Source of the DNA: a virus | Lineage: Duplodnaviria > Heunggongvirae > Uroviricota > Caudoviricetes | Virus record (IMG/VR): IMGVR_UViG_3300037418_001222 | DNA: 49,910 nucleotides | Strand: one strand, 5' to 3' | Shown: piece after piece, positions 1 to 49,910 of the stretch | Position numbering within the stretch: the stretch's first letter is position 1 | Layout of the letters: the number at the start of each line of letters is the position of its first letter | The notes under the pieces: model-generated | Told to the model about the DNA's origin: nothing | Seen by the model: only the letters and a program-made list of their open reading frames with translations | The model's database searches: none | Translations under genes and position numbers: made by a program

Positions 1-48
1 ATGAATACTATCTACCTTTGAAACCCCACTAGGATTATATCCATGTGA

Positions 49-471
49 TCAAGAATTGTCAAGGGAATTCTTGAGTCGTAACTGGGCCGCCTCCCAGATT
101 GGAAGATTCTTAATTCCCTCTTTCCTAAGAGCATCGAGAAGTTCAGACCTCTTAATTAGTGCTGTATATCTCTCAATAGTAATGCTTATCTTCTTTGGTG
201 GTGGATTCTCACTTCGAGACTTCTTGTTATTACAGCCCGCGCAGAGAAGTTGGTAATTATCCTCTTCGTCAGAACCACCCATACCTCTTGAGATGATATG
301 ATCTACCGTAGCCTGATCCTGCCACCTCAATCCTTCTAGTGGATAGATGTGCATTTCCTTTCCACACTTTCGACAGTGTGGATCCTTTCTCCATTCCACC
401 ATTCGCCAAGCAAACTGCTTGTAGGTCTTCATCATCCTACGACGATGACCCTCATTCTCATAGACTATCAT
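49..471 (-). CDS. HNH endonuclease
   Basis: CRKCG ... TVDHIISRGMGGSDEEDNYQLLCAGCNNKK, a classic HNH/McrA zinc motif. Confidence 0.9.
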   Translation of the reverse strand: MIVYENEGHRRRMMKTYKQFAWRMVEWRKDPHCRKCGKEMHIYPLEGLRWQDQATVDHIISRGMGGSDEEDNYQLLCAGCNNKKSRSENPPPKKISITIERYTALIKRSELLDALRKEGIKNLPIWEAAQLRLKNSLDNS

Positions 472-652
472 TTATATACTTTCTATACTCCTCCCAACCA
501 TACTCTGTCAACAACGCGGTTCCAAGAGTCCAAAAAACAGGAGACGGGAACTCATGGTGTATCAATTCAAGATATTGTGCATAGAATCGTTTATGCTGTT
601 GTTTTGAATTTGATGCTAATAGAATTAGTCTCTTTCTTCGAAGTGGAGTCAT
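458..652 (-). CDS. hypothetical protein
   Basis: 64-aa ORF overlapping both neighbours in operon fashion. Confidence 0.55.
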   Translation of the reverse strand: MTPLRRKRLILLASNSKQQHKRFYAQYLELIHHEFPSPVFWTLGTALLTEYGWEEYRKYINDSL

Positions 653-1842
653 TTTGAAACTACTCTTATCAAGACAGTGTTTTCGTTCATTCTCTCTTGG
701 AGCTTTTGATCACTACCTCGTACGTTTTTCAAGAAAGTTCGAAGTGTTACCTTTCCTGCACCCTGTAGATCCTTTAGTACAGTTTCTACATCTTTAGCTC
801 TGAGCTTCTTAGTGTGCGATGTCACTGGATCATAGTTAGTGATCGCCGTTCTATGAACATCTAGCCCAGCTGGATCGGTAGTTCTGAACACCGAGAGCTG
901 ATTATACTTTACGTTGAATGTCCATAACTCGACAGCTCCAAGTATTCTAACCGGCTGAACCGACTGAATCTTGTTCATACTATCAAATTGAAGGTACTTG
1001 AAGTCCTTTAGCTTCTTCTCGGCCGTGATTGGCTTCTTAGCCCTTGGCTTTCGTTCTTTCTTAGAATTGTTGACGTACTGCTCTAGATCCTCTACGATCA
1101 TAACATAGAATCCATAGAGCTTCTTCAATTGATCCTTGGTATAGGAGGAGTATCCTTCCTTTAACTGTTCATCGATTTTCTCTTTATTTACGATGCCGTT
1201 AAATGCTTCCTCGATCTCAAGAAGCTGAGGGTTGTAGACTTCAATCATCCTCTTCACCATTCCAGACTGAACTTCATTTACCTGCAACCAGGTATACATA
1301 TTGAAGTTAGTCTTCCAGGTGGTGATAAACTCGTCTACATTCTCCTCGATTTCACAGAGTAGATTGTCAAGAATAGTAGCGTTCTTGTCTGGAACTACTA
1401 CTTTCTCCTTGGGCTTTGTCTCCTCTTCTTCTGCTCCAATCTTATCAGACTTAGAATAGTCTCTATTAAGCAGAGTCTTCAGTCTATCTTCAAAGAATTT
1501 TTTGGCCGACTCTGGAAGAACTGCTCCTCTTGACCACATTCGTGCCTGCCAACAGATAGTTGACGCGCCCTTAAGCCAATTATCTGGAACATTACGAAGC
1601 TTCTTAAGATCCGAGTCCCTACCCGTATTCTTTAGATACGTGTGAAGATATTCCTTCCCTTCTTTATAGTCACACATGTAGTTATACCATGCGAGTGCCG
1701 AATGATACTTGGTTTGTGACAGTTCTTTAGAAGTGAAGATTGGTTCCTCACCACAATACTTTCTGTTAATGAGGTATTGTTCAGTCTTAGACTTCTTTTG
1801 AGACTTCTGCTTGATCTTAATTAGTGCTGGTCTACGTGCCAC
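649..1842 (-). CDS. conserved hypothetical protein of T4-like phages
   Basis: 397-aa ORF (ALAWYNY near the N-terminus, C-terminal RMNENTVLIRV) resembling a recurrent T4-like phage family; sigma70-like promoter upstream. Confidence 0.75.
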   Translation of the reverse strand: MARRPALIKIKQKSQKKSKTEQYLINRKYCGEEPIFTSKELSQTKYHSALAWYNYMCDYKEGKEYLHTYLKNTGRDSDLKKLRNVPDNWLKGASTICWQARMWSRGAVLPESAKKFFEDRLKTLLNRDYSKSDKIGAEEEETKPKEKVVVPDKNATILDNLLCEIEENVDEFITTWKTNFNMYTWLQVNEVQSGMVKRMIEVYNPQLLEIEEAFNGIVNKEKIDEQLKEGYSSYTKDQLKKLYGFYVMIVEDLEQYVNNSKKERKPRAKKPITAEKKLKDFKYLQFDSMNKIQSVQPVRILGAVELWTFNVKYNQLSVFRTTDPAGLDVHRTAITNYDPVTSHTKKLRAKDVETVLKDLQGAGKVTLRTFLKNVRGSDQKLQERMNENTVLIRVVSK

Positions 1843-1881
1843 TTAATTCTTTCTAACAAAACTTAAGAATAGCTGGCAATA

Positions 1882-1929
1882 TAAAGCCAGACTAGGCCAT
1901 TATATATCCTAGTCTGGCTTTAAAGTAAA
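1882..1929 (-). promoter_or_regulatory. sigma70-like early promoter embedded in a 15-bp perfect inverted repeat
   Basis: minus strand TTTACT-17-TATATA(AT); TAAAGCCAGACTAGG / CCTAGTCTGGCTTTA flank the -10 box. Confidence 0.6.
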
Positions 1930-1998
1930 TATTTTCTTTTTTCGCACTTATAAGTAATTAGAATTACAAGGCATAATTCCATTACAAAACATGGAATT

Positions 1999-2757
1999 TT
2001 AGCTAGCCTTGAAGTGGACCTTCAGATCGTGCACCAGCTTATCCCAGTTAAGATGGTTAGGTGCGGTCTTACTTACTTGATCAATCCAGTCGAGTGATAG
2101 ACAGACATAAGCCTCATCCATATACTTCTTCTGCCATGACCACGTCATCTTAAGAGGGGCTCCCCAGGTAATGCAAGTTAGTGTGTTGGCATCATATCCC
2201 ATGATTGGAACAGCATGACCTCCCCAAGAACCGGGTTCCGAGTTTGGTCCGTGAACAACACTCCAAATGGTTTGGTCCTGTGCAGAGATAGGAAGAGCTA
2301 CGCCGGTATATACTGCTCCAAATAGATACGTCGCGAGTTTCATCTGATACTCACTATGCACCTCTACAATAGCATATGAGTCGATCTTATGCCCACCAAA
2401 ACCGTGAGTCATCCAGTAGTGAAGAACATCTGTCTCTACTGCACCCTGATCAGTTGCAGGATTACTTGGTGTATAACCAGTGATTGCAGAATATGCTTCA
2501 ACAATAGTATTATCCGAAAGGACTACCTCATGATTCTGAGCGAACTTGGTCCATGACTGAATCATGTGTCCTGCTGCAGCGCAAGTGCAGTCACCTAGCT
2601 CGTCATTCTTCATCATTCCCCAGTCTTTGATAGCTGAGAAATAATCTAGAGTTGCTGGAACAGCAATACTCTCATCAGGTAGATACGACGCAAGAGTGAG
2701 CGTTCCCTCGCGATGGACGGGCGCTAGCTTTCCGAGTTTACGATTTTGTAGTTCCAT
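1999..2757 (-). CDS. papain-like (C1A-type) cysteine peptidase
   Basis: NDELGDCTCAAAGH catalytic Cys, GGHAV catalytic His, ITWG motif; TAAATA late-type promoter upstream at about 2783-2788. Confidence 0.75.
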   Translation of the reverse strand: MELQNRKLGKLAPVHREGTLTLASYLPDESIAVPATLDYFSAIKDWGMMKNDELGDCTCAAAGHMIQSWTKFAQNHEVVLSDNTIVEAYSAITGYTPSNPATDQGAVETDVLHYWMTHGFGGHKIDSYAIVEVHSEYQMKLATYLFGAVYTGVALPISAQDQTIWSVVHGPNSEPGSWGGHAVPIMGYDANTLTCITWGAPLKMTWSWQKKYMDEAYVCLSLDWIDQVSKTAPNHLNWDKLVHDLKVHFKAS

Positions 2758-2824
2758 AAAACACCTCCGTTATGTACGAAGATATTTATGGAATGGCGTT
2801 TGTTATGAAGAGATTATTTGTTTG

Positions 2825-3046
2825 TTAAATTACTTGATGAGTCTCTGCATAAATCTTGGCCATATGTTCGGCCATTGATACCGCTCTCTCCCATGTTGGC
2901 GCTGGATACCATCTTCCTGACTCAGGAGACCAGACACCACATCCATCATCCCTAGTCCTACACGCGTCATATCGGCCATATAGATCCTCTATATCAGGAT
3001 CAAACGCATAAAAGTGCTTATGCTCGACTACGTTTTGAGGCTTCAT
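2825..3046 (-). CDS. hypothetical protein
   Basis: C-terminal part (from about MKPQNVVEH) of the 2825..3271 frame; the upstream part overlaps the DUF4031 gene. Confidence 0.5.
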   Translation of the reverse strand: MKPQNVVEHKHFYAFDPDIEDLYGRYDACRTRDDGCGVWSPESGRWYPAPTWERAVSMAEHMAKIYAETHQVI

Positions 3047-3284
3047 CCTGCAACTTCCTCCGTTGAGTGGCAACAACTCTCGACTCAACCAGAATAGCTC
3101 CTGCATTGAGCGCGATCTCGTGATTCTTGGGATTAAGATCATAGTGGTTCTTGTGAAACCAACATCTTTTAATTCCATTATCTTCGGCAAACTTGTGGAG
3201 TTCTTCAAAAGAGTCTGCCACCATATGAGCATACTTCTTTTGTTTGTGGGAATGTGCTCTGAGGCGATCAACGTATATCATCAT
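3018..3284 (-). CDS. DUF4031-family protein
   Basis: MIYVD ... HMVADSFEELHKFA..GIKRCWFH..HYDL signature. Confidence 0.8.
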   Translation of the reverse strand: MMIYVDRLRAHSHKQKKYAHMVADSFEELHKFAEDNGIKRCWFHKNHYDLNPKNHEIALNAGAILVESRVVATQRRKLQDEASKRSRA

Positions 3285-3427
3285 TATTGATCGCTCGATC
3301 TAGCTCTACGTATCCTAGAGCAAACCTCTTACAATAGAAGAGATGAACTTCTCGTTCTCTTCCAGAAGTTATCTTCGCCTGTTGCCACTCTACTCTAGCG
3401 GCTCTTTGAAGACCTCTTCTTCCCTCT

Positions 3428-3727
3428 TCAGCATACTGAGATAGCTTGTTCGAATTCTGAGAAGTCTGGAATGTCGTGCATTTCAACCCATCCATGAACA
3501 TCGTCCCACCTCCAATAACACATGTTCGTAATGAATTCTGGTGTCCTGAGGATCTCTAGAGCCTTAACAAGATGTTTACACTCTCGCTTAGTAGCCATGC
3601 AATTGCACGAGTGAATGTCAGGATATATGGTGTATGATGTAACGGGAATAATCGAACCATCCTCCCATTTGCAGCATTCCAGCTTAAGTGGTTGCTTGCT
3701 TAGTAGACGGAAGGTGTAGTAGTTCAT
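3428..3727 (-). CDS. SWIM zinc-finger protein
   Basis: SCNC...ECKH motif. Confidence 0.7.
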   Translation of the reverse strand: MNYYTFRLLSKQPLKLECCKWEDGSIIPVTSYTIYPDIHSCNCMATKRECKHLVKALEILRTPEFITNMCYWRWDDVHGWVEMHDIPDFSEFEQAISVC

Positions 3728-3906
3728 ACGTCATATTCCAATGTAGCATCCATGCTTTGTAGAACGCATGATTTGATCTCTGGATATATTGACTTGCCGC
3801 ACTCTGGACAGTGCGACGGAAGCCTGGGATTCACCCAGCATAACAGAGTTCCACAACACGGAGTATGTAGAAGTCTGAATGGAACGTACTGTCTTTCTCT
3901 TCCCAT
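3724..3906 (-). CDS. small zinc-ribbon protein
   Basis: PCCG...CPECG. Confidence 0.65.
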   Translation of the reverse strand: MGRERQYVPFRLLHTPCCGTLLCWVNPRLPSHCPECGKSIYPEIKSCVLQSMDATLEYDV

Positions 3907-4145
3907 TTTCTTATCATAATAAGAAAATAAGAAAATGTCAACTACGTAATCCTTGAAGCACCTTTAAGACCTCATCGATTACTTTGAGCCGATGCCTCTG
4001 AGCCGGTGTTGGATTGGATCCAACTTTGATTCGATCTCTTTCTGCTTCGTACCGAGAGATGGCATTGTTAACCTTAGCCTTCATATAACAACTCCAAATC
4101 TGAGGGCCAGAGAGGACCTTTTAGAATTTTACAATGAATATACCA

Positions 4146-4373
4146 TCAAGATCCATTTTGCCCTTCTCTGGCCATCTGCGGGCCACGGAGTAACGGATTA
4201 AATCCATTCCCACTGGCTCTCCCTATAGAATAGGCCTCTGAGAGAGCATTGAGTAATTTGTTTGCTCCAATTAAATCTAGACGAAATTCTTTTCCAATGA
4301 TCTTTCCATCCGGTCCTTCGACTGCATAGTGACCACCAACAAGTTCTTCATGAATAGGAACAACTTTATACAT
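4146..4373 (-). CDS. hypothetical protein
   Basis: 75-aa ORF with GGTGAG RBS. Confidence 0.55.
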   Translation of the reverse strand: MYKVVPIHEELVGGHYAVEGPDGKIIGKEFRLDLIGANKLLNALSEAYSIGRASGNGFNPLLRGPQMAREGQNGS

Positions 4374-4384
4374 TGCTCACCTAC

Positions 4385-4413
4385 AAAAAAGGGAGAGCCT
4401 TTCGACTCTCCCC
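4385..4413 (-). terminator. Rho-independent terminator
   Basis: GGGAGAG-loop-CTCTCCC followed by a T run on the minus strand. Confidence 0.75.
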
Positions 4414-4421
4414 AGTTGAGT

Positions 4422-4862
4422 TTAGACAGATTCGCGTTGACGATGTTCTTCACGCTCTGCGTCTGTTCCCCAGCCCTTGAATCCCGGCTTGGGATACGCT
4501 CTGATCGATTCTTCTCCAGGATGTAGACCATTTTCAACGTGCCCACGGAGAATATCGAACATCCGACTGAGAGGATTGTCCTGAACCTCGGCAAAGACGA
4601 GACCATATTTCTTCGACTTAGAGAAGTCGAATCCGATCTCTCCAATTGGAGTTCCTTCCAGCTCCGTGCCGGCGAGGATCTTTTTTACTTCCGGTTCATA
4701 TCGATCATTGATGGACTTCAATTGCTCCTCGGCTCGATTAAAAGCCGAATGAAGCTCCTCGCATATTCGCTGAGTATCGGAGTCCATCTGCTGACGAAGT
4801 TGTACCAACCTTTCGGCTTTTTGGCCGTCGAATTTAATCGAGTTGTCTTGGTAGTCTTTCAC
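4422..4862 (-). CDS. hypothetical coiled-coil protein
   Basis: 146-aa ORF, GTG start with AAGGAG RBS. Confidence 0.65.
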   Translation of the reverse strand: MKDYQDNSIKFDGQKAERLVQLRQQMDSDTQRICEELHSAFNRAEEQLKSINDRYEPEVKKILAGTELEGTPIGEIGFDFSKSKKYGLVFAEVQDNPLSRMFDILRGHVENGLHPGEESIRAYPKPGFKGWGTDAEREEHRQRESV

Positions 4863-4890
4863 CAGTCATACTCCTTGTTGACCCACGCTT

Positions 4891-4924
4891 GAAAATACGG
4901 AGGGTGGGTCGTCCTCCGTATTTC
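4891..4924 (-). terminator. terminator-like hairpin after the DUF932 gene
   Basis: AAATACGGAGG / CCTCCGTATTT inverted repeat. Confidence 0.65.
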
Positions 4925-4927
4925 GTT

Positions 4928-5956
4928 TTAAGCGGTGATCAAGTCAGGAGATTTAGCCGCCTTCTCTACTGCAAGGTTGAGTGCCTTATTCTTCAAAACA
5001 CGATTTGATCCAAACCAAGCGCTCTCGAGTCTGGTTTCATCTGATCGCCCGAGTACGTGATCTGTCATATAAGTGACAACATTTAGTGCCTGCCACCATG
5101 ATCCTTCTTCAAGATCGGCTCCTGGCTGATTGTTGATAAGAGCTAGGGCCATTTGATGATTGCGATGAGGAACATCTGGATTTTTGGATGCATCGCCCTT
5201 GGGAAAGATTTCCGAAAAGTACTCATTGAGCGACTCGTCAGTGAATCGCTTTCCTGCAATAAAATTAGCAGCATCACGATATTCTTCAAGCAACGTATGA
5301 GCGATACCAAGAGTTGCCATAACTCGTTCTGCGTCGAATGGCTTGCGGTGTGAGCTTCTAACGACTTGCTGGTCTATCGTAAGTCCACGACCAATCGCCA
5401 TTGAAAGAGTATTCCAACAAACTACTCTGATGGGAGTAAATCTGATATCAATGGCCTTACCGAATTGATGTGGATTAGTGAACAGTAAGTGAGACTGAAC
5501 CTCATCTTTCTTGCGGCCGACAAAGAAACCATCCTTCACGCGTGCGAGTGCCCATACTAACTGGCCGCCCTTAAGCGATCCAGCTGTGTGCATTTCCATG
5601 TCGCCCTTCATTACGAAGTCCTTGAAGAAATCGAATGCTTCTTCGTTCTGGAGTGGATTCCAATCCGGAGTGACTACATCCAAAATCTTCTGGTCGGATG
5701 AACGTACCAGAGCGCATCGAGGAATTGACACTTTATTGAGATGAGGTCTCATCTCACCAAGACGTTTCATGGGTTCCAAGTGAGGGAGTTGTATGAATGC
5801 TGGAACCTTCTCTACAGTCCAATCAAGATTGGCAGCCTTCAGCATCTGCATCGGAGTGAGGTCGTTTGGAACTTCTTTTCCGAGTCCATGCCATGGTGTT
5901 TCTCCGGCATAGGCCATTGAGGCCTTTCCATTTACAATTTCTAATTCGTGGCTCAT
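4928..5956 (-). CDS. DUF932-family (TIGR03299-type) phage/plasmid protein
   Basis: MSHELE..MAYAGETPWHGLG...LQNEEAFDFF...TAGSLKGG...FTPIRVVCWNTL signature. Confidence 0.9.
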   Translation of the reverse strand: MSHELEIVNGKASMAYAGETPWHGLGKEVPNDLTPMQMLKAANLDWTVEKVPAFIQLPHLEPMKRLGEMRPHLNKVSIPRCALVRSSDQKILDVVTPDWNPLQNEEAFDFFKDFVMKGDMEMHTAGSLKGGQLVWALARVKDGFFVGRKKDEVQSHLLFTNPHQFGKAIDIRFTPIRVVCWNTLSMAIGRGLTIDQQVVRSSHRKPFDAERVMATLGIAHTLLEEYRDAANFIAGKRFTDESLNEYFSEIFPKGDASKNPDVPHRNHQMALALINNQPGADLEEGSWWQALNVVTYMTDHVLGRSDETRLESAWFGSNRVLKNKALNLAVEKAAKSPDLITA

Positions 5957-6038
5957 ATTTGCTTCCCTCTAGATTCTGATATATTCTTATATCACGAAAA
6001 GAAGGAGTTGTAAAGGCTTTTTTATTGTAAGAAACTTA

Positions 6039-6434
6039 CTATTCAGCCTTGGTATTTTGGAGTAGTTGGTTGTTTTCCTTAACCAGACGATGGATATCGT
6101 CTGTTATCTCTAGAAGAGCCTCAGCATCATGATAGGTCTGTTCAAGTTGTTGATCTGACTTAGATGATGATACCTTTTGACCAACCATAATGATGGATAA
6201 GAGAACTAGTTGTAGGAAGGTTTGAGCGATCCATGCAATTAGAGCTCCAGTTCCAGCAGCGATTGCTTGTGGTAAACTGATGAGTGCTAGACCAGCAAAA
6301 ACGTAAGCACACCACATGGTTCCAACCATGTCTGTAATTTTGAGTGCAAGCCAATTATTGAATCCGACAGCATTCACCTTCTTTGGGTGATTTGACTTAC
6401 GCTTTTCGATATGTGGATGTTGCTTGTGTTTCAT
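6039..6434 (-). CDS. DUF1003-like membrane protein
   Basis: ITDMVGTMWCAY, two hydrophobic helices, QTFLQLVLLSIIMVGQ. Confidence 0.75.
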   Translation of the reverse strand: MKHKQHPHIEKRKSNHPKKVNAVGFNNWLALKITDMVGTMWCAYVFAGLALISLPQAIAAGTGALIAWIAQTFLQLVLLSIIMVGQKVSSSKSDQQLEQTYHDAEALLEITDDIHRLVKENNQLLQNTKAE

Positions 6435-6447
6435 CCACTAATTATAA

Positions 6448-6477
6448 AATAATGGGCGATGTTACTCGCCCATTATT
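6448..6477. terminator. bidirectional terminator-like hairpin
   Basis: AATAATGGGCGA / TCGCCCATTATT inverted repeat. Confidence 0.65.
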
Positions 6478-6632
6478 AGTTTCATACTATTTTGTCTAAG
6501 AGTTGATCAAGCTCTTGGTCATATGTTTGACCGGGCTGTCTGCCTCTATGTTCGTTTCGCTCCTCGGGTGATGATCGGTCAAGAGGTCTTACCGGGGTTG
6601 ATGCGATAAGACCTCTCTGACTTACCCGACTG

Positions 6633-7412
6633 TTATCGCCCCCCGGCACCAGCCATTTCTGCCGGCCGACTACGATTCCGGCTTAGTCTTCCATCGAGCC
6701 CAGGATATCGAACTCGCCCTGGCTTGCCGGCCTGTCGCGCCGTCGGATCATCTTGATCTTGAGAGCGGCGGGCGGATTCGAGCTGTTCTGGCCGATTCTG
6801 TTTCAGGCGCCGATCTTTGGTTGGATCAACGACCCTACCGCGATTACCGACTTCTGGTTCATGCTTCGGTTCTGTTCGCATAGGAGGAGTGTTTATTTCT
6901 TCCTTCTGCGAATTTTCCTCGATCATACCACTCCATTGTGGAGATAGAGCCTGAATGTCCAGCTTGAAACAGAGTGGATTTTCGAACTCCGCTCCCTCGA
7001 TCTGAGATCCGTCGAATGTTTCCATCTCCGGGTAAGAAGAGTCCTCGTTTGAGAGGTCCAATTCTACGAAGAGATCGAAAGCTTCGCCCTGATCATCCTG
7101 GAGCCATGTGTTGGTGATGATATGCTGTTGGAAGATACCAGAACCAAACCGGCTATCGAACGTAGCAGACAGTTGAAGATCGATCTTCGTTTTCAACCCA
7201 AATTCTGCGATCGCACGCGAGATATCAGGAAGATAACTCTCTAGTGATCGAGAACCCTGAAACAGCATCGTATCGATGACACCTTCATCCGCCGGCACTA
7301 CATAGATTCGGCTATAATTGCGCCGAATTGTTTCGTTGGCTTCTGGTGAAACAGCTAGGATGCGGCTTACACGATGAATCATCGCATCCTGCCCTTCTTC
7401 TACGGGTTGCAT
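6633..7412 (-). CDS. hypothetical protein with C-terminal D-x-RL-x-x-NR repeats
   Basis: 259-aa ORF with RBS GGAGA and its own promoter; tail repeats DPTKDRRLKQNR and YPGLDGRLSRNR. Confidence 0.7.
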   Translation of the reverse strand: MQPVEEGQDAMIHRVSRILAVSPEANETIRRNYSRIYVVPADEGVIDTMLFQGSRSLESYLPDISRAIAEFGLKTKIDLQLSATFDSRFGSGIFQQHIITNTWLQDDQGEAFDLFVELDLSNEDSSYPEMETFDGSQIEGAEFENPLCFKLDIQALSPQWSGMIEENSQKEEINTPPMRTEPKHEPEVGNRGRVVDPTKDRRLKQNRPEQLESARRSQDQDDPTARQAGKPGRVRYPGLDGRLSRNRSRPAEMAGAGGR

Positions 7413-7510
7413 GATGTTTCTCCAATCATCCTAGGGAGTTAATTCCCCCTAGGATGGAAACATAATTAACACGTAGCTTAACAATTGTAAAGGCAAAAAT
7501 TTAATTAAAT

Positions 7511-8032
7511 TTACGCCACAATCTTAAGCTTCTTTTCTACGTCGAGAAGCTTGGCTGGTTCGAGCTCAATATTTTGTTGAGATTGGACGAACCTATCATA
7601 TAGTCCATATTCCCTGCCATGAGCCTCGATTTCCCATGGTAGATCATAATAGTGGACCTGAGATGGATCAATAGGAACTCCGAACCATCTCATGGTAACT
7701 CCGTCCCAACCAACCTGGCGCTCACCAAATGCCATTTGCTTGACATGAGTCAACTCGTGAGCAAGTCCAATGAGACTCCCTTTGTATGAGAGGTCGCTGT
7801 CCAAGTCTACGTAGAACTTATTTGGACGAAACCTATCGTCCAAATAGCCACAAATAGAATCATTATGAAGATCGTGAGAAAGGTTGGGTATGAGAGTAAC
7901 TTCTACCTCAATTGAATTCATCCTTCCGAGGTCGTTCTTCATTAGGATGTTGAGATAGTATTTTGTAGCATCTCGAATTAGAAGTTGATCCACACCTTTA
8001 CCGACAGGTTTCCCTGCAATTTTTAGTTTCAT
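7511..8032 (-). CDS. zinc metallopeptidase-like protein (HExxH)
   Basis: LAHELTHVKQ ... YYDLPWEIEA, common in T4-like phages. Confidence 0.8.
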   Translation of the reverse strand: MKLKIAGKPVGKGVDQLLIRDATKYYLNILMKNDLGRMNSIEVEVTLIPNLSHDLHNDSICGYLDDRFRPNKFYVDLDSDLSYKGSLIGLAHELTHVKQMAFGERQVGWDGVTMRWFGVPIDPSQVHYYDLPWEIEAHGREYGLYDRFVQSQQNIELEPAKLLDVEKKLKIVA

Positions 8033-8201
8033 AGCGTACGCCTATGCCTAAAAATAGTTATTGGGTCGGCGATGTAATTAGTTGTTGGATCCCCTAGCTA
8101 GTCACCACCAACCAGATGCCGTCTCGTCGTACCCCTTCAGGCGGCATGTAAATCTTATAACATGAAGTCCAGTCGATGTAAACAGGATTTTTTATCCGTG
8201 T

Positions 8202-8879
8202 TTAATTTAAAGTAATCGGTTGGTTTACCATTTGATTAATCTTATCGAGGAAGTCTTTCTTCCTCCTAATAAACACCTGAGGTTTTTCAAAATCTACGCC
8301 AATCAATACGACGATTTGTGGGACGAATAATCCAGTGAGCTCTTCAACCATCATGGCGTATAAAGTTGTTTGAAGAAAGTATCCCTCGATATCCTCTTCA
8401 TTCTTTAGGTTTTTGGCCGTCTTGAAATCGATGATAGACATCAAGTCATCAAACAAACCAAAGCAATCGGCTCTTCCAGCAAGTTTTAGTTTGTTAGACC
8501 AGAGGCCCGTCTCTATTCCTTTTATTACTCGTACACGCGCGCGTAAGACGTTTGCCATATCTTCGGCCATGGACAGATTATTCGGCATCTGACTTCGAGC
8601 ATATTGAGGGTTGCCTAGAATTATTTGTTCAAGAATAGAGTGAACTGCAGTCCCTCTCCTCTTTGCCTGCGTGGAAGTTCTTTCTGCTTGTTCTTCACCT
8701 ACTCGAGATTTCCATTCAGACAACCATGAATTATCAGAAAATTTTGAAAGGAAAGTCGTTACAGATGGATACCTATATCCAGCTGGAGTAACATACCACC
8801 GGCCATTAGGAGTAGTATCTGCGTGAATTTCAGGTAGATCAACCAAGTCTACCTTCCATGGTGTAGTCTTACAAAACAA
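8202..8879 (-). CDS. PD-(D/E)xK Cas4-like exonuclease
   Basis: YPSVTT, RGTAVH, AGRAD, IIDFKT, YFLQ motifs; the usual partner of phage phoH. Confidence 0.85.
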   Translation of the reverse strand: MFCKTTPWKVDLVDLPEIHADTTPNGRWYVTPAGYRYPSVTTFLSKFSDNSWLSEWKSRVGEEQAERTSTQAKRRGTAVHSILEQIILGNPQYARSQMPNNLSMAEDMANVLRARVRVIKGIETGLWSNKLKLAGRADCFGLFDDLMSIIDFKTAKNLKNEEDIEGYFLQTTLYAMMVEELTGLFVPQIVVLIGVDFEKPQVFIRRKKDFLDKINQMVNQPITLN

Positions 8880-9615
8880 TATTCAAGTCATCCTTAGCAT
8901 AGATATATTCACGAACCAATGACGAGCGCACGACGTCTTCTCTCTGAAAGTCTACAAACTCAAACGACTTCATCTTATTAATGATCTTCATGAAGTCCTT
9001 CAATCCATTTCTCTCCTGATCGGTTGAGAAGTCGGACTGTCTGAAGTCTCCAGAGAAGATAATTCGACAGTTCTTACCCACTCTAGTGATAATCGAATCC
9101 AGTTCGTGACCAGTCATATTAGCCATCTCATCAACTACTACTATAGTATCATTGATGGTGATTCCTCTAATGAAGGATGTAGAGATGAATTCGACCACTC
9201 CTCTTCTGGTGAGGGTGTCATATGCGTCACCACGATTAAACAGCTCAGTACAGATAGCACTATATGGAGCTTCGTAGACTGCCGCCTTCTCTTTTTGATT
9301 GCCTGGTAGGAATCCCATCTTACGAACTTCTACTACCGATCTGACGATGACGATCTTTCTTTGATCGGATATTCCAGACAAAATATCTCGAAGCGCGAGA
9401 TACAGAGCTATGAAGCTCTTACCCGTTCCAGGAATTCCGTGAAGTAGTAGGTTCTTTCCCTCGTCCCAAGACTTAAATGCTAGATTCTGGTTCTTAGTTA
9501 GAGGTTTGATATTTGGAATATTGAGACCAAGGTTTGGAGTATTTAGAGCCTCCGCCTCCTGCTGGCGTAGAAGTCTTCTCTCTCTTTTAGTTAGTCTCTT
9601 ATTTTGTGAAGTCAT
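8869..9615 (-). CDS. phoH: PhoH-family ATPase
   Basis: GIPGTGKS Walker A, MGFLPG, SFIRG, VVDE, GDFRQSD, VVRS. Confidence 0.95.
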   Translation of the reverse strand: MTSQNKRLTKRERRLLRQQEAEALNTPNLGLNIPNIKPLTKNQNLAFKSWDEGKNLLLHGIPGTGKSFIALYLALRDILSGISDQRKIVIVRSVVEVRKMGFLPGNQKEKAAVYEAPYSAICTELFNRGDAYDTLTRRGVVEFISTSFIRGITINDTIVVVDEMANMTGHELDSIITRVGKNCRIIFSGDFRQSDFSTDQERNGLKDFMKIINKMKSFEFVDFQREDVVRSSLVREYIYAKDDLNIVL

Positions 9616-9644
9616 CTTTGTTCTCTTTTTATTATGAGACGACT

Positions 9645-9875
9645 TTAAAAAGTATTGATGTTAGACCCTTTTCCAGAACCCTTCTTGATGTCCCGAAGAA
9701 TATCCCGGAATCCTTCGTCCGGCTTCTTTGCATCATTATAGCTCAAGGATGGCACATACTTAAATGTTCTGTGAAGATGAGGGTTATCACTCTTATACTG
9801 GTCGTATTCCGAAATCTTAAGTACGATCTCGAATTCTTCATTTGTCTCAGTGTTTAGAAATGAATATGTTGGCAA
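9645..9875 (-). CDS. conserved T4-like phage protein upstream of phoH (FmdB-like N-terminus)
   Basis: MPTYSF...YKSDNPHL...KPDEGFRDIL, TTG start. Confidence 0.7.
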   Translation of the reverse strand: MPTYSFLNTETNEEFEIVLKISEYDQYKSDNPHLHRTFKYVPSLSYNDAKKPDEGFRDILRDIKKGSGKGSNINTF

Positions 9876-9879
9876 GTCT

Positions 9880-10026
9880 TTATTCCTCGTCGTAATCTGC
9901 TAGAAACTCAATGTCTCTAACCTTTAGAGCTCTATCGAACTTCTTTCTCTTGTGATTCTTTCTTTCAGGAATAGAAGCTTCTTCGTCAGACCAATTATTC
10001 TTGCGAAACTTTTTTATCTGCTTCAT
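9880..10026 (-). CDS. small hypothetical protein (48 aa)
   Basis: read manually: MKQIKKFRKNNWSDEE...DYDEE; fills the gap between neighbours. Confidence 0.55.
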   Translation of the reverse strand: MKQIKKFRKNNWSDEEASIPERKNHKRKKFDRALKVRDIEFLADYDEE

Positions 10027-10435
10027 CTGGAATAAGTCCTGGCCATACTTCGTTGATAACTGTTGGAGTGATACCCTTTGGCAACTTACGCTCTTTTACT
10101 AGACAGAGCAGTTCTGCATCCTTGGGTGCTACTGATTCTAGGATCTGAATGAATAGATTCTCTAGCTTTGGTCTGGATAGATTGTTTCCATTTCCATTGA
10201 CAAAGAGTCTAAGCTTCTTCACTTCGTGATATAGCATATTCTCTTGGTCGAGATATGGTGTGGGAGAATAAGGAGGAGTTCCTTCTGGCAAGTCCCACTT
10301 AATTAATGGATGTAGTGCGTATTGAATAATATCTTGAAGAGACCTTGAATCATTCTTTCTAAGATATTCCACTTTCTCTTCTTTGGTCTTCATCTTAGCT
10401 GCTTTGCCAAGAATTTCGCCAAGTCCCAACTTCAT
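9995..10435 (-). CDS. conserved T4-like phage protein (DUF6433-like)
   Basis: EKVEYLRKNDS...WDLPEGTPPY...LENLFIQILE. Confidence 0.75.
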   Translation of the reverse strand: MKLGLGEILGKAAKMKTKEEKVEYLRKNDSRSLQDIIQYALHPLIKWDLPEGTPPYSPTPYLDQENMLYHEVKKLRLFVNGNGNNLSRPKLENLFIQILESVAPKDAELLCLVKERKLPKGITPTVINEVWPGLIPDEADKKVSQE

Positions 10436-10504
10436 TGTTAATCCTTCATTTTTATATCACGAACTTATGTGACTGATTATTTATGGGACTCGAATTCTGT
10501 ATCA

Positions 10505-10756
10505 TCACTCTGCATCAACGACTATATTGCCTTTAGCCTGATCGATTAATTTGACGAAATCATCTAGAGGAATATCCATCTGTGTGATCTTTCCACACAC
10601 ATTCCATCCGGTCTTCTCATCAATCGAGTCTGTTTCTCGAAGAATGATTCTTACACTGTCACCAAATTGAGTAAAGTTTACGAATGGCGGATAGAAATGA
10701 TATCCATTGTTACCACCTGGAGTGAATGCTGCTAAGTACCGTGAGTCTTTACTCAT
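10505..10756 (-). CDS. hypothetical protein
   Basis: 83-aa ORF, ATGA overlap with the upstream gene. Confidence 0.6.
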   Translation of the reverse strand: MSKDSRYLAAFTPGGNNGYHFYPPFVNFTQFGDSVRIILRETDSIDEKTGWNVCGKITQMDIPLDDFVKLIDQAKGNIVVDAE

Positions 10757-11088
10757 TCTGTTATCTCTCTATATTCTGTGACTTGAACAGCCTTAACTGG
10801 AATGAACCGTTGATAGCAATGAGTTGTTCCATCAACATCAACTTCAATAGTATCAAACCATTCATTGAGTGGTCTAGCAAATAGTATATCACCTTCTAAA
10901 GATGCATCAAATCCAGGTCCACCAATTCTAAAATATAGAATTGAAACGTCATCAATGGCCGTATCAAAAACCACATCATCTACTCTATAAACTCCACCCT
11001 TATAATGCTTCCAAATTTTAGCAATATTATAAAGTTGGTCTCGAGCTGCTTTTAGTTTTTCTTGTATTTCAACAGTAGTTAGTTTCAT
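10753..11088 (-). CDS. DUF1653-family protein
   Basis: WKHYKGGVYRV...FARPLNEWF...QRF. Confidence 0.75.
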   Translation of the reverse strand: MKLTTVEIQEKLKAARDQLYNIAKIWKHYKGGVYRVDDVVFDTAIDDVSILYFRIGGPGFDASLEGDILFARPLNEWFDTIEVDVDGTTHCYQRFIPVKAVQVTEYREITE

Positions 11089-11089
11089 C

Positions 11090-11950
11090 TTAAAATTCCT
11101 GTGCATATTCCATTAGGTGTTTCATACGATTCTTCATTAGATATCCAAAAATCTTATCTCGACCTTTACCGACCTGGGATTCATATTGTTGCATGATCTC
11201 ATCTACGAGCGACTTTGGAGTATGAGATAGATCGATCATCTCTTTATTTCGATAATATCTACGAAGGTTCTCTGCATCATCCCAGACTCCACTCTTCGCT
11301 TGTTTCATTAGAGACTCTAGTCTCTTCTGAGTCATCGCGCTCTGTCGAATTTTCATCACAATAGATGAGTCTTGAGAGAGAACATTTGGAACTCCATCGG
11401 AACCATCCCCACGAAGAATATGTTCTAGTAGATAGTCTTCCGGATTGTTCTCAACTACTTTCTTATTTCGAACTGGATCATATTGATCTACGTTGGTGAA
11501 CCGGTGTAGCTGTTTGAAATCCTTATCGGCAGAAAGAATTAGAATAGGTTCGCTTCCAGGAATATCAGATCCAAACTTGAATACTAGAGTTCCGATGATA
11601 TCATCGGCCTCTGCTCCTTCCACCTCGATAATTCGATATGGGAAGTATTCACGAAGATCATTTCGAACTTCTCTCAAACCAGAATGAATTGCATCCCAAT
11701 CTAGAGCAGACTCATCCTTATCCTTACTTCTGTTTGCTTTATAGTATGGAAATCTAGCCTTACGCCAGGATGATCCTGTATCGCAAGCAATAATCATCTC
11801 GCCATACTTGGTCGTATACTTTTGTCTATAGGACCTGAGCGAGTTCAAGACCATATGCTTCAGCATTGGTAGTTGAATCTCTCCACCAGAGAATCCCATT
11901 TGCATCATGATAGATGCAATCATTACTTGCTGTAGGTCGACAATGACCAT
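11090..11950 (-). CDS. rnh: T4-type RNase H / 5'-3' exonuclease
   Basis: SWRK..FPYYKANR, GAEADDIIG, SADKDFKQL, GDGSDGVPN. Confidence 0.92.
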   Translation of the reverse strand: MVIVDLQQVMIASIMMQMGFSGGEIQLPMLKHMVLNSLRSYRQKYTTKYGEMIIACDTGSSWRKARFPYYKANRSKDKDESALDWDAIHSGLREVRNDLREYFPYRIIEVEGAEADDIIGTLVFKFGSDIPGSEPILILSADKDFKQLHRFTNVDQYDPVRNKKVVENNPEDYLLEHILRGDGSDGVPNVLSQDSSIVMKIRQSAMTQKRLESLMKQAKSGVWDDAENLRRYYRNKEMIDLSHTPKSLVDEIMQQYESQVGKGRDKIFGYLMKNRMKHLMEYAQEF

Positions 11951-12270
11951 TATTGAAAATCCACTTCAATTGATGGTTGGATGTGGAGCTTACCCATGCT
12001 CCAATAGAACAAGTGTTCTGCAATATCTTGGTTGGGATGGTACTTACCACGAACCTTATAGAGGTAAGATCGAATGGACTCTGCTATCAGAGCCAAGTCC
12101 TTAATATATTCCTCTTCATCTAAAGTGTCAATACCTCTTATTTCCATATGATTCATCACTGTATTCATGATGAATAGAAAATCTGATTGAACCGTCTCTC
12201 CAGTGATCTTATCGTCTGGAGATGGAGGAAGACTTCCCCATGGCCCTTGAACTACATTATTGGCTGACAT
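11950..12270 (-). CDS. hypothetical protein
   Basis: 106-aa ORF translationally coupled to rnh. Confidence 0.65.
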   Translation of the reverse strand: MSANNVVQGPWGSLPPSPDDKITGETVQSDFLFIMNTVMNHMEIRGIDTLDEEEYIKDLALIAESIRSYLYKVRGKYHPNQDIAEHLFYWSMGKLHIQPSIEVDFQ

Positions 12271-13261
12271 AAGTGAACATCTTCTTAATCTCTGGAACCT
12301 TCTTATCTGGATTCTCAGCTATGATCTTGGATAGAAGGTGACTCCATTTCTGCGCTGATATAATAGAATTGAATCTATTATCAGCGTACATCTTCATAAA
12401 TTTACTCTTAGCTATAACATCTGGGTCATTCACCAGAGGAATTGCTGAATTGAGTAGATGATAGAGCTTAGTTGCGTGCCGGTTTTCATCCTCTTCAAAC
12501 TGATACATGTAAGTAAATCCGGCCGATGTATCTGGAAGAGCTCCATAGTTAGAATGAATACACATGAGTCCAGCAGACATCGCCTCGATTAAACATAGGC
12601 ACGATGTCTCTGGCCATATCGATGGATATACAAATATATCCCCGTTTCTTCCTAGAAAAGTTCGAATCTCATCATTTGATACTGTTCCATGGTTCGTGAC
12701 TTTTGGATGAGAATTTAGTTTGTCAAATAGATAACGATATTGTTCGTCTCTTTGTTCCCATCCATAAAGCTTGAACGATGAGAATACATCGAGTCTAATG
12801 TTATCGTGTTTCTTACACAGTTCTTCAAAAGCTGCAAATAAAATGTGAAGACCACGATGTGGTGTTGGAGTATAACAGATACGAACTGGCTCATCTTTCT
12901 TTCGAGCCAAACTTGGGTTTATGAAATCGATGGAATTTTCGATTACTTCACAATGCGACCACGGAATACCATAATGATTGATGTAAGCTTGCATCTGCCA
13001 ATTTGAGACAAATACAATTTTATGGAATTTGTTCCACCCTGAGTCTTTTAGTACTTCTGACTCAGGATCACCGGGTAGATCATGACACCATAAGATTCGA
13101 AACTTATCCTCATTAAGTTCTCGAACTCTAGATGGAATGATCTGGAATTGTTCTAGAAGTTCTCTAGGAACAGATCCATTATACAACCTCTCTTGGAGGA
13201 GCTCTGTTCCACCTTTGGAATTTACATTAGTCTCATTGCGTTCAATTAAGTCTTTATTCAT
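12257..13261 (-). CDS. GT4-family glycosyltransferase
   Basis: GGTE, FVSNWQ, YTPTPHRGL, YPSIWPETSCLCLIEAMSAG (ExxxxxxxE). Confidence 0.88.
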   Translation of the reverse strand: MNKDLIERNETNVNSKGGTELLQERLYNGSVPRELLEQFQIIPSRVRELNEDKFRILWCHDLPGDPESEVLKDSGWNKFHKIVFVSNWQMQAYINHYGIPWSHCEVIENSIDFINPSLARKKDEPVRICYTPTPHRGLHILFAAFEELCKKHDNIRLDVFSSFKLYGWEQRDEQYRYLFDKLNSHPKVTNHGTVSNDEIRTFLGRNGDIFVYPSIWPETSCLCLIEAMSAGLMCIHSNYGALPDTSAGFTYMYQFEEDENRHATKLYHLLNSAIPLVNDPDVIAKSKFMKMYADNRFNSIISAQKWSHLLSKIIAENPDKKVPEIKKMFTYVSQ

Positions 13262-13492
13262 CTACCTTCGGATTCCTAACTGCCACTTGATTTGTTCTGA
13301 GCAAATCCACTTTAAGTATTCTTTTCTCTTATGTTCTCTAAGATTAGCATATTCAACTTGAATACTCCAATAATCTACTAATCCTGGTTGTCTATTATAT
13401 TCCTTAGCTACCAGATATAATGCTTTCTCACATCTATCTAATTCTAAGTTAGCATCTTTTACTTCTTGACCAAACCTAGTCCTTGTTATCAT
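13262..13492 (-). CDS. hypothetical protein
   Basis: 76-aa ORF ending in TAG. Confidence 0.5.
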   Translation of the reverse strand: MITRTRFGQEVKDANLELDRCEKALYLVAKEYNRQPGLVDYWSIQVEYANLREHKRKEYLKWICSEQIKWQLGIRR

Positions 13493-13763
13493 TGAGATGC
13501 CATTTCTTGAATAGTGTTTGTTTTCTGATAAATTGTTCGTGAACCATATTAAGTTCTCTATCAGTCAAGTTGTGTTCTGAGAAGAAGTCGAGTGCGGCGT
13601 ATAGATCACCGAGCTCCTCGACTAATTTCTCACGGAGATTTCCACTCCAGTGATTATGATCTCCTCGAGATCCCATTAGCTTACCACCAACCTGAATTAC
13701 TTCACCGGCTTCCTCTAGGAGCTTAGAAAGACCAGCCCATTTCTCGTCACCAATTGCAAACAT
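13476..13763 (-). CDS. MazG-like NTP pyrophosphohydrolase
   Basis: LLEEAGEVIQ...LVEELGDLYA. Confidence 0.75.
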   Translation of the reverse strand: MFAIGDEKWAGLSKLLEEAGEVIQVGGKLMGSRGDHNHWSGNLREKLVEELGDLYAALDFFSEHNLTDRELNMVHEQFIRKQTLFKKWHLNDNKD

Positions 13764-14035
13764 TATACTTCAACGTACTCAATAATAGTTTTTTCGACAG
13801 GTTTAACTTCTTTACATTCGATAGTTTCCCCCTCATAGTCATAAGGGCGCTCATCTTGCTGCTCCGTAGCTCCAACAGAATAACTGGTCTTAAAGAACTT
13901 TCCATCGTATTTAAAAATCATCTCATGAATGACTGACCATCGAGAATGATCTATGATATCATTAGAGATTACTTCATAGTCATCACCATGATCATGATAT
14001 GCCATCTCTAATAGTGCTGTTCTAGGGAACTTCAT
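13763..14035 (-). CDS. hypothetical phage protein
   Basis: SRWSVIHEMIFKYDGKFFKTSYSVGATEQQDE, a recurrent phage family. Confidence 0.7.
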   Translation of the reverse strand: MKFPRTALLEMAYHDHGDDYEVISNDIIDHSRWSVIHEMIFKYDGKFFKTSYSVGATEQQDERPYDYEGETIECKEVKPVEKTIIEYVEV

Positions 14036-14102
14036 ATTCTCTCTTTCTTATGATAAGAAACTTGACGTAAGGACACCAGAAACTTTTTGAGGGAACACTT
14101 TG

Positions 14103-14303
14103 TTACTGGATGAGACCTTGTTCGCGTAGATAATTTTCGGCAATTTGCTTGCCTTGTTCAATAGTATTTGAGACACAGAGAAACTTCTTCTCTGGCTTTC
14201 TGATCATTACGATCCAGCCGCACGTCCCTGTGATGTTCTTGAAGATATCGAACTGACCCTGTGGGTCTTCGTAATGGTAATCAGACTGTTTCTTTAGACT
14301 CAT
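14103..14303 (-). CDS. hypothetical protein
   Basis: about 66-aa ORF. Confidence 0.55.
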   Translation of the reverse strand: MSLKKQSDYHYEDPQGQFDIFKNITGTCGWIVMIRKPEKKFLCVSNTIEQGKQIAENYLREQGLIQ

Positions 14304-14682
14304 GGGTAATATCAATCAAATCATGTTCTCGATCAATGAACTTGTATGAAACCTTAGTCACATAAAAGTTCTCTCGTATATATCCAATCACTTCTTCTGG
14401 AGTAAATGGTGCACAACTATATAGGTCAAATTCAAGAAGCCCCGTTCCGTCTTCGTAATTCCAGATGTGTATTACAGAATTACTTGTTGTAAGAAGAATC
14501 GAAGAAGTGATTCCTTCATTTCCTTCTTCATCACACCATAGAGTTACTGCTGGTGATAGAACCTTCATTCTGACTCTATCTACTAGAGTAGTCATGAAAT
14601 CGTCTACAAACTTAACATCTTGTTTTTGTGGTGGAGATAGAATCTCTGCTCTAACTAACAAATGAAGGTGCGCGGAAGGCAT
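14281..14682 (-). CDS. speD: S-adenosylmethionine decarboxylase-like proenzyme
   Basis: HLHLLVRAE, GNEGIT....TTS, IHIW, FDLYSC (phage-type AdoMetDC). Confidence 0.75.
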   Translation of the reverse strand: MPSAHLHLLVRAEILSPPQKQDVKFVDDFMTTLVDRVRMKVLSPAVTLWCDEEGNEGITSSILLTTSNSVIHIWNYEDGTGLLEFDLYSCAPFTPEEVIGYIRENFYVTKVSYKFIDREHDLIDITHESKETV

Positions 14683-14739
14683 TTCATGAGAACTCCTAGG
14701 AAAGAGTGAATATATCCTAGCGAGTGCTAGTGCACTTAT

Positions 14740-15357
14740 TTATTCACTATTGATAGTTCTCTCAATCTTCTGAAGCCTAAGAATATCAACCGCTAAGTCA
14801 TGAATAGAATTATGCTTGATGAATAGCTTTTCTTCATCTTCATCCAAAGGCATGAATCCATTGACCTTCAATTTGAATTGGAAATTTGCATCAATGTAAG
14901 TTCTAGTGTCTCTAACAAGCCAATATGGAAGAATAAAATCTAGAGCTTCTCTTGACATACAGTCTCTAAAATTTCGATGCAGTAGAATAGGATCAAATGT
15001 ATTAGATCTTGACCACCAGTATGATACCTTTACTTCTTTCAAATATTTGTAAAGATTAGTGCAGAACTCAGCTACCGAAATATCATCTGGAGACGGTTTG
15101 ATCTGCTTGATCGCTTCTTCTCCCTGATCCTTCCACCATTGGAGAGAGTCCTCTCCAATCTTATATCCTTCTCTAACCTGAGAAGCAATATCAAACTTAT
15201 CCATACGAATACTTTGAATTAGTTCCTCAAAGGTGTATGGATTGTCAGATGTAAATCTACTCCAGTCAAATACAAAGTATGAACAGTTCACTACTGGAAC
15301 CGTGAACACATCTTGACCAAGAGTTTCGTAGTCTAAAATAAAATGTAAATTACTCAT
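14740..15357 (-). CDS. dexA: DexA-like 3'-5' exonuclease (DEDDh)
   Basis: FILDYETLG, WWKDQ, WSRSNTFD, RDTRT, HNSIHD. Confidence 0.85.
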   Translation of the reverse strand: MSNLHFILDYETLGQDVFTVPVVNCSYFVFDWSRFTSDNPYTFEELIQSIRMDKFDIASQVREGYKIGEDSLQWWKDQGEEAIKQIKPSPDDISVAEFCTNLYKYLKEVKVSYWWSRSNTFDPILLHRNFRDCMSREALDFILPYWLVRDTRTYIDANFQFKLKVNGFMPLDEDEEKLFIKHNSIHDLAVDILRLQKIERTINSE

Positions 15358-15893
15358 TTAAATCGTTTCTTATATTTTTCTTTCAGATCTCTTTCCTGAG
15401 ATTCTCTATGAGACTTCTTGAACCTTTCAGAAGCCTCCCATATAGCTTTTCTCTCTTTGGCATTAAAGAGCATTTTTCTATCTGAACCATCCCAGATACC
15501 CACATGGTCTTGTCCATTTGATATCCAGACAGATGTTCCATTATTATGACTAATTCTATATTCAGAGAGAGTCCACTTTTGTGGCTCATTATCTAGCGAC
15601 TTTATAATCAGATCAGCTAATGTTTCCTCTTTAACAAGATTATTGTTACTCTTCTGAACAATCGTATCGCACAGTTCCATAGATGGATTGTGACCAAAGA
15701 ACAGTAGTCTAACCTTACTCCAGAATGAGAGTTTCTCTAGTTCAATAGTAACACCATGACACTTAACCTCTGGTTTCTGTTTAGCTCTAGCTATCTTTCC
15801 AAGGTATTCTATCTTAGCTCCATGTTCAAATAGAGTTTCAATATGATCCTTCTTGAAAGGATCAACTAAGCATGATAAAGGATCTTGTGACAT
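15354..15893 (-). CDS. hypothetical protein (paralogue A)
   Basis: 179-aa ORF; C-terminal domain similar to the next gene. Confidence 0.65.
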   Translation of the reverse strand: MSQDPLSCLVDPFKKDHIETLFEHGAKIEYLGKIARAKQKPEVKCHGVTIELEKLSFWSKVRLLFFGHNPSMELCDTIVQKSNNNLVKEETLADLIIKSLDNEPQKWTLSEYRISHNNGTSVWISNGQDHVGIWDGSDRKMLFNAKERKAIWEASERFKKSHRESQERDLKEKYKKRFK

Positions 15894-15905
15894 TGCTTTA
15901 TATCT

Positions 15906-16385
15906 TCAAGAAGACTTTTTAGTCGAAGGATGGGTCCATCTTCTTAGTGCTCTCTGATGAGCTTGTCTTGCTTTATGATCTCTAATACGTTCAAGACATT
16001 TGTTGGCTGCAGAACTAATTCTCTTTTGTTCTTCTACAGAGAGGTATACATCATATTCACCAGAAAGACACACATAATTTCCATTAACATACAGATTAGT
16101 TCCATTAGGGTGCTGAAGGCGCTCACCATGTATCCACTTCCACTTAAGTGGTTCGTTCAATAATGAGTTCTCAATGTGTTCGGCCAGTGTAAGCTCTTTC
16201 TTCACTAGAACTTCTGGTTGATCTGGTGGAACAAAATGCACGTTCTCTTCTCCTATAGGACGAAGCAATTCACTCTCGAGTTGTGTAGCAAATACAGGAG
16301 GCGATGCCGTTTCAGAGCATGCCAAGGTTCTTGAGTTGCTCGATTGAGTCTTTTGCCGACGTGTGAAGGATAAAAGTCCCACCAT
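15906..16385 (-). CDS. hypothetical protein (paralogue B)
   Basis: shares TLA..I..SL.NEP.KW...H.NGT...NG with 15354..15893; start uncertain. Confidence 0.6.
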   Translation of the reverse strand: MVGLLSFTRRQKTQSSNSRTLACSETASPPVFATQLESELLRPIGEENVHFVPPDQPEVLVKKELTLAEHIENSLLNEPLKWKWIHGERLQHPNGTNLYVNGNYVCLSGEYDVYLSVEEQKRISSAANKCLERIRDHKARQAHQRALRRWTHPSTKKSS

Positions 16386-16782
16386 TAGTCTCCCAAGTTT
16401 CTTTGTATTTTGGCCAATCGTCTATAATGATATTGTGATGTGTTGGAACCATGTAATGATACTTGTTTCTTGACTCACAAGTTATCATTGGAATACCAGG
16501 AAAGTTGATCCTTCTCCATAATTGCTTTTGAGGTTGTGACCAATTACCCTGTGGGCATCCGGTTAGAATGATTGGATTTAGATGTCTAACCGCTTCCACT
16601 AGTTCATGAGCATCTTTCATAACTGGAAGATTGACGAAGAAATTCTCGTCACTCATAACTACTTTCCAGAACGCCTTGGCTCCAAACTTATCCTCATATC
16701 CACGAGAAGTCTCACCAGAAATCTCTTCGAATCGAGCGTCAAAGTCGGCTAGAACTCCATCGCAATCTAGAAATAGTTGCAT
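16312..16782 (-). CDS. HAD-family 5'(3')-deoxyribonucleotidase-like protein
   Basis: LFLDCDGVLADF, IILTG, IIIDD. Confidence 0.85.
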   Translation of the reverse strand: MQLFLDCDGVLADFDARFEEISGETSRGYEDKFGAKAFWKVVMSDENFFVNLPVMKDAHELVEAVRHLNPIILTGCPQGNWSQPQKQLWRRINFPGIPMITCESRNKYHYMVPTHHNIIIDDWPKYKETWETNGGTFILHTSAKDSIEQLKNLGML

Positions 16783-17081
16783 TAATTCAGCCTGTCTGTT
16801 CCATCGGTCTGTACGTCGCCAAGAGAAGGCGTGATAACTGTGCTGACGCGCTCGATACGAAATGAGCGCCAGCCAGCATTATCAATATCCCATACACTGA
16901 AGAGACCAGATTCATCTGTTTCTTCAGAATAACGAGGAGCGATAGGTGCTTCACCAGTTACAGAGGACATCAGAGTAGCTTTCATGCGACGCTTAGACCC
17001 ATCCACCTTAGTGAAGTAGAGATCCACTACGTTATTAGCCAGGCGATCAAAGAGTTCTTTACGATTCAGAAGAGCTGCCAT
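16782..17081 (-). CDS. SH3/WYL-like beta-barrel protein (DUF2693-like)
   Basis: FTKVDGSKRRMKATL...VWDIDNAGWRSFR. Confidence 0.75.
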   Translation of the reverse strand: MAALLNRKELFDRLANNVVDLYFTKVDGSKRRMKATLMSSVTGEAPIAPRYSEETDESGLFSVWDIDNAGWRSFRIERVSTVITPSLGDVQTDGTDRLN

Positions 17082-17334
17082 TCATATTCTCCAAGTATTT
17101 GACGAGATCGTCGTGTCCACCAATATATCTTGCAATAGTCTCTGGTGGTGTGTTATCATATAGTTCGATTTGTGGAAAGGTCTTTGCATGGGGAAACAAA
17201 GATAGAAGTTGCTCTCGAGTAAAGTCTTTATTGAGGACCTTCTCCTCGTAATAAAGTCCTTTATTCTCAAGAAGTATCTTAGCCCTAGTGCAGTAGACGC
17301 AATCCGGTTTAGAATAAATCTGAAATACTAGCAT
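17059..17334 (-). CDS. glutaredoxin
   Basis: CVYC active site, TFPQI, YIGG. Confidence 0.92.
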   Translation of the reverse strand: MLVFQIYSKPDCVYCTRAKILLENKGLYYEEKVLNKDFTREQLLSLFPHAKTFPQIELYDNTPPETIARYIGGHDDLVKYLENMNGSSSES

Positions 17335-17364
17335 AATTCTTTATAACATGATTTCCTAAAAATG

Positions 17365-18099
17365 TCAATGGTCATGTGAAGCCTGAAGTGCTAGATCGCC
17401 ACAGATCTTAATCCGATCATTCCTCAGTTGGATGTGATTAGGATCTTTGACATCGATTTGCCCTTCATCATTACACTTCTGAAAGATGTCTTGATAAGAG
17501 TCGTGAACATACTTTACCATGACTTGTGGAGGAGACTCCATCTTCATAGCAAAAGTAAGACACTGATCAAGAGTATAATTTGTATTAGTGTTACACCAAC
17601 GGACTCTAGCATCTCGGCTATACATCATAGTGACCGTCTTAATCCCAGAGTACACCGGAACTCCGACTTTCTGAACAACTACTCGTGGTTCCATATACTG
17701 TTTGGACCAATCCTTACAGAAGTTCAATCGATCCTCTGTACTATTTCCATCAGAATTATGATCCATACAGTAGTCAAACCGAGAGTCCTGAGTATACCTA
17801 ACGGTCTGAGTTAGAACTTCCTTCCCGGTAATCCTGACGATCTTCCTAATAACAGGACGATCTACTGGACGATCTCTATAGACAACTCGAACATTATAGT
17901 CCGGGCTGGGAATAGAATAGATCAAAGCCCAGGAGACGGCTACACCAATGGCGATATGTAGAGACGTGAGTAGAGATCCACTACCTCTACCGGATGCTCT
18001 CGCTGACAGGAAGTTAATGAAGCAACCTAAGATTACCACTCCACATAGAATGGAAATGGGAGTCTTAAGACCGAATAGCCAAACCCAAAGAAATTCCAT
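17365..18099 (-). CDS. membrane-anchored protein with Cys-pair repeats
   Basis: two N-terminal hydrophobic helices and three Cys-pair repeats; GAGGTG RBS. Confidence 0.7.
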   Translation of the reverse strand: MEFLWVWLFGLKTPISILCGVVILGCFINFLSARASGRGSGSLLTSLHIAIGVAVSWALIYSIPSPDYNVRVVYRDRPVDRPVIRKIVRITGKEVLTQTVRYTQDSRFDYCMDHNSDGNSTEDRLNFCKDWSKQYMEPRVVVQKVGVPVYSGIKTVTMMYSRDARVRWCNTNTNYTLDQCLTFAMKMESPPQVMVKYVHDSYQDIFQKCNDEGQIDVKDPNHIQLRNDRIKICGDLALQASHDH

Positions 18100-18159
18100 T
18101 AGTCACCTCACCATGATAATGAAATTAGTATAAACCAGAGTCAGGCAAAAGTAAAATAC

Positions 18160-18194
18160 ATTAATGGCGGGATCAACAGAATCCCGCCATTAAT
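18160..18194. terminator. terminator-like hairpin
   Basis: ATTAATGGCGGGAT / ATCCCGCCATTAAT. Confidence 0.7.
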
Positions 18195-18196
18195 TG

Positions 18197-18406
18197 TTAC
18201 TTATTTTTATTGGTGATCTTAGAGACTTCTGCTTCAGCTTCTTTTGCAAGAGTCTCAGCCTCCGTAACTACTTCTTGTTCGACTTCAGAAGCTATCTCTT
18301 CAACATAAGTTTCAAGAGGTTCATCGGCTGGCTTTGGATGAGCTCTAACCCATTCAAAGGCTAGATAGGCAACGGCACATAATACTACAAAAATAAGGAA
18401 ACCCAT
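18197..18406 (-). CDS. small single-pass membrane protein with acidic tail
   Basis: MGFLIFVVLCAVAYLAF followed by an E-rich helix. Confidence 0.65.
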   Translation of the reverse strand: MGFLIFVVLCAVAYLAFEWVRAHPKPADEPLETYVEEIASEVEQEVVTEAETLAKEAEAEVSKITNKNK

Positions 18407-18426
18407 AATCAATTCTTTCTATTAGT

Positions 18427-18501
18427 TGGTGCTTCTACCCGAGAATCGAACTGGGGATGGCGGGGTACAAATCCGCAGTTTTACCACTAAACTATAGAAG
18501 C
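18427..18501 (-). tRNA. tRNA-Thr(UGU)
   Basis: GCTTCTA/TAGAAGC acceptor, loop TT-TGT-AC, TTCGATT T-loop, ACCA end. Confidence 0.85.
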
Positions 18502-18512
18502 AGAGTAATTAT

Positions 18513-19100
18513 TTATCTTACGTGAGTATACTTTCCATAATCAGGTTCACCGAACTCTTCAAACCTCTTGTTGATTTGTTCTCTAAGTTCTGTGAGTTCA
18601 ATTGGTCTGTAATCGATCTGTTCTACACAAACAGAAAAGTAGAGAGGGTCTGATCTACGAACTTTATATACTTCTCTCTCAACGATATTAGCATGAAGGT
18701 GACCATGAATATTCACTCTCCATCTCTGAGTAATCGACTCTGGATGGAGAGGAACATGAGTAAGAACCATATCCTCTAGAACTCGAACTCCATATATCTC
18801 TTTGAAGTACTGGAGGTAATCTTTTGTCTTAAAGATATCATGGTTCCCACGAACCAATCTCTTACTTCCATTAAGTCGTGAGAGAGTCGATAGATGTTTG
18901 TTGGAGATTACTACGTCTCCAAGGTGATACACCTTATCCTGCTCTCTAACGACTTCATTCCACCTTCGGATCATCTCTTCGTCCATCTCTTGTGCGTTAG
19001 AAAAAGGTCGAAGAGGAGATCCGTCATGACGCTTGAACGTGGTACAACACTTCTCATGTCCGAAGTGAGTATCAGAAATGAAGAAGATATTACCACTCAC
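18513..19100 (-). CDS. calcineurin-like metallophosphoesterase
   Basis: SDTHFGH, LGD, GNHD, THVP, HGHLH. Confidence 0.92.
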   Translation of the reverse strand: MSGNIFFISDTHFGHEKCCTTFKRHDGSPLRPFSNAQEMDEEMIRRWNEVVREQDKVYHLGDVVISNKHLSTLSRLNGSKRLVRGNHDIFKTKDYLQYFKEIYGVRVLEDMVLTHVPLHPESITQRWRVNIHGHLHANIVEREVYKVRRSDPLYFSVCVEQIDYRPIELTELREQINKRFEEFGEPDYGKYTHVR

Positions 19101-19312
19101 TTGAGTCTACCATTCTTAATATTTTCTTCAAAACAGAAGAATAGTTGATCGAACTTAATATCATATAGCTGTTTAAGTCCTAATAGAATGTTGGTCATCT
19201 CATCATGATCTATCTTGTCACTATCACAAACGTGTTCGTAGAGAGAATTAAGATCATTTACGACCTTCCAACACTCCATTATCCTCGATTCAAGATCGAA
19301 TCTATCAACCAT
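19097..19312 (-). CDS. hypothetical phage protein
   Basis: DRFDLESRIMECW...ILLGLKQLYDIKFDQLF, a recurrent family. Confidence 0.7.
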   Translation of the reverse strand: MVDRFDLESRIMECWKVVNDLNSLYEHVCDSDKIDHDEMTNILLGLKQLYDIKFDQLFFCFEENIKNGRLK

Positions 19313-19408
19313 CAATCTTCATCCATTCTGCATGAAGGAACCATTCAATCCACTTATAGAGAGTCTTGAATGGTCCGTCATGAACATATGATGATGTACG
19401 ATATGACA

Positions 19409-20122
19409 TTATGCTACCAATTCTGTTTCTTCTTCGATGTCAACGAACGTAATTCCATCTGGAACACGTTGACGAAAACGAAGTAGGTTATAGTTGCGAA
19501 GAAGACCGCGTTTATGTTCCTCAATAGGAAAGACACCAATGGCGGTCTTCTGATTTCCGATATCCGGCTCTCTGAATACTTTATACTTCGCTTTCATCGA
19601 ATCAAGAACTCTCTCGACCTGTTCGAGTTCTTCAAGATCAGCAACACCACAACATGTGAAGTGAAGATCCTTAGTCTCCTCTTGACTCAGCTCTGTTCCG
19701 AGTTCGAGAGCAACGTGAGCAGTCTGCACAAGCTGATACTCTTCGAAGAGATCTTGTCTCGTGAAAAAGTAGGAATATCTCCTAACCAAACTCCCACCAC
19801 TAATTACCTTAGCAATTTTGTGGTATGTCTCAATTTCCTCTTCAGTAAGAACGTCTTCAATTGGAGAATCGAAGATAGTTTTATGTTGTCCATTCCAAAG
19901 ATATGCTCGAAATAATCCTTTAACAGTATCAAATGGAGCACGCCCATTCGCAAGTTTTGTGGTCTTGGTAACTGGAGTGAAGGCCTTACGAATAAAATGC
20001 TTAGCAATAGCTACCTTATCATCTCCCTTCGCTGCAATGGCCTTTAGAATGCAGAGTTGAGCGTGGTGGAGTGCGGTGTGATTGATACTATTCCTCCAGA
20101 GAGTTACAAAATCATGTTTCAT
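19409..20122 (-). CDS. protein with a C-terminal PTH2-like peptidyl-tRNA hydrolase domain
   Basis: RQDL..YQLVQTAHVA...FREPDIGNQKTAIG, matching phage PTH2-like proteins; extra about 110-aa N-terminal domain. Confidence 0.75.
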   Translation of the reverse strand: MKHDFVTLWRNSINHTALHHAQLCILKAIAAKGDDKVAIAKHFIRKAFTPVTKTTKLANGRAPFDTVKGLFRAYLWNGQHKTIFDSPIEDVLTEEEIETYHKIAKVISGGSLVRRYSYFFTRQDLFEEYQLVQTAHVALELGTELSQEETKDLHFTCCGVADLEELEQVERVLDSMKAKYKVFREPDIGNQKTAIGVFPIEEHKRGLLRNYNLLRFRQRVPDGITFVDIEEETELVA

Positions 20123-20132
20123 TTCTTTAATT

Positions 20133-20213
20133 CCTTAATTCTTGAGTTATATTTTAATGTTCATTTGAAGTAAACTACATTACTCAAGATTAAGGTGGCT
20201 TTAACTAGCGCAT
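20133..20213 (-). promoter_or_regulatory. amber minigene plus RBS-sequestering hairpin upstream of the PTH2-like gene
   Basis: AGAGGA-ATCT-ATG CGC TAG TTA AAG CCA CCT TAA; CCTTAATCTTGAGT pairs with ACTCAAGAATTAAGG, which holds the AAGG of the downstream AAGGA RBS. Confidence 0.65.
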
Positions 20214-20223
20214 AGATTCCTCT

Positions 20224-20436
20224 TTAGATATAGACTGGTTGAACTAGGTTTACTGGAACAATCTCAAGACCGCGTTGGTTCGAAAAGTGTTCATTGATGG
20301 AATTAGCCGCATCACACTTACGATCATAAACTCGAGCTTCTTGAAGTGAGTCTACGAAAGTCATTGGAGAATAGAAAGGACGCTTGCCACCCTTAACGAA
20401 CTTACCATCAGTAGTACGAATAACAAACTTGGACAT
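20224..20436 (-). CDS. hypothetical protein
   Basis: 70-aa ORF. Confidence 0.6.
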   Translation of the reverse strand: MSKFVIRTTDGKFVKGGKRPFYSPMTFVDSLQEARVYDRKCDAANSINEHFSNQRGLEIVPVNLVQPVYI

Positions 20437-20465
20437 AATATATCACTTTAGCATGAATAAATGTG

Positions 20466-20542
20466 TGGCGCGCCTGGTGGGACTCGAACCCACAACGCAT
20501 GCTTTTAGAGAGCACCGCTCTAACCAATTGAGCTACGGGCGC
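20466..20542 (-). tRNA. amber suppressor tRNA (anticodon CUA)
   Basis: GCGCCCG acceptor; anticodon stem GTGCT/AGCAT with loop CT-CTA-AA; GTGGG-TTCGAGT-CCCAC T arm; GCCA end. Confidence 0.85.
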
Positions 20543-20614
20543 GTAAAATGTAAAGGGAAAGTGGTGGACCTAATTGGTCGGAATATACTTCATTTGTATT
20601 ACACCAATAGTTAA

Positions 20615-20692
20615 TGGTCCGGGTGGAGAGATTCGAACTCCCGACATCCTGCTCCCAAAGCAGGCGCGCTAACCAGGCTGCGCTACACCCGG
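20615..20692 (-). tRNA. tRNA-Pro(UGG)
   Basis: canonical cloverleaf, CCTGC-TTTGGGA-GCAGG, ACCA. Confidence 0.93.
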
Positions 20693-20693
20693 A

Positions 20694-21143
20694 CTATTGT
20701 TTTCTTCCAAATATGACAGCTCTATTATCAGAGTACGCTACAATTGGGGCGAAATCAGTGAATGCTTCGAGCTTCTGAACTATATCAGTTCTACAGTCTA
20801 GAACAAAGTTCTGTACGACTAGAACTGCATGTTCTTCTCTAGTGATTAGATCCTTTCCCATGAGCACCCAGATGGTGCTAGAATCGAATCCAGCCGCTAT
20901 AAGAATAGCTCTTCCAAGGATTGCATAATCCTCACAATCACCGGTTTTGAGAGATAGTGTTTCTTCTGGCGATTGCCAGTAGTCTACATCATCTCTCTTG
21001 TATGTGATGTTTCTTCTCATCCATACAATTACTTGTTTAGGAGTTTCAAGACCTTCAATGGGAGATATTCTCTGTGATTCTACTCTAATCCATTTGGGAG
21101 ATAGAGGAGCACCATCAACTGATATCCAACCTTGAAATTCCAA
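20694..21143 (-). CDS. transglutaminase-like cysteine peptidase (BTLCP/C93-like)
   Basis: DYWQSPEETL...GDCEDYAI...HAVLVV...VLD. Confidence 0.82.
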   Translation of the reverse strand: MEFQGWISVDGAPLSPKWIRVESQRISPIEGLETPKQVIVWMRRNITYKRDDVDYWQSPEETLSLKTGDCEDYAILGRAILIAAGFDSSTIWVLMGKDLITREEHAVLVVQNFVLDCRTDIVQKLEAFTDFAPIVAYSDNRAVIFGRKQ

Positions 21144-21163
21144 AGCAAGTCCTCAATTATTTA

Positions 21164-21251
21164 ACGGGCTCTCTTTTTGCTCCAATAGCAAAAGCCTAAA
21201 GCGACTTTTATAGGAATCGAACCTATTATAAGAGTTTGCTGAACAGAGCCC
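21164..21251 (-). ncRNA. Y-RNA-like family member 1 (permuted mini tRNA elbow)
   Basis: GGGCTCT-GTTCAGCAA ... AGAGCCC-GT; cargo ATAGG-TTCGATT-CCTAT T arm, AAAAG/CTTTT stem, GCT-ATTGG-AGC. Confidence 0.75.
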
Positions 21252-21260
21252 AAATTTTAT

Positions 21261-21361
21261 CAGGTTCCCTTTTTTGCAACGGGAATTGAACCCGCAACGT
21301 CTGAGTAAAAGTCAGATGTGTATCCATTACACTTTGCTAAAAGGTTTGATGTAAGGAACCT
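21261..21361 (-). ncRNA. Y-RNA-like family member 2 (CCA-less tRNA-Lys(UUU) body)
   Basis: AGGTTCC-TTACATCAA ... GGAACCT-G; cargo has a D arm, TCTGA-CTTTTAC-TCAGA and GCGGG-TTCAATT-CCCGT. Confidence 0.75.
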
Positions 21362-21400
21362 ATTTTCATACCTTCCGGGAGCTACCCATCTAGTACACTT

Positions 21401-21432
21401 CTATATATACCAAAATTCTAGATTAATGTCAA
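21401..21432 (-). promoter_or_regulatory. sigma70-type promoter
   Basis: TTGACA-17-TATATA(TAG) upstream of ncRNA 2, ncRNA 1 and the two tRNAs. Confidence 0.7.
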
Positions 21433-21441
21433 CTAAAATAG

Positions 21442-21585
21442 TTACAGAGCAAGAGAAAGAATAACCAAGACTACTGTAATCACAATAATAAATGCAGCGA
21501 TAGTCTGATTAGAAGATCTATGAAGATATGCTAGTTCCTCTTTAGATAGTGGAACCGGAGTCTCATCCTCAATGACATTATTCAT
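21442..21585 (-). CDS. small membrane protein
   Basis: MNNVIEDE... with hydrophobic C-terminus. Confidence 0.5.
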   Translation of the reverse strand: MNNVIEDETPVPLSKEELAYLHRSSNQTIAAFIIVITVVLVILSLAL

Positions 21586-21764
21586 CACACAATTTCTAAT
21601 AGCGCCGCAGCACAAGCCAAAAGAACTAACCAAACAGTTAAATCAGTTGGAGCTAGTGAATTGTTCGAAATAAAGAGCCTCTTCACCTTGGTCAGGAAAG
21701 ATAGCTGAGTAAAATCCTCTGGTGTGTTAAGAGGAGATACAATGGAAACTAGAGTCTCAAACAT
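21585..21764 (-). CDS. small membrane protein (59 aa)
   Basis: read manually: MFETLVSIVSPL...VWLVLLACAAALLEIV, GAGG RBS. Confidence 0.5.
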   Translation of the reverse strand: MFETLVSIVSPLNTPEDFTQLSFLTKVKRLFISNNSLAPTDLTVWLVLLACAAALLEIV

Positions 21765-21783
21765 GAAAATCGCCTCACTAATA

Positions 21784-21912
21784 ACAGGTTCGTCTTGTTG
21801 CTACGTGCGCTACCATTACACCAAAGTCCCGCAAAATATGGTGGGACCCCTAGGATTCGAACCTAGACCACGACTATCCAAAAGTATGCAAAAGGGTTGC
21901 TGAATCGAACCT
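21784..21912 (-). ncRNA. Y-RNA-like family member 3 (YrlA-like circularly permuted tRNA domain)
   Basis: AGGTTCG-ATTCAGCAA ... CGAACCT-GT; cargo T arm CTAGG-TTCGAAT-CCTAG, GGGTCCC-ACCA-linker-GGGACTT, D arm GTGT-AATGGTA-GCGC. Confidence 0.82.
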
Positions 21913-21927
21913 AAAACTCAGAATTAA

Positions 21928-21996
21928 TTAAAGGAGATCACGAAGCTTATAACCACCAAACCCGAAAATGGCGGCAGTGAGCAAGAAAGTAATCAT
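21928..21996 (-). CDS. 22-aa hydrophobic peptide
   Basis: AAGGA RBS, MITFLLTAAIFGFGGYKLRDLL. Confidence 0.4.
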   Translation of the reverse strand: MITFLLTAAIFGFGGYKLRDLL

Positions 21997-22030
21997 AGTA
22001 TAGTTTCCTTCACATTTACCTCCATCATAT

Positions 22031-22071
22031 AAAAGTCGGTGGGAGAGCGGAGGTGAGGACCCTCCCACCGA
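22031..22071 (-). terminator. terminator-like hairpin after the DUF2828 gene
   Basis: TCGGTGGGAG ... CTCCCACCGA followed by CTTTT. Confidence 0.6.
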
Positions 22072-22090
22072 GCCGTAATCCTGGGGAGGA

Positions 22091-23509
22091 TTAACGGAAG
22101 TCATACCTCTCGGTCATTACTGTCTTACGCATGATTCCCTCAGGAGTCATGTTGTTCAGGTCCGCAGACAGAACAGACTTCATGATCGATGGGCTGAAAC
22201 CAGAGACTAGAGCAGTTCCAGTTTCATCGAAGGTTACAGGAACATTGCCATGAGCGTTGATGTTCCAGAAGACGATGGCTGGTACTTCATATCCAGCATT
22301 CTCATAATCATTTCTGATCATTTCGACTGCTCGAGCATCAGGACGGCAACAATTGAACTGCATATCCGACATGATTAGAAGTGCGGTTGGCATCTCTTCC
22401 TGAGGAACATCCTTGTCACATGCGACCTGAAGAATCTTCTTAAGAGCCTTCTGGAGGTCGGTACTCATACTCCAGTTAGACTTAGCCATAGTGTTATAAC
22501 GCTGAGACAGAGTTCCCTTAACGGTCACGAACTCAGGAGAGCTGGAGAACGTTAGGAAAACATCTTTAAAGTCACCAGTGTTCTTGCTTGCGCAATATAG
22601 ACCAAGTGACACCGCAACGTCAAGGCATGATACGGTTACACCCTTCGCTCCATAGCCTCCGGCTGGGCAGGTCATAGAACCAGAGACGTCTACTAGAGGT
22701 AGAACACGAGCATCACCAATGTAGTTTGGTAGAGCTTCCCACTGAGCATCGGCCACAGACGAATCACCATACCTAACGGTCTTGATGACGTCATATGGAT
22801 ACACTGCTCCGGCGTTTACCTTCGCAACCTTTGGATCACCCTTCTTCAGAGCGGCCTTCCATGCCTCGAAGTGAGCTGGAGCGTGCTTCTTGAATGCCTT
22901 CGTGTAACGAGACATAGCAAGAGATGGTACGTGATTGAAGTTAATAGCCTCGAACTCACGGTTACACATAAGAGTTTCGACGACCTGAGTTAGAGACACA
23001 AGAGTCTTACGGTACTGCTTAGGTGAGAAGTGCATGAACTCACGGAGTTCGCGAGCTAGAGCACCCTTACGAGGCATCCACTTAGCGCAGAGACCATTTC
23101 CGTCACGCAGAGCATCACGGATTAGACTATATGCGACTTCCTTCACTTCACGAGTAGAGAATACGAGCAAGTCATCCCAACGACCAAGCTCTGGAACCTT
23201 ACGAAGAAGATTCGTCTCAGTCAAGAGGTTTGGCTTAACCTTCTCAAGGTGACGAAGAACGTCACGGAAAAGCTTACGCTCACCGGTGCCCTGGCGCACA
23301 TCTCGACCATGGAGAGCGATACGGACAGCTAGATCGGAATCCTCGATGAGAGCTAGATCGAATAGCTGAGTAATGTCCTTACCACGAGAAGCACCAAGCT
23401 TACCGAATAGATCGACGTTGGCGCGACAGGTAGACTCAAAAGCCTTCATGCCATTGGTGGTACGAGTCTTCTTTGGAGTGTTACGAACTGCATTTGCGAA
23501 AGTAGTCAT
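22091..23509 (-). CDS. DUF2828-family Ro60/TROVE-like protein with C-terminal vWA domain
   Basis: TTNG, RDVRQGTGER, GRWDDL, AKWMPR, VPSLAM; vWA MIDAS DVSGSM, SDMQF, IVFWN, SGFS. Confidence 0.88.
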   Translation of the reverse strand: MTTFANAVRNTPKKTRTTNGMKAFESTCRANVDLFGKLGASRGKDITQLFDLALIEDSDLAVRIALHGRDVRQGTGERKLFRDVLRHLEKVKPNLLTETNLLRKVPELGRWDDLLVFSTREVKEVAYSLIRDALRDGNGLCAKWMPRKGALARELREFMHFSPKQYRKTLVSLTQVVETLMCNREFEAINFNHVPSLAMSRYTKAFKKHAPAHFEAWKAALKKGDPKVAKVNAGAVYPYDVIKTVRYGDSSVADAQWEALPNYIGDARVLPLVDVSGSMTCPAGGYGAKGVTVSCLDVAVSLGLYCASKNTGDFKDVFLTFSSSPEFVTVKGTLSQRYNTMAKSNWSMSTDLQKALKKILQVACDKDVPQEEMPTALLIMSDMQFNCCRPDARAVEMIRNDYENAGYEVPAIVFWNINAHGNVPVTFDETGTALVSGFSPSIMKSVLSADLNNMTPEGIMRKTVMTERYDFR

Positions 23510-23527
23510 TATTAAATCTCCTTTGTA

Positions 23528-23595
23528 ACAGGTTAGTGTTTGTCCGCTAAGACAATCGGAAGTTTTAGCGAGTTTTGTTTTGCTGAAACTAACCC
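23528..23595 (-). ncRNA. Y-RNA-like family member 4
   Basis: GGGTTAG-TTTCAGCAA ... CTAACCT-GT, immediately upstream of the DUF2828 RBS; internal CGCTAA/TTAGCG stem. Confidence 0.75.
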
Positions 23596-23616
23596 ATGAT
23601 TCGTGTAACAGGAGTT

Positions 23617-23676
23617 ACAGGTTCCGTTTTTGGCTTTTTTTCAAGAAAAGTTTGGTTGAGTTGCGGAATGGAACCT
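23617..23676 (-). ncRNA. Y-RNA-like family member 5 (Ser-UGA anticodon stem-loop)
   Basis: AGGTTCC-ATTCCGCAA ... GGAACCT-GT; cargo CTTTT-CTTGAAA-AAAAG. Confidence 0.72.
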
Positions 23677-23692
23677 TTAAATCAAATTATAA

Positions 23693-23862
23693 ACGGGATG
23701 CTGCGCTATTTGGAAGCTGCTCAACCCTGGTTATTTCCTACCAGAAAATATCGTTTCTTTTTGCAGAGCTTACGAGGCTCTTTCTATTACCCGAAGGTAA
23801 TAGAATTTCAAGCGTCTGGTAAAACCCCGAAGGGTTCATGAAAGTTTTGCTGAAATCATCCC
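23693..23862 (-). ncRNA. Y-RNA-like family member 6 (multi-hairpin, Thr-CGU anticodon stem-loop)
   Basis: GGGATG-ATTTCAGCAA ... CATCCC-GT; two C-TTCG-G hairpins, TACCAGA/TCTGGTA stem, AGAGC-CTCGTAA-GCTCT. Confidence 0.75.
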
Positions 23863-23871
23863 TAAAAGTAT

Positions 23872-23947
23872 TGGAGCGGATAGCGAGAATCGAACTCGTC
23901 TCCATGCACGGTTTGGAAGACCGGCTGCATACCCTATGCTTACCCGC
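23872..23947 (-). tRNA. tRNA-Gly(UCC)
   Basis: GCGGGTA/TATCCGC acceptor, loop CT-TCC-AA, U73-CCA. Confidence 0.88.
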
Positions 23948-23959
23948 TCATTAGGATTA

Positions 23960-23990
23960 ACTATATATACTCGTCTCCAATAAATGTCAA
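23960..23990 (-). promoter_or_regulatory. sigma70-type promoter for the tRNA-Gly / ncRNA / DUF2828 unit
   Basis: TTGACA-17-TATATA(GT). Confidence 0.72.
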
Positions 23991-24005
23991 GGAAAAAATT
24001 AAAAC

Positions 24006-24419
24006 TTAAGCTGGAGACTTCTTCTGAAGTTCTTTAAACTCCTCAACCCCGATCAAGCGAGTGCTCTCATGATTTCCAACCTCTCGGACCAGAAACTTAG
24101 AGCTAGTGCATACATATTGCGGAGTAGACTTACGAAGAGGAGTCCACTTAGTATCAACTAGTCCTTCATACAGAAGACGATATTCATATGCAGGAGTGGG
24201 ATCCTTAAGACTCCATCCTAGTGACGCTCCAACACTGTTTCCTCTCCATCCCAGAGCCTCACCGGCCGCATTAAACATATATGCCGTTCCAGCAATCGGA
24301 GACCCGGTGTTTGGATTAATCATTCGACCCTCAAAGAGATGAGCACTCCATCGAACTTCGATCTTAAATCGATTCGTTCCACCATGCTTAACGTATGTTT
24401 TTCCAACTTCAATCTTCAT
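24006..24419 (-). CDS. hypothetical protein
   Basis: MKIEVGKTY N-terminus typical of phage accessory proteins. Confidence 0.65.
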   Translation of the reverse strand: MKIEVGKTYVKHGGTNRFKIEVRWSAHLFEGRMINPNTGSPIAGTAYMFNAAGEALGWRGNSVGASLGWSLKDPTPAYEYRLLYEGLVDTKWTPLRKSTPQYVCTSSKFLVREVGNHESTRLIGVEEFKELQKKSPA

Positions 24420-24436
24420 ATTCAAAAAATCCTTTC

Positions 24437-24700
24437 TTAGTCGATTCTAATCGTATTGCTCTTACCAAAGAGTCCGTAGCCGGAGCATACAACACCTGTT
24501 ACCGGATGACCCGTGGGTCCAACCGCTTTGAATCCAGTATGGATACTATCATTCTTATCACATCCATAGAAACGGAAACCAGTGATCTGAATGTGGGAAT
24601 ACCCGGCTTCAGTGAGCACTCGATTCGTATTCTGTGGATCAGTGAAGCATGCAGACAGAGATAGAGCAGCCGCTATGATTAGTAATGTTCGTTTAATCAT
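24437..24700 (-). CDS. phage lipoprotein
   Basis: signal peptide with lipobox LSAC; GY..I.ITG....C.K.D...TGF.A..P.G..V.GVVC. Confidence 0.75.
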   Translation of the reverse strand: MIKRTLLIIAAALSLSACFTDPQNTNRVLTEAGYSHIQITGFRFYGCDKNDSIHTGFKAVGPTGHPVTGVVCSGYGLFGKSNTIRID

Positions 24701-25241
24701 GACTATATTCCTCGGCAAATGACTTTCCTGGTGTGAGATATACTGTTACGTGATCTCCAAAGATCGCTTCCATTAGATCCTCGTTTTGCTTAATAACTCC
24801 ATGAAAACTTTTACATAGAGAAGCTAGTTCAATATTACGAGGATCTTTTCTCAAGTTTTCAATTTTAGAAATACGCGCACTATAAGTTTGATGTGGAAAT
24901 TTATTGTTCAGGTTTTTCCATCGGCGTAAATTATCCTCAGTGATATCAGTTTCGAATTCGTATTCTGTTCCTTCGTAATTATAAGCATCCATAAGATCAC
25001 TTGGATCAAACTCTTTTAAAAAGAAGAGGTCGCCGATGCTAAATACACACTCTTCTCCGTCATTAAAGTATGGAGTGTATTGATTCCATACCACAGCTTT
25101 GATTTCTGGAGCCGCTTCAAAGAAGCTTTTTGTCATGTCGGTAAACATGGAGCGCATCTTCTCTTGAAATTCAGATGCTACTCTATTGAACTCTTCCTGC
25201 ATTTGTTCTGCAGTCTTTTGAATAGTAGAAAAATCACTCAT
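24693..25241 (-). CDS. hypothetical phage protein
   Basis: WNQYTPYFNDGEECVF...IFGDHV...EEYSHD recurrent family, coupled to the DUF6915 gene. Confidence 0.72.
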   Translation of the reverse strand: MSDFSTIQKTAEQMQEEFNRVASEFQEKMRSMFTDMTKSFFEAAPEIKAVVWNQYTPYFNDGEECVFSIGDLFFLKEFDPSDLMDAYNYEGTEYEFETDITEDNLRRWKNLNNKFPHQTYSARISKIENLRKDPRNIELASLCKSFHGVIKQNEDLMEAIFGDHVTVYLTPGKSFAEEYSHD

Positions 25242-25632
25242 TATCTAGTCCCTCTTTCAGTGGGTGCTGATTACGACCCTTCTCTTCATGACTTCTATGT
25301 GCCATACGGTGCTTCATCGTACCACTCATCCATCCCTCAATAGGAAGCTTTGTAAGCCACCTCTCGATAGATGGAATAAACCCGAGATCTTCGATGATAT
25401 GTTCCTCTACGATGTCTCGTACAGAAACTTCTTTTTGTTCGTGATTAATGATTATTGTTCCAAATACTTGTTCGGCAAGATAGCAACCAAACGCAGAATG
25501 AAGAATAGCTCGGTGACGAATATCTGGCATCGCCATCTTAGTTTGATCTATAAAGTTATGTATTGGAAGGTAGTCGTCTGGAACTCCACCCCATCTCTTA
25601 GCTGATATCTTGGCATGGAGGTAGGGTTTCAT
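25234..25632 (-). CDS. DUF6915-family protein
   Basis: PYLHAKISAKRWGG...IHNFID...RHRAILHS...EEHIIEDLG. Confidence 0.78.
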   Translation of the reverse strand: MKPYLHAKISAKRWGGVPDDYLPIHNFIDQTKMAMPDIRHRAILHSAFGCYLAEQVFGTIIINHEQKEVSVRDIVEEHIIEDLGFIPSIERWLTKLPIEGWMSGTMKHRMAHRSHEEKGRNQHPLKEGLDNE

Positions 25633-25849
25633 CGTTTAATATCAGCCTCACATTTGGTGTTCCACAATCAGGAGTTCTTTCTGTTCCAACTTGAACCCCA
25701 TTTGAGTCGAAGTACCAGGTAGTCTCTGACCAATGTTCATTGGCCCGTCCTATGTACTTTGATCCGTCGAAACTCTCAATAACAAAATAGATATCGATAA
25801 TATAGTTATTGATACTATAACGATACCGTTTTCCTACTTGTACCGTCAT
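25598..25849 (-). CDS. hypothetical protein
   Basis: 83-aa ORF after a TTGACA promoter. Confidence 0.55.
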   Translation of the reverse strand: MTVQVGKRYRYSINNYIIDIYFVIESFDGSKYIGRANEHWSETTWYFDSNGVQVGTERTPDCGTPNVRLILNDETLPPCQDIS

Positions 25850-25904
25850 AGAATTACTCTCTATTGATGGTCATGAATCTAAATTAAATGCCGGAAAATG
25901 TCAA

Positions 25905-26321
25905 CTAGTTTTTTGGCAAATGTGATCTAGTCACCCTTACCATAATCCAAGTATTGTAAAATTCTTCAGGTTTGAACAGAACTTGTTGAGTGAACTGTTC
26001 ATAAGCCTCAAGATAAGAACTCTCTCCAAGAGTCTTACATAAGTGTAAGACTTCTCTCTTAAATTTATGTTTCCCAAGAGTCTCTACATCCTGAGAGAGT
26101 TCTTTATTCGATCCATAATATTCTTTCCAATCACTTTGAACCTTAACTCGCTTCTTCTTTTTCTTGACCGATTTAGTCTTAGTAAAGAAGAGTCGTTTCT
26201 TTCCAATATACTTTCGATTAGTTTCCAAGTTGGTAATTACATACACGAAGGCTTGATAACCATCAACAGTTTCATCTGTGACTGGAGTGTTCTTAATAGT
26301 CCATGGATTCTCATATTCCAT
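25905..26321 (-). CDS. GIY-YIG nuclease-domain protein (short T4-like type)
   Basis: FVYVITNLETNRKYIGKK ... SDWKEYYGS; late-type TAAATA upstream. Confidence 0.85.
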   Translation of the reverse strand: MEYENPWTIKNTPVTDETVDGYQAFVYVITNLETNRKYIGKKRLFFTKTKSVKKKKKRVKVQSDWKEYYGSNKELSQDVETLGKHKFKREVLHLCKTLGESSYLEAYEQFTQQVLFKPEEFYNTWIMVRVTRSHLPKN

Positions 26322-26340
26322 GGACTATTTATTAGTTGTG

Positions 26341-26511
26341 TTAGTCCCTCTTATAACCAACCAAGTTACAAATACTAGCGATGAAGTCGTATGCATTTTC
26401 TATTACGTGATCCATCTGACCAATCGCTTCTTCACAATGGATCTTGTTCTCCTCGATGAACTCTTCACAAAGAGCCCATAGTAGGTCTAGGTCTGAGTCT
26501 CTAAGATTCAT
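26341..26511 (-). CDS. hypothetical protein
   Basis: about 56-aa acidic ORF. Confidence 0.55.
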   Translation of the reverse strand: MNLRDSDLDLLWALCEEFIEENKIHCEEAIGQMDHVIENAYDFIASICNLVGYKRD

Positions 26512-26999
26512 TTCTTGGGTGTCCAATTCGGGTCTAGGCCTTTAACTTCAACTTTATCGTACGTGATCTTCATAGCTGGGTAGTTATCCGGAATAGATCC
26601 TTCATATCCCCACGAGATAGTGATGTGTGGAATATACTCTGGAAAGTCGGACGTAGCTCCATAGTCTCTCTTCAGGTCTGCATTAATGACTTGAAGTTCT
26701 TCTGACTGAACCTGAGCGACTAAGCATCTTCCAAGAGTGCTCTCAAATATCTTCCATCCACAAATGCTTCCTGTAATAGGAAGATCAAAATCGTATTCAT
26801 CTACATCTGGACATGGAGTCTTTGAATAGATAACAGTAGTATGATAGTCATCCTTATCCATTGGCTTTGAGATTCCATTCTCCACCACCCAATCGTATAG
26901 CTTATTCTTATCAGCTTCAGACGGTTTTACATTAACATATGTTCCATGTGAGTGATCGATTTTCTTATCCTCACTGAACAATTCTCTAAATTTAATCAT
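26508..26999 (-). CDS. 2H phosphoesterase, T4 gp57B/Acb1-like
   Basis: two HxT motifs (YHTTVIYS, YIPHITISW) with T4 57B-like spacing. Confidence 0.78.
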   Translation of the reverse strand: MIKFRELFSEDKKIDHSHGTYVNVKPSEADKNKLYDWVVENGISKPMDKDDYHTTVIYSKTPCPDVDEYDFDLPITGSICGWKIFESTLGRCLVAQVQSEELQVINADLKRDYGATSDFPEYIPHITISWGYEGSIPDNYPAMKITYDKVEVKGLDPNWTPKK

Positions 27000-27216
27000 C
27001 TTCATCCTCTTCATTCCAATTTGGATGTAGCTCGTATAGAGCTTCATCGTATGCCGGGTCTTCTCCTAAACACTCGTCCTGAGTATCCCAATCGAATTCC
27101 TCAAATGAGTCGATCAAACCCTTATATATCTCGACACGCTCACCATGATCGAGAACATTATTCTTAATAGACTCAATTACTAAACTAAAGAGTCCACTTC
27201 CACTGGACCATCCCAT
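26992..27216 (-). CDS. hypothetical phage protein
   Basis: MGWSSGS...DWDTQDECLGEDPAYD. Confidence 0.7.
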   Translation of the reverse strand: MGWSSGSGLFSLVIESIKNNVLDHGERVEIYKGLIDSFEEFDWDTQDECLGEDPAYDEALYELHPNWNEEDEDD

Positions 27217-27587
27217 TACCGATTATCTCCGCTTCCTCCGAGCTTTCCTCTTTGCTCTCGGTCTCTTAACTTAGCAATATTCTTCCCTGCAATAGAAGAT
27301 AGATCTGTTCCCAGTTCTCTCGCTGCTGCGGAGAGATACCAGAGAACATCTCCAACTTCTTTTACTAGAAGTTCTCTTCGCTCTTCCGTTAGAGTATTAA
27401 ATGATACTGCATATCTTTCAAATGGTTCTACAAGAGCATCATCACGAAGAGACTTTCCTACGTGTTCTGCTAGCTCTCCAGCCTCACCATTCATCTTGAG
27501 TGCTACATACATTAATCCCAAGGGATTTCCCTGACCAGGATAGATGGCCGTCTTTAGAGACTCACTCTCATATTCTTCAAATGTCAT
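27216..27587 (-). CDS. mazG: MazG-like NTP pyrophosphohydrolase
   Basis: GEAGE, KEVGDVLWY, NIAKLRDR, GSGDNR. Confidence 0.88.
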   Translation of the reverse strand: MTFEEYESESLKTAIYPGQGNPLGLMYVALKMNGEAGELAEHVGKSLRDDALVEPFERYAVSFNTLTEERRELLVKEVGDVLWYLSAAARELGTDLSSIAGKNIAKLRDREQRGKLGGSGDNR

Positions 27588-27763
27588 TTCTTACTTTCTG
27601 ATAAAAATGATTGTGGAACTATTTCGTTCCAACCTTTAGCGAATACATGTTGAACACCGTTCTCATCCTCAACAATCACACCAAATGAGTTTACATCAAC
27701 TACTACAGCCGGAACTTTAGTCTCTACTATAGTAACTTTCTGTCCTATCTCAAAATCATTCAT
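27584..27763 (-). CDS. hypothetical protein
   Basis: MNDFEIGQKV with AAGGAG RBS. Confidence 0.55.
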   Translation of the reverse strand: MNDFEIGQKVTIVETKVPAVVVDVNSFGVIVEDENGVQHVFAKGWNEIVPQSFLSESKK

Positions 27764-27773
27764 TATTCTCTCC

Positions 27774-28838
27774 TTAAAGTTTAAATCCTTTGAATGTTTC
27801 ATTGGTGATGTCATTGTGAACTCCACCAATTGTATAACTCGTAATCTGAGTCTCTTGTGGTGCTACTTGAACCTCAGATCCACCAATCCACTTTGAAGTC
27901 CATGGAAGATTATTCTCCTTAGACTTTGGAACATAGTGAACACCAATAGCATTAGCACACTTCCATGATCGGTGATCCACGAAATCTGAAAGGACCTCTG
28001 CATTCAAACCAAGCATAGATCCATCCCTGAATAGATACTTCGCCCAATCCTTCTCTTGATTAGATACCTCTCTAAAGATCTGCTCTACTTCTTCTTTACA
28101 CTCTTCTGATATTTTAACAAAATCAGGATCACTCTTGGGGAGTGCTCTAATAAGTTGTTGAGTGAAGGCTAAGTGGATGTTCTCGTCTCTAGCGATGAAC
28201 TTAATGATCTTGGCGTTACCTTCCATCTTCTTGAGCTCTGCGAATGCCCACGAGCAAGCAAAAGAAACATAGAATCGAACTCCCTCAAGAGCATTTACAG
28301 CATGAAGACAAAGCCAGAGAGCTTTCTTATGATTATAAGCATTATAACCAGTGCTTCCTCGTGCATCACACAAACGATTATAATTCATCAACTGGAGATT
28401 TGAATAGTATTCTTCGATGTCTCTACGACACGACTGGATTTCTGGAATAGTATCGATAGTATCAAATACTGGAGAAGCATCTGGATAAACGTTCTCGATA
28501 ATGTATTGATATGACCAAGCGTGGATATTCTCTTCAAAGAATTCCCAACACTTCAAGAAGTTTCTAAACTCGGGAATAGAACAAATAGGACCAAATGCTT
28601 CACTTGGAGATGAACCCTGAACAGAATCGAGTAGAATCTGTCTCTTAAGATTAGAGGTAAAGATGTGTTGTTCTGTCTCGGATAGAGATTTAAAGTCCTT
28701 AGAGTCTCTTGATAGTTCCACTTCTTCTGGTTGCCAGAAGAAACCCATTTGTTTCTTAGTTAACTTACGCATCCATGGGTATTTAAGTCTATCAAACCGG
28801 CTCAGAGGAACGTTACCATTAAAGAATATTTTTGTCAT
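27774..28838 (-). CDS. nrdB: class Ia ribonucleotide reductase beta subunit
   Basis: FFWQPEE, LLDSVQ, ENIHAWSY, LEGVRFYVSFA, RDENIH. Confidence 0.96.
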   Translation of the reverse strand: MTKIFFNGNVPLSRFDRLKYPWMRKLTKKQMGFFWQPEEVELSRDSKDFKSLSETEQHIFTSNLKRQILLDSVQGSSPSEAFGPICSIPEFRNFLKCWEFFEENIHAWSYQYIIENVYPDASPVFDTIDTIPEIQSCRRDIEEYYSNLQLMNYNRLCDARGSTGYNAYNHKKALWLCLHAVNALEGVRFYVSFACSWAFAELKKMEGNAKIIKFIARDENIHLAFTQQLIRALPKSDPDFVKISEECKEEVEQIFREVSNQEKDWAKYLFRDGSMLGLNAEVLSDFVDHRSWKCANAIGVHYVPKSKENNLPWTSKWIGGSEVQVAPQETQITSYTIGGVHNDITNETFKGFKL

Positions 28839-28848
28839 TATCTATCAC

Positions 28849-31149
28849 TTAAATCTTACACGAATCACAGGATTCATCTTCATCCTGGGCTATAAACCAC
28901 TCGGTCATCTTCTCGTCTGTCGCTTCCTCACCGGCTGAATCTGCCGTATTCATATAGTAGAGAGTCTTTCCTCCCCACTTGTAATGAAGTAGGAAGTCGG
29001 TCAAGAGTTCTGACATCGGAATCTTACCTTCTAGATAGAACTTTGGATTGTAAGATGTATTGACTGAGATGCACTGGTCGATATATTTTTGAAGAACTGC
29101 CATGATCTTAAGATAACCACGAGGAGATTTCTGATCCCATAAAAGATCATACTTATTCTTTAACTTACGAACTTCTGGAACTACTTGCTTGAGGTGACCA
29201 TCCTTCGATCCCTTAACAGAGACCAGAGCTCGAGGAGGTTCAATTCCATTGGTTGAATTTGATACTTGTGCTGAAGTTTCAGCGGGCATAAGAGCCATGA
29301 GAGTAGAATTTCGAATTCCAAAGTCTCTAAGCATAGATCGTAATTCTTCCCATGGCATGGTGAACTCCGTCTTTCCGGTTAGTTCATCCACTTCCTTGGA
29401 ATACGTGTCGATAGGAAGAATACCATTATGATACTTAGTATCCTTACTTAGAGGACATTGTCCCTTGTCTCTGGCGAGTTCAACTGATGCTCTAATAAGA
29501 TAATACGACCAAGCCTCAGCATAGTCGTCTATAAATCTTAATTGATCTTTAGTTACATCTTGATATGTGATACCATTCTTAGCCAAGAAATACGCAAAGT
29601 TAATGATACCGATTCCCAGTGGCCGTCTATTCATAGTGGATACTTGAGCGGCGATGACAGGATAATCTTGGAAGTCTAACAACTCATCTAGAGCTCTAAC
29701 CAGTAGACGAGCTGGTCTCTTGAAGTCTTCTGGTCTACGGACTCTTCCCCAGTTTTCGGCTGCTAGAGTGCAAAGAGCTATCTCTCCCTCTTTATCGTGT
29801 AGATCATCTAGTGGTTTTGTTGGAAGAGATATCTCTGCGCAGAGATTACTCATTCTAATTGGAGCTCTGTCTGGAAGAAACGCTCCATGAGAGTTAACAT
29901 TATCCACGAACATCGAGTAGATACGACCGGTGTCCTTCCTCTCCTGCATGAAGAGATTGAACAGATCAGAAGCCTTAACTACTTCCTTCTTAATCTTTGG
30001 ATTACGTTCGGCTTCTTCGTATAGTTCTCTGAACTTATCCTGATCCTGAAAGAACGCATCGTATAGTCCTGGAACTGACTTTGGAGAGAATAGAGTGATG
30101 TTTCCATCCTCAATGAGTCTCTCTAACATTAGTCGATTGAATTGGACCCCATAGTCAACGTGTCTAATACGATTGTCTTCTGTTCCCTTATTGTTCTTGA
30201 GTACAAGAAGGGATTGAATTTCGGAATGCCAGATCGGATGATAGATCGTACCTGACCCTCCCCGTACGCCACCTTGAGAACACGACTTGAGAGCTGATAC
30301 AAGAAGCTTGTAGAAGGCAATGTTACCAGTGTGGATAGCATCTCCATTTCGAATAGCCACATCCAAACCACGAAGGTTACCCATACCGAGGCCAATACCA
30401 GCACGATTAGCGACGTACTTAACAGTAGCTCCAGTGGAAGCGATAATAGAATCAAGGGAGTCTCCTACTTCAATTAATACACACGATGAGAATTGTCTCT
30501 TGGGAGTTCTTACTCCAGCCATGATTGGTGTTGGAAGAGAGATATCGAATTCTGAGATGGCATCATACAGATCAGACACCCACTTAAGACGAGAGTTCTT
30601 TTCATAACGGTGGAAGAGAGTAGCGGCGATTAACATAAATGAGACTTGTGGAGTCTCATAGAATTGTTTTGTCTCTCTATTTCTGACTAGATACTTACCA
30701 CGCATCTGTTCCATTCCAGCATAGGCTATCAGGAAGTCTCTGTCATGGTCGATCCACTTGTCCATCTGGTCGAATTCTTCCTCGGTATACCAATCGAGGA
30801 TATCTTCATCGTAGAATCCGGCATCAACTACTCTCTTGACGTGATCATACAAGCGTGGAGGAGTGATCGATCCGTATACGTCCTTACGAAGAGCGTAGTT
30901 TACTAGTCTTCCGGCTACGAACTGATAGTTCGGTGCATCTTCGGTGATCAGTTCATGGGCCGCTTTGATTAGTGCCTCTTGAATATCCGATGTCTTCATT
31001 CCATCGAAGAACTGCATTTGAGTCTTGATCTCGATCTCCGACTCAGATACTCCAGCAATATCCTCACAGGCCCACTGAACTACTCTATGGAGTTTCGATA
31101 TATTTAGCTCTTCTTTTCTTCCATCTCTCTTTGTGACGTTTATCGCCAT
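28849..31149 (-). CDS. nrdA: class Ia ribonucleotide reductase alpha subunit with ATP cone
   Basis: VTKRDG, QFSSCVLI, SNLCAEI, KTLYY, C-terminal CDSCKI. Confidence 0.97.
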   Translation of the reverse strand: MAINVTKRDGRKEELNISKLHRVVQWACEDIAGVSESEIEIKTQMQFFDGMKTSDIQEALIKAAHELITEDAPNYQFVAGRLVNYALRKDVYGSITPPRLYDHVKRVVDAGFYDEDILDWYTEEEFDQMDKWIDHDRDFLIAYAGMEQMRGKYLVRNRETKQFYETPQVSFMLIAATLFHRYEKNSRLKWVSDLYDAISEFDISLPTPIMAGVRTPKRQFSSCVLIEVGDSLDSIIASTGATVKYVANRAGIGLGMGNLRGLDVAIRNGDAIHTGNIAFYKLLVSALKSCSQGGVRGGSGTIYHPIWHSEIQSLLVLKNNKGTEDNRIRHVDYGVQFNRLMLERLIEDGNITLFSPKSVPGLYDAFFQDQDKFRELYEEAERNPKIKKEVVKASDLFNLFMQERKDTGRIYSMFVDNVNSHGAFLPDRAPIRMSNLCAEISLPTKPLDDLHDKEGEIALCTLAAENWGRVRRPEDFKRPARLLVRALDELLDFQDYPVIAAQVSTMNRRPLGIGIINFAYFLAKNGITYQDVTKDQLRFIDDYAEAWSYYLIRASVELARDKGQCPLSKDTKYHNGILPIDTYSKEVDELTGKTEFTMPWEELRSMLRDFGIRNSTLMALMPAETSAQVSNSTNGIEPPRALVSVKGSKDGHLKQVVPEVRKLKNKYDLLWDQKSPRGYLKIMAVLQKYIDQCISVNTSYNPKFYLEGKIPMSELLTDFLLHYKWGGKTLYYMNTADSAGEEATDEKMTEWFIAQDEDESCDSCKI

Positions 31150-31153
31150 CTTT

Positions 31154-31360
31154 TTATTTCCTCTTAACAAATTCATAGCATCTACCTCGCCAATGGAGGT
31201 TTATCTTATCGAAATCGGATGAAAGAAAATCATCCTTTAGATATTCATTAAAGTAGGATTGAGCCGTATACCAAGAGGAGGTTACTTCCTTCTCTCCGTT
31301 CTCAGTGAATCGATCATCACCTCTGAATCGAATAATCTTACACTTAATGATTTTGGACAT
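31154..31360 (-). CDS. hypothetical protein
   Basis: 68-aa ORF between thyX and nrdA. Confidence 0.5.
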   Translation of the reverse strand: MSKIIKCKIIRFRGDDRFTENGEKEVTSSWYTAQSYFNEYLKDDFLSSDFDKINLHWRGRCYEFVKRK

Positions 31361-32024
31361 CCACTACTTCCGTCATCCAGGAGAAGTACTTAACTAGTTC
31401 ATTCCAAGCCGAAGTCGCTATAATCTTATGTTCCTTCTGTGTTCCATTGCCCATACGAAGAGCGCAATAGTGAATCCAACTTCGTAGAGTTCCGGCCATA
31501 TACATTCGAGATACCGTCAGTCCCTCTGGAAGAAAGCATCTCGCCTGTTCCTTAGCAATACCATTATCAATAGCATCCTGATAGAGAGTCATAGCCATAT
31601 TGACTAGAATGTTTTGGTTATTTTCAAACCATTTTTGAGTAACACTATCATCTATTTCGACGGAATTCTGACGGTTCTTTTGATCTTGTAGACGAGCTTC
31701 TCGATTTGTAATGAATCCTAGGTCTGATGTTGGATCGGCGTATCTCTGAGAGAACTCTTGGAAGGAGAAGGAGCGGTGACGAAGAATCTGACGAGCGATG
31801 TCTCTAGTGGTGGTGATCTCCATCGTAACCGATACCATTTCAAACGGACTCCAATGGCTGTTTCTGACCAAGTATTTAAGAAGCCGATCAGACGTCTCGG
31901 TGTTCATCTGGTTTGATGGATTAGATACTCTAGCACAATAGGCTACGAAATCTCCTATCTTCATTGAAGTATTAACCGCGTGAACTAATGGTTGCGTTAA
32001 CGCGACAATCTTAGCTTCGTTCAT
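31344..32024 (-). CDS. thyX: FAD-dependent thymidylate synthase
   Basis: HWSPFE, RQILRHRSFSFQEFSQRY, TQKEH. Confidence 0.96.
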   Translation of the reverse strand: MNEAKIVALTQPLVHAVNTSMKIGDFVAYCARVSNPSNQMNTETSDRLLKYLVRNSHWSPFEMVSVTMEITTTRDIARQILRHRSFSFQEFSQRYADPTSDLGFITNREARLQDQKNRQNSVEIDDSVTQKWFENNQNILVNMAMTLYQDAIDNGIAKEQARCFLPEGLTVSRMYMAGTLRSWIHYCALRMGNGTQKEHKIIATSAWNELVKYFSWMTEVVDVQNH

Positions 32025-33034
32025 ACTCTCTTCCATTCATTCAACTGAAGCTCAGCGTGAAGTCCGCTGAATGTATTTCTATCTATAATCTCTCGCACGT
32101 CACTCGCGGACATTTTTCCATCCGTAATCATTTCATTCACATCTTTCTGTTGAAGACCCTGAGGCCATATACAAACTTTTAATCCGTGCTTGATGCACTT
32201 CTCGATCTTGTTAACCGTCTCTCTGCTTCTGGGCTCATTGTCGAATACCATGATGGAGTTATCGAGGTTGAGATACCTAAGAGTGCTGAATTCAACGCCT
32301 CCAGCAGTAGCGACTCCATTGGGAAGGAACATTGCGTCAATTGGACCTTCGAGAATGTATGATCTTTTCCCCTTGTCGTAATGATCGAGTCCCCACAGCT
32401 TCGGGATTGAACTATCAATCTGCAGCGTAAGATATCTAACGTCTCCTCGAAAATAACGACCCTGAAGCGCATGAAGTCTCTTCTCTCGATTAAGGAACGG
32501 AATGACGAGAGCCGAAGAATCGTGTCGGAGAGCTCGCTCATCGAATTTTCCAGGGATGATCTCGTTACACCAAGCCATGAACTTAGGTGCATAGAATAGT
32601 CTAGAATGAAACGGTGTTGGGATCTGTCTCCCAGCGACATATCTCTTGCAGTAATGGTCTGGAGCAAGTTGGCTCACCTTCTTTAAGTCTTTTAGTGCCG
32701 TTTCTGTGATGAACTTGGGCTTGGTCATCGTCAAGATTGGATCTGGTTCTGACCTAGGTTCATCCATCATCTTGTCGGCCAGATAGTCCGAATATAAGAA
32801 CTCGTCTACTCTCTTCAAGAACTTATAAAAGGCCATCGTACCACAGCCATTGTGACAGTGATATAACCAGTTTCCGTTTTTGATATAGAAGTATCCTCTG
32901 GCCTTACGCTTATCCTTCTCCGAGTCACCACATAGAGGACAGGAGGTATTGTAGAGGGATCCAGATTTTCTCTTGAAGTTTCGGAGCCTAGTTCCGATGA
33001 TATCAATATACTTGGAGTCAATCCAAGTGGACAT
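32021..33034 (-). CDS. gp61: DNA primase (T4 gp61-like)
   Basis: CPLCGDS...HCHNGCG zinc finger, EGPIDAMF, FDNEPR, KDVNEM TOPRIM. Confidence 0.93.
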   Translation of the reverse strand: MSTWIDSKYIDIIGTRLRNFKRKSGSLYNTSCPLCGDSEKDKRKARGYFYIKNGNWLYHCHNGCGTMAFYKFLKRVDEFLYSDYLADKMMDEPRSEPDPILTMTKPKFITETALKDLKKVSQLAPDHYCKRYVAGRQIPTPFHSRLFYAPKFMAWCNEIIPGKFDERALRHDSSALVIPFLNREKRLHALQGRYFRGDVRYLTLQIDSSIPKLWGLDHYDKGKRSYILEGPIDAMFLPNGVATAGGVEFSTLRYLNLDNSIMVFDNEPRSRETVNKIEKCIKHGLKVCIWPQGLQQKDVNEMITDGKMSASDVREIIDRNTFSGLHAELQLNEWKRV

Positions 33035-33100
33035 ATTACTACTACTCAGCTTGTTGGGGATAGCCCATTATACACTAGTTTAGTAGCCTTGTAAAGGAAT

Positions 33101-33703
33101 TTATGCTTTGAAAGCAGGCTTACCAGTTCTGTCTTTAGCTGTAGTAGAACGAACTTTAATTGGAGTCTTCTTGATGATGTGAACCTGATTAGGATGAGTA
33201 ATAATGTAACTCTTCTTTCCGGTATGTTCAAATGCGTTTCTATATGCTAGGGTGTGCACACCCTTTGATCGAATTGCATTAGCCATGTACTGAGTTGCTC
33301 GCATATTCCTGGTTCCGGAATAATCATTCGTTCCATCTTCTTTATGGATCTTCTGTATTGCTGTATAGTGTTGATTATGCTCTTCTTTAGAGAATAAACC
33401 TGAATGATGTAATTGTGATAAGAGGTCGAGATTACCGTGTTCTCCACCATCTCCATTCAAGTGATGAATGTTTCCAGGGCTTAAACGAGCTTTGTAGTGA
33501 GTTCTTTCTCTATAATCTGCGTTGTCTGAAATTTCTTCTGGTTTGCGAGCGTTAGCATACGATCCAACCTGTCTGGCTGCTTTATATGTTCCAAAGTGTG
33601 ACAATGGATGAAAGTGATCGATATTAGGTTCTGGTGAAATATGGTGAACGGTTTCGTGTCCGTTTTGATTCACCTCACTTAATATATCACGAAGACGTTT
33701 CAT
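33101..33703 (-). CDS. putative internal head protein
   Basis: MKRLRDILSE N-terminus, His-rich, within the late operon. Confidence 0.55.
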   Translation of the reverse strand: MKRLRDILSEVNQNGHETVHHISPEPNIDHFHPLSHFGTYKAARQVGSYANARKPEEISDNADYRERTHYKARLSPGNIHHLNGDGGEHGNLDLLSQLHHSGLFSKEEHNQHYTAIQKIHKEDGTNDYSGTRNMRATQYMANAIRSKGVHTLAYRNAFEHTGKKSYIITHPNQVHIIKKTPIKVRSTTAKDRTGKPAFKA

Positions 33704-34200
33704 TAGTGTAGGGCCCAGAGCGTCTCTACTAGCATATGAATGATGAATCCTAGAATAGTTCCACCACCAATTAGAATGTAGGCAAATCTCTCTAGCTTAC
33801 CAACTCTCTTAGTTACTGAATCGAGTTTCTTCTCGATATCAGCCTCAATCTCTGTTCTCATATTTTCCGTCTCATGATGAATGTCTTCCTTAAGATCATC
33901 AACCTTAGTGTGCAGACCTTTGATCTCTGTTAGGATCTCTTTCTGACCATCTGACATCTCTTGACGCAACCTCTGTTCTGTGGAAGACAGGCGAGAGTGA
34001 AGTTGAGCGTCAGCTTCTTTCGACTCCTTAGCATGTTCTTCCTGTGTTTCTAGTCTTTTCTCATGCACTGCGAGTAATTTCGAAACATTCAGAGAAACTT
34101 CGGACATCTTATCAAGCGCAGAATCAAACTTGGAAACCATAACCTCTTGGCCGGCAACCTTCTTTTCAAGATCAATTAAACGGTGATTAACATCAGTCAT
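33703..34200 (-). CDS. coiled-coil protein with C-terminal TM helix (holin candidate)
   Basis: LLAVHEKRL motif, long coiled coil, RVGKLERFAYILIGGGTILGFII. Confidence 0.65.
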   Translation of the reverse strand: MTDVNHRLIDLEKKVAGQEVMVSKFDSALDKMSEVSLNVSKLLAVHEKRLETQEEHAKESKEADAQLHSRLSSTEQRLRQEMSDGQKEILTEIKGLHTKVDDLKEDIHHETENMRTEIEADIEKKLDSVTKRVGKLERFAYILIGGGTILGFIIHMLVETLWALH

Positions 34201-34493
34201 GGGGTTTTCCTAGTTAACATCCTTGCCTTATTTAGAATAACTTTCAATCGTTTTTTTGGAACACCTGGTTCCGAATCTGGGTGTGGTCCGGTTCCAATTC
34301 CCTTAATTGCACCAGATCCAGCATTATTAACTGGAACAGCATCTTCACCCAATGATCTAATTGGAACCACTGCAGACTTTTTAAGTCCTGCTTTCTTTAA
34401 TCTTTTGTGCTCATCATCTGCCTTAGATTTAGTAAGGTGTGACTTAGATACAAATGGTTTACCATTTAAAGATCCAACAATATGATATGCCAT
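34197..34493 (-). CDS. hypothetical late protein
   Basis: EDAVPVNNAGSGAIKGIG...EPGV motif common in T4-like late ORFs. Confidence 0.65.
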   Translation of the reverse strand: MAYHIVGSLNGKPFVSKSHLTKSKADDEHKRLKKAGLKKSAVVPIRSLGEDAVPVNNAGSGAIKGIGTGPHPDSEPGVPKKRLKVILNKARMLTRKTP

Positions 34494-34882
34494 TATAGTT
34501 GCCTCAATGCCGATACTATAGTTTGATCCATTGGAATCGTATCCGTCAAGATCATCTTCTGATTCCTAATTCCATATATTCTGTCCGGTAGAATACTTAA
34601 CTGGAGTAGGAACGGTTTAATATACATAAGGTGCTTATCCAGTTTCAGGAAGAGCATCCTGGTAAGTGGACGAGCACCGAATACATTATTCAATACTATG
34701 AGATGGTTTAGTATAAGTCGTTCTTTTAGATCACCCGTCTCTATATACCTAGTAATTAGCTTCTTAATGTATTTGATTCGATTGATATCCTCATTGAACT
34801 CATCTATAGAGCAACACTGAGGATTATCATAGTGCTTCATCGCATACATAATGAAATTGGAGTCAGTCAGTTTATCGTACAT
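34493..34882 (-). CDS. conserved T4-like late protein
   Basis: NFIMYAMKHYDNPQC...LKERLILNHLIVLNNVFG. Confidence 0.8.
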   Translation of the reverse strand: MYDKLTDSNFIMYAMKHYDNPQCCSIDEFNEDINRIKYIKKLITRYIETGDLKERLILNHLIVLNNVFGARPLTRMLFLKLDKHLMYIKPFLLQLSILPDRIYGIRNQKMILTDTIPMDQTIVSALRQL

Positions 34883-34926
34883 CACTTACACAAAATAAAG
34901 GAGGGAGTATTTCATCCCTCCGAAAA

Positions 34927-35418
34927 TTATAGAGTTGAGTTATTGGCTGACATGCTTGGAACTGTAACAAGAACTTCTGTTTGAACTCTTCCTGCTCTTC
35001 CTCCAAGAACTGGAGTTAGAGTAGCACCGGCTCCAGCACCAGTTGTAATTGTTACTGTAGCACTTGAAACGTTAGTAAATCCCTTACCACCCGAGCTTAG
35101 ATTGACTGCAGTGATTACACCGTTTCCATTAGTAACTACATTAGCAGCAGCATTAACCGTTCCACCAGAGACCTTAACAGTATCTGAGTTAGAATAGCCG
35201 GTTCCAGCAGCAGTGATAGTAAGTGAAGTTACAGGACCGGTTCCGTATTGTACACGAACCCAACCTGGATTTGATGCTTTCTTTCCAGAATGAATCTCGC
35301 CCTTGTCAAGACCCACAACAGTCGTTCCATACAGCTGAACGCCTGTATTTGGACTATCAGGTAGAATCTTATACTTTGGCGCATTATTAGCCTGGTCTTT
35401 AGAACCCCATAGACTCAC
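34927..35418 (-). CDS. putative virion structural protein
   Basis: MSLWG N-terminus, PGWV, Gly/Thr-rich beta repeats (AGTGYS, GGKGFT), GRVQTEVLV; TATAAATA upstream. Confidence 0.7.
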   Translation of the reverse strand: MSLWGSKDQANNAPKYKILPDSPNTGVQLYGTTVVGLDKGEIHSGKKASNPGWVRVQYGTGPVTSLTITAAGTGYSNSDTVKVSGGTVNAAANVVTNGNGVITAVNLSSGGKGFTNVSSATVTITTGAGAGATLTPVLGGRAGRVQTEVLVTVPSMSANNSTL

Positions 35419-35454
35419 GACTGTTCTCCTCTTTTCTTTATTCTATTTATAGGA

Positions 35455-37788
35455 TTAAGAATTTTCGTCTTCTTGCTCTTCTTCAGCTATACCAACAGGC
35501 ATTGCTTTTGAAGCTATCTTATCTACAGCCTTTCTAATTCCATTCGCTCGATTAGCTCTTTTGAAAGTATCGTGCATTCCTCCAGTCATATCTCCCTTAC
35601 CGTACTTCTTCATTGAAGATACGTGGAGATTCTGTTTTGACTTAGAAGCTTTTACCGCATACTTGGTTAGAGTATTTGCTGAGAGTTCATCAATTTGCTC
35701 TTCTTTGATTGCTTTTCCAATCTTTGAGAGAACTTTATCTAGATCTTTCTTCTTCCTAAGAGCAGATACTTCATCGCCCTTTGGATCTTCTAGAGTGATT
35801 TCATTATCATCTACTTTTTTGACAGAAAGATCTTCACTAATGGTTCCCTTGAACCCATCCTTGGTTAGCTTCTTATGAAGATCTGAAGCCTTACCATAAT
35901 GATAGTCAACTACCTTACCCTTGTGAGAGATAAAGTGATGCTTTGGATCATTTGGATGGCGATGGATCGATAGAGCAGCGCCGTGATCATTGGTGTATGC
36001 ACCAACCTTTACTAGCTCATCTAGTTGCTCTACTTCTTCTTTGATTCTACTGATAGCACGGTCAATTCCAGTGTTACGATTCTTAATCTTTCTTAGGTGA
36101 GTCTTCCACTCCTGACGTCCCTCTTCTCTCTCCTTTGGAGTAGCGCCATTCTCCATCTTATTCTTTGCCTGACGACGAAGAGAAGTGGCTTTGATTCTAC
36201 CATCTAAATTCGAACTAACTCCATAATGACGATCCGCATGATCTGGAATTGCTTTCTCGAGATATCTATGAGCAAGATCACTCGAAATCTCATCGATTTG
36301 CTCTTCACTAATGCTCTCATTGTGAGAACCATAGTACGCTCCGAGCGCCATCTTGATACGCTCTTTCTTAGACTTCCCTTTGAACTTAGGATTTTTTGAG
36401 TGAACGAAATCGTGGATCCAGTCTGAAGCAGAAGCACCTGGCCCGAGCCTCTCAATTAGAAAAGGGACTTCGCCTTCTTTGGCTACCTCTTCTCTAGCAA
36501 GCTTCTTCTCTGCTTTTTCAATATTTTGTCTACGATTCTCGGCCTTCCACATATGCTTTTTAGCTTGCCAGTCGTGCTCGTCGTGCTGTCTCTTAGCAAG
36601 ACCCTGATGCATGTTGTCCATTACATCATGAGCATGAGCGGAAGCTTTAGCTTTTGTAATATAGCGACCAAGGAGAGCTTTTGATAGCTCATCGATCTGC
36701 TCGTCTTCAAGGACAGCCTGAACCTCTTCAATAGTTGACTCCTTAAGAGCACCATTTAACTTTGATAGTCTGTGCAGCTCGAGCTTGGCCGTACCATGAG
36801 CATCATCGTAGTCATTAGTCTCGTAGTCGGCTGGCTCGTGATGCTTACCATTGATGAAGAACTTCACGCGATGTGTGTTCCATTCGGAATCTCTATAAAT
36901 CTTGGCGTGGTGATTGCCACAATCTGAATTGATTGTGGCTTTTAGACGCTCTCCACGAGATTCAGCAAGTGTGCGAACTCTCTTGATCATCTCAAGAGCA
37001 GCGCCCTCACCGAATGCAGCCTTCGAGATCTTCTCTTTCTTCTGCTTCTCTGCCATATTAAGACCCTTACGACGATGATCAATCTTCTTACTTAGAGGAT
37101 TGAGTGGTGCCTTCGCTGCCTTGGCATAGCGCACAATAGTTCTGAATGATAGCTCATCGAGCTGTTGCTCTCCAGTGGCTTCTGTCTCTTCGTGCTTAGC
37201 CATTGGTGGTCCTTCATACTGAGGAAGAGCGCGATTACGCTGGTGAGCCTTAATTGCAGACTTTAGAACATCTGGACGTCCCTTCTTACGAGCAGCGTTG
37301 GCTACTTTCTTAAGAGTTTCTGTTGAGAGCTCATCGACCTGCTCGACTTCTTCTTTCTGAGTCTTCTTGTTCATGATATCACGAGCGATGTTATTAATGT
37401 CTCTATCAACTTCACTCTTCTCTCTTGAAGTAGTGGTTAGAACAATCTCTTCTTCCTTAGCAAATTCTGGAGCAGGAACGTGTGGTTCTGGCATTGGAAT
37501 AGCTTCTGGTGAAGAGAGTTCTGGACGGACGGTGATTAGACCATGAGCTGTTGCTCTCTCAAGAACGTCAGCGGCCATCTCCATCTCTCCAGCGGCGACA
37601 GAAATAGAATTTCCTTCTATCTTCGCTGATGGGCATCCAAAGTTCTTGAGGATGTTGAGAGCATGAGTTAGACGCTCCTCTTCAGGAGTCTTAAGTGCTG
37701 GGTTCATGTTATCTGAAGCCTTACTCTCGGTAAGGTTAGACTTAGCCATGATGCTCCTGATAAGGTTCTCAGGTGAACGATAGGTCAT
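35455..37788 (-). CDS. large repetitive putative internal-head polyprotein
   Basis: six (E/Q)Q(I/L/V)DE(L/I)S-type repeats, each followed by a basic module; late promoter. Confidence 0.7.
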   Translation of the reverse strand: MTYRSPENLIRSIMAKSNLTESKASDNMNPALKTPEEERLTHALNILKNFGCPSAKIEGNSISVAAGEMEMAADVLERATAHGLITVRPELSSPEAIPMPEPHVPAPEFAKEEEIVLTTTSREKSEVDRDINNIARDIMNKKTQKEEVEQVDELSTETLKKVANAARKKGRPDVLKSAIKAHQRNRALPQYEGPPMAKHEETEATGEQQLDELSFRTIVRYAKAAKAPLNPLSKKIDHRRKGLNMAEKQKKEKISKAAFGEGAALEMIKRVRTLAESRGERLKATINSDCGNHHAKIYRDSEWNTHRVKFFINGKHHEPADYETNDYDDAHGTAKLELHRLSKLNGALKESTIEEVQAVLEDEQIDELSKALLGRYITKAKASAHAHDVMDNMHQGLAKRQHDEHDWQAKKHMWKAENRRQNIEKAEKKLAREEVAKEGEVPFLIERLGPGASASDWIHDFVHSKNPKFKGKSKKERIKMALGAYYGSHNESISEEQIDEISSDLAHRYLEKAIPDHADRHYGVSSNLDGRIKATSLRRQAKNKMENGATPKEREEGRQEWKTHLRKIKNRNTGIDRAISRIKEEVEQLDELVKVGAYTNDHGAALSIHRHPNDPKHHFISHKGKVVDYHYGKASDLHKKLTKDGFKGTISEDLSVKKVDDNEITLEDPKGDEVSALRKKKDLDKVLSKIGKAIKEEQIDELSANTLTKYAVKASKSKQNLHVSSMKKYGKGDMTGGMHDTFKRANRANGIRKAVDKIASKAMPVGIAEEEQEDENS

Positions 37789-37835
37789 TGTGGTCTCCCA
37801 TTGATTCTTATGTTTATTTATGTAGAGACGAAATT

Positions 37836-38957
37836 CTACTTTTTATTCTTACGGTCTCTTAGGATGGATAGAACCTTTGCCGCATGCTGGTGCTTTCTAG
37901 ATCTATGAAGATGAATGCGCTTCAACTCTGGATCGCGTTCTCTCTTTCCAATCTCTCTACCAGCCTGAGCGTGAGCCGAGTGAAGGAGTTCTCTGTTCTT
38001 CAGATATTCCTTACCCTCGTGTACGTTTAGGTTCTTCTTTAGAAGCTTAACTCTGACGAGTCTCTGATCACGCCACTTATCGGTTAGCTGGTGCTTAGAC
38101 CTACTAATAAACTGTGACGTGTCGTGCTGTGATCTTGGTTTATAGTCTTGCTTCGTGACATATTGTGTCTTATGGAGTCTAGCAAAACCCTTCATCTTAC
38201 GATTCTTACGGTGTCTAACTTCTGGCTTCTTAGTGTCTCTCCAGTGCACGGCAGCAAGATAGGTAGAGGTCTTCAATTCTCTTTCCTGAAGACAGAATTC
38301 TGAGAACGAGACTGACTCTGATATTTCGGCGTGTTTGAACGCAGACTTACGTCCGTGTTCATTCCAGAACTTCACTTTTCCGTGCTTATTCGAAGACTTA
38401 TATCCAGGACCACCTGCAGTCATTATCGGTTGGACATATGCCTTTTTATGTTCTGGATGACGAATCTTTTCTTCTGACACCTCTACTTCTTCCTTTAATT
38501 TTTGTGGAGTAATCTTTCTCTGAATCTTATCGATTAGACGATATCTTCTAGCAGAAATCTTATCGTGTTCATTGGCCTTAGTGGCATGAGATCTGAACGC
38601 TTCATTGTCTCCATTCGCTCGAGCTCTTAAAGCGTTCATTCTAGATCTGAGATATTCGATATCGTGGTGGTGAGCGTCTCCTTGAGCCTTCTCAAAGGCT
38701 GATCTCATTAGTCGAGGAGAGATCTCATCGAGCTGCTCTTCAGAAACATTCTTGTTAAGAAGACGCTCTGCTCTAGCGATTCCAGCCTTTGCCTTCTTAT
38801 GAACTTTAGACTCTTCTGGAGTGTGATCGATTACGTGCTTGGACTTACGAATGTAGTTATGATACGTAGAAGTCGAGAGCTCTGAACACAAAGAAGGGCC
38901 GTCCTCCTGTTCATTAGGAGACACGACCCTATTATATTCTGAGAATTTCTTTATCAT
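37836..38957 (-). CDS. basic putative internal head protein
   Basis: MIKKFSEY start, EQLDEIS repeat, very K/R/H-rich; TATAAATA upstream. Confidence 0.68.
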   Translation of the reverse strand: MIKKFSEYNRVVSPNEQEDGPSLCSELSTSTYHNYIRKSKHVIDHTPEESKVHKKAKAGIARAERLLNKNVSEEQLDEISPRLMRSAFEKAQGDAHHHDIEYLRSRMNALRARANGDNEAFRSHATKANEHDKISARRYRLIDKIQRKITPQKLKEEVEVSEEKIRHPEHKKAYVQPIMTAGGPGYKSSNKHGKVKFWNEHGRKSAFKHAEISESVSFSEFCLQERELKTSTYLAAVHWRDTKKPEVRHRKNRKMKGFARLHKTQYVTKQDYKPRSQHDTSQFISRSKHQLTDKWRDQRLVRVKLLKKNLNVHEGKEYLKNRELLHSAHAQAGREIGKRERDPELKRIHLHRSRKHQHAAKVLSILRDRKNKK

Positions 38958-39306
38958 TCCACACGACTTTAATAAACGTTTATCGTATGGATATTTATAG
39001 ATTTAGAATTCGCTGAAGAACGCCTCGATCTTGCGATCGATATAATGTTCAAGCTGACATGAACTCCAACAGAAGAACATCAGCCCATAGAAGATATCAA
39101 AGAAAAGACTTGTCCAGTTCATAAATCCCTCCTATTCATTCTTTATATCTAAGTTTCTGGTCGAAGTATACCACATTATTAGAGAAACTTGCATTTAATA
39201 TCCAGCTGGCCATATTACCCACCAGAATATGGATTTACATTGAAAACAAGGAAAATACGTTCTCATAAGGGATTGAATTTACAAGGCAGAATTAGGCAAC
39301 GGATAA

Positions 39307-39340
39307 CAAAAAAGGGAGGAATCCCGTTAAGGACCCTCCC
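39307..39340 (-). terminator. Rho-independent terminator
   Basis: GGGAGGGTCC-TTAACG-GGATTCCTCCC followed by a T run. Confidence 0.75.
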
Positions 39341-39350
39341 CAAGATATCA

Positions 39351-39490
39351 TCAGCGCGGACGAGAGGAACCACCACCTGCTCTGAAGAGCGACCTCGTCA
39401 ATTCCTAGATACATTAGCAACTTGCCACTGGGTCTGCAGACCCCAACACGCTGAGAGGAACTCGGAGTGTCAGAATCCGAATCCCTCTGA
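39351..39490 (-). ncRNA. structured late-transcribed ncRNA of unknown family
   Basis: between TATAAATA (39500-39507) and a terminator, no credible ORF, multiple helices. Confidence 0.65.
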
Positions 39491-39499
39491 TAGTACTAT

Positions 39500-39507
39500 T
39501 ATTTATA
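39500..39507 (-). promoter_or_regulatory. T4-type late promoter TATAAATA
   Basis: exact consensus; exact or TAAATA-core copies also precede the 35418, 37788, 38957, 47286 and 2757 genes. Confidence 0.75.
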
Positions 39508-39694
39508 CTAGAATCTCACATTTTTGTAGGAAAAAATCAGGAGTTCTACCATCGAACCCGAATCCAAAATTCAAATTACGAGAGATGACCTTGGCAGTGG
39601 CTTCTGTTAGACCCGTGATGATGTCTTTTACCTCACCATTACTTACTTCAACGACCTTAAACTTATCGTTATCATGATGTACTCGGTAACCCAT
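39503..39694 (-). CDS. hypothetical protein
   Basis: NLNFGFGFDGRTPDFF motif typical downstream of gp41 in T4-like phages. Confidence 0.7.
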   Translation of the reverse strand: MGYRVHHDNDKFKVVEVSNGEVKDIITGLTEATAKVISRNLNFGFGFDGRTPDFFLQKCEILV

Positions 39695-39891
39695 TAACCA
39701 TTCAACTCCTGTTTTGAAGAATAACCAATTGCACTTAGAAAATCTGACGTACTCATCTTTCGAATATCAAATGGATGAACAATCCCTTTAAGATATATGG
39801 ACAGACACTTATCCGTGCTTCCAAATTCGTATATCAATCCGACATCATCGGGATCGAATGTGTGTCCTTGTATGGTTACAAACCTGCTCAT
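39694..39891 (-). CDS. hypothetical protein
   Basis: 65-aa ORF, GAGGAG RBS. Confidence 0.6.
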   Translation of the reverse strand: MSRFVTIQGHTFDPDDVGLIYEFGSTDKCLSIYLKGIVHPFDIRKMSTSDFLSAIGYSSKQELNG

Positions 39892-40034
39892 TTGTTCTCC
39901 TCATTATAACATTTTCGGTGAGTCCATGTCGATTCCTCTGGCCCAAACTCGTTTAGAGGAATGAACTCAAAATGTCCTTCTAGACATTCCTTGTATGACA
40001 TGAACTTACCGCATGAATCACACTTAATAGCCAT
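39888..40034 (-). CDS. small zinc-binding protein (48 aa)
   Basis: read manually: MAIKCDSCGKF...THRKCY. Confidence 0.55.
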   Translation of the reverse strand: MAIKCDSCGKFMSYKECLEGHFEFIPLNEFGPEESTWTHRKCYNEENK

Positions 40035-40038
40035 CTTA

Positions 40039-41454
40039 TTATTTGAAACCATTAAATTTCCCCGGACCTGGATATGCGTTCTCTGGTTTCTTCCATCCTT
40101 CCTCCTCTGCTATTCTCCTTCCCGTCTCACTTCGATCCATTACTGGTCCATCTAGGATGTCCTCCTGAGCCTCCTGCTCTACATCATATAGACGCATCTT
40201 TGCCTTGTGGACTCCAATCACGAATCTCTTGCACTTGTTCTTATCAGCGTATCTGTTCTTAAGTTGCTTGAATAGATATTGACCGAGTTCTGCTAGTTCT
40301 TCGGTTTCCATCACTCCGAGCATCAGATCAGCAGTGGCGGGGAGACCAAATGACTCACTGGTGTCAGAGAGGTCGAGGTCCGAAGAATCGTAACCAGACC
40401 TAGTCGTTTGAGTAGCAGAAACGATAGGAACTCCGAACTCAACCGATAGGCCTCTGAGTTCTTCTGCAATTGCTTTGACGTAAGTGTATGAGTTAACATT
40501 CGATGCGTTGCGTAGTCTTGAACTTGCGCATATGTTAATGTAGTCGACATAAATGATATCCGGTTTGAAGTTTTTCTTAAGTTTCAGTTCATTGATTAGA
40601 TGTCTAAAATGATTTACGTGAGCAGATGCAGTTGGAAACTCTTTGACGATAAGTCTTGATCGAGCCTTCTCCCTAACCTTATCCGCCTTCTTCTTTAGAA
40701 CGGCCAGATCTATATTCTCTAGCTCATCTAGTTCTACGTCTAGAAGATTGCCGTCAATTCTCTTCGAGATCTCCTCTTCGGACATCTCTAAGGTGATGTA
40801 TAGAACATTGTATCCCATTGAGAGGTTGGTAGCCGCCCAGTCACACATAATGAGAGACTTACCAACATTGGTTCCTGCTAGGATAATGTTCAGAGTCTTA
40901 TTGGCTATTCCTCCCTTAGTGATCTTATTGAGTAGTTCGATCGCAAATGGAATCTTATGTATCTTCTTTCGATATGAGATGAATCTCTCTTCAAAATTCT
41001 CTAGATAATCGTGACCAATATTAGTATCGAATGCTATCGATAGAGCATCGGTGAATAGCTGAGGAAGAGATCCTGGTCCCTCTCCTTCCTTAGGATCATC
41101 GAGAATCTCAATTGCCTTACGGACAGCATTATACATCGCCTTCTCTTGACAGAACTTCTCGGTACTCTCCATAAGCCAATCCTGAGATTCAATCGCGTTC
41201 TTATCTAGGCTCTGAACTACTTCCTGAGCCGACTTGAATGTCTCTTCATTTAGATTGTTCTTTTTTCCGAGTTCTACTAATAGAGCTCTGGTAGTAGGAG
41301 GAGCATTAAATTTGGTATAATGCTCCTCGATTAATTCAAGCACTACTCTTTCCGATTTATCATGGAAATATTCGCCCTTGACGAAAGGAAGAACCTTTCT
41401 AGCATATTCCTCATTGTAGACTAAATTATTGATCAGTACTTGTTCAAAATTCAT
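40039..41454 (-). CDS. gp41: replicative DNA helicase (T4 gp41-like)
   Basis: AGTNVGKS, YITLEM, YVDYINIC, SATQTTR, SESFGLPATAD, QLKNRY. Confidence 0.96.
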   Translation of the reverse strand: MNFEQVLINNLVYNEEYARKVLPFVKGEYFHDKSERVVLELIEEHYTKFNAPPTTRALLVELGKKNNLNEETFKSAQEVVQSLDKNAIESQDWLMESTEKFCQEKAMYNAVRKAIEILDDPKEGEGPGSLPQLFTDALSIAFDTNIGHDYLENFEERFISYRKKIHKIPFAIELLNKITKGGIANKTLNIILAGTNVGKSLIMCDWAATNLSMGYNVLYITLEMSEEEISKRIDGNLLDVELDELENIDLAVLKKKADKVREKARSRLIVKEFPTASAHVNHFRHLINELKLKKNFKPDIIYVDYINICASSRLRNASNVNSYTYVKAIAEELRGLSVEFGVPIVSATQTTRSGYDSSDLDLSDTSESFGLPATADLMLGVMETEELAELGQYLFKQLKNRYADKNKCKRFVIGVHKAKMRLYDVEQEAQEDILDGPVMDRSETGRRIAEEEGWKKPENAYPGPGKFNGFK

Positions 41455-41514
41455 TCGCACCTTAGCTTTCTTAAGTCCTGATTATATTATAGTTAGCCAC
41501 AAAAGTAAAGGAAT

Positions 41515-42654
41515 TTAGTCTCTAGGATTTAGAGCCTGAGGTATGATTCCACTACCGGCTTCAGGCATTCTATCATAAATACTTTCATCTTCTTCATCAT
41601 CGAGAACACCAGTTAGATCGATCTCGTCCTGGATCAACTTACCGGTTGGAAGCTTAAAGAGTTCCTCGATATAAGATGAGAAGTTAGTCTTGGTTAGAAG
41701 ATGAGTCCATATCTCAGAGTTAGCCTCGATGTCTGCCTCTCTATACATCTTACCGACCAGTTCTCCGGTGTCTTGATCGACCAATTGATACCAACCAACT
41801 TTCGGTTTAGTGATGTAGTTTCCCGCGAGTGACAGCTCGAGAAGACCAGACCACTTATTGATTCCACCCTTATAGAGAACGGTGATCGGAATCTTTGACT
41901 TCTCTTTGATGAACCTGGACTTATCTACGTTAAGAACGAAATGATATCCATCAATAGTCTTATCGGTCTTTTCCTGCTGACGACCGATAATGAAGATGTT
42001 ATCCGCAGAATAGTAAATTCCCGTACCACCAGATACTACAGCTTTAGAATACATCTCTTGAGTCTGATACGTATGGTTTACTACGATCATTGGAATGTTC
42101 TTGATCGTTAGGTGTGGAGTGACCATTCTGAATAGTGACTTGAGCTGCTTTGCTCTAGTCATGTCAGCCGCGGTATTCTGCTTTAGAGCGTCCTCGACCT
42201 CTTTCTTAGAAGCCAGGTTACCGACTGAGTCGATCATGATCATAACCTCGTCACCACGCTCTAGATTGTCGAGCTGTTGCATCACATCGAACTTAAGCTC
42301 TTCGATGTTAGTGATCGGAGTATGGACTACCTTCTCTGGATCGACTCCTAGAGAAGCAAAGTACGAATCTGGTGATCCGAATTCGGAGTCATAGAACAGA
42401 ATCATTCCATTTGGATAAGACTCTAGGAATGCCGAAGCGGCTAGAAGAGTAAATCCCGTCTTGAAGTGCTTTGATGGTCCGGCAAAGATCGTTAGACCAG
42501 AGGTGATTCCTCCATCGGTCTTTCCGGAGAATGCCACATTGATCATTGGCACTCTAGTTCTGATGATCTTCTTTTGATTATAGATCTTGGATTCGGAGAG
42601 TGGAGCGGTTAGTTTGATCGTTGAATTTTTGAGTAAGCGTTCTTTAAGCGACAT
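41515..42654 (-). CDS. uvsX: UvsX RecA-like recombinase
   Basis: AGPSKHFKT, YDSEFG, DMTRAK, VNHTY, SGGTGIYYSAD. Confidence 0.96.
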   Translation of the reverse strand: MSLKERLLKNSTIKLTAPLSESKIYNQKKIIRTRVPMINVAFSGKTDGGITSGLTIFAGPSKHFKTGFTLLAASAFLESYPNGMILFYDSEFGSPDSYFASLGVDPEKVVHTPITNIEELKFDVMQQLDNLERGDEVMIMIDSVGNLASKKEVEDALKQNTAADMTRAKQLKSLFRMVTPHLTIKNIPMIVVNHTYQTQEMYSKAVVSGGTGIYYSADNIFIIGRQQEKTDKTIDGYHFVLNVDKSRFIKEKSKIPITVLYKGGINKWSGLLELSLAGNYITKPKVGWYQLVDQDTGELVGKMYREADIEANSEIWTHLLTKTNFSSYIEELFKLPTGKLIQDEIDLTGVLDDEEDESIYDRMPEAGSGIIPQALNPRD

Positions 42655-42811
42655 ATGTTTCCTTTAAAATGCAAAGTATTAGTTAGTATTAACATGTTCT
42701 CTCGAAAATGTCAACTACTTATGCGAGCCTAACAGCTTCAACCGGCTACTGCCTGTGGGTCTTTCGGGGTTTCTGGTTTGCTCACGCTACTATAAACCCT
42801 TGTTCGCTATT

Positions 42812-45328
42812 CTAGAAGAATGAATCTAGTGTTGCTTTCTTTTCTGTGTTCCATCCAATCACCGAGATGATCTCGTTCAACGGGTGGAGATAAGTTTTCT
42901 GGAATTGCATGTCATAATCGATGAACCTATCCAGTCCGAATTCCTTTGGAAGAGACGAAGTGATTGCGATCACATTCTCTCGACACGGGTTTGGAACCTT
43001 CAAGTATCCAAACTTAATCTTATCTCCAGAATAGATTGGTTCATATGAAGAGATAAGGTTAAAGTCTTTAATAAGCTTATTGAACACTAGAGATGCTCTG
43101 ACATGAATTGGTGTGGATGGTTTATATACCGAAGCGGCGTCATGATACTTCTCAATCTTATTCACGCCTCGAGGCATTGCTATAGCTTCAAATGGTTTAC
43201 CAACAAACTTACTTCTGAATCCATCAATATACTCATGGAGCTCGTTCTCGGTTCCAGTCATTAAGATCTTGAAGGTCTCCTTCATCGCTTCTCTGACTAT
43301 CTGAGGAGTTGATGGCATTACTGCCTTAATTCCAGTGACCTTGATCTCTGGTTCAGAGAATCGGACTCCCTCAATATCATATGCGTTAAGCATATAGTTC
43401 TTAGCCGCCGTCCAGAGACCACGATCAGCAATAGTCTCTCTCTTCATCTTGAGAGCATTCTTATGTGCGTTTAGATATTCGAATATCTCGGTACACGCAT
43501 TGTTGATTACCTCTTGGATCTTTTCCTTCGCCACTTTATCGAGAAAGTCTACGATCTTCTCTTTCGGCGCACCATTTGGAAACACTGATTTCACTAGATC
43601 ATCGAATGTAACATAGATCGAGTCGGTATCAATTGCGATGACCCGATCCTTATTTGTCTTTAGAATCTTATTGAGATAGTCGTTAACGGCTCTCTCCATC
43701 CATCTAATACACATCTGACCGGTCATGGTGATTGCTTCTGCATTATCTAGATCGAACCACCTGAACCAGAGGTTGGTTAGAGCTCCATAAGCGGCGTTTA
43801 ACTGTTCCTTCTTAGAAAGCTGGCGTCCATTGAACTTAGAATAGATGTTCTCTAGTTCAGTCTTCTTCTCTTTATCCTTTTCATCCTGATACAACTTCTT
43901 ATACTTTGTAGCCTCATCCTTAAGTTTCTTTCTATCAGAATACTTGGACTCCATTAGATACGATAGAAAGCTCTGATGATCTTTTCGATACATGGCTAGA
44001 TTTGTCGCTACTGAAAGATCTCTTCCGTTGGTGAGTTGTTTCCAGTTCAACTTTCCATTTAGAGCCTCGTCTACTGACCAACCCGGAATAAACGGTTTGC
44101 CCATAAACGTATCTGGACCAATGTTAAGAAGCATGATTAAGTGTGGATATAGAGAGTCAAAGTCGAATGACATCACCCAGTCATAAATTCCTGGGATGAC
44201 TTCTTTAACGTGACCTCCAACCAAACTCCTGTCCATGTGCTTAACATCTTTAGGAGGAACACAGATGCCCTGATCCAATAGAAAGTTATGAATGATAACG
44301 TCCCACTGCTTCACTGTGGCTAGAGTATCAACATAGTTCACCTTGGCATCATAGGACATGTAGAAGATGCCCTCGATGAACTTGTTCTTCTGTTCAATCT
44401 TATCAACTAGTTCAGCGTCATGGATGTTGTATTCATAGAATTTCTGAGGATCTTTGACATAGAGCTCGAAGAGATCTTCGTACTCCGAGTAATCGATCTT
44501 CTTCTCGCCAAGTTCTTTATGAGCTATTGTGTTGAGCTTCCAATCCTCGGAGTTCTTCTCTTTAGAGAACTTCCTGTATACCTGAGGGTAGTCTAGAATA
44601 GTAACTCCAAGAGGAACATAGACCTGTTCCTCCTTTCCTCTAATGACGATATTTCTTTCATCCATCATACCCCATGGAGAGAGTCGAGCCGCTTGTTCTT
44701 CTCCCATCAAGAGAGTAATTCTATTCACTAGATATGGAATGTCGAAGAACTCAATATGCCATCCTGAAATTACGTCCAGATCAAATTCCTCCCAGACGTC
44801 TAGAAACTTATACAGTAGTTGAGTCTCGTGATCACACTTATTATAGAACGCATTTTCATTTGGAGGGACGAAATCTTTGTATCCAAATACAACTGACTTG
44901 CCATTCTTCCTGAGAGTAATTGCTGTAATTTCGGCATTCGGATTCTTTGGATTAATTCCACCATCCTGCTTAGCCGTTTCGATATCGATATATCCGACAT
45001 TAATCTTTGATATATCAAAATCGATATCTCCTTTATAATTATCGTAGATGTATAGATATACCCAGTCGGTTAGTCCAAAGATATTAAAGTTCTCGATTCC
45101 CTCATATTCCTTAATGAAATCTCGAGCTTCTTTAATTGTAGGAAACCTCATTCTATTTAAAGGCTGTCCTTGAAGAGACTTGAAGTCTGTCTTCTGTCCT
45201 TGTTTAGCTGGAATGAATAGATAAGGTGAATACGGAATCTGACGATGAACTCTATCTCCATTCTCGTCATAACCCCGAACCAGAATCTTTCCACGATTCT
45301 GGTGAACATGTGTATAAAATTTGCCCAT
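42812..45328 (-). CDS. gp43: family B DNA polymerase (T4 gp43-like)
   Basis: DIET exonuclease motif, SFDFDSLYP, KEQLNAAYG, IDTDS, C-terminal clamp-binding LDSFF. Confidence 0.97.
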   Translation of the reverse strand: MGKFYTHVHQNRGKILVRGYDENGDRVHRQIPYSPYLFIPAKQGQKTDFKSLQGQPLNRMRFPTIKEARDFIKEYEGIENFNIFGLTDWVYLYIYDNYKGDIDFDISKINVGYIDIETAKQDGGINPKNPNAEITAITLRKNGKSVVFGYKDFVPPNENAFYNKCDHETQLLYKFLDVWEEFDLDVISGWHIEFFDIPYLVNRITLLMGEEQAARLSPWGMMDERNIVIRGKEEQVYVPLGVTILDYPQVYRKFSKEKNSEDWKLNTIAHKELGEKKIDYSEYEDLFELYVKDPQKFYEYNIHDAELVDKIEQKNKFIEGIFYMSYDAKVNYVDTLATVKQWDVIIHNFLLDQGICVPPKDVKHMDRSLVGGHVKEVIPGIYDWVMSFDFDSLYPHLIMLLNIGPDTFMGKPFIPGWSVDEALNGKLNWKQLTNGRDLSVATNLAMYRKDHQSFLSYLMESKYSDRKKLKDEATKYKKLYQDEKDKEKKTELENIYSKFNGRQLSKKEQLNAAYGALTNLWFRWFDLDNAEAITMTGQMCIRWMERAVNDYLNKILKTNKDRVIAIDTDSIYVTFDDLVKSVFPNGAPKEKIVDFLDKVAKEKIQEVINNACTEIFEYLNAHKNALKMKRETIADRGLWTAAKNYMLNAYDIEGVRFSEPEIKVTGIKAVMPSTPQIVREAMKETFKILMTGTENELHEYIDGFRSKFVGKPFEAIAMPRGVNKIEKYHDAASVYKPSTPIHVRASLVFNKLIKDFNLISSYEPIYSGDKIKFGYLKVPNPCRENVIAITSSLPKEFGLDRFIDYDMQFQKTYLHPLNEIISVIGWNTEKKATLDSFF

Positions 45329-45396
45329 GGGTTCCTTATATCATAAATGACCAAAAATGTCAATGCCTAAATATATTTGAATGAAAGGATATTGTT

Positions 45397-45822
45397 ATGA
45401 CTCCTAGTAAGAATTGCTTATCTCTTATTGAGAGCTTTGAGGGTTGCAAGCTTAAAGCGTATAAGGACCTTCGAGGAATTTGGACTATTGGATACGGACA
45501 TACAAATGGTGTCTATCCTGGTCAAGTCATCACACAACAAGTTGCTGAAGCTCTTCTACAACACGATATTCAGTACGCATCAAGTGTGGTTAACACTCAC
45601 GCCATTCCTTGTACTCAAGGACAATTCGATGCCCTAGTGGATTTTGTCTTCAATCTTGGAGCTGGCAATTTCCTAAGTAGCACTCTTCTAAAAATGCATC
45701 TAGCAAAGAACTATCAGGGGGCCGCCGATCAGTTACTACGATGGGATCATTCAGGAGGTGAAGAAATTCCTGGTCTCTTAAGACGAAGAGAAGCAGAACG
45801 TAAATTGTATTTGGGAGAATAA
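45397..45822 (+). CDS. endolysin, GH24 lysozyme
   Basis: FEG..LKAYKD..GIWTIGYGHT, QFDALVDFVFNLG, GLLRRREAE; TAAATA late promoter upstream. Confidence 0.93.
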   Translation: MTPSKNCLSLIESFEGCKLKAYKDLRGIWTIGYGHTNGVYPGQVITQQVAEALLQHDIQYASSVVNTHAIPCTQGQFDALVDFVFNLGAGNFLSSTLLKMHLAKNYQGAADQLLRWDHSGGEEIPGLLRRREAERKLYLGE

Positions 45823-45823
45823 T

Positions 45824-46204
45824 ATGAAAATCGTGGAATTTATTAGTGGACCATGGGGTGTTCTAATTCAAAAAGCAATTCTGATCCTTCTAGTAGTTGG
45901 ATCGCTCTTCATGATATATAGAGACATCACTGGTCAAGCGACTCAGTCTCAGTATCTAAGAGATCAAACCACTCAACTGGCCCAGCTTCAGAAGGACAAT
46001 CAAGACCTTCAGACCAAGCTAGATAATCTACAAAAGGTTAACACTAGCATTCTCACTAATCTAAATAAAGAGAATCAGAAAGTTATTGAGACTCATGATG
46101 TAGTTACTCATTACATCGAGTCTCCAGAGGCTCAACAGTCTAATGAGCAACCAGTTCCTGATGTAATCAAGAATACGATTGGAATGTTACGTGATCAAAA
46201 GTAA
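45824..46204 (+). CDS. inner-membrane spanin (i-spanin)
   Basis: N-terminal TM helix plus periplasmic coiled coil, directly after the endolysin. Confidence 0.72.
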   Translation: MKIVEFISGPWGVLIQKAILILLVVGSLFMIYRDITGQATQSQYLRDQTTQLAQLQKDNQDLQTKLDNLQKVNTSILTNLNKENQKVIETHDVVTHYIESPEAQQSNEQPVPDVIKNTIGMLRDQK

Positions 46205-46496
46205 GTTTCTATTAATCCTATCGGCGTTTGCCATGACTGGGTGTGGTGTTCATCCTCACTTACAGCCTACAAAAACAGAGTATAGAGTCGTGATGCCGGA
46301 GGATAAGTATTTTTCTGGCTGTGACGTTGTGTCTCTTCCGGATCCGGCTACTCTAACGAATACTCAGGTAGCTCAGTTGATTGTTGACCTAGCAACGGTT
46401 AATAAGGTTTGCCATAATAATAACAAAGCTATACATGATTATCTAATTGCTGCTCAGAAAGAGCTAGCTAAGAAGAACTCTGCTGTTAAGAATTAA
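46191..46496 (+). CDS. outer-membrane lipoprotein spanin (o-spanin)
   Basis: GTG start, lipobox AMTGC, Pro-rich segment, overlaps the i-spanin end. Confidence 0.72.
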   Translation: MIKSKFLLILSAFAMTGCGVHPHLQPTKTEYRVVMPEDKYFSGCDVVSLPDPATLTNTQVAQLIVDLATVNKVCHNNNKAIHDYLIAAQKELAKKNSAVKN

Positions 46497-46672
46497 CGCA
46501 TATCTACAAGGCGTCCAAGTGTATCTATTGCTCTGCAAGGTACGTTTGGATGCCTCTTCTTTAGATCGTCTAGTCTCTTAGAGATGATCTGAAATACGTA
46601 CACGCACTGACCAGCTGGAATCCAGTTCTGGTTTGGACTCTGATATTGAAGTGTGACGTATCCTACATTCAT
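46493..46672 (-). CDS. hypothetical protein (59 aa)
   Basis: read manually: MNVGYVTLQYQ...CRAIDTLGRLVDMR. Confidence 0.5.
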   Translation of the reverse strand: MNVGYVTLQYQSPNQNWIPAGQCVYVFQIISKRLDDLKKRHPNVPCRAIDTLGRLVDMR

Positions 46673-46680
46673 ACTCTTAT

Positions 46681-47286
46681 TTAGTCACCGTGATAGTCTG
46701 GCCATCCGTTTATGTGACCTAACTCATGACAAGTAATACGAGCATATCCATCTTGTTCAGAATACATGCAAGGGCTTGGAACCTTTATCACATTTTTCTC
46801 TACTGAAATAGTATTGCTCTCAAAATAGATAGTGACGGTGACATTGCTCCTATTACCAAGATATCCACACATCATATTCGCATATTGATCCGTCTTTGGA
46901 TACTGACAGGGATTAGGAAGAGTCATTGTGCGAAAATCTGAAAATGCAAATACGGTTGAACCACAAAATGGTCTACCATTAATTCCTCCATCGGCATTTA
47001 CTTGTTCTGGAGTCTCAAATGTTACTCTGACTCTAGCATCTTTCTGAAATCTTAGTGGAGGAAACGCAGTGTTAAAGTACGTCGCGTGTGGAACATTACG
47101 AGGAAGAGGTGGAGCGCTTGGCGCATACTGATCTGGAAAACAGTTAGGTCGAGATTTTGGATAAACTAGACCAACATCAGTTCCAACCTGATTAAATGAG
47201 GTATGATTTTGGAGTGGTTCGATTGCATATACCGTAGACGAAAAAAGAGCCACTAGGGCTCCGAATAATGCGACTATCTTATTCAT
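46681..47286 (-). CDS. secreted protein with C-terminal HExxH
   Basis: signal peptide, duplicated PxPCxY...YA...C unit, terminal CHELGHINGW. Confidence 0.65.
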   Translation of the reverse strand: MNKIVALFGALVALFSSTVYAIEPLQNHTSFNQVGTDVGLVYPKSRPNCFPDQYAPSAPPLPRNVPHATYFNTAFPPLRFQKDARVRVTFETPEQVNADGGINGRPFCGSTVFAFSDFRTMTLPNPCQYPKTDQYANMMCGYLGNRSNVTVTIYFESNTISVEKNVIKVPSPCMYSEQDGYARITCHELGHINGWPDYHGD

Positions 47287-47321
47287 AGTCATCTCCCTTT
47301 GTGTTCAATTATTTAGGGAGA

Positions 47322-47398
47322 TGGTGTCCTTGGTGGGACTCGAACCCACATACATTCTATTTTGAGCAGAATAGGTTTACCGTTTCCGTCACAAGGAC
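47322..47398 (-). tRNA. tRNA-Leu(CAA), short variable loop
   Basis: TTCTG-CTCAAAA-TAGAA, ACCA end. Confidence 0.85.
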
Positions 47399-47608
47399 TC
47401 AATGTACATTATTGGATTGCAGAATGCTCTACAAAAACCTCTAACAATCTCATCGACTTCATTCTTTTCTTTACCCAGCGGCCATGAGTAATATGAGGAG
47501 ACTCTTTCTTCTCGTCCACATACATTACCCAAGAGTTCTAATTTACGAATAAGCATTATAACCACTCCTATAGTCCGTATGTCTATTCAATACTCTTGGC
47601 ATAATTGA

Positions 47609-47692
47609 TGGTGCCCCTGGTCGGAATCGAACCGACGCGTCTAATGACACAACCACCTCAGGACTGCGCGTATACCTCTTCGCCACAGGGGC
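47609..47692 (-). tRNA. tRNA-Leu(GAG)
   Basis: CAGTC-CTGAGGT-GGTTG, long variable arm, ACCA. Confidence 0.88.
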
Positions 47693-47700
47693 ATTAATAT

Positions 47701-47811
47701 TGGAGCGAAGTGGGGGAATTTAACCCTGTAGAAGATAGGACGTCATCATTCTACCACTACCCGCTACTCAGGTCATGATCCCGAGCGTGCTTACAATTAC
47801 ACTAACTTCGC
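47701..47811 (-). tRNA. atypical 111-nt tRNA-like RNA, anticodon CAU
   Basis: GCGAAGT/ACTTCGC-TCCA acceptor, CTCGGG-ATCATGA-CCTGAG, about 40-nt variable insert. Confidence 0.65.
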
Positions 47812-47812
47812 A

Positions 47813-47887
47813 TGGTGCCGATTGGAAGAATTGAACTCCCGATTCCTGAGTACGAAACAGGTGTGTTACCACTACTACTAAATCGGC
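47813..47887 (-). tRNA. tRNA-Thr(CGU)
   Basis: GCCGATT acceptor, loop TT-CGT-AC, ACCA. Confidence 0.85.
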
Positions 47888-47894
47888 TTGTATT

Positions 47895-47980
47895 TGGTGT
47901 GTGGTGGAGGAGTTGAACCTCAATCTCCGGGATTCATACCGGCGTCTTACCATGCTGTATACCGCTTAGACGACCCACAC
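47895..47980 (-). tRNA. atypical tRNA-like RNA (Phe GAA-like), expanded D-loop
   Basis: GTGTGG/CCACAC-ACCA, 20-nt D-loop, CCGG-TATGAATC-CCGG. Confidence 0.55.
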
Positions 47981-47986
47981 ATTAAC

Positions 47987-48061
47987 TGGTGCTCCTAAGA
48001 GGAATCGAACCTCTTCTCGATCTGTACCAAAGACCGGTGCTACCATTATCACTATAGGAGC
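47987..48061 (-). tRNA. tRNA-Thr(GGU)
   Basis: GGTCT-TTGGTAC-AGATC, ACCA. Confidence 0.9.
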
Positions 48062-48135
48062 ATATGAGGACGGCCAGAGTGCTTAACTGACTTGCAAAAT
48101 AGTATTCCTTTCGAAACACTCATCCTCGTAAAATC

Positions 48136-48210
48136 TGGTGCTCCGTGAAGGAATCGAACCTTCTACCTCCTCTACGTCAAAGAGGAGCTCTACCAGTGAG
48201 CTAACGGAGC
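48136..48210 (-). tRNA. tRNA-Val(GAC)
   Basis: CCTCT-TTGACGT-AGAGG, ACCA. Confidence 0.92.
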
Positions 48211-48213
48211 AAA

Positions 48214-48360
48214 TTGCTGGAGCTTACACCACTCTTCTCTGGCCGGCGTCCTACTTCCAGACCTTCCGCTTTCAAGGCGGCTGTGCTTTGATCATTTACG
48301 ACAATGATCTAGGACTGCTCTTTACAATCGGATTAGTCGTAATCTCCGAAAGTCCAGCAA
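48214..48360 (-). ncRNA. structured RNA between tRNA-His and tRNA-Val
   Basis: TTGCTGGA/TCCAGCAA closing stem with several internal helices. Confidence 0.55.
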
Positions 48361-48365
48361 AACTA

Positions 48366-48443
48366 TGGGGTGTACGACGGGTTTCGATCCCGCTTCTCCG
48401 GTTTCACAGTCCGGCATGTTGAGCCACAATCACTACGTACACC
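48366..48443 (-). tRNA. tRNA-His(GUG)
   Basis: G-1 and C73, CCGGA-CTGTGAA-ACCGG. Confidence 0.9.
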
Positions 48444-48539
48444 ATAAACTGTGCCGAATTCTATCTTACGGATCCACTCCGGATCACCATTGCTGGCATA
48501 GTGCACACCACTTGGGTTTCGGCTTCGTACATATTAAAA

Positions 48540-48616
48540 TGGTCAGGGTGGAAGGAATCGAACCTTCACCTCGGGGGTCCAAGCCACCGATTTCTCACCG
48601 CCTAAACTACACCCTG
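48540..48616 (-). tRNA. tRNA-Pro(UGG), second divergent copy
   Basis: CAGGGTG/CACCCTG, loop CT-TGG-AC, ACCA. Confidence 0.82.
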
Positions 48617-48628
48617 ATTAATTATGTA

Positions 48629-48680
48629 ACAGGAACGTCTTGGTTGTTATAGCAAAACAAAGAGTTGCTGAATCGTTCCT
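48629..48680 (-). ncRNA. Y-RNA-like family member 7 (minimal; Ser-GCU anticodon stem-loop)
   Basis: AGGAACG-ATTCAGCAA ... CGTTCCT-GT; cargo TTGTT-TTGCTAT-AACAA. Confidence 0.75.
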
Positions 48681-48776
48681 CAAACCAAAATTCTGTGTAC
48701 CGAATAACGGATCGGTACCACCCCGAGAAACGGCCGTTTACGGCACCCGTTCCGCCACTTCTCTTTCGAGAAGATC

Positions 48777-48956
48777 TTATTTTCTTTTCTTACGAGACTG
48801 AAGCTTCTTCAAGTTAGAGCGGTAAAGTGCTTCCTTCTTAGCAGAAGTCTCAGAGCTGATACGGCCAGGGTAAACTGGGCGACCAAGCTTTGCAAGATGA
48901 CGAAAGTTATTTGCTGCCTGTTTTCTGCGGCGGCGAGCAGTTCTTGCTACTGACAT
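48777..48956 (-). CDS. 59-aa highly basic protein
   Basis: read manually: MSVARTARRRRKQAANNFRHLAKLGRPVYPGRISSETSAKKEALYRSNLKKLQSRKKRK, AAGGA RBS. Confidence 0.7.
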   Translation of the reverse strand: MSVARTARRRRKQAANNFRHLAKLGRPVYPGRISSETSAKKEALYRSNLKKLQSRKKRK

Positions 48957-49028
48957 TCGTTAAGTTCCTTTCTAGGTTAACCTAACGATGTCCTCCCATA
49001 ACTTCAGTCATTTCATAATCTCCAATAG

Positions 49029-49106
49029 TGGAGCTACGGACGGGACTCGAACCCGCATCGTCCTGCTTGAAAGGCAAGTTTCCTAGACCAATTAGAAGAC
49101 CGTAGC
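49029..49106 (-). tRNA. tRNA-Glu(UUC)
   Basis: CTTGC-CTTTCAA-GCAGG, TCCA. Confidence 0.9.
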
Positions 49107-49115
49107 ATTAAATTG

Positions 49116-49199
49116 TGGTACCAGGAAGGGGACTCGAACCCCTACGCCGGAGGCACGGGCTTCTAAGACCCGCGTGGCTACCAATTACACCATCCTGGC
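49116..49199 (-). tRNA. tRNA-Leu(UAG)
   Basis: CGGGT-CTTAGAA-GCCCG, long variable arm. Confidence 0.92.
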
Positions 49200-49211
49200 A
49201 CATAAACAAAA

Positions 49212-49288
49212 TGGTAGTCCCAAAGGGTCTCGAACCCTCATTTCCGCTGTGAGAGAGCGGTGTCCTAGTCCGGTTAGACGATGGGACC
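49212..49288 (-). tRNA. tRNA-Glu(CUC)
   Basis: CCGCT-CTCTCAC-AGCGG, ACCA. Confidence 0.92.
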
Positions 49289-49297
49289 ACTAACATT

Positions 49298-49384
49298 TGG
49301 TGGGTAGTCTAGGGTTCGAACCTAGCATGAGGTTTAACTCGTCCGCTTTACAGGCGGGTGCCCGTCCACTCAGGCGTACTACCC
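49298..49384 (-). tRNA. tRNA-Tyr(GUA)
   Basis: loop CT-GTA-AA, long variable arm, ACCA. Confidence 0.9.
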
Positions 49385-49393
49385 ATCAAACTA

Positions 49394-49471
49394 TGGAGGA
49401 CCGCCTGGGGCTCGAACCCAACCAAGACGAAGATTAAGAGTCTTCCGCTCTACCTACTGAGCTACCGGTCC
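49394..49471 (-). tRNA. tRNA-Lys(CUU)
   Basis: GAAGA-CTCTTAA-TCTTC, TCCA. Confidence 0.9.
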
Positions 49472-49479
49472 ATTAGAAT

Positions 49480-49510
49480 ATTATATATACAGGTTCTTTA
49501 GAAATGTCAA
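49480..49510 (-). promoter_or_regulatory. sigma70-type promoter of the tRNA cluster
   Basis: TTGACA-17-TATATA(AT), same pattern as at 21401 and 23960. Confidence 0.75.
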
Positions 49511-49731
49511 CAAGAAAACCAAAGAATATCTGTTACTACTTCATCATCGAGTTCACAGATATCAGATGGAGAGAGTTCCTTGGAATCATCAACCTCGCCG
49601 TCAGCAACAGCGAATCCATATCCATCACCGTCATCAACAGCGCCTTCAATATGCATTCCAATGAATTCATAGATGTCAATAAGACGACCAAGATCGAGAT
49701 CTTCTTGAGTGAGTTCCCTAATCATTTCTTC
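49507..49731 (-). CDS. acidic hypothetical protein
   Basis: MIRELTQED..., ATGA overlap with the upstream ORF. Confidence 0.6.
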   Translation of the reverse strand, partial: EEMIRELTQEDLDLGRLIDIYEFIGMHIEGAVDDGDGYGFAVADGEVDDSKELSPSDICELDDEVVTDILWFSC

Positions 49732-49910
49732 TTTCCACCTCCAAATTGAGCTTGCCACTTTGAATCAGAAATAGAAAGTCCCTCTCCAGCGAGAAGAACA
49801 TTCCACATAATCCTTGATATCTCTTTTGAGTTTGGAGCAGCTTCTAAGTCCCGAATAAGCACCATCTTCTTAACGGCCTTAGTCTTGGATGACCTAATCA
49901 ATTCTAGAGA
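49728..49910 (-). CDS. partial hypothetical protein (runs off the window)
   Basis: open frame from the window edge to TGA at 49728. Confidence 0.5.

What the first reader, a model, noticed from the sequence alone, without database searches (positions are those of the whole stretch)
23617..23862. Bare anticodon stem-loops displayed as cargo (Ser-UGA, Thr-CGU)
Seen: member 5 carries only CTTTT-[CT TGA AA]-AAAAG, and member 6 carries AGAGC-[CT CGT AA]-GCTCT among UUCG-capped helices. Both have exact 5-bp stem and 7-nt loop geometry with C32, U33 and A37-A38, as in real anticodon arms. Inference: the family acts as a library of anticodon mimics aimed at different tRNA-recognising host enzymes (anticodon nucleases, modification enzymes or synthetases).
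Basis: partly seen in the sequence, partly recalled or inferred. Interest (0 to 1): 0.8.

Follow-up and report, generated by a model that had tools for sequence, protein, structure and literature searches.

The report
Anticodon-loop baits on phage Y-like RNAs
A large soil phage encodes small RNAs that share one handle beside a Ro60-shaped protein gene, and one of them, like many relatives in other phages, holds out nothing but a tRNA anticodon hairpin, most likely as bait for host proteins that recognise or cut tRNA anticodons.

Summary
Both hairpins are present as described, on the minus strand (23634-23650 Ser-UGA; 23765-23781 Thr-CGU). They are cargo inside a Y-RNA-like scaffold (7-bp closing stem plus CAGCAA-type handle) upstream of a DUF2828 gene whose model matches Ro60 structures. 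The Ser-UGA 17-mer recurs unchanged in 27 viral stretches, but it is predicted not to fold unaided. The Thr-CGU hairpin folds well, yet none of 17 homologous long RNAs keeps it, so it may be chance (about even odds). Function is inferred: bait for anticodon nucleases (0.42), or a tether for modification enzymes or other anticodon binders (0.25); seryl-tRNA synthetase is excluded for Ser-UGA. I found no paper on this cargo; this scan noted the family and Lys/Asn/Gln baits before on other DNA.

The parts
23619..23676 (-). Member 5: 58-nt handle RNA (7-bp closing stem, CCGCAA handle at 23666-23661) whose only cargo is an anticodon arm
   Evidence: weak Rfam RF01414 match, 25.3 bits, below gathering score 41.5
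23634..23650 (-). Ser-UGA anticodon stem-loop, 5 bp + 7 nt, U31-A39 as in real tRNA-Ser(UGA)
   Evidence: identical 17-mer inside a handle RNA in 27 viral stretches; all 5 pairs show two-sided changes in alignment A2
23695..23862 (-). Member 6: 168-nt multi-helix handle RNA (6-bp closing stem, CAGCAA at 23852-23847, UUCG helices at 23837-23822 and 23805-23782)
23765..23781 (-). Thr-CGU anticodon-like hairpin, stable but not conserved in 17 homologous long members; real or chance about even
23531..23594 (-). Member 4: 64-nt handle RNA directly before the ribosome-binding site of the DUF2828 gene; no anticodon arm
22091..23509 (-). DUF2828/DUF7788 gene, 472 aa, Ro60-like ring with vWA domain; presumed partner of the RNAs
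   Evidence: Pfam; model pTM 0.73; top 11 Foldseek hits are all Ro60/Rsr structures, E 1e-7 to 2e-5; 39% identical to Bas63 gp130
21786..21912 (-). Member 3: handle RNA with YrlA-like permuted tRNA domain (T arm, acceptor-like stem, D arm), no anticodon arm
21262..21361 (-). Member 2: handle RNA carrying a tRNA-Lys(UUU) body (D, anticodon, T arms) without a free acceptor end or CCA; the orthologue in L001 carries Glu-UUC
21166..21251 (-). Member 1: handle RNA with a T-arm-like hairpin
48631..48680 (-). Member 7: 50-nt handle RNA in the distant tRNA cluster, with a weak Ser-GCU-like 5+7 hairpin (U32, U38)
23875..23948 (-). Unannotated tRNA-Gly(UCC)-like gene heading the array, behind a TTGACA...TATATA promoter-like site near 23990
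   Evidence: tRNA-clan match E 0.002; missed by ARAGORN

Best explanation
The elements are small RNAs cut from one minus-strand transcript. Their constant handle (closing stem plus unpaired CAGCAA) docks on the phage's Ro60-like DUF2828 ring, which protects them and displays a variable cargo. In short members such as member 5 the cargo is a lone anticodon arm that cannot be charged or used in translation. It keeps the host-type loop (C32, U33, A37, A38) and acts as bait that occupies, or is cut by, host anti-phage nucleases that attack tRNA anticodon arms, so that real tRNAs are spared. Shown: the sequences, the family, the enrichment and covariation, the link to the gene, the Ro60 fold by prediction. 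Inferred: expression, binding to the protein, folding of the weak A-U stem on the protein, and the target.
For: Handle elements lie on the gene's strand in 259 of 265 cases and in 78 of 80 loci. 37/90 short members carry a perfect arm against 0.9 +/- 0.8 in shuffles, loops of 5, 6, 8, 9 nt at 1-3; 36 of 80 loci, 17 of 53 cargo clusters at 80% identity. Selected by loop motif alone, flanks pair 63% against 38% in arm-swap controls (maximum 50% in 5000). The commonest anticodons are Thr-UGU (13), Lys-UUU (8), Ser-UGA (7); Lys-UUU and Thr-UGU are the prime targets of PARIS AriB (bioRxiv 10.1101/2025.02.04.636281) and Thr-UGU of P2-OLD (PMC12445682); t6A37 is a determinant for PrrC on Lys-UUU (PMC13602947). 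AriB needs U39 and resistant T5 tRNA-Lys lacks it; bare Lys arms keep U39 in 7/8, full phage tRNA-Lys(UUU) in 5/17 (p 0.011, not corrected for kinship). Cargo switches fast at orthologous positions (Ser-UGA here, Ser-CGA in L025, Tyr-GUA in L015, none in L001). The 39%-identical Bas63 gp130 counters the Ppl defence system (PMC11482910).
Against: No expression, binding or cleavage data. AriB also needs D-loop contacts and P2-OLD a CNG stem motif that the four bare Thr-UGU stems lack, so these two nucleases may ignore bare arms. The stems are far A-U richer than real ones (G+C 0.24 against 0.60); member 5's arm is predicted unpaired and RNAalifold does not call it. Bas63's four handle RNAs carry no such arm, so the one tested function of the protein does not involve this cargo. 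I found no paper naming a Ser-UGA-specific anti-phage nuclease (no hit). Hosts are unknown, so 'host-type stem' rests on E. coli.
Confidence: 0.42

Rival explanations
1. Tether or sponge for housekeeping anticodon binders. As Y RNA tethers Rsr to PNPase, the arm recruits an A37-modifying enzyme (MiaA/MiaB, TsaBDE), an anticodon-reading synthetase (LysRS, ThrRS) or a ribosomal site to the ring, or titrates it to retune host translation.
For: Bare arms have U36 or A36 in 47/47 (unbiased set) and 38/41 distinct 17-mers against 344/617 full phage tRNAs (p 7e-7), with A37-A38: these are the t6A (ANN) and i6A (UNN) classes (PMC13602947). A31-U39, a MiaB determinant, is kept in 28/41. G or C is common at 34 and 35 but not 36 (12, 10, 3 of 21), so A-U richness alone does not explain it. 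Y RNA tethering is established (PMC4201824; PMC12135203).
Against: One arm per class would serve a modification enzyme, yet single phages keep 2-4 different anticodons and switch them. SerRS does not read the anticodon (own knowledge), so Ser cargo cannot be aimed at it. The same A37 classes are also what several nucleases read, so the pattern does not separate this from the bait model.
Confidence: 0.25
2. Tripwire. Cleavage of the arm by a host anticodon nuclease opens or releases the Ro60-like ring and starts RNA repair or another counter-defence; different members sense different nucleases.
For: Y RNAs gate access to the Ro60 cavity (PMC4201824); ROT/TROVE proteins are listed among phage RNA-repair components (PMC7824862). 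A weak, accessible stem would suit a trigger.
Against: No direct sign; cannot be told from bait by sequence; no effector next to the array was identified.
Confidence: 0.12
3. Relics of tRNA genes captured by the handle and eroded arm by arm; the cargo has no anticodon-specific function.
For: The family holds a graded series: tRNA bodies without acceptor end, anticodon plus T arm, anticodon arm plus a 3-bp D-stem-like helix, bare arm, and degenerate loops. The closest relative (85% protein identity) has lost the arm from member 5's orthologue.
Against: Two-sided changes keep all five pairs while the stems differ from real tRNA stems; the loop keeps C32 44/47, A37 46/47; an identical 17-mer is shared with phages at about 58% protein identity; N36 is non-random; decay would not spare loop size.
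Confidence: 0.1
4. For member 6 only: the Thr-CGU hairpin is an ordinary helix of a hairpin-rich RNA whose loop happens to fit the anticodon pattern, perhaps a C-GUAA-G tetraloop helix with a 3-nt insertion.
For: 0 of 17 homologous long members keep a 5+7 arm; L001 has an 8-nt loop with another triplet at the same place. In L119 the same CTCGTAA letters form a GUAA tetraloop. Long members show only weak enrichment, 5/44 against 1.2. The phage's own tRNA-Thr(CGU) arm is different.
Against: Strict chance 0.0016; it obeys the family's U36-A37-A38 rule; it differs by two letters from a phage tRNA(CAU) arm in L024; a bare CGU arm does exist in the family (L113, L127, L128).
Confidence: 0.45

Closest known systems
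Bacterial and phage Y RNAs (YrlA/YrlB, Yrn1) with Ro60/Rsr (Chen et al. 2014, PMC4201824; Thermus phage phiLo Ro60 with Yrl1/Yrl2, PMC12135203)
   Same: Small RNAs closed by a terminal stem with a short conserved motif near the 5' end, encoded on the same strand beside a Ro60-fold gene; several per genome; tRNA mimicry; member 3 has the YrlA-type permuted T-acceptor-D domain.
   Different: Handle is H[AC]GCAA, not GNCGAA; protein is DUF2828/DUF7788 with no TROVE Pfam match and no sequence hit to Ro60 structures (12-17% identity in structural alignment); YrlA mimics the elbow and acceptor and lacks a canonical anticodon arm (Yrn1 has only a 6-nt-loop candidate), whereas these members show the anticodon arm alone.
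Class I RNAs of dictyostelid amoebae (Rfam RF01414; Kjellin et al. 2021, PMC7919456)
   Same: 42-65 nt, short terminal stem, 11-nt motif ending CAGCAA next to the 5' strand, CUG(U) end, variable middle; member 5 matches the model over its whole length (25.3 bits, E 0.11).
   Different: Below the gathering score 41.5; reported only from dictyostelids, with a DUSE promoter and an RRM partner; no anticodon cargo or Ro60-like partner reported.
Phage tRNAs that neutralise tRNA-cleaving defences (T5 tRNA-Lys against PARIS, PMC11464382; phage tRNA-Thr against P2-OLD, PMC12445682)
   Same: Same anticodons (Lys-UUU, Thr-UGU, Asn-GUU) and same conflict.
   Different: Those are complete, chargeable tRNAs that resist cleavage and replace the host tRNA; these cannot be charged and keep target-like loops, so they could only work as bait, tether or sensor.

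Membership tests
Y RNA (YrlA type) / Ro60 | Encoded within a few kb of a Ro60 orthologue, same strand | tested here: met
   110-350 bp upstream of a gene whose model's top 11 Foldseek hits are Ro60/Rsr; 259 of 265 members on the gene's strand
Y RNA (YrlA type) / Ro60 | Partner carries a TROVE domain recognisable by sequence | tested here: not met
   Pfam gives DUF2828 and DUF7788 only; no PDB sequence hit at E <= 1
Y RNA (YrlA type) / Ro60 | Stem joining 5' and 3' ends | tested here: met
   7 pairs, 100% paired, 4 with two-sided changes
Y RNA (YrlA type) / Ro60 | GNCGAAN0-1G Ro-binding motif | tested here: not met
   Absent from members 5 and 6 as read; the conserved motif is H[AC]GCAA
Y RNA (YrlA type) / Ro60 | Permuted tRNA-like domain (T, acceptor-like, D); Rfam YrlA match | tested here: not met
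   Not in members 5 and 6; present by inspection in member 3; no YrlA hit up to E 5
Y RNA (YrlA type) / Ro60 | Binds the Ro60 protein | not testable with these tools
   No RNA-protein assay or prediction available
Dictyostelid Class I RNA (RF01414) | Terminal stem, 11-nt motif, CUG end, 42-65 nt | tested here: met
   Member 5 aligns to model positions 1-56; features from PMC7919456
Dictyostelid Class I RNA (RF01414) | Rfam gathering score 41.5 | tested here: not met
   25.3 bits
Dictyostelid Class I RNA (RF01414) | DUSE promoter and dictyostelid genome | tested here: not met
   The window is phage DNA (ribonucleotide reductase, tRNA arrays, 710 phage homologues of the neighbour)
tRNA gene | Acceptor stem, D arm and T arm around the anticodon arm | tested here: not met
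   No ARAGORN or Rfam tRNA call in 23617-23862
tRNA anticodon arm (structural element) | 5 bp, 7-nt loop, Y32, U33, R37, conserved in homologues | tested here: met
   Member 5 and short members; for member 6 the geometry is met but conservation is not
tRNA anticodon arm (structural element) | Folds as such and is modified or cleaved like a tRNA arm | not testable with these tools
   Prediction is against unaided folding for member 5 and for it in member 6

The most novel reading that the evidence does not exclude
Phages use a Ro60-like ring as a display platform for a swappable library of uncharged tRNA parts, and the bare anticodon arms are RNA decoys that inhibit tRNA-cleaving immune effectors: an RNA-based counter-defence distinct from resistant phage tRNAs, whose anticodon spectrum would predict which tRNAs host defences attack (including Ser-UGA). 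The same handle would give the Dictyostelium Class I RNAs a prokaryotic-viral relative.
Probability: 0.35. Interest if true: 0.88.

Novelty: new variant of a known kind. Interest (0 to 1): 0.7.

Why it matters
tRNA anticodon arms are a main target of anti-phage nucleases, and the known phage answers are resistant tRNAs and repair enzymes. A recurrent, covarying set of lone anticodon arms on a common handle suggests a third answer, bait, and extends Y RNA mimicry from the tRNA elbow to the anticodon. It is directly testable: 60-nt RNAs, one protein, and characterised nucleases (AriB, OLD, PrrC) in laboratory E. coli. The U36/A36-A37-A38 restriction and the retention of A31-U39 are concrete predictions about the unknown reader.

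Tried and rejected
No whole genome is held for this window. Rfam at gathering score finds only tRNAs. Sequence search of PDB gave nothing. Sequencing runs: no RNA holder listed; the three DNA runs are rhizosphere metagenomes, one possibly the source; contigs laid on the region showed only relatives, and joints skipping members 5-6 have sides under 30 letters or follow the repeated handle, so I did not use them. The promoter scan did not score the TTGACA...TATATA site and found nothing above chance. A search for the member-6 hairpin behind a UUCG helix found nothing in viral contigs; the metagenome scan gave one further homologue, without the arm, and chance hits. My first reading of L014 as His-GUG was wrong: it is an 8-nt loop. 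The anticodon rule also matches T-loops, so the mid-length bin (26/62) is inflated and was not used. The pair counts are on rows I picked for looking like arms; the non-circular test is. Short ORFs overlap the stretch (23596-23841 +, 23580-23822 +, 23738-23905 -); I did not search them, and rejected a coding reading because the element's conservation is structural and strand-linked. Literature: no paper for DUF2828 RNAs, Class I RNA with Ro60, or anticodon stem-loop decoys in phages; Burroughs and Aravind 2016 and Sim et al. 2020 could not be fetched, and most subscription papers are not searched. Cultured phages checked (KVP40, S13, phiM12, mistaenkt, Bas63) have handle RNAs but no clean bare arm in the stretches read. 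No protein-complex job was sent: the open question is RNA-protein binding.

Full report
Setting. The window is phage DNA with nearly all genes on the minus strand, 16 ARAGORN tRNAs and ribonucleotide reductase genes. The best sequence holders are rhizosphere metagenomes. The finding lies between an unannotated tRNA-Gly(UCC)-like gene (23875-23948) and a 472-aa gene at 22091-23509.

Observation. Both hairpins are there, on the minus strand, exactly as written: Ser-UGA at 23634-23650 and Thr-CGU at 23765-23781. The strict pattern (five Watson-Crick pairs, CU-NNN-AA) occurs four times in the whole window on both strands: these two, a real tRNA-Lys(CUU) and one coding site. Shuffles of each cargo give it with probability 0.006 and 0.0016, or 0.011 and 0.038 under a looser rule. 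Folding differs: the Thr-CGU arm is stable (pair probabilities 0.85-0.92), while the Ser-UGA arm, one C-G and four U-A pairs, is not predicted to form unaided (0.03).

The scaffold. Seven elements in the window share a 6-7-bp stem that joins their ends, followed by 3-4 bases and a CAGCAA-type motif, and ending in CUG or CCG. Six flank the 472-aa gene. It matches DUF2828 and DUF7788, has 710 homologues among cultured-phage records, and its AlphaFold model (pTM 0.73) finds only Ro60/Rsr structures in the top 11 Foldseek hits, although no sequence hit to them exists. In 80 viral loci with a homologue, perfect-stem elements lie on the gene's strand 259 times and on the other 6 times, in 78 of 80 loci. 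The closing stem covaries. So these are best read as Y-RNA-like partners of a divergent Ro60-like protein; binding is inferred.

Among 90 distinct short cargos (at most 50 nt), 37 hold a perfect 5-bp hairpin with a 7-nt Y-U-N-N-N-R-N loop, against 0.9 +/- 0.8 (maximum 4) in shuffles; loops of 5, 6, 8 and 9 nt give 1-3. Allowing four pairs gives 52 of 90. Kinship does not explain it: 36 of 80 loci and 17 of 53 cargo clusters at 80% identity. Choosing sites by loop motif alone, flanks pair in 63% of positions against 38% when arms are swapped between members (maximum 50% in 5000). In the unbiased set of 47 bare arms there are 15 anticodons, led by Thr-UGU 13, Lys-UUU 8, Ser-UGA 7; C32 44/47, A37 46/47, A38 42/47; position 36 is U (31) or A (16), never G or C. 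Over all loci, 38 of 41 distinct arms have U/A36 against 344 of 617 full phage tRNA arms. These are the t6A37 and i6A37 classes (PMC13602947). Many phages keep two to four different anticodons. The Thr/Lys subclass adds an outer 3-bp helix with a G-C to A-U two-sided change and a single A, like the D-stem and position 26 stacked on the arm. The family also holds tRNA bodies without acceptor end and YrlA-like permuted domains, both present in this window.

Member 5. The identical Ser-UGA 17-mer sits in a handle RNA in 27 of 28 stretches found by exact search (some are the same contigs as earlier loci), among them phages at about 58% protein identity; five different Ser-UGA stems occur. Its U31-A39 pair is that of most real tRNA-Ser(UGA) arms in these loci. 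At the orthologous position other phages show Ser-CGA, Tyr-GUA, an 8-nt loop, or no arm in the closest relative L001. I take it as a real anticodon mimic (about 0.9), with a stem that probably needs protein or modification to form.

Member 6. Seventeen homologous long members, none keeping a 5+7 arm, were found; L001 has an 8-nt loop with another triplet at the same place. Long members are barely enriched (5/44 against 1.2), and CTCGTAA forms a GUAA tetraloop in another long member. In its favour: low strict chance, the family's U36-A37-A38 rule, near identity to a phage tRNA(CAU) arm, and a bare CGU arm in three other loci. About 0.55 real.

How it works. These RNAs cannot be charged. Best reading: bait for anticodon-arm nucleases. 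The leading anticodons are those cut by PARIS AriB (Lys-UUU, Thr-UGU, Asn-GUU) and P2-OLD (Thr-UGU), PrrC reads t6A37 of Lys-UUU, and the U39 that AriB needs and T5's resistant tRNA lacks is kept in 7/8 bare Lys arms but 5/17 full phage tRNA-Lys. The 39%-identical Bas63 gp130 counters a defence system. Against: AriB also touches the D loop, OLD wants a CNG motif the bare Thr stems lack, Bas63's four handle RNAs have no such arm, and nothing was measured. A tether or sponge for A37-modifying enzymes or other anticodon readers fits the N36 rule equally but explains anticodon variety less well; SerRS is excluded for Ser cargo because it does not read the anticodon (own knowledge). Tripwire and relic readings remain less likely.

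Known relatives and novelty. It works like the Ro60/Y RNA particle but fails two membership features of YrlA-type RNAs (GNCGAA motif, TROVE match), and YrlA mimics the elbow, not the anticodon (PMC4201824). Member 5 also matches the Dictyostelium Class I RNA model weakly, a class reported only from social amoebae. I found no paper on the handle family or on lone anticodon arms as phage cargo, with the limits stated. Earlier notes of this scan describe the same family and Lys, Asn and Gln arms on other DNA; they are unchecked and were not counted as support. Added here: the loop-size-controlled test, the U36/A36 restriction, the stem comparison with full phage tRNAs, and the split verdict on the two hairpins. 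Verdict: real; new variant of a known kind; interest 0.70.

Noticed in passing
window 23619-23676 (-): Full-length weak match to Dictyostelium Class I RNA (RF01414): same stem, 11-nt motif and CUG end; suggests those amoeba RNAs may have a DUF2828-type partner.
   Followed up: partly
window 23875-23948 (-): tRNA-Gly(UCC)-like gene missed by ARAGORN and by Rfam at gathering score; its counterpart in L001 (5574-5647) is called normally.
   Followed up: partly
window near 23990 and 21422 (-); L001 near 5528 and 7862: Repeated TTGACA-17-TATATA promoter-like site heading each RNA group, lacking the usual final T of the -10 box.
   Followed up: no
window 21262-21361 (-); L001 7931, L002 8365: Acceptor-less tRNA body on the handle switches anticodon between close relatives (Lys-UUU, Glu-UUC, Lys-UUU); other loci carry Gly-UCC, Cys-GCA, Arg-UCU, Ser-UGA, Thr-UGU bodies. 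Unlike bare arms this class includes C36.
   Followed up: partly
L014 5708-5798, L015 4540-4630, L149 837-918: Handle RNAs with a UCA anticodon arm (opal or tryptophan/selenocysteine type), two of them followed by a T-arm-like hairpin.
   Followed up: no
L003, L014, L029, L040, L045, L080 and others: Thr-UGU and Lys-UUU arms are extended by a covarying 3-bp helix (TGC/GCA or TAC/GTA) and one unpaired A, resembling D-stem plus position 26.
   Followed up: partly
L026 3781, L084, L090, L098, L105: A further short subclass with UUGG-containing loops in a U-rich/A-rich hairpin; only some fit a Gln-UUG arm.
   Followed up: no
window 20466-20542 (-) and 48540-48616 (-): An amber (CUA) tRNA and a tRNA with an irregular anticodon loop are called by ARAGORN.
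   Followed up: no
L174 (Bas63) 10073, 10240, 10695, 10782; L162; L111; L112; L163: Cultured phages (Bas63, mistaenkt, KVP40, S13, phiM12) carry unannotated handle RNAs in their tRNA clusters, one YrlA-like in Bas63; candidates for the partner RNAs of gp130.
   Followed up: partly
L130-L161: Bacterial and MAG loci with a DUF2828 gene also carry handle RNAs; clear anticodon arms in L150 (Ser-UGA-like), L151 (Lys-CUU) and L130 (Arg-UCU body), though some of these contigs may be phage.
   Followed up: partly
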